NCBI GenBank assembly: GCA_020629475.1
Contig: JAHDDF010000002.1
Coordinates: 2,536 to 40,846, forward strand
DNA length: 38,311 bases
Origin: Saprospiraceae bacterium
GTDB lineage: Bacteria; Bacteroidota; Bacteroidia; Chitinophagales; Saprospiraceae
Direction of reading: 5' to 3'
Part shown: piece after piece, positions 1 through 38,311 of the stretch
Layout of the letters: each line of letters starts with the position of its first letter
Numbering within the stretch: the stretch's first letter is position 1
Translations under genes and position numbers: made by a program
The notes under the pieces: model-generated
Told to the model about the DNA's origin: nothing
The model's database searches: none
What the model saw: only the letters and a program-made list of their open reading frames with translations

Positions 1-420
1 GCCAATAGCCTTTGATGATCCTTAGAGTTCCAACCTTGGGCTTTACTAAAATCCGTGACGGCAGGAACTCCTTTTTCAAATGTCCCATCACCTTTTCCAA
101 AACCAACATAGACCATCGCGTTCCCAAAACCTATGATATCTATCTTGTCGTCATTATTGACATCTGCCAAAAGCCTCTGATGATCCTTAGAATTCCAGCC
201 TTGGTTTTTCCCAAAATCACTAACACCTAATCGCCCTGCACTGAAAGTGCCATCACCCTTGCCAAAACTAACCAATGTTCCTGCATTCCCGAACCCGACA
301 ATATCTATTTTACCATCATTGTTGACATCCGCCAATAACCTCTGATGATCCTTAGGGTTCCAACCTTGATTCTTTCCAAAATCACCAACTTTTAATTGAC
401 TAGGCTTAAAATATACAGCA
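1..420. repeat. 165-bp (55-codon) tandem coding repeat inside the FG-GAP gene, about 2.5 copies in the window
   Basis: The anchor TGATGATCCTTAG recurs at 13, 178 and 343, an exact 165-bp spacing. The surrounding sequence is recognisably conserved at the DNA level with scattered substitutions. Confidence 0.7.
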
Positions 421-500
421 TTAGAAACTTGACCGTAAATAATATTGAAGCTGCATCCCAACAGAAAGGATATTAAAAATAAAATCTTCATGTTTCTCAT
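1..500 (-). CDS. FG-GAP/VCBS-type repeat secreted protein (N-terminal part; the C-terminus runs off the left edge)
   Basis: Absent from the ORF track because no stop codon lies inside the window. Reverse-strand translation from the ATG at 500..498 gives MRNMKILFLISFLLGCSFNIIYGQ (signal peptide). This is followed by ~55-aa units of the form GDFGKNQGWN(P/S)KDHQRLLADVNNDGKIDI(V/I)GFGNA...FGKGDGTF. The D-x-N-x-D-G-x-x-D plus FG...G pattern is typical of FG-GAP/VCBS propeller blades. Confidence 0.8.
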   Translation of the reverse strand, partial: MRNMKILFLISFLLGCSFNIIYGQVSNAVYFKPSQLKVGDFGKNQGWNPKDHQRLLADVNNDGKIDIVGFGNAGTLVSFGKGDGTFSAGRLGVSDFGKNQGWNSKDHQRLLADVNNDDKIDIIGFGNAMVYVGFGKGDGTFEKGVPAVTDFSKAQGWNSKDHQRLL

Positions 501-529
501 GGTTTTCAATTTTAATTCTAGATATATCA

Positions 530-537
530 CAAAAGTA
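530..537 (-). promoter_or_regulatory. Candidate Bacteroidota sigma-A -7 box (TAnnTTTG) for the FG-GAP gene
   Basis: The reverse strand reads TACTTTTG, an exact match to TAnnTTTG, 29 nt upstream of the ATG at 500. No convincing -33 TTTG was found at canonical spacing. Confidence 0.35.
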
Positions 538-721
538 GTCGGAAGCGAAGGGTAACGGAACCACACAAGTATGTGGTTTTGGTGCGGGAAAGGTTAAGGA
601 AATTGGAAAGATGATTTCTATATAACTATTAAAGCCTCTTTGACTCTCTAGAACTTAACGGAAACTTCGGCCTTAGCCGGTTTAGCGGAGAGGGGCTTTT
701 TATTAAGCTCGTATTTCTTTG

Positions 722-3700
722 TTATATCCCAACCTCCAAGAAAATCAAAAACCCGTCTTCCTGACGGATATCCAACTTCGCATTAATCTCCCCCGCCCTC
801 ATTTTAATATTCGATAAGCCTTGTCCTGCGGATTTGGATTTGCCTTGGGATGTGGTTCCGTTGTCATGGATGGAAAAGGTGAATTTTCCTTTCTCTTTTT
901 TGAGCAAGACTTTTACTTCATCCGCATTGGAGTGCTTAACGATATTGGTAATCGCCTCCTTGAAAATGAGATATAAATGTTGCCGCAGTTCCGTCGCCAT
1001 TTTTTCATGGGGTTTTATTCCCGTTTGAACGACGTGGTGCTTTATACCCTTCGGTTCCAAATTTTCGAACGCGAATTCATTCATCCGATCCATTAATGCA
1101 TCCCAATTATCCCTTCTGGCATCCATCGTCCAAACGGCATCCCGCATTCTTGACATGGCGGAACGACTAAGTTGACTAAGCCTTGAAACTTTCTTTTTAT
1201 TTTTTTCGTCAATGGTATATTCCAGAATTTCGGATTGCATGGCTAATCCCGTTAGAATGGAACCTACGTCATCATGTAAATCGCTGGAAATTTTAGTTCT
1301 TAATTTTTCAATGGCAAGGCGTTTTTCTAATTTTTGCTTGAAATAAAAATACAATAAGGAATAAATAATCAGCCCTAAACTTAGCGTGCACAAACCCCAA
1401 AACCACCATGTCCTAAACCATGCTTGATGAACAATAATGGGAACGGATAATACTTCGTTATCCCAATTATCGCCTTTTATGCTGCCTTTTACTTTAAATA
1501 CATATTTACCCGGTGGCAAGCTTGTAAATTTCACATAATTTTCTTTTTGTGCCGAAGACCATCTTGTATCGTAACCTTCTAGTTTATATTTATAAAATCG
1601 ACTATCCAAAGAGTTATAATTCAACAAAGCAAAATTAAACTGAAGCATTTTGTCATTATATGCCAATTCTATTTTATCAATATTCTTCGGGAGAAAACCA
1701 ATATTAAATAAAGAGTCCGTTTTTCCTTTTAATATGGTATAACTTGATAATTCCAATGAAACTTTTGCATTTTGTTCTTCTTGTAATTTATGTTTTACCA
1801 GTAAAGAATCAGGATGAAACAAAAAGAACCCATTGTGGGTACAAACTCCTATCTCTCCACTCGACAACACCCTCATACCCCTTGCCCCTACTCCCGCACC
1901 TTCCTCCTGCGAAAAGAAAATGTGCTTTTCGGTATTGAAGTTATAATAATGCATTCCTTTGTTACCTTCCACCCATGTGACACTATCCCCATAAAAGACG
2001 GCGCCCATAATTAAATTTGAATTAAAAATTGAATTATCAATATATTTTTCAATTGACTTTGAACGTGTATTAAATAGTGCAACTTGATCGGAATCGTAAA
2101 TCCATATATAATCTTTTTGGGATTTTTTTACGTTTAAACTCCAGTCCGTCCTCCAGGTTATTTTCTTACTCCCAAAAAAAGTTGTTTCTTTTTTGTATGA
2201 CGTTAAACCTTCTTGGTTGTCTAGAAAAAAAATGCCGCTTGTCGTCGGCAGCCACAAATTTCCATATTCTTCTTCAACCATATTATTCACACGGGTATTA
2301 TCAAAATTTAATAAACCTTTTGGATCTTGATAATTCCCTTGAAACTCCAAGGTTCCTTGATCTAGTTTTGCAAATAACCTTGTATTAAGCCCTTCCTTTC
2401 TTCCTGACACCCAAACATCCCGGTCTTTTGTTTTGAGGATATGATCGATTAGTTTTAGCGGTGCTTTTTTTCTTTTTACTTCGTAATTTTCATCAAACGT
2501 GTAATAAGCGTCCCATGTACAATAAATCCTTGTATCCCCTTCTATAAATATATTTGTTTTTCCTTTTCCGTTCAGGGGGAGCGGAAGTGCTTTTATTGAC
2601 CTATCCTTGGGATTAAAATCGTAAGTGAACCTACCATCTTGGACAATAATTCTCCCGTCCTCTTCTTCAGTGATGCTGTACGGCGTCGCATTTTGATAAA
2701 CATTATCACCACGTAAATCATATACCTCCTCAAAAATACGGGAAGGAATATGCTCATAAATATCATGCTCCTCATTTTGGGTATCTACGAGATAATTATC
2801 AAAATGACTTTCCTTGTCCCTTATTTTAAAAACGCCACCTCTTTTTATGCCCCAAATATTTCCGTCCTTATCTTCTTTAATCAATTTGATGTCTCCCGCT
2901 CCGCCTTCCAAAACCTTGACCAGTGGTTTTCTAAAATTAACAATAGAACCGTCCTTAGGCTTGAATAAAAACAAATTGGAACTCTCTCCTCCCAAAAAAA
3001 TTCGATTCTTTTGGTCTATATGAATATGGAATATTCGGATTGGTGAATTTTTATTGTCCGAGCAAGGAGTCATATGGGTCAACTTTCCTGAAATGGGATG
3101 CCGCTCGAACTTTTCCGATAAGGAATTATATACTTCAAAAATACTTTTATCCATTCGCCAGAGATGCCCTTTGTTATCAATTCTGAAAACTTTGCATTCT
3201 TTAGTAGCAATGAATTCCTCTCGATCCTTTATAGGCAAAAGAACCTCACTTCCTTGACCATCCAAAATGACCAAATCACTATTTGTCCATAAAAAATAAA
3301 ATAAGCCGTCTTTGTCTTTTACATTATAATCCCAATCCACCTCCTGATCATTAATAATCGGAAATAAATCAAATGCCACGTTGAATTTTAGCGTGGTTTT
3401 ATCAAGCTTATATACCGGACGTGAATTAGCTATTGAATTGGAAGTAAACAACCATACGTCCTTTTTTTCATCCTCATATAAACAATCAATTCGATAATCC
3501 TCCGGCAAGCTAAAAACGTATTTCTTTTTCTTTGAATGCGGATGGAATAAACCTACTTTATCCCTTGCGGTAAACAAAATACTATCTCCTACAAAAACGA
3601 TATCGCCACGCAATTGAACATCGTCCCGTTCCTCTATCTCTTTTAGTTGCGTTAACGTAAAACCACCTCCGTCATATTTTAGGTAATCTTCATCATTATG

Positions 3701-3823
3701 CATCCAAACATAGTTGGAAGCATCTACTTCCAACCGGGTAATATATCCCTTATACGGGTATTCTATATCAAACGCGGATACCTGCGCGGAGGCGATGCTA
3801 CCCAAGCATGAGAGAAGTATCAA
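722..3823 (-). CDS. Sensor histidine kinase: large periplasmic beta-propeller/Y_Y_Y sensor, one TM helix, HisKA_3 (NarX/DesK-type) H-box, HATPase_c
   Basis: 1033-aa ORF. The Y_Y_Y-type motif YKYKLEGYDTRWSS...LPPGKYVFKVKG lies immediately before the TM helix WFWGLCTLSLGLIIYSLLYFYF. The H-box is ISSDLHDDVGSILTGL (HisKA_3). The N-box is IFKEAITNIVKHSNA, and the G-boxes are HDNG and GQGLSNIKMRA. The start is uncertain: the track starts at a TTG (3823), which leaves a signal peptide with no charged n-region. The in-frame stretch back to the stop at 3853..3851 has no ATG or GTG but contains a CTG at 3844, which would give (M)TRHLFILILLSCLGSIASAQ. Confidence 0.88.
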   Translation of the reverse strand: MILLSCLGSIASAQVSAFDIEYPYKGYITRLEVDASNYVWMHNDEDYLKYDGGGFTLTQLKEIEERDDVQLRGDIVFVGDSILFTARDKVGLFHPHSKKKKYVFSLPEDYRIDCLYEDEKKDVWLFTSNSIANSRPVYKLDKTTLKFNVAFDLFPIINDQEVDWDYNVKDKDGLFYFLWTNSDLVILDGQGSEVLLPIKDREEFIATKECKVFRIDNKGHLWRMDKSIFEVYNSLSEKFERHPISGKLTHMTPCSDNKNSPIRIFHIHIDQKNRIFLGGESSNLFLFKPKDGSIVNFRKPLVKVLEGGAGDIKLIKEDKDGNIWGIKRGGVFKIRDKESHFDNYLVDTQNEEHDIYEHIPSRIFEEVYDLRGDNVYQNATPYSITEEEDGRIIVQDGRFTYDFNPKDRSIKALPLPLNGKGKTNIFIEGDTRIYCTWDAYYTFDENYEVKRKKAPLKLIDHILKTKDRDVWVSGRKEGLNTRLFAKLDQGTLEFQGNYQDPKGLLNFDNTRVNNMVEEEYGNLWLPTTSGIFFLDNQEGLTSYKKETTFFGSKKITWRTDWSLNVKKSQKDYIWIYDSDQVALFNTRSKSIEKYIDNSIFNSNLIMGAVFYGDSVTWVEGNKGMHYYNFNTEKHIFFSQEEGAGVGARGMRVLSSGEIGVCTHNGFFLFHPDSLLVKHKLQEEQNAKVSLELSSYTILKGKTDSLFNIGFLPKNIDKIELAYNDKMLQFNFALLNYNSLDSRFYKYKLEGYDTRWSSAQKENYVKFTSLPPGKYVFKVKGSIKGDNWDNEVLSVPIIVHQAWFRTWWFWGLCTLSLGLIIYSLLYFYFKQKLEKRLAIEKLRTKISSDLHDDVGSILTGLAMQSEILEYTIDEKNKKKVSRLSQLSRSAMSRMRDAVWTMDARRDNWDALMDRMNEFAFENLEPKGIKHHVVQTGIKPHEKMATELRQHLYLIFKEAITNIVKHSNADEVKVLLKKEKGKFTFSIHDNGTTSQGKSKSAGQGLSNIKMRAGEINAKLDIRQEDGFLIFLEVGI

Positions 3824-3955
3824 TATGAAGAGGTGTCTCGTCAGTTTCGATTAAATTTTAAACACATTTCAAAAAGAAAACGAAGAAGTTAACCCACTAT
3901 TTTCCAAGATATAGGCAAAGGTTCGGTTCTTCAAAAATTCTTGACCTTAGGGGAC

Positions 3956-3989
3956 AAAAAAAGCACCTTGCCATTCCCGGCAAAGTGCT
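3956..3989 (-). terminator. Rho-independent terminator after the kinase-kinase-receiver operon
   Basis: The reverse-strand RNA reads AGCACUUUGCC-GGGAAU-GGCAAGGUGCU followed by seven U. The stem is 11 bp with one G-U pair. It lies 28 nt downstream of the receiver gene stop at 4017. Confidence 0.7.
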
Positions 3990-4016
3990 TTCTCTTCTAC
4001 GTTTCAAATTATTCGA

Positions 4017-4460
4017 TTAATCCAGCTCCTCCTTATTCGGGAACTTAACGATGGTAAACCAATAATCCTGTAACTTTTGGATAACCTCACCGAACTGCTT
4101 GAAATCGACGGGTTTCCGGATATAGCTACTGGCTTGTAGTTGGTAACTTTTTAGAATATCCTCATCGGCGGTGGAGGTGGTAAGGATGATAACGGGAATG
4201 CTTTTTAGGTCTTCATCCTCCTTTATCCTTTTCAGCACTTCCTGCCCGCTCAGCTTCGGCATATTCAAATCCAACAGGATAAGATCAGGTGTGGGGGCGT
4301 CAACATGCTTTCCTCTTTTAAAAAGAAATTCCAAAGCCTGCTCCCCATCCCGTGCTACGTGGAGTTGATTCATGATCTTTCCACGCTTAAATGCTTTTTT
4401 GGTAAGAAGGATATCCCCTTCATTATCCTCTACAAGTAATATCTCTACCGGTAAGCCCAT
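4017..4460 (-). CDS. Single-domain response regulator (CheY/Rcp1-like receiver, no output domain)
   Basis: 147 aa. The sequence begins EILLVEDNEGD (acidic pocket), has LILLDLNMPKLSG (phospho-acceptor Asp), ILTTS and YIRKP (conserved Lys), and ends after the receiver fold. Confidence 0.92.
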   Translation of the reverse strand: MGLPVEILLVEDNEGDILLTKKAFKRGKIMNQLHVARDGEQALEFLFKRGKHVDAPTPDLILLDLNMPKLSGQEVLKRIKEDEDLKSIPVIILTTSTADEDILKSYQLQASSYIRKPVDFKQFGEVIQKLQDYWFTIVKFPNKEELD

Positions 4461-4495
4461 TGTTTTTGTTTCAATTTTATATAAAAGTAATCGAA

Positions 4496-5851
4496 TTACT
4501 TTAAGCCCTTAAAAACGGAAAAGAAAAAAGTGGTTCCTTTCCCTTCTTCGGAATCCAACCAAACTTCTCCTTTATGATAATACACCAGTTTTTGAACGAT
4601 AGCCAAACCTATTCCCGTACCTGAATATTCCTCCTTACGGTGCAGTCGTTTGAATATTTCAAAAATCTGGTTTTTATATTCCATATTTATGCCAATCCCG
4701 TTATCCTTTACGGAAAAAACATGATATTCCCCTTCATCCTTATATCCTATTTCAATGGTAGGTATTTCGGATTGATTATATTTCAACCCGTTCGTAATAA
4801 GGTTGTTGAAAATAATGGAAAGGTAATTTTCGTAGCAAAGGATCGTTGGCATTTTATTATAAATAATCTGCCCCTTTTTCTGTTTTAGAACGAGGTTTAA
4901 ATCCTCTTTTTTCTTATCTAAAACAGCCGCTACATTGCATTCCTCCAAGGGTAAATTCTTACGCCCCGCCCTGGAATAATTTAATAAATCATCAATTAGG
5001 TTCGACATTCGGTTTACGCCGTCCACCGCAAAATTAATATATGTTTTCGCATCCTCATCTAACTCTTCTTGATATTCGGATTCAAGGAGTTGTACAAAAT
5101 TCCCCACCATTCGTAATGGCTCTTGTAAATCATGTGAAGCGATGTAGGCGAATTGTTCCAAATCCTTATTGGAACGCTGTAAACTTTCATTACTTACTTT
5201 AAGGGATTGTGTCCTTTTAGCAACCTCCTCTTCCAACTTCTCTTTCTGTTGCTCAAGTAATTTCCGATTTTCATTTATTTTTTTTGAATAACGGCTTTTC
5301 TCCGTTTCATAAATCCAAAGAATCAGAAGTAATGAGGTTACGAGAAAAAAAATACTACTGAAATAAAAATCCGCATTAGAAATATTCGATTGTTCGAAAT
5401 AGGTAACAACGGCATTTTTCTCTAAGTAATAGAAGTAACCAATTACACCTAAATAAAATACGGAAGAAATAAGCCCTATTCGTTTACCGCCAATTAAAAA
5501 GGCTAAAAAAGGGGCAATAATCATCCACAATAAGTCATCGGAAAAAATCCCACCGGAATTATGCGTCACGGGAATTAGCATAACAAAACAAAGGGTAACG
5601 AGACCGGTTGCCACCCACTCAAGAGAGCGTGTATATTTATATAAAAAAAGAAGCCCGATACAAGGAAGGATAATAAGCGGATACGATATCCCGTTATCGA
5701 ATTCACTTAGAAAAAAGTGTGTGACGAACCATAGAAATATGGCGATAAGGGTTACAATGAAAATAAGGGAAAATACGATCCTACCTTTCTTTTCATCCTC
5801 CGGGGCATCAGGGATTTCAGGAACAAAATATGAAACGACTTTATTTATCAT
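4496..5851 (-). CDS. Membrane sensor histidine kinase (multi-TM N-terminus, coiled coil, HisKA, HATPase_c)
   Basis: 451 aa. About 6 hydrophobic helices occupy the first 180 aa. The H-box is ASHDLQEPLRMV, the N-box is NNLITNGLKYN, G1 is VKDNGIGI and G2 is GTGIGLAIV. It lies 35 nt upstream of the receiver gene on the same strand. Confidence 0.9.
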   Translation of the reverse strand: MINKVVSYFVPEIPDAPEDEKKGRIVFSLIFIVTLIAIFLWFVTHFFLSEFDNGISYPLIILPCIGLLFLYKYTRSLEWVATGLVTLCFVMLIPVTHNSGGIFSDDLLWMIIAPFLAFLIGGKRIGLISSVFYLGVIGYFYYLEKNAVVTYFEQSNISNADFYFSSIFFLVTSLLLILWIYETEKSRYSKKINENRKLLEQQKEKLEEEVAKRTQSLKVSNESLQRSNKDLEQFAYIASHDLQEPLRMVGNFVQLLESEYQEELDEDAKTYINFAVDGVNRMSNLIDDLLNYSRAGRKNLPLEECNVAAVLDKKKEDLNLVLKQKKGQIIYNKMPTILCYENYLSIIFNNLITNGLKYNQSEIPTIEIGYKDEGEYHVFSVKDNGIGINMEYKNQIFEIFKRLHRKEEYSGTGIGLAIVQKLVYYHKGEVWLDSEEGKGTTFFFSVFKGLK

Positions 5852-5870
5852 TTTTCACCGTATCTGTTTT

Positions 5871-6905
5871 TCACTGAGGAATCATTACCTCAAAAATACT
5901 ACCGGCGCCTAACTCGGATTCCACAAGGTTTATTCTTCCCCCTTGTTTTCTTGCCGCTAATTGGACTTTAGCCAAGCCAATGCCGGACCCGGTCAGATTG
6001 GGACGGGAGTCCACCCGCTCCATGATTTCAAAAATGATTTGGTGATTTTTCTCTTCGATACCTTTTCCGTTATCCTTGAATCTAAAAAATTGACATCCAT
6101 CTTCAATGGAACAAGCAATATCGATAATCGGGGTACGTCCGGTGCTTGCGGCTATCGCATTTTTTATAAGCTCCTTGCAAATGACACCGAATAACTGCCT
6201 ATCAACAAATACCTCGATGTCCTCAGGAAATGAAATTTCCGCTTTTGTTTCTTGTATTAAAGCTTGCAGCTTGTGAATTTGCAGATGCAGTACATCCTCG
6301 AACCTCATTTCCTTTTTCTCTACTCGCTTCCTTGCTACCTTATTATAAAGGGAAAGGTTATTCAACAAGAGGTTCATCTTCTTTGAACCGTCTTGGATAA
6401 AATAGAGGTATTGTTTTCCTTCCTCATCCAATTGATCCTCATACTCTTCGCCCAACAACATGGAAAAATTAAGGATCGAACGCAATGGCTCCCCTAGGTC
6501 ATGGGTTATGATGTACGAGAATTTCTTCCCGGACTCCAACAAATCCTCATAATCCTGCTTGAGTTTTTCGACTTGGTTTAAGGAACGTTCAAAATCCACG
6601 GAAACGGCAAAATGCTTGGGATGCCCTTCACGGATATCCACCGGGATAAAATCCATTATGGCATTATTCCCTAGGAAATCCCCTTCGCAAGATGAGCGGG
6701 CTCCTTCCAAGCATTTAGAAAGGCAATCGGTGGAACTCGTATCCTTCCGCAGCAAATCCCAGATGTTTGGTTCACCGTCTAACAGGCGGAGTTCTTCTTC
6801 GGATTCCAGCTGGTTCGTATTTATGCCCGTGGCATACAAATCCTCCCCGAAGCTCAAGACCAAACTGCCTTGAAGCCGGTTTTTCGTTTCGATTTTAGTT
6901 TTCAC
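5871..6905 (-). CDS. Soluble (no TM) histidine kinase with a ~110-aa N-terminal PAS-like sensor
   Basis: 344 aa with a GTG start. The H-box is ITHDLGEPLRSI, the N-box is LIKNAIAAS, G1 is FKDNGKGI and G2 is GSGIGLA. No hydrophobic helices are present. Its stop is 19 nt before the next kinase start, so co-transcription is likely. Confidence 0.85.
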   Translation of the reverse strand: MKTKIETKNRLQGSLVLSFGEDLYATGINTNQLESEEELRLLDGEPNIWDLLRKDTSSTDCLSKCLEGARSSCEGDFLGNNAIMDFIPVDIREGHPKHFAVSVDFERSLNQVEKLKQDYEDLLESGKKFSYIITHDLGEPLRSILNFSMLLGEEYEDQLDEEGKQYLYFIQDGSKKMNLLLNNLSLYNKVARKRVEKKEMRFEDVLHLQIHKLQALIQETKAEISFPEDIEVFVDRQLFGVICKELIKNAIAASTGRTPIIDIACSIEDGCQFFRFKDNGKGIEEKNHQIIFEIMERVDSRPNLTGSGIGLAKVQLAARKQGGRINLVESELGAGSIFEVMIPQ

Positions 6906-6943
6906 AATGGTCGATTGATATAAAAATCGTATTGTATTCTGTT

Positions 6944-6951
6944 CAAATTTA
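6944..6951 (-). promoter_or_regulatory. Candidate -7 box (TAnnTTTG) for the 6905->4017 kinase/kinase/receiver operon
   Basis: The reverse strand reads TAAATTTG, an exact match to the consensus, 38 nt upstream of the GTG at 6905. Confidence 0.35.
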
Positions 6952-7128
6952 GAATAAATAAAATTGGGGAGGAAATTTAAAAGGTTAAGGCTGTTGGATT
7001 TAGCATAGGAAAACGCTTCTTATATGCTCTAACCAATATAAAAAACACTTCGTATGATGATTAAATAAAATACGCTTCGCCTTCCTATCTAGGATGTTTC
7101 TATTTTTACCTTTCACCAAATAATTAGA

Positions 7129-14026: not shown

Positions 14027-17000
14027 TTGAGTCAGGAAATACGTAAACAATTCAATGAGTCCTTCACGGAGGAACTCAAGAACCTGAACCCGAGTCAGGC
14101 AAAAGCGGTCAACACCATTGAAGGTCCCGTACTGGTTATTGCCGGTCCGGGAACGGGTAAGACGCATATCCTATCCGCCCGTATCGGAAAAATCCTACAG
14201 GAAACCGATGCTCTTCCCCATAATATCCTTTGTCTCACCTTTACGGATGCCGGCGTTCTTGCCATGCGGGAACGCTTGCAAGAGTTTATCGGCCCGGAGG
14301 CGCATAAGGTACATATTAACACCTTCCACTCTTTCTGCAACTTGGTCATCCAAGAAAACATGGAACTCTTCGGGCGCTATGACTTGGAGCCCATCTCGGA
14401 TTTGGAACGGATAGACGTTATCCGGGAAATGATTGATGAGCAGCCGGAGGATAATATCCTCAAGAAAGGTAGATGGGATATTTACTTCTACGAACAGCAC
14501 CTCAAGAACTTGTTCAAGCAAATGAAATCCGAGTATTGGACTTCGGAATTCATCAATGAGCAAATCAACGATTTTATACAAAGCATCCCCCACAGGGAGG
14601 AATATATCTATAAGCGGAAGTACAAGAATTTCAAGAAGGGCGACCTAAAAACCGCCCGGGTAGACGAGATTACGGAGCGCATGGAAAAACTACGTGCCGC
14701 CGCTATTCTTTTCCCCTTGTACAAGGAAAAAATGCAGGCGCGTGGCCGCTATGATTACGAGGACATGATCCTTTGGGTCCTAGAGGCATTTAACAACAAC
14801 AAAGCACTCCTTCGTCGTTACCAAGAACAATACCTCTACTTCCTCATTGATGAGTATCAAGATACCAACGGCGCACAGAACGCCATACTTGGGAAATTGA
14901 TGGAATATTGGGCTAAGCCCAATGTCTTCGTAGTGGGTGATGATGACCAATCCATCTTCGAGTTCCAAGGAGCGCGCTTGAAGAATATCATGGATTTCTA
15001 CAAGAATCACTTGCCTGCCGTGCAGTTGGTGATGTTGAAGGAAAACTACCGTTCTTCACAAAACATCCTTGATGCCTCTAAGGCGGTTATTGATAAAAAC
15101 GAGGAGCGGATTACGCGCACCATTGAAGGTTTGGATAAGCACCTCGTTGCAAGGAACGATGATTTTGCGGCATCCAATATCCGTGCGAAAATCATCGAGT
15201 ATCCCAATAAGATGCACGAGGATGCCGCTATCGCCAATCAAATCGAAAGGCTCTATAAAGAAGGTTTTCCCTTAAACGAGGTTGCCGTTATCTACGCCAA
15301 GCACAAGCAGGCAAGGACGGTAATTTCCCTTTTGGATAAAAAACGGATCCCCTACACCACAAAGCGTAGGGTAAACATCCTTGACCTTCCCATAATCCAA
15401 AACATGAGGACTTTCTTGGAGTACCTCTATTTGGAATACAAAAATCCCAATAGCGGTGAGGAATTACTATTCCGTATCCTGCATTTCAACTTCCTTGGGA
15501 TTTCAACGGGCGACTTGGCAAAAATCAGCACCTTTCAAGCCAAGGCGAAATACGAAACCAAGGCTGCTTGGCGTGATCTTCTTTCGGATAATGAAACGCT
15601 CTCTACACTAAAACTCAGGAACAAGGAAGGCATCCTTGATTTCGCGGAATTGATTGATCAATTCCTAGGGGATTTTTCCAATTTGAGGATTCTGACCTTC
15701 TTGGAAAAACTCATTAACCGCAGTGGCCTTTTACGATACATCTTGGATCATGAGGACTCCGCTTGGTTGCTTCAAATCATCGGGACTTTCTTCGATTTCG
15801 TTCGGCGTGAAGCCGATAAAAACCCGCGTCTTTCACTAAAACGCCTGTTGGACATCCTTGAAAACATGGATGCCAACCGCCTTGCCATCGGGGTTAATAA
15901 AACCATTACCGCCGAAAACGGGGTAAACTTACTCACGGCGCACGGCGCCAAAGGCTTGGAATTCCAAGTGGTTTTCATGCTCGATTGCGGAAAGGATTGG
16001 GAGCCCGGCGGACGAGGATACAGGGGTAGCTTCTCCTTACCGGATACCTTGACCCTTTCTACGGAAACGGATGAGCTGGAATCACGCCGGCGATTGTTCT
16101 ACGTGGCAATGACACGTGCCAAGGAGCAATTGAATATCAGTTTCGCCAAGGCGGACAACTCCGGTAGCCAACTTCAAAAAACGCAGTTCATCGATGAGAT
16201 TCTAGAGCAGGAAAAACTCCGGATCCAAGTAGAGAAACGGGTACTTCCCAAGGAGGAACTCATTGCGGTAAACGCGCTTCTCCTAACGGAACTCCAATCA
16301 CCGGGCATCATGGCACCTAACGAGGCGGAAGTTGCCGCACTCCTAGAGAATTTCTCCTTGAGTGTATCCGCCATGAACCGCTATATGAACTGCCCCTTGA
16401 GTTTCTATTACGAAAACGTACTGCGGATTCCTTCCGTTCCTAGCGAGGCGGCTTCCTACGGTACCGCCATGCACAATGCGCTTCAGCGATTCTTTAACCG
16501 GATGCTTGCTGATCCTGCCAAGAAGTTCCCGCCCTTGGAGGATTTGGTCATGTTGTTCGAAACGGACATCAAGCGCCGCAAGCATTACTTCTCCAAGAAG
16601 GGCTTTACCCGTCGCTTAAGGATGGGAAAAAGGGTATTGACCAAGTATTACGAAAGCCGGATTTCCACTTGGGAAAAATCGGTTATTCCGGAGCTGGACG
16701 TAAGGAATGTTGAGGTCCGTGGTGTACCGCTCAAAGGAACCTTGGATAAACTGATCCTTAGGGGAGATAATGAAACGCATATCTTGGACTACAAGACAGG
16801 TAGCCTTGATGATAAAAAGATGAAGCGTCCCAAGCATGCCGATGACCTCGGTGGTTTGTATTGGCGACAGCTATTCTTCTACAAGGTTTTGTATGATGGT
16901 TACCGTAGCTCCGACAGGAAGGCGACCTCAGGGGAAATCGCGTATTTGGAAACGGATTCCAAGGGGACTTTCCCTTCCAAAACCGTTGTTTTTGACGATG

Positions 17001-17170
17001 AAGGCGTCCGCATGATCAGCGATATGATTGAGGATACGCACAAGTCCATCATGGAGCAGGATTTCTACAAAGGCTGCGGAAAACCTACTTGTAAATGGTG
17101 CAATTTCGTAAAACGGAACATCATGCCCGATACCTTTACCGACGAGGAAGCGGAGGATTTGGATGATTAA
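14027..17170 (+). CDS. UvrD/PcrA-family SF1 helicase fused to a C-terminal Cas4/AddB-type PD-(D/E)XK nuclease with a 4-Cys cluster
   Basis: 1047 aa with a TTG start. Helicase motifs are AGPGTGKT (Walker A), FLIDEYQDTN (II), VGDDDQSIFEFQGA (III), LLTAHGAKGLEFQVVFM (V) and RRLFYVAMTRAKEQL (VI). Nuclease motifs are NCPLSFYY (Cys 1), GTAMHNALQ, GTLDKL...ILDYKTG (D...D-Y-K), QLFFYKVLY (QxxxY) and CGKPTCKWC (Cys 2-4). Confidence 0.9.
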   Translation: MSQEIRKQFNESFTEELKNLNPSQAKAVNTIEGPVLVIAGPGTGKTHILSARIGKILQETDALPHNILCLTFTDAGVLAMRERLQEFIGPEAHKVHINTFHSFCNLVIQENMELFGRYDLEPISDLERIDVIREMIDEQPEDNILKKGRWDIYFYEQHLKNLFKQMKSEYWTSEFINEQINDFIQSIPHREEYIYKRKYKNFKKGDLKTARVDEITERMEKLRAAAILFPLYKEKMQARGRYDYEDMILWVLEAFNNNKALLRRYQEQYLYFLIDEYQDTNGAQNAILGKLMEYWAKPNVFVVGDDDQSIFEFQGARLKNIMDFYKNHLPAVQLVMLKENYRSSQNILDASKAVIDKNEERITRTIEGLDKHLVARNDDFAASNIRAKIIEYPNKMHEDAAIANQIERLYKEGFPLNEVAVIYAKHKQARTVISLLDKKRIPYTTKRRVNILDLPIIQNMRTFLEYLYLEYKNPNSGEELLFRILHFNFLGISTGDLAKISTFQAKAKYETKAAWRDLLSDNETLSTLKLRNKEGILDFAELIDQFLGDFSNLRILTFLEKLINRSGLLRYILDHEDSAWLLQIIGTFFDFVRREADKNPRLSLKRLLDILENMDANRLAIGVNKTITAENGVNLLTAHGAKGLEFQVVFMLDCGKDWEPGGRGYRGSFSLPDTLTLSTETDELESRRRLFYVAMTRAKEQLNISFAKADNSGSQLQKTQFIDEILEQEKLRIQVEKRVLPKEELIAVNALLLTELQSPGIMAPNEAEVAALLENFSLSVSAMNRYMNCPLSFYYENVLRIPSVPSEAASYGTAMHNALQRFFNRMLADPAKKFPPLEDLVMLFETDIKRRKHYFSKKGFTRRLRMGKRVLTKYYESRISTWEKSVIPELDVRNVEVRGVPLKGTLDKLILRGDNETHILDYKTGSLDDKKMKRPKHADDLGGLYWRQLFFYKVLYDGYRSSDRKATSGEIAYLETDSKGTFPSKTVVFDDEGVRMISDMIEDTHKSIMEQDFYKGCGKPTCKWCNFVKRNIMPDTFTDEEAEDLDD

Positions 17171-18458
17171 CCCTCTTGGTATCCTTTGCGGATAATATCC
17201 GATTCCCTACCGCGCAATTCAGGCATTTGAATTCATTGCAATAATGCTTTTTTAAATGAAGTAGTGCTTGGGATTGTCCGGCATCAACGGGCTTTACGCC
17301 CAATTCCTTCCAAATCCTTAGTATTTGGTTATCCTCCGCTTGAAGCTCCCGTAAAAAACCGATAGCGCGTTCCTTCATGCCTTCATCCTTCAGGTACATT
17401 CCTTGCCAGAATAACATGGGCACTACCGAATTGATAATAATGAGTTCCTTGGTGGATTCCCCTAGTTTTTTATCCGTTATCAAGCCCACCGGGCTATCAA
17501 ATAAATATCTGTTTTGCCAATACTCAGAGACGGCACAGGAAAATATCTCCTTTAACTCTTTTGTTCCTAAGGCACCGGATGCCCTATCCCATAAATGATC
17601 CTCTCCTTGAAGCAATCCCGCGAATTGGGAAATCCTTATCGTAGGAAAATTGGCAGGTCGTAGGCGAAGTTTTTTCCAAGAGGAACCTTCCATGGATTGT
17701 AATCCGTATTTCTTTTTCAAGAAGGAATATTCTTGGGAAAGAAGCCTCGTGTATTCATCTTTTGGTTCCTCGGGAATCAGGTTGGCTTGCCCAAAAAGGA
17801 GTGCTTCAATCGAGGAACGTTTGTCCTTATTTTTTCGGATGATATTCAAGGGAAGAATCCTTGCCAAATGTTCAAAGGGGCGGTAATTCACCCGCATCCC
17901 GAAATTGCAGGCAAGGAGTCTATAAAATACTTCTTCCTTGTCGTTATTACATTCCTTCATTAAGGCGGCAATGGGCTTTGCCTTCATTTCCAAGCGCTCG
18001 GCAATCATTCTTTCCAACCAAAGATTCCACGTAAACGCAGGCACCTCCAAATGTGGTCCCTCGCAGGGAATCCGCTTTTCCTCATGCAGGAAACGGAGGT
18101 ACTTATTTTGCAAGCCCCTAGGGATACGCCCTTTCAATTCCAAGCAAGGCAAGCGTTCACCGGTATTACGGGTTACAGGTACGTCTTCTTCGAAAACCAC
18201 GTGGAGAATCACGTTATCATAGGCTTTATCACGGTCGTGCCGATGCTGGTACCAATCGGATGCCTTTACGTGCATTTCCACGTTTCCTGCCCATTCCGTT
18301 TCACCAATTTTTAGTCGGGCTTCTTGAAAATCCGGTCCCGCATCGCGGTGGAACAAACCAAAATCCTTAATCATTATTTCTTGTCCTACGGTAGTCTTCA
18401 GGTTCTTCATCCCGAATTTTTTCATCCGCCAGACGTAGTGTAAAAAATCTTCCTTCAT
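17136..18458 (-). CDS. DUF2851-family protein (function unknown)
   Basis: I start the gene at the ATG at 18458 (MKEDFLHYVWRMKKF, the N-terminus I associate with DUF2851). The track extension to 18569 would run through the sprA terminator. Conserved-looking blocks are GNVEMHVKASDWYQHRHDRDKAYDNVILHVV and the C-terminal HYCNEFKCLNCAVG. The 3' end overlaps the convergent helicase gene by 35 nt. Confidence 0.78.
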   Translation of the reverse strand: MKEDFLHYVWRMKKFGMKNLKTTVGQEIMIKDFGLFHRDAGPDFQEARLKIGETEWAGNVEMHVKASDWYQHRHDRDKAYDNVILHVVFEEDVPVTRNTGERLPCLELKGRIPRGLQNKYLRFLHEEKRIPCEGPHLEVPAFTWNLWLERMIAERLEMKAKPIAALMKECNNDKEEVFYRLLACNFGMRVNYRPFEHLARILPLNIIRKNKDKRSSIEALLFGQANLIPEEPKDEYTRLLSQEYSFLKKKYGLQSMEGSSWKKLRLRPANFPTIRISQFAGLLQGEDHLWDRASGALGTKELKEIFSCAVSEYWQNRYLFDSPVGLITDKKLGESTKELIIINSVVPMLFWQGMYLKDEGMKERAIGFLRELQAEDNQILRIWKELGVKPVDAGQSQALLHLKKHYCNEFKCLNCAVGNRILSAKDTKRVNHPNPPLPRR

Positions 18459-18546
18459 CTTATTGTTTTTGGAATTCTTCCCCTCGAAAAGAAAGGTCGA
18501 TATCCTTACAGATGAAAAAATCTTAAAATGTGAGTCCTTGCCACAC

Positions 18547-18583
18547 AAAAAAATCCCTCCCCGAAGCATTTCGAGGAGGGATT
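18547..18583 (-). terminator. Rho-independent terminator of sprA
   Basis: The reverse-strand RNA reads AAUCCCUCC-UCGAA-AUGC-UUCGG-GGAGGGAUU followed by seven U. The stem is 14 bp with one G-U pair. It begins about 20 nt after the sprA stop at 18603. Confidence 0.8.
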
Positions 18584-18602
18584 CCTATTGGCGTAAAGCC
18601 TC

Positions 18603-21600
18603 TTAATTCAAGGAGAATCGAATATTCAGACCCGCCCTTGTATTGGTAATCGGGAATGATGCCGATGTGGCAGGAATCGTTCTCGTATAGTCATAGAACA
18701 AGCGAAGGTTCAACTGCTTGTTGATTTGATAATCAATAGACGGGGAGATACGGATGGTTTTCATACCACGCGTCGGAACGGAAACTTCTTGGTCCAACAA
18801 GTGGTTCACCGTTAAGTCATCCCTCCAAGAGAAATCGAACTTAAAGTTCATGTCATTTCCTGCTTGATCCTTGGATGTTCCACCGCCGTCATCCTTGTCG
18901 TCCTTCTTCTTCTTTTTCTTGCCTTTCTTACCCACGTTGGAGAAATCCAAGAAAGGAATATAGATGTTCTTCAAGCGATATCCCATACCTACGATAAACT
19001 CCTGTGAACGGGACTCACTCAATTGGTAATCCGTGAAGTTCATGGATAGGTTCCTGGATTTTTTCCAATCCACCTTGGCGGTAAGATCATTCTTGAAGCG
19101 CATGTCAATACCGATAAGCGGTGCCATTTGCTCGGAAATTACCAAGTTCGGAATCTCGAACTCGGAGAAGTAGTTCTCCGTTTGATCATTCCTTGTGAGC
19201 GGTGCGTTCGGATCAAAATCCAAATCGGTATTAAAGCTATTGATGTTCAATCCTGACTTATAGGAGTGCTGGATATTCACGGAAGCGAAAATCTTGCTAA
19301 AGGCAGGAATCTTAGCCAAGCCGTTATAGGACAATCTCCAATTCGGAAGCGGGATGGTCTTAAATACATCCAAGCCAATGGAGTTCGCGCTCTTACCGTT
19401 ATACGCCGCCAAGAAAGCAGGTACAAGTACCTCTACTTGGTAACGACCGTATCCCTCGTAATAATCCCCGAATTGACCATCTACTTCGTGAACCGCAAGG
19501 TTTCCGTCTTGTGCCGCTAAGCGTTGGGAAATGATCTCACGGTTGTCCTCGAATTGCTCGAAGAGGCTGAAGTAGTCTTGCTCAAAGAAAGTTCCTAGAT
19601 TAAAGTAGGATACTTGGAAGGAACCGATTTTCTGCTCCGCTAAATAATCAAATGGATCCGTTACGTCGGTCTTCTTGAAATAAGCGGAAGTATTCGTTTG
19701 CTTACGGCGATCCGCCTCGATATCAATCTTGAAATCACGGAACGGTTCAATCGTCAACTTGGCGTTGATATCCTGGCTATAGGTATTCAACACCTGCTGG
19801 TTGAGGTAAACGGATTCCGTAATCCAACTTTGGTTCTCAAATAACCAATCACGATCCGGTTGTCTTAAACCGAAGACGTAATCCCAGCCCGGAGCGCTCC
19901 AAGAATCATCCATACCCAAAATGCGGTGTGTCGGGTTGAAGCCCGGAACGATACTCGTGAATTGCTCATTATAGGTAAATCTCGCCTTTCGGATCATCAT
20001 AAGCGGACGAAGCGTCGCCTTGGCGATTGCCGAAGGTTCCCCGTCCTTCTTGTCCTTGTCTTTTCCGTCTTTCTTGTCCTCATCCTTTTTAGGTGGAGTT
20101 TTCCCTCCTCCCCTTGGATTATTGTTCAAGCCACGTCCGCCTCTATTGGAAGCTTTCCCGTTGATCTTCTTCAGGAAGTTGGACTTATTATACAAGGTAA
20201 CAAAGTTCAATTCCCCGTTGAGCTGGCGGGTTTGTCCGTTACGGATGATATTACCTAAGCCGATACCGTCCTGACCGATGGCATTCAAGGATGCGGCTTC
20301 CCAAGCAAAATCAGCGCCGTATTGTGCCTTGACCGTAATAAAGTCAAGGAAAGGGAATTGCTTGAACGGAACATTATAGGACAAGGTCATATTATGACGA
20401 TAATCCCTGTTACGTCCCCAATTCCGGATATTGGTCCAAACGGAATCCTTCTCGATTTCGGTATCAATCAAGCCCGGTGGCTCATCGATAATCGTATTAT
20501 TGATTGCATTGAAATTAAAGCGGATTGCCTTGGACAAGTCCCATTTCAAATCGTAGGAGCGATCCCAGTAGAACTGCTTGTTGAACCAAGTGCTTTGACT
20601 TGGATCGGAGAAGCGGTAAGTGGTCTGTTGGATTTGGCGCTGCATCTTCGTGCTGAAACCAAATCCGTTAGGATAAGGGTTGAAGTTGAAATCCGTTAGG
20701 AATTTCAAGTACTTCTTCGGTCCTTCCTTTTTCACCAAGTTCTGGAAAGGCTTGATGTATTTTACCTTACGGGAATAGTTGTAATCGATGATACCTTGAT
20801 GATCCTTGATTTGATCATTTTGGATAATCGGTGTACGACGTTTTGTTTCCGAATAGGCGTAAGTCACACTAAAGTTGGAAACGTCCCAAGGTTTGGGTTC
20901 CTTCTTGTTCGTCCTTTCCTTCCTGACATTAGTAAGGTTGATGGATTTAATTTCCGTTACGTCCTGCGCTTGCTGTTTCAGGGAATCCCGGGTTTCGGCA
21001 TCGGGTGCCGCCCTGACCTTATCCTTCAAATTGATATCGAGATCATAAGGATCAAATTCCGGATTCTTGATCGTATTGGAATACTGCGCGTAGAACGGAA
21101 TCTTCACGCCTGATTTTTCAGGAAGGAATTTTCCTAGTTCCAAGCTCGTCGCAAAATCGTATTGGATAACTTCCTCACGGGAACGTTGCGCTAATTTTTG
21201 CTCCAAGCCACCGAAACCGATACTGGTATAATTGGTGGAAGCATTAAAGGTACCGAAGTCCGCCATTTGGACATCCAAACGGGCAAGGGCACCCCAGCCA
21301 CCACGCTCATCAAAGCCACTCAAGCGAAGCTCGTTCACCCAAATCTCGGCACATTTAGGAAGACCGTCGTCCTCGGTATTACGTATACCGATCATGATAC
21401 TCTTCACCAAACCAAGGTTCGGATTACCGATTACACCAATTGTAGCGTTCGGGTTTTCCGGATCGGTAATGGTATAAAGGAAATTCAATGCGGCATTGGC
21501 ATTATTCCTTTCAATTTTTGCTTCCTGTAATAACTCGAGATTAATGTCCGGTCTATTCGCTTCGGGCCAAACGGCTTCCCGGTATTCATCCTCATTATCC

Positions 21601-24600
21601 GGATCAATGAGTCCCGTCGTCATCGTTAGCGGAATCTCGTACTCGTAGTAGTTCTTCTCGAAGTCGGAACCGATACGCATGAACATGGTCAGTTCACCGG
21701 GGTCTATATCTTCATCCGATTCCGCGTGGACAAACATTTGGAGCCGCTTAAAGAGACGGATATCCAAATTCAGGTTCTTATACGCACCCCGGGCATCGCC
21801 GTCCTTGAGGTTACATATATTGATTGCCATGGATTGCTCATTCTGCAAGGCATTGGCAAAAGGAGAACCGATTTGCTGTTCACGCTGTACGCCCGGAGGC
21901 AATACGTAGTTATAAGGTTGCTTACCGGAGTTTTCCTCCAAGTTCACCTCGTTTACATCAAAGATGGTTTCATCACCCTCATCGCCCACGGTTCCGATAC
22001 CGGCTTCCGCCAAGGAGCGGCGGTATCTTCTCCATTGGTTACGCACCAATTCAAAACGCGCGAAACGCATGGTTACCGGCGTACTGAAATTATTCATGTA
22101 CATACGGATGAAACGGATGGAACGGAAATCTTGAATACCTCCCACCTTGGAAGTGTATTGCAATACCGGAACCTTGAAACGATACCATACGGAACCATTA
22201 TCCGTTTCCGTGGATTCCACGATAAACTCGTTCAACTCGATACCTCTTCCGGAAGCATCACGCTTAATGGGAATCTTGTATTGGAAATAAGATTCCGTTT
22301 CGTTCAAGGTATTATCCTGATTGATATCCTCCGTGTCCGGTAAGTTGGTTGCGGAGTTCACCTCATTGGTGGAAGTCCTTGAGTTTCCTTCCGGGTTATT
22401 GAAATCGCGGTAACGCGTAAATACGTCATCGTTTTCATCAAAGGAATCATCATTGTAATAGACGAAGTTATCATTGGAAACATCATCCAAGATTTCCGTC
22501 TTGATACTTCCCGGCAAGGAAGAAGCGTTGATGGCATTTACGTAGTCGGAGTAAAGGTTTTGCTCCCCTTCATCATTTACACCATCGTATCCTACGTCCT
22601 GTGCTTCACGGATGCCCGGGTCATTATCGAAGGCACGGGTAATAGCGGATACCCTTGGAATCCTTGACCAAGAGGTAGTATCCATACGGATATCCTGATC
22701 CGGTCCGGGAAGACCGTTCTCAAAAATCAAACGGGAGTCACGGAGTACATCCTCGGAAATATTACCTAGGTTCAAGTATAGATCACCATCGGAAGTCAAG
22801 GAGGTAGCTCCCCCGATTTCTTCCTCAAGGAAGGGGCTCAACATCCAGAACTCAACGAACTCGACGTTAGCCGCCTCAAAGTCGTTGGTGTTAAGTGGTC
22901 GTTGAATACCCGCCCAACGAGTTTCAGGTTGAAGCAGGGAACCGTCGGCATCATTCAAACCTGCGGAGTACGCCGTTCCGTCAGGTAAATCGAAGTTATA
23001 AGGTCCACGCTCATCCGGATAATACGCTAAGTCTAAGGTTCTGATAAGGTTACTTACTCCCGTGGTTACATCCAAGGAGAACTCAGGGAAGATATCATTG
23101 ATAAATACCCTTTGTGTGTAGTAATCATTACCGGTGGAGGTATTTACACCCGTCTGGTCAATTTGGTACCAAAGCAATTTCGCACGATTCACACCGGTCA
23201 AGGTGGTATCAATGAAAGCGGATTCCGGGAATAGCGGATTATTGCCTCCTAAATCGTTTTGCGGAATGGAAGCCAAAGTCCAAGAGTTCGCCGGAATTCT
23301 AAGATCAAAGGAAGATGTACTACCCTCGAAATCGTCGATATAAACGACTCCCTCGTCCTGTTGGGAAATGGCGTTTGAGTGTCCCGGATCCAAGTATGCC
23401 GCTTCCGCGGTAAAGGAAACCGAAGACGGCGCCTTGGTTTGTATCAAAGGAAGTGCATCCACGGCTCTCGTCAGCCAAGGAGCTTCCTTGGTGAAGGTTA
23501 AATCACCACCGTAAATGTTATTGTTAATCGGGTCATCCCCGATGTTTACCTTTTGCGTAAAGGGTCGTTCAAAGAGTTTCATAAAGGTACCCCCGACATT
23601 AAAGTCCTCGCTGATTTTATAATCCGCCCGGACCCCGAGCAAGGTCTTGGTTTGGAACCCGAATAAGGTATTATCCTCAAAGGAGACATTTACCGGCAAA
23701 CCGGAATTCATGATTGCCTCGTTCAAGATTTTTACACGACCGATATTGTAATCCACGGTATAATCCGTACCCTCTTGCAGGGTTTGACCACCTGCTCTTA
23801 CGGTAACGGAACCTCTTGGGATATTAAACGCACCCAAGGAGATTTCGGAGGAAACGGAGGAGCGGTAATTACCACGGATGGTAAAACGGTTAAACTCCGG
23901 ATATTCCCTTGCGATGGTTACCGTGGAATCATACAATTGTTGGTAAGAGAATAATTCAGCTTCCGCGATTACGCCCGGATCCGTCGGGTTCGGGTTAGCC
24001 GCAATAATTGCCTCTTGTAGATTGGAACCAAAAGGCTCAAGAACCGGGAACATGACTCTACCGTTCCTTGAATTAATCGTTAGGCCTTCGACGAAATCGA
24101 ACCGCCCATCCGGTTGCGGATCATTATTCTGGTTTAGATTATCCAAGTTAAATACTTGAAGAAGCGGCGTGGAAGCCAAGGCGGTTGAAGGCAAGAAACG
24201 CTTCTCCCCTCCTCCCGGATCTTCATAAAAGATATCAAGCAAGAAATCCTCACGGCTTACTTGGAAAGCACCTAAGGAATAAACGTTTTTCATCATCAAG
24301 TCCCAAAGCGGGATATCCACACGCGGAGTGGTGGATTTCAACATCTTCACGTACATCACGTTCAAGGTGTCGGAACCTGCGGGAATATCATTGGAGAATT
24401 CCCCTACGCGGTGTACTTCGCCATTATAGGTATACTCGTATGCCACACCTAGAACGTCCTCCGGTTGGAGGGTTAGGTTCAAGGAAATGAAACCGAGTTC
24501 AGGGTCGAAGGTATATTCATTGGGCTGGAGCAAACGTGCCTTCAATTTCTCGAAATCACGGGCTTGCTGCATGCCGTATAGTCCTTGTAATTGTGCCACG

Positions 24601-25874
24601 GCTCCATCAAGGGAACGGGCAATAGGGTCGTTCGTCAAGGTTTCGAAAATGGAGTTCGCGTCGCGGGTCGGAAGCGGGTTACCCATCAAATCCGGATCAG
24701 CCGGGATAAGCGGTGGCTGGAATGCGGGATTCGTATTAACGATTTTTGAAGGATCACCCTCACCGAAATCGGTAACCGCTACGATGTCCCTGATTCCTTC
24801 CGTTTGGTTACGGGTATTGGTTACCCAAACCTCCATTTTGGTAATGCGGAACAAACTTTGGCGCTGCGGCAAATTCGCCAAGGAAGGCTCAAAGGTTTCG
24901 CGGTTATAATGGGAAAGGAAGAAGTGACGGTTTTCATCATATTGGTCAGCGGAAACATCAAAGGTTTGTAATTGACTTCCGCCTTGGATTTGGATTTCGT
25001 TTCTCTTGGAGCGTTGCTGGGAAGCAACACCGGTAATGGTCATTCTACCGAAGCGCAATTCGGTTTTTACACCGAAGAGGGATTGACGTCCTTGAATCAA
25101 GGAACTTTGAAGCGGAAGACTTACGTTACCCGCCTCGATTTTTTGGATGATATCATCTTCGCTACCGGAGTACTCCAGTTTCATTTGGTTCTCGAAATCG
25201 AAGGTAGCTTGCGTGTTGTATGAAGTTCCTAGTTTTAATTTCTCACCAATCTGACCGGTAACGTTCATTTGGATGTTCATATCGAAATCAAAACCACCTT
25301 GGCGTCTTTGCCTTTCCGGGATAATGGGATTCTCTACTTTTTGGTAATCCGCCCCTAGGGTAAGGTCGATATTTCCTTGTGGTCGGATATCGATTTTAGA
25401 ACCACCGAACAATTTATCCAAGGCGTTGTTGGGAACTTCGACCTTTAGTATGGGATCCGGAACGCCGCTTCCCCCGAAGGAACCTTGGGCATTACGCGCC
25501 AATTGGTCAAAATAATCGCGCCTTTGGTTTTCCTCGGTATAGCGCAAGTACTCCTCAAAAGTCATGTAGGTAGGAGCGCGGAAGTATTCATCACCGATTT
25601 TTTCGGTAACGAGGTACAAGCCCGTTTCGGGATCGTACTCCACGGTTTGCTCTACTACACCCGGGTCCTGAAGATCGAAGGGATTGTTTCCCGGGTCGGT
25701 AATAAAATCACCATCCCGCTCCTCAATAGGCGGAAGGGTATCCGTTTCGACGGTTTCCATGATGTCATTAAATGGGTCGGCAAGGTTTCCGGGTGCGCCG
25801 GAGAAGGCGAAAAGCCCGAGAACGGAAGGTACGACCAAAAGACAACCAAGTAATGTCTTGTTCATATTATTCAT
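18603..25874 (-). CDS. sprA: SprA, the type IX secretion system outer-membrane translocon / gliding-motility protein
   Basis: 2423 aa, the size class of Flavobacterium johnsoniae SprA. It has an N-terminal signal peptide (MNNMNKTLLGCLLVVPSVLGLFAF) and beta-rich composition throughout. The C-terminus is a typical OM beta-strand ending (RAGLNIRFSLN). The recognition is by overall sequence character and recall of the family, not by alignment. Confidence 0.93.
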   Translation of the reverse strand: MNNMNKTLLGCLLVVPSVLGLFAFSGAPGNLADPFNDIMETVETDTLPPIEERDGDFITDPGNNPFDLQDPGVVEQTVEYDPETGLYLVTEKIGDEYFRAPTYMTFEEYLRYTEENQRRDYFDQLARNAQGSFGGSGVPDPILKVEVPNNALDKLFGGSKIDIRPQGNIDLTLGADYQKVENPIIPERQRRQGGFDFDMNIQMNVTGQIGEKLKLGTSYNTQATFDFENQMKLEYSGSEDDIIQKIEAGNVSLPLQSSLIQGRQSLFGVKTELRFGRMTITGVASQQRSKRNEIQIQGGSQLQTFDVSADQYDENRHFFLSHYNRETFEPSLANLPQRQSLFRITKMEVWVTNTRNQTEGIRDIVAVTDFGEGDPSKIVNTNPAFQPPLIPADPDLMGNPLPTRDANSIFETLTNDPIARSLDGAVAQLQGLYGMQQARDFEKLKARLLQPNEYTFDPELGFISLNLTLQPEDVLGVAYEYTYNGEVHRVGEFSNDIPAGSDTLNVMYVKMLKSTTPRVDIPLWDLMMKNVYSLGAFQVSREDFLLDIFYEDPGGGEKRFLPSTALASTPLLQVFNLDNLNQNNDPQPDGRFDFVEGLTINSRNGRVMFPVLEPFGSNLQEAIIAANPNPTDPGVIAEAELFSYQQLYDSTVTIAREYPEFNRFTIRGNYRSSVSSEISLGAFNIPRGSVTVRAGGQTLQEGTDYTVDYNIGRVKILNEAIMNSGLPVNVSFEDNTLFGFQTKTLLGVRADYKISEDFNVGGTFMKLFERPFTQKVNIGDDPINNNIYGGDLTFTKEAPWLTRAVDALPLIQTKAPSSVSFTAEAAYLDPGHSNAISQQDEGVVYIDDFEGSTSSFDLRIPANSWTLASIPQNDLGGNNPLFPESAFIDTTLTGVNRAKLLWYQIDQTGVNTSTGNDYYTQRVFINDIFPEFSLDVTTGVSNLIRTLDLAYYPDERGPYNFDLPDGTAYSAGLNDADGSLLQPETRWAGIQRPLNTNDFEAANVEFVEFWMLSPFLEEEIGGATSLTSDGDLYLNLGNISEDVLRDSRLIFENGLPGPDQDIRMDTTSWSRIPRVSAITRAFDNDPGIREAQDVGYDGVNDEGEQNLYSDYVNAINASSLPGSIKTEILDDVSNDNFVYYNDDSFDENDDVFTRYRDFNNPEGNSRTSTNEVNSATNLPDTEDINQDNTLNETESYFQYKIPIKRDASGRGIELNEFIVESTETDNGSVWYRFKVPVLQYTSKVGGIQDFRSIRFIRMYMNNFSTPVTMRFARFELVRNQWRRYRRSLAEAGIGTVGDEGDETIFDVNEVNLEENSGKQPYNYVLPPGVQREQQIGSPFANALQNEQSMAINICNLKDGDARGAYKNLNLDIRLFKRLQMFVHAESDEDIDPGELTMFMRIGSDFEKNYYEYEIPLTMTTGLIDPDNEDEYREAVWPEANRPDINLELLQEAKIERNNANAALNFLYTITDPENPNATIGVIGNPNLGLVKSIMIGIRNTEDDGLPKCAEIWVNELRLSGFDERGGWGALARLDVQMADFGTFNASTNYTSIGFGGLEQKLAQRSREEVIQYDFATSLELGKFLPEKSGVKIPFYAQYSNTIKNPEFDPYDLDINLKDKVRAAPDAETRDSLKQQAQDVTEIKSINLTNVRKERTNKKEPKPWDVSNFSVTYAYSETKRRTPIIQNDQIKDHQGIIDYNYSRKVKYIKPFQNLVKKEGPKKYLKFLTDFNFNPYPNGFGFSTKMQRQIQQTTYRFSDPSQSTWFNKQFYWDRSYDLKWDLSKAIRFNFNAINNTIIDEPPGLIDTEIEKDSVWTNIRNWGRNRDYRHNMTLSYNVPFKQFPFLDFITVKAQYGADFAWEAASLNAIGQDGIGLGNIIRNGQTRQLNGELNFVTLYNKSNFLKKINGKASNRGGRGLNNNPRGGGKTPPKKDEDKKDGKDKDKKDGEPSAIAKATLRPLMMIRKARFTYNEQFTSIVPGFNPTHRILGMDDSWSAPGWDYVFGLRQPDRDWLFENQSWITESVYLNQQVLNTYSQDINAKLTIEPFRDFKIDIEADRRKQTNTSAYFKKTDVTDPFDYLAEQKIGSFQVSYFNLGTFFEQDYFSLFEQFEDNREIISQRLAAQDGNLAVHEVDGQFGDYYEGYGRYQVEVLVPAFLAAYNGKSANSIGLDVFKTIPLPNWRLSYNGLAKIPAFSKIFASVNIQHSYKSGLNINSFNTDLDFDPNAPLTRNDQTENYFSEFEIPNLVISEQMAPLIGIDMRFKNDLTAKVDWKKSRNLSMNFTDYQLSESRSQEFIVGMGYRLKNIYIPFLDFSNVGKKGKKKKKKDDKDDGGGTSKDQAGNDMNFKFDFSWRDDLTVNHLLDQEVSVPTRGMKTIRISPSIDYQINKQLNLRLFYDYTRTIPATSASFPITNTRAGLNIRFSLN

Positions 25875-26031
25875 TCAAGCTGTGATTCCGATTTCCTTTT
25901 TCAAGGTAATCTACAGTTCTTCTTTTTTTACCCGGATCAAAAAGCATCCGGGATATTAAACGACAAAAGAGAGCATTCCGGAAACGGGTTCCGTTAAGCT
26001 CTCGAGTGGCCACCGTAGTAGCCTTTTACTA

Positions 26032-26622
26032 TCATCGTAATTGTTTCAGCGTTTCCTTGATTAAATCCTCCGCCCGACTTAAGTCCGGACGTTCCCTAAG
26101 TAGTTTGTTCAACACCTTTTGGGTTGCGATCTTATTGAATCCTAACGCTAACAGTGCTTGTAACGCTTCATCCCTAGCGGTATTGTTCGCCGGATGAACT
26201 GTTAAAGACGTTTCCGGCGCGGATTTCATCATTTTTTCCTTAAGATCCAAGATGATTCTCTTTGCCGTTTTTGGACCTACGCCCTTGACCTTTTTGAATG
26301 CCTCGACATTCTCCCCGATGATAGCGGAACGTACTTCCTCCGCGGTCATGGATGAAAGGGTTATGATAGCCGTATTGGGACCAATCCCGCTAACCGAGAT
26401 TAGCTTCACGAAAACGTCCCGTTCCAAGTCATCGAAAAAACCATAAAGGGTTTGTGAATCCTCCTTGACGTGAAAGTGCGTGAGCAGCTTCACCGTTTCG
26501 GATTTTTCCACTTGAGAGTAGGTATTCAAACTGATATGTATACCATAGCCGATCCCGCCCGTTTCCACTACTAGGTAGGTGGGCGTTTTCAGTGCGATTC
26601 TTCCTTTGACAAATGCGATCAT
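26032..26622 (-). CDS. ruvA: Holliday-junction branch-migration complex subunit RuvA
   Basis: I start the gene at the ATG at 26622 (MIAFVKGRI...); the track begins two codons earlier at a TTG. Motifs are VETGGIGYGIHISLNTY, helix-hairpin-helix pairs (LISVSGIGPNTAIITLS and VKGVGPKTAKRIILDLK) and a C-terminal domain III (ALQALLALGF). Confidence 0.95.
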   Translation of the reverse strand: MIAFVKGRIALKTPTYLVVETGGIGYGIHISLNTYSQVEKSETVKLLTHFHVKEDSQTLYGFFDDLERDVFVKLISVSGIGPNTAIITLSSMTAEEVRSAIIGENVEAFKKVKGVGPKTAKRIILDLKEKMMKSAPETSLTVHPANNTARDEALQALLALGFNKIATQKVLNKLLRERPDLSRAEDLIKETLKQLR

Positions 26623-26678
26623 AAACAAGGGGCGGATCGATGCAGAAAACTACAAACACCGAGCCATGATTAACGGCA

Positions 26679-26686
26679 CAAAGGTA
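26679..26686 (-). promoter_or_regulatory. Candidate -7 box (TAnnTTTG) for ruvA
   Basis: The reverse strand reads TACCTTTG, an exact match, 56 nt upstream of the ruvA ATG. It lies immediately downstream (on the minus strand) of the 26692-26735 hairpin. Confidence 0.3.
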
Positions 26687-26691
26687 AGAAC

Positions 26692-26735
26692 TTACCCGAC
26701 AATGATATATAGTGTTTAATATATGTGTCGGGTAA
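26692..26735 (-). terminator. Long hairpin downstream of the 935-aa gene (probable terminator; U-tract imperfect)
   Basis: TTACCCGACA...TGTCGGGTAA forms a 10-bp stem. An inner ATATAT/ATATAT pairing extends it. On the minus strand it is followed by GTTCTTACCTTT, which is T-rich but not a clean U-run. It lies 45 nt after the stop at 26780. Confidence 0.5.
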
Positions 26736-26779
26736 TAGAATTTATTGGATTCAGACTAACGTGAACAAACACCGCCCCC

Positions 26780-29587
26780 TTATTTCGTAAAACCGATAGG
26801 TTCAACAATGGTGGTAACTTCAGCGGTGCCCGTACATCCGTTGACATCGGTAACGGTTACGGTGTAAGTTCCCGCATCCGAAACCGAAATTGTTTGGGTA
26901 GCTTCAGTGGTGGACCATTGATAACCGGCATATCCTAAACCGGCATCAAGTATCGAAGGATCTCCCGGACAAATCGTGAGATCTCCCGTAATCACGGGCG
27001 TAGGTAGTGGGTTAACATTATAAATTACGGTTGCTACATCCACGCACCCGGTAGTGGTATTGGTTACTTCCGCGTAGTATGTATCGCCATCTAGGACCGT
27101 AATATTTCCGGGTGTTGTAACGGTAGTAGTTAAAGCGGGATCGGAATACCACATAATGCTTCCGGTTCCTATGCTTGCTTCTAGAGCGGTAAGGCTCTCG
27201 CCCGCAACACTTCCTCCCCCCAATACATCTTCACAAAGGTCAATGGTTTGATCCGTTACGGTGGGCAATGGATTAACGGTAAAGGTAACGGTTGCTAGAG
27301 CGGAACATCCATCAGTAACGACTACATAATAAACCGCCCCGTCTACAACATCTTCGTTTTTATCATCAGTAACGAGTGTTGTTAAACCCATATCCGTGTA
27401 CCACTCAAATGTTGGCGCCGGATTATCCGCATTAATTTGATCGTTATACAAGGTCAAATCTACCGCCGTGGCAACACCGGAACCTGCTATGGTTTCACAA
27501 ACCTCCGGCGTGATATCCGTTACTACAGGAGGAATACAACAATCCAAGGAAGCATTGAAGACTTGCGCGACATCCGCGGTACAACCAATATTTTCCCAAA
27601 CCCCGACTTCCCCGTCGGCATATGTCCGAATGGAAAGACTACAATCCGTATTGCCGGAACAAGCCGGTGCGGCCAGGGCTATTACCTCGAAACAAACCGT
27701 CCAAGTTAGCGGATCTATCGCCGGGTTTGTCGGACAATCCGGGAAGCTAAAATCACCGTAGGATTCATCGGGTGTATTATGATCACTATTATCACAATCA
27801 AAGACTCCATTATTTTCCGCTTCCCATGAATCATAATTAGTAACGAAAAACCAACCTCCATCGGTAATAGGATCACCGGCGGTATATCCTAAACTTGGAT
27901 TATTTAAATTATAATCAACACTATTGGGCGGGTACCAAGACCACGTACCTGCCGGTGAGTCCTCACATGGTTGCGGGGGACCTGAAACAACATTACCCAC
28001 AAAACCTTGAGTAGCCAAAGCTACTGTTACGCTGAGAGGTTGCCCATTGGCATCAAAAGATGCGGGATCCCAACAATCCCCGAAGGTGGGTACAATACCG
28101 GAAAGGTAATTACAATTCGCGTCCGGCTCTTCGCCATAACCATTGATGGTATAGCAAAACTCTACGGTTTCCCCTGGTGAATAAGGGCCTCCCATTGGAG
28201 TAAGGGCATCCGATGAACTATTTTCTACTAGAGTTGCATTGGTATTACAAGCGGAATTATCCTCTTGTATTTCGATACAAAGGTTGAAGGTTCCTACATC
28301 GCCATTATTCGAGGAGACACCGATAATGTAAGTATCGCCGGAACCTACCGTTATCCCGTTTAGGGCATTTAGGTTTCCTCCATTACCCGTATTACAATCT
28401 ATAAGGGTATAATTCGCGCAATCCGTAGTTTGATAAATCGCTACTTGTGGTTCGGTAATATCCGAGCTCGTCATTCCTACGTTCATGATTGCCCCTGAAG
28501 CATCAACGGTAACCTCGTACCAAACCGTCGGGTTTGCTAAATCAAAACAACCTTGGGATGGCGAAAAAACGGGTCCTTGAGTAGCACCATCATTACAGCC
28601 GGTAACGCAAACATCCCCTACACCGGTAGTAACGGAAACCGTTTGAGCATTACTACAATCATCATTTGAACCAAGGACACAAGCTCCGGTACCTGCATCA
28701 TGTACGCAAATATCAAACGTCCAATCCGTGGGATCGGTTACTCCGGTGGCACCATATTCAAATACTCTAATTAAGTAGGTATTCCCAATGGTTAAGCCAG
28801 TAGCATTTATTACTTCAAGACCACCGCCTACGGTCCCGTCCACGCAATCATAAATGGTAAAGGAACTACAATCCGAGGATTCCAACAGTTCCACTACGGC
28901 ATCATAACCGGTGCCACCGGTTACTTCGATAACCGGATTGGTTGTGGTAGCCGTAAATTCAAACCAAACATCATCGTCGGGTCCTAATCCACAAGACTCC
29001 GCAAGGAGAAAATCCGTTCCGAATTCGGAAGAAAAATTGGAAGTAGAACAAGTGGTAGTTTGAGTAAGTGTAATGGCATCGGGGCAATCATCGTTTGGCG
29101 GCGGCGTCACCAAAGGGTTGGTTACACAAACGGTATAACTTGCCTCAACGTCATTATTGGACAAGACGGCGAATATATAGTTGGTTCCGGAAGTCAGTAA
29201 AGCCGTTTCATTCATGCTAATACTCCCGTAATTCCCGTTTTGATCCGCAACAGCTAAACAAACGGGCGTGGTAGCACAAGTAGATGCCTCAAATATTACA
29301 ATCTCAGGGCGTGAACTTGCAGGGCCTGTAACATCAATTGTTACATTGGGTCCTTGTGCCGTAAATTCAAAAAAGTAGTCAATCGCACCTTCTACACCAC
29401 AAGGCGAGAAATCCCATTCCGAGGTGGCTCCTGTATTATCAAATGCCGTACAGCCACCTGAAAGGTTAGTGATTATTGTAGCATCAGCACAATTGTCATT
29501 TCCGGGTTGGGCGAATGCCACCCCGTGAAAAAGCCCGACAAACACTAATAATGCAATGCTAAATCTTAAAAATGATGCTGCGCTCAT
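26780..29587 (-). CDS. Large secreted Cys-rich multi-domain protein: three N-D-x-C-x-x-A-type jelly-roll-like repeats, a unique Cys-rich middle domain and three Ig-like repeats; no T9SS C-terminal domain
   Basis: 935 aa with the signal peptide MSAASFLRFSIALLVFVGLFHGVAFAQ. Three ~140-aa repeats begin NDNCADATII, NDDCPDAITL and NDDCSNAQTV. Three C-terminal ~75-aa units have the pattern W(Y/S)..........(Y)Y.(V)V(T/..)...GC....(V)...V.P.P, as in adhesin Ig-like repeats of gliding Bacteroidota. The protein is acidic and Thr/Gly/Cys-rich. Confidence 0.85.
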   Translation of the reverse strand: MSAASFLRFSIALLVFVGLFHGVAFAQPGNDNCADATIITNLSGGCTAFDNTGATSEWDFSPCGVEGAIDYFFEFTAQGPNVTIDVTGPASSRPEIVIFEASTCATTPVCLAVADQNGNYGSISMNETALLTSGTNYIFAVLSNNDVEASYTVCVTNPLVTPPPNDDCPDAITLTQTTTCSTSNFSSEFGTDFLLAESCGLGPDDDVWFEFTATTTNPVIEVTGGTGYDAVVELLESSDCSSFTIYDCVDGTVGGGLEVINATGLTIGNTYLIRVFEYGATGVTDPTDWTFDICVHDAGTGACVLGSNDDCSNAQTVSVTTGVGDVCVTGCNDGATQGPVFSPSQGCFDLANPTVWYEVTVDASGAIMNVGMTSSDITEPQVAIYQTTDCANYTLIDCNTGNGGNLNALNGITVGSGDTYIIGVSSNNGDVGTFNLCIEIQEDNSACNTNATLVENSSSDALTPMGGPYSPGETVEFCYTINGYGEEPDANCNYLSGIVPTFGDCWDPASFDANGQPLSVTVALATQGFVGNVVSGPPQPCEDSPAGTWSWYPPNSVDYNLNNPSLGYTAGDPITDGGWFFVTNYDSWEAENNGVFDCDNSDHNTPDESYGDFSFPDCPTNPAIDPLTWTVCFEVIALAAPACSGNTDCSLSIRTYADGEVGVWENIGCTADVAQVFNASLDCCIPPVVTDITPEVCETIAGSGVATAVDLTLYNDQINADNPAPTFEWYTDMGLTTLVTDDKNEDVVDGAVYYVVVTDGCSALATVTFTVNPLPTVTDQTIDLCEDVLGGGSVAGESLTALEASIGTGSIMWYSDPALTTTVTTPGNITVLDGDTYYAEVTNTTTGCVDVATVIYNVNPLPTPVITGDLTICPGDPSILDAGLGYAGYQWSTTEATQTISVSDAGTYTVTVTDVNGCTGTAEVTTIVEPIGFTK

Positions 29588-29812
29588 AGTTTGGATAAAT
29601 CATGTCAAATCTTGCACTTAAGTAGTTTTAACTCAAAAACACAAAACTCAAACCTGTTAAAATACCTCGTCACAAAACAAGATAATATATAAACCTAGAT
29701 AACAATAACGTATTAACGCCCCTTGTCGATTCCTTCAAGACCTTTTTTCCGTAAATCTTATTCCTCTATTTGGACACCATCATAATAAAACCGACTTTTC
29801 CTGCCCTAGATT

Positions 29813-30928
29813 CTAGCTTGTTTCCCTGGTTCCTTGCCTTGCTAAAAAATAACCGATTACGGCATAAATCGCAAAACCGAACAAAGTGATCCCCGCCGTT
29901 CCTAGGGTCATATCCTTTCCGGTAATTAACTGACCGGCATTCACCACGTCCGCTACAGGAAGTGCGGCTGCCCAAAAGCCTGATGGCCCTCCGCCTACAC
30001 CGGCGATAATGACCAAGGCAGCGATAAATAGGGTCCAAACAAAATAACAAATCCCGAAGGCGCCCCAAGGCTTTTCCGTCCTCGTTGCCGCCAAGGCTAA
30101 AACACCCGCCCAAAAAGTATGGGACAACAAAAGAATCCAAACCATATGAAACACCTGCCCACTGAATAAATAATTATCAAACAATGCCTTAAGCATAACA
30201 GGATGCTCAGGGTAAAATGACAAGGACGCCTTAAACCCAAGTACCGCTATCATGGCGGAAATTAAACCCATAACCGAAGCGCCTATCCAACGATCCCAAG
30301 CCGGATACGCCCAAAATCCTACCCTGTCCCTTACTGCGGAATAAATGATTACGCTAGGGAAAATAAGCCCGGAAAAACCAAAAACAATCAAGAAAACGGA
30401 GAGGTAATTCCTGATGGCACGGTCAATGGTTTTAAAATAATCCGAGGTATCATCAATCTCGATCCGAACGGGGTTTAAAATTTGGGCAGACAAGGAAAGG
30501 CTATCCAAACGCTTGTCTATGATCCCTTGTTCAAAATCATAAATGATGTCATTTAAACGCTTGGGACCGGACGCTCCCTTTGCTACTATGGTCAAAACGC
30601 CTGTCTCTCCCCTGTTGGTCGTGCCGGAAAAACCCGTCGGAATGATTAATGCATAATCAAGTTTCCCTTTTCTTACCGCCTCCTTCATTTCAGATTCGGA
30701 AAGATTTTTTTCTACAATAAAATCGCTTCTTTTTTCCAAGGTTTCGACGAAGGACGTATTGCCATCATTATCAATCAGACCTAGATTAATATCACCTAAG
30801 GGTCTTTCCAAATAATCGGAAATACCTTTTCCTATTCCACTTAAAAAGAGGAATGCTACCAAAAAGGGCGTTAGGATATTGAATAACCAAATGCGTTTGA
30901 ACTTGAAAAGGCCTCGGAGAGTTCTCAT
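29813..30928 (-). CDS. ABC-2-type transporter permease (NatB/YhaP-like topology); no ATPase gene adjacent
   Basis: 371 aa. An N-terminal TM helix (IWLFNILTPFLVAFLFLSGIG) is followed by a ~150-aa extracytoplasmic loop and then 5 C-terminal TM helices, the ABC-2 membrane-protein layout. It starts 31 nt after the stop of the upstream SUKH-pentapeptide gene on the same strand. Confidence 0.75.
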   Translation of the reverse strand: MRTLRGLFKFKRIWLFNILTPFLVAFLFLSGIGKGISDYLERPLGDINLGLIDNDGNTSFVETLEKRSDFIVEKNLSESEMKEAVRKGKLDYALIIPTGFSGTTNRGETGVLTIVAKGASGPKRLNDIIYDFEQGIIDKRLDSLSLSAQILNPVRIEIDDTSDYFKTIDRAIRNYLSVFLIVFGFSGLIFPSVIIYSAVRDRVGFWAYPAWDRWIGASVMGLISAMIAVLGFKASLSFYPEHPVMLKALFDNYLFSGQVFHMVWILLLSHTFWAGVLALAATRTEKPWGAFGICYFVWTLFIAALVIIAGVGGGPSGFWAAALPVADVVNAGQLITGKDMTLGTAGITLFGFAIYAVIGYFLARQGTRETS

Positions 30929-30959
30929 GGATTGGTTCTGAATTTTGGGTGAAGATACG

Positions 30960-32267
30960 CTACCCGTGCTTCACGTCCTTCAAAATAGCGCCCGGAAATT
31001 TACTTCCTTCAAGGAGCGCGCCCGTAAAATCAGCACCGGTTAAATCACAATTCTCGAAATCGGCATCCCGCAAATCCGCATTCACGAAGTTGGCACCTTG
31101 TAGGTTCGCGCGGGAAAAATCACAGGCATTCAAACGGGCTTCCGCAAATAGGGTCCCCGCCAGCATTGAATCCGTAAACAAACTACGGCTCAAATCCGCA
31201 CCGGAAAAATCAACACCTTTGGCAAAACAGCCGCAAAAATTACTAAAAGGTAGTGCGGTGTCGGACAAATCCAAGGAAGCAGGAATATGTTTCCTATCAA
31301 ATACGGCTTGCTCCCCTTCCTCGAATTTCACCCCGGAGTATATCCCGATAACCAAACCTGAAACCTGCACGGTTTGCCATTTTCCGCCGGCTCCACCGGA
31401 AGCCAAAAACTTATGGTGCTCTTCCGTTATTTTTTGGAATTGCGATTTGGTTATCGGTTTTGAGGTTTCCGCCATTTGCTGCATCATAGCGGTTTGAAGA
31501 CCTGCCGTGCTGCTTCCGGGTTTATCCGACAAAGGAAAAATTTCCTTCAATCTAAAAACCGATAAATCCAAAACACGCTCCTTGGAAAAATAGCTTTGGG
31601 GTGTTTCAATCGGCGGTTTATCATGACCGCCAAATTCATGGTAAAAACCATTCCTTCTACTGACCACCCCCTTGTTCGCTAATACGAATTCCATATAGGA
31701 AGCAAAGTCCGTTCGTTTGGAATCCGTGTAGCAAGCTTGGTGATCGTCACCTAGGATTACGGGTGGATTACCCGTTCCGTTCAAGAAGAAAGCCATATCG
31801 TAATACTTACTAAAGCAATCGAACGGCTTAATTTTTTTCGCGAAAGAGAGCAAACCGTAAGTTTCACCGGAAAAGGCTTGTTCCTCCTCATCCGTCATAA
31901 AATCAAAATAAACCTGCTCTTCCCAATCCTTGGAAAAAGCCAAAGGCAGGGGAAGAATCATGACGGCGCCATCATAGGCATGATAATCGTAGTACATATA
32001 ATCCCAATCCAAGGCATCCTCTTTGGGGGCGTGCCTTTGGGCATCAAATTGTTCGTTATCCTCAAAAATCCACGTAAGCTGAAGCCCGTTGGTTTGACGG
32101 TAAAAGGATTCAATGGAATTATCCATCCTTGCCCCCAAGGCTTGCTCGGCTTGCCCTATATCGGAATCAGTGGCGGGAGAAAAGGTATTGAAACCGGAGA
32201 CCACCACTCCGGGAGTCTCCCTGAGTTCGTCCACCATTGCCTTGAAACGCTCCAAGTAAGTGTCCAT
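30960..32267 (-). CDS. SMI1/KNR4 (SUKH-1)-like domain fused to a C-terminal pentapeptide-repeat domain
   Basis: 435 aa. The N-terminus reads DSDIGQAEQALGARMDNSIESFYRQTNGLQL, the SMI1/KNR4 pattern 'I..aE..LG..lP..y..fl...NG'. The last ~100 aa are consecutive A(D/N)LxX pentads: GADLSRSLFTDSMLAGTLFAEARLNACDFSRANLQGANFVNADLRDADFENCDLTGADFTGALLEGSKF. Confidence 0.8.
   Translation of the reverse strand: MDTYLERFKAMVDELRETPGVVVSGFNTFSPATDSDIGQAEQALGARMDNSIESFYRQTNGLQLTWIFEDNEQFDAQRHAPKEDALDWDYMYYDYHAYDGAVMILPLPLAFSKDWEEQVYFDFMTDEEEQAFSGETYGLLSFAKKIKPFDCFSKYYDMAFFLNGTGNPPVILGDDHQACYTDSKRTDFASYMEFVLANKGVVSRRNGFYHEFGGHDKPPIETPQSYFSKERVLDLSVFRLKEIFPLSDKPGSSTAGLQTAMMQQMAETSKPITKSQFQKITEEHHKFLASGGAGGKWQTVQVSGLVIGIYSGVKFEEGEQAVFDRKHIPASLDLSDTALPFSNFCGCFAKGVDFSGADLSRSLFTDSMLAGTLFAEARLNACDFSRANLQGANFVNADLRDADFENCDLTGADFTGALLEGSKFPGAILKDVKHG

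Positions 32268-38311: not shown

Follow-up and report, generated by a model that had tools for sequence, protein, structure and literature searches.

A SUKH–pentapeptide-repeat fusion protein of Saprospiraceae, its adjoining permease gene and its divergently transcribed redoxin neighbour

Gene layout of the locus

The window analyzed here, a 38,311-nucleotide stretch of a Saprospiraceae genome assembly (GCA_020629475.1, contig JAHDDF010000002.1), contains two adjacent minus-strand genes that a first-pass annotation had singled out as a possible self-protection module. The upstream gene (30960..32267) is an open reading frame of 435 residues encoding a fusion of a SUKH domain to pentapeptide repeats, as identified by Pfam, homologues and an AlphaFold model. 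The downstream gene (29813..30928) encodes a 371-residue permease of the ABC2_membrane_3 type, recognized by Pfam and hydropathy. The database calls for the two (P0001 and P0121) begin 10 and 22 codons later, respectively, than the long ATG starts used here, which have the support of orthologue alignments beginning at residue 1. On the plus strand, divergent from the fusion gene, lies a gene for an exported thiol-disulfide oxidoreductase (32441..33898), and the locus is flanked by GPx, holB and RicT. Protein searches returned both the fusion and the permease of the window from one source contig only.

The stop codon of the fusion gene and the start codon of the permease gene are separated by 31 nt (30929..30959), confirming the reported spacing, and a consensus scan of this gap found no terminator-like hairpin or site. 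A short gap of this kind makes co-transcription of the two genes plausible in this genome, and a lineage-specific functional link between them is therefore possible. The Bacteroidota -7 motif TAnnTTTG is missing from the gap, from the minus strand at the 3' end of the fusion gene and from the intergenic region between the fusion and redoxin genes; this motif is also under-represented across the window, so its absence is uninformative on co-transcription.

The surroundings of the pair are as empty of partner genes as first described. None of the 21 window ORFs of at least 150 aa encodes an ABC ATPase, and the motifs LSGGQ and GxxGxGK[ST] are absent from all six frames of the window. Toxin, biosynthetic and defence families were not found near the pair with Pfam, NCBIfam or PADLOC; the PADLOC defence models match neither the fusion, the permease, the redoxin nor a T9SS-associated protein, and Rfam has no match on the window or the fusion–redoxin intergenic region.

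Domain architecture of the fusion and the permease

The N-terminal part of the fusion (residues 1-232; 31572..32267, minus strand) is an enlarged SUKH-1 (SMI1/KNR4-like) domain, identified through Pfam PF09346, Foldseek and stand-alone homologues. The PF09346 match itself (SMI1_KNR4, residues 31-98; 22.6 bits, E 1.8e-4) lies under the curated gathering cut-off of 25.4, but rescanned relatives score over it (P0036, 30.7 bits; P0050, 32.9 bits), and many fusion orthologues have a precomputed match on record, marked weak where shown. The full-length AlphaFold model (pLDDT 93) matched pentapeptide proteins only, and the N-domain was modeled separately for Foldseek (residues 1-245; pLDDT 93.9, pTM 0.91). 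The top 21 PDB matches of this model are all SUKH proteins, including the Knr4 core (E 2e-3), FBXO3, YobK (2prv) and 2icg, with marginal E-values of 2e-3 to 0.35; BF1740 (3d5p) is matched with a probability of 1.0 and a TMt of 0.54. Model and matches, marginal as their E-values are, give the domain the SUKH α/β fold, and the original SMI1/KNR4-type call holds despite the sub-threshold Pfam score. Like the YobK-type, Knr4 and FBXO3 members of SUKH-1, the domain carries an N-terminal LGxxLxxxxxxFYxxTNG motif, and the sequence profile of the fusion weakly matches the SUKH region of FBXO3. At ~232 aa it is nearer to Knr4 than to the ~150-aa bacterial immunity proteins. Stand-alone SUKH homologues (P0032, P0034, P0038) are 37-49% identical to it. 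The domain has a net charge of -20 and the whole fusion is acidic (pI 4.7); its N terminus shows no evident signal peptide, and the protein is predicted to be cytoplasmic.

A conserved linker and helical cap follow (residues 233-295; 31383..31571, minus strand), recognized from alignments by the motifs FPxSD…MQQxA and HHxFLxSGGAGGxW and from model helices at residues 235-243, 259-268 and 274-289. The remainder (residues 296-435; 30963..31382, minus strand) is a pentapeptide-repeat β-helix: Pfam assigns Pentapeptide (E 2e-19) and Pentapeptide_4 (E 4e-16) to residues ~332-432, and ~20 canonical repeats, the number originally proposed, run in a clean five-residue register from about residue 331 to 433. 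The strand pattern of the model is regular, and sequence and fold matches in the PDB are to pentapeptide proteins only. This part of the fusion thus has the tandem A(D/N)LXX repeats and the quadrilateral β-helix of PF00805.

The first-pass annotation had likened this β-helix to the gyrase-protecting proteins Qnr, MfpA, AlbG and McbG, and a right-handed β-helix of A(D/N)LXX-type repeats is indeed common to all of them. The profile of the fusion family retrieves QnrB1 (E 2e-17), AlbG (2e-13) and MfpA (2e-11), a generic repeat similarity, with synthetic and cyanobacterial repeat proteins outscoring all three. The family-specific NCBIfam models score far under their cut-offs on the fusion (Qnr, 32.4 bits against 240; QnrB, 28.8 against 460; MfpA, 21.5 against 360), and on these scores the fusion is not a member of the Qnr/MfpA/McbG families. 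The C-terminal helix of such proteins mediates dimerization; the fusion has a shorter β-helix of ~7 coils, and its model stops 2-3 residues past the last coil, without a C-terminal helix. Moreover, it has no gyrase, mfpB or antibiotic-cluster neighbours.

The permease call stands, with an ABC2_membrane_3 (PF12698) score of 44 bits against a cut-off of 31.6. Hydrophobic segments at residues 10-37, 171-200, 213-239, 259-282, 287-323 and 340-364 describe a first transmembrane segment (TM1), a loop of ~130 aa and a C-terminal hydrophobic block fitting five more TM segments, the six-TM layout with a large first loop of an ABC-2 permease. YhgE/Pip-like ABC-2-type proteins comprise TM1, a large outside loop and a C-terminal TM block, and have no ATPase partner gene. 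The permease shares each of these features, a likeness that serves as a lead only; the NCBIfam models of YhgE/Pip give no match to it at E<0.1.

Distribution of the fusion family and conservation of its neighbours

We found ~35 full-length homologues of the fusion (33-63% identity) and no characterized SUKH–pentapeptide fusion in the literature, in agreement with the first reading of the locus. These proteins constitute a small, uncharacterized family, mainly in Saprospiraceae, present in ~15 distinct genomes surveyed. The closest of these genomes, Saprospiraceae MAG-9 (GCA_020630895.1), encodes a fusion orthologue 63% identical to that of the window, compared with 67% for holB, 63% for GPx and 73% for RicT in the same genome pair; judged by these identities, the fusion diverges at a housekeeping-like rate. 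The same two domains also occur in reverse order, since in P0036, P0037 and P0040 the same β-helix module comes first and a domain of this SUKH subfamily second (hmmsearch iE 4e-47 and 2e-20, with which Pfam agrees). The existence of both domain orders argues that SUKH and β-helix work together. In the majority of the members encountered, the domain of this SUKH subfamily is joined to the β-helix module; a SUKH-only protein search, which did not list the fusions and serves solely to count stand-alone forms, gave just four stand-alone clusters.

The adjacency of fusion and permease, by comparison, is found only in this genome. No permease relative lies in the flanks of the fusion loci of ~15 distinct genomes (up to 8 kb per side, contig permitting), in a survey whose nearest genome compared is 63% identical to the window. 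In MAG-9 the fusion (L006) and a permease relative (L039) are on different contigs, the latter followed by priA and located ~4 kb from the GPx–holB–RicT genes that flank the window locus. A word-indexed search recovered the permease alone and relatives were found only by exhaustive HMMER search, which gave 83 at E<1e-3 among 1.84 billion representatives; the permease family is rare and fast-diverging. Permease relatives adjoin priA, as again in L038, with neither a fusion nor an ATPase beside them, and that of L009 has opposite-strand neighbours. Neither the window nor the neighbourhood of the L039 relative out to 6 kb contains a cognate ABC ATPase; such an ATPase may lie elsewhere in the genome. 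Since fusion–permease adjacency is not co-conserved, a two-gene protection module is not supported.

Judged by gene order, the conserved partner of the fusion gene is the redoxin, not the permease. The redoxin is TlpA/ResA-like (Pfam AhpC-TSA, Redoxin and Thioredoxin_8; NCBIfam ResA subfamily), and carries a signal peptide and a WASWCKPC motif. Of the 15 informative genomes, 11 retain it upstream of the fusion in divergent orientation, at 33-52% identity, with tblastn locating it there in 10 genomes besides the window; the fusion-bearing genomes without it are L005, L015, L016 and L021. The pair may owe its conservation in part to vertical synteny within a single family. Beyond the pair, the four annotated cases have entirely different outer flanks.

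Alignment of the intergenic region between the two genes brings out two conserved DNA elements, against a protein identity of only 45-63%. Motif 1, CTA(A/C)GGAAAAGTTAAA(C/T) (32275..32291, minus strand), sits 8-24 nt upstream of the fusion ATG and is unique in the window. In six orthologous genomes its exact 10-mer is present a single time, at an unchanged position, and L017 has a one-mismatch copy ~37 nt upstream. A block of ~40 nt (…AATTAAAAAATAACACCAAAT…; 32391..32430, minus strand) adjoins the redoxin start and shows partial dyad symmetry in orthologues. We also considered motif 1 as a hairpin (TTTCC-N5-GGAAA), which was rejected on finding the stem broken in L010, L012 and L017.

Possible roles of the fusion protein

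The idea that gave the locus its initial interest was a module of the microcin B17 immunity type, McbE/McbF/McbG, in which the fusion would shield gyrase or topoisomerase IV or neutralize a toxin, and the co-transcribed permease would export the toxic compound with an ATPase encoded elsewhere. If true, this orphan module would have meant a new resistance architecture; the evidence says otherwise. What recalls McbEFG is that a pentapeptide gene is followed on its own strand, after 31 nt without a terminator-like site, by a gene for an ABC-2-type membrane protein. The resemblance does not extend to a protector and complete exporter kept as one conserved unit: there is no McbF-equivalent ATPase in the window or beside the permease relatives, no toxin or biosynthetic gene accompanies the pair, the Qnr/MfpA-type models score far below their cut-offs, and the pair recurs in no other surveyed genome. 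Thus, while the domain calls and gene absences of the original proposal stand, the fusion–permease unit on which it turned falls, with no permease relative in the flanks covered around the fusion loci of ~15 genomes and the two genes unlinked in MAG-9, and we regard this model as very improbable.

With little better than even confidence, we favour instead a reading in which fusion and permease are two unrelated genes adjacent by chance, the conserved unit of the fusion is its divergent pairing with the redoxin, and the fusion itself serves as a bipartite adaptor or decoy. The fusion family would be vertically inherited, mainly within Saprospiraceae, and fusion and redoxin would share the conserved intergenic region as a control region. 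The permease would be a fast-diverging orphan brought next to the fusion by local rearrangement. From the domain families, the mechanism proposed is that of a cytoplasmic, bipartite protein-binding molecule. Its SUKH cleft would hold a partner protein in the manner of the SUKH domains of immunity proteins, Syd and FBXO3, while the rigid β-helix would offer a second, possibly nucleic-acid-like, interaction surface. The two most likely act on the same target, because their subfamilies are also fused in the opposite order. Against this reading, a physical link between a cytoplasmic fusion and an exported redoxin is not obvious.

Two further roles are possible. The fusion alone, chromosomally fixed, might act as orphan immunity against incoming DNA-targeting toxins such as nucleases or topoisomerase poisons, its SUKH domain binding the toxin and its β-helix mimicking DNA in the substrate groove. 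For bacterial SUKH proteins, a role in immunity to nuclease toxins has been predicted (PMC3113570), YjbI-like pentapeptide proteins adjoin GH-E HNH toxins (PMC5714182), and a pentapeptide protein has been annotated as a T7SS antitoxin (bioRxiv 10.64898/2026.07.13.738213), precedents with which the acidity of the fusion and the action of two domains on one target, suggested by the both-order fusions, would be consistent. Unlike SUKH immunity proteins, however, the fusion has no toxin neighbour, is joined to a β-helix and evolves at a housekeeping rate. The window, the homologous loci with annotated genes and the surroundings of a stand-alone SUKH homologue yielded no toxin domain or immunity array. 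The fusion is also ~3x the size of typical SUKH immunity proteins, the net charge of its β-helix varies from 0 to -7 between orthologues, and its conserved neighbour is a non-toxin gene with conserved control motifs; we consider orphan immunity rather unlikely. An envelope or redox-stress role with the redoxin, for example as a cytoplasmic regulator or chaperone-like factor acting on expression or export of the redoxin, for which the SecY-binding SUKH-2 protein Syd offers an analogy, would account for the conserved divergent pair and intergenic motifs, the GPx gene nearby in the window and the PF11307 (Rv0495c) gene close to two redoxin-less fusion loci. Its support is purely from gene context. 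The separation of an exported redoxin from a cytoplasmic fusion, the absence of the pair from 4 of 15 genomes and the lack of a conserved redox motif in the fusion alignment all weigh against it, leaving this role distinctly doubtful.

What is left is a real, uncharacterized architecture, in which one particular SUKH subfamily has been joined to one particular type of capped pentapeptide β-helix, in both orders, in different lineages. Such a ‘Rosetta-stone’ pattern predicts joint action of the domains, and each is separately linked to neutralizing DNA-targeting toxins, which makes the fusion a sensible protein in which to ask whether SUKH binding and DNA mimicry by the β-helix cooperate. As a long shot, SUKH–β-helix and permuted β-helix–SUKH proteins might together form an unrecognized family in which a SUKH domain that clamps a toxin or enzyme and a pentapeptide helix resembling DNA act jointly on a single target that processes nucleic acids, for example as a chromosomally fixed inhibitor with broad action on incoming nucleases or topoisomerase poisons, or as a regulator of an endogenous DNA enzyme, co-regulated in Saprospiraceae with an envelope thiol-redox enzyme via a dedicated operator. 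As the family is small, so far recorded solely in metagenome-assembled genomes (MAGs) and without phenotype, the practical impact is modest for now.

The β-helix module also extends beyond the fusion family. The entire C-terminal part of the fusion, with its FPxSD motif, helical cap and β-helix, recurs at 38-48% identity in the BRCT–pentapeptide and HEAT/LRV–pentapeptide proteins (P0042-P0059), which come from Myxococcota and other phyla and differ in their N-terminal domains; alignments thus place the linker and cap within a mobile module. A divergent SUKH domain was considered for the central part of BRCT–pentapeptide proteins, but none is detectable there (hhalign E 0.19, probability 0.3%), and a BRCT–SUKH–pentapeptide architecture is therefore not claimed. 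One gene of the BRCT/HEAT–pentapeptide type sits among RtcB, Ro60/TROVE-vWA, WGR and Ank–SUKH genes.

Architecture of the fusion protein

The fusion is genuine: a cytoplasmic protein of two modules, conserved within its lineage, whose gene is accompanied by that of an exported redoxin and by a conserved control region. The fusion gene (30960..32267, minus strand; 435 aa) lies 31 nt upstream of the co-oriented ABC-2 permease gene (29813..30928, minus strand; 371 aa), and ORF and Pfam analysis confirmed the layout and domains described in the first-pass annotation. The long ATG starts of both genes are supported because their orthologues can be aligned from residue 1; the database gene calls P0001 (fusion, 425 aa) and P0121 (permease, 349 aa) are shorter by 10 and 22 residues, respectively, and are probably N-terminally truncated.

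From sequence and fold together, we accept the N-terminus, about 232 residues, as a SUKH-1 domain of enlarged size. The SUKH assignment made at first reading holds at the level of the predicted fold, whereas in Pfam the window protein falls slightly below the SMI1_KNR4 cut-off (residues 31-98, 22.6 against 25.4 bits, E 1.8e-4). Two relatives exceed this cut-off on rescan (P0036, 30.7 bits; P0050, 32.9 bits), precomputed PF09346 matches are recorded for many orthologues (marked weak where shown), and the fusion family profile weakly matches the SUKH region of FBXO3. When an AlphaFold model of residues 1-245 (pLDDT 93.9, pTM 0.91) was compared with the PDB by Foldseek, the best 21 matches were all SUKH proteins, including the yeast Knr4 core, FBXO3, Bacteroides BF1740 (3d5p), YobK (2prv) and 2icg, at marginal E-values of 2e-3 to 0.35; Syd (3ffv) appeared lower in the list.

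The C-terminus matches Pentapeptide (E 2e-19) and Pentapeptide_4 (E 4e-16) in Pfam at residues about 332-432, with about 20 repeats in clean five-residue register between residues 331 and 433. In the full-length model (pLDDT 93, pTM 0.70), the SUKH domain is followed by helices at 235-243, 259-268 and 274-289, then by a predicted β-helix (296-433) that ends at the C-terminus with no closing helix. When this part of the protein was searched by fold and by sequence, the matches were generic pentapeptide proteins only, and QnrB1, AlbG and MfpA are outscored by designed and cyanobacterial repeat proteins. Since the Qnr, MfpA, HetL and other NCBIfam models all score far under their cut-offs (Qnr, 32 against 240 bits; MfpA, 21.5 against 360), the fusion is, by these models, outside every characterised pentapeptide family, including Qnr, MfpA and McbG. 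The window β-helix is mildly acidic (net -7), but orthologues vary in net charge between 0 and -7, and a DNA-like charge is thus not evidently conserved.

The fusion and the permease are not a conserved unit

An orphan self-protection module resembling McbEFG had been proposed for the two genes. As that proposal had itself observed, ATPase, toxin and biosynthetic genes are lacking nearby: no ABC ATPase occurs among the 21 large ORFs of the window, LSGGQ and Walker-A motifs are absent from all of its frames, and no toxin, biosynthetic or defence-system families were found in it. A stretch of Bacteroidota chromosome, the window carries SprA, RuvA, a T9SS-associated GBD protein, RicT, holB and GPx, together with an AddA-like helicase-nuclease and a histidine kinase block. 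The latter (722-13936) is a dense array of five sensor histidine kinases, a LytTR response regulator and a ricin-type lectin protein, with a G+C content of 0.35-0.42, below that of the remaining window (about 0.46).

To survey the pairing, we inspected the annotated neighbourhoods of six fusion homologues and 28 genome loci, covering up to 8 kb on each side of the fusion where the contig allows, and ran tblastn against every locus, using as queries the window permease and the eight proteins most closely related to it. A permease relative was found in no fusion locus other than the window. Elsewhere, the gene directly downstream of the fusion encodes a BCCT transporter, a convergent unknown protein, a small secreted protein, a PF11307 (Rv0495c) protein, a hydrolase or others. 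Saprospiraceae MAG-9 (GCA_020630895.1) is decisive, with the fusion on contig JAHDII010000014.1 and the permease relative on JAHDII010000036.1, about 4 kb from the GPx–holB–RicT genes that also flank the window locus. This arrangement places the permease in the holB/RicT neighbourhood and identifies the adjacency of the two genes in the window as a local rearrangement. The 31-nt gap contains no terminator-like site, so co-transcription in the window genome is possible, and would be lineage-specific if real. In two loci (L003, 7312-7890; L008, 9397-9975), both without the divergent redoxin, the fusion has the PF11307 gene and then a DUF4890-like gene closely downstream, a second, different recurring neighbour.

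The permease call itself was borne out (ABC2_membrane_3, 44 bits against a cut-off of 31.6). Its hydropathy profile comprises TM1, a loop of roughly 130 residues and a C-terminal hydrophobic block fitting five further TM segments. The permease family is very small and widely diverged: among 1.84 billion representatives, only 83 proteins were related at E<1e-3, the nearest being 28-34% identical. priA directly follows the permease relative in L038 and L039, with no ATPase within 6 kb of the relative in the latter, and in L009 the relative is flanked by opposite-strand genes. Between the window and MAG-9, the permease is the fast evolver of the two, with 28% identity against 63% for the fusion, 67% for holB, 63% for GPx and 73% for RicT; the redoxin stands at 52%. 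Possibly, the permease is a membrane protein that works independently of an ATPase and whose outer loop evolves fast. On the same strand, 225 nt downstream of it, lies a gene (26780-29587, minus strand) whose 935-aa product combines a hydrophobic leader at the N-terminus with two galactose-binding-like domains of the T9SS-associated type; for this protein we found no NCBIfam match and no relative among the fetched loci.

A divergent redoxin and conserved intergenic blocks

The gene divergent from the fusion (32441..33898) encodes a TlpA/ResA-like thiol-disulfide oxidoreductase that is exported; its sequence contains a signal peptide and the motif WASWCKPC. The same arrangement recurs, with a redoxin identity of 33-52%, in a further 10 genomes, so that, counting the window, the pair is present in 11 of 15 informative genomes; outside the pair, all genes differ in the four annotated cases (4/4, window counted). 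The intergenic region spans 173-352 nt across orthologues (32268-32440 in the window), and aligning it from eight Saprospiraceae genomes reveals two conserved DNA blocks, against protein identities of just 45-63%. Motif 1, CTAAGGAAAAGTTAAAC (32275-32291), lies 8-25 nt before the fusion ATG; block 2, of about 40 nt (32391-32430), lies beside the redoxin start and has partial dyad symmetry, which in L012 reads TTAACA-N8-TGTTAA. The motif 1 core (GGAAAAGTTAAA) occurs once in the 38-kb window, and its exact 10-mer occurs once, at the same position, in six orthologous genomes; L017 carries a copy with one mismatch about 37 nt upstream. Given this single occurrence at a fixed position, motif 1 is no generic promoter or ribosome-site signal. 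Rfam gave no match in the window or in this intergenic region, and motif 1 is absent from the more distant fusion loci in which the redoxin is missing. From sequence conservation, the blocks are a candidate operator or leader element.

Modular history and possible function

About 35 full-length fusion homologues were found (33-63% identity), and among species-representative genomes the full architecture is almost confined to MAGs of Saprospiraceae, the exceptions being a single 'Maribacter' MAG and a single Bacteroidota MAG. The N-terminal domain also stands alone in P0032, P0034 (Hymenobacter), P0038 and P0041 (37-49% identity). The C-terminal 195 residues constitute a mobile module in which an FPxSD motif precedes an HHxFLxSGGAGGxW cap and the repeats; Myxococcota versions are joined to BRCT domains, HEAT/LRV repeats or other N-termini, and module-only matches extend to Chloroflexota and Asgard-archaeal MAGs. 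Most tellingly, three proteins (P0036, P0037 and P0040; loci L044-L046) carry the reverse order, with the β-helix module at residues 7-193 and the same SUKH subfamily at 199-389 (Saprospiraceae-family profiles, iE 4e-47 and 2e-20, respectively; Pfam agrees on both). Domain subfamilies joined in either order are a classic sign of joint function, and the occurrence of both orders here argues that the SUKH domain and the module function together. Source databases name the fusion proteins only 'pentapeptide repeat-containing' or 'hypothetical', and the literature searched held no description of a SUKH–pentapeptide fusion, in agreement with the first-pass annotation. These data describe two known domain superfamilies in an uncharacterised fusion recurring in both directions, not a new system.

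The genes for the reverse-order proteins neighbour ECF sigma factors, a PNPOx-like gene and many others that match nothing in Pfam. P0047 (L041-L043), a BRCT–pentapeptide protein sharing the C-terminal module, adjoins RtcB, LRV/HEAT protein, SnoaL, Ro60/TROVE-vWA, WGR and Ank–SUKH genes, surroundings that look like an RNA/DNA-repair or conflict-type neighbourhood. A SUKH identity for the middle region of the BRCT proteins was unsupported (hhalign E 0.19).

Pentapeptide helices provide rigid interaction surfaces, and in some families are DNA mimics. SUKH domains hold partner proteins in a cleft, as in immunity proteins, Syd–SecY and FBXO3 (PMC3113570). By analogy, we infer that the fusion would act as a bipartite protein-binding adaptor or decoy, whose SUKH domain and β-helix would work on one shared target, as the permuted fusions argue. 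A live, if rather unlikely, rival is that the fusion alone is an orphan immunity protein: SUKH and YjbI-like pentapeptide proteins have both been tied to nuclease toxins (PMC3113570; PMC5714182; bioRxiv 10.64898/2026.07.13.738213), but the sequence divergence of the fusion resembles that of a gene passed down vertically under purifying selection, unlike that of polymorphic immunity genes, which diversify rapidly. Somewhat less probable still is a role linked to redox or the envelope and shared with the redoxin, its recurrent partner though one missing from 4 of the 15 informative genomes. An exporter-coupled module with the permease, suggested by their adjacency, is very improbable in view of the permease-free fusion loci and the separate MAG-9 contigs. 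For an adaptor or decoy, the BRCT-linked relatives, the one neighbourhood with RtcB, Ro60/TROVE-vWA and WGR genes and the published ties of both protein types to nuclease toxins offer leads, rather than tests, towards nucleic-acid-processing targets.
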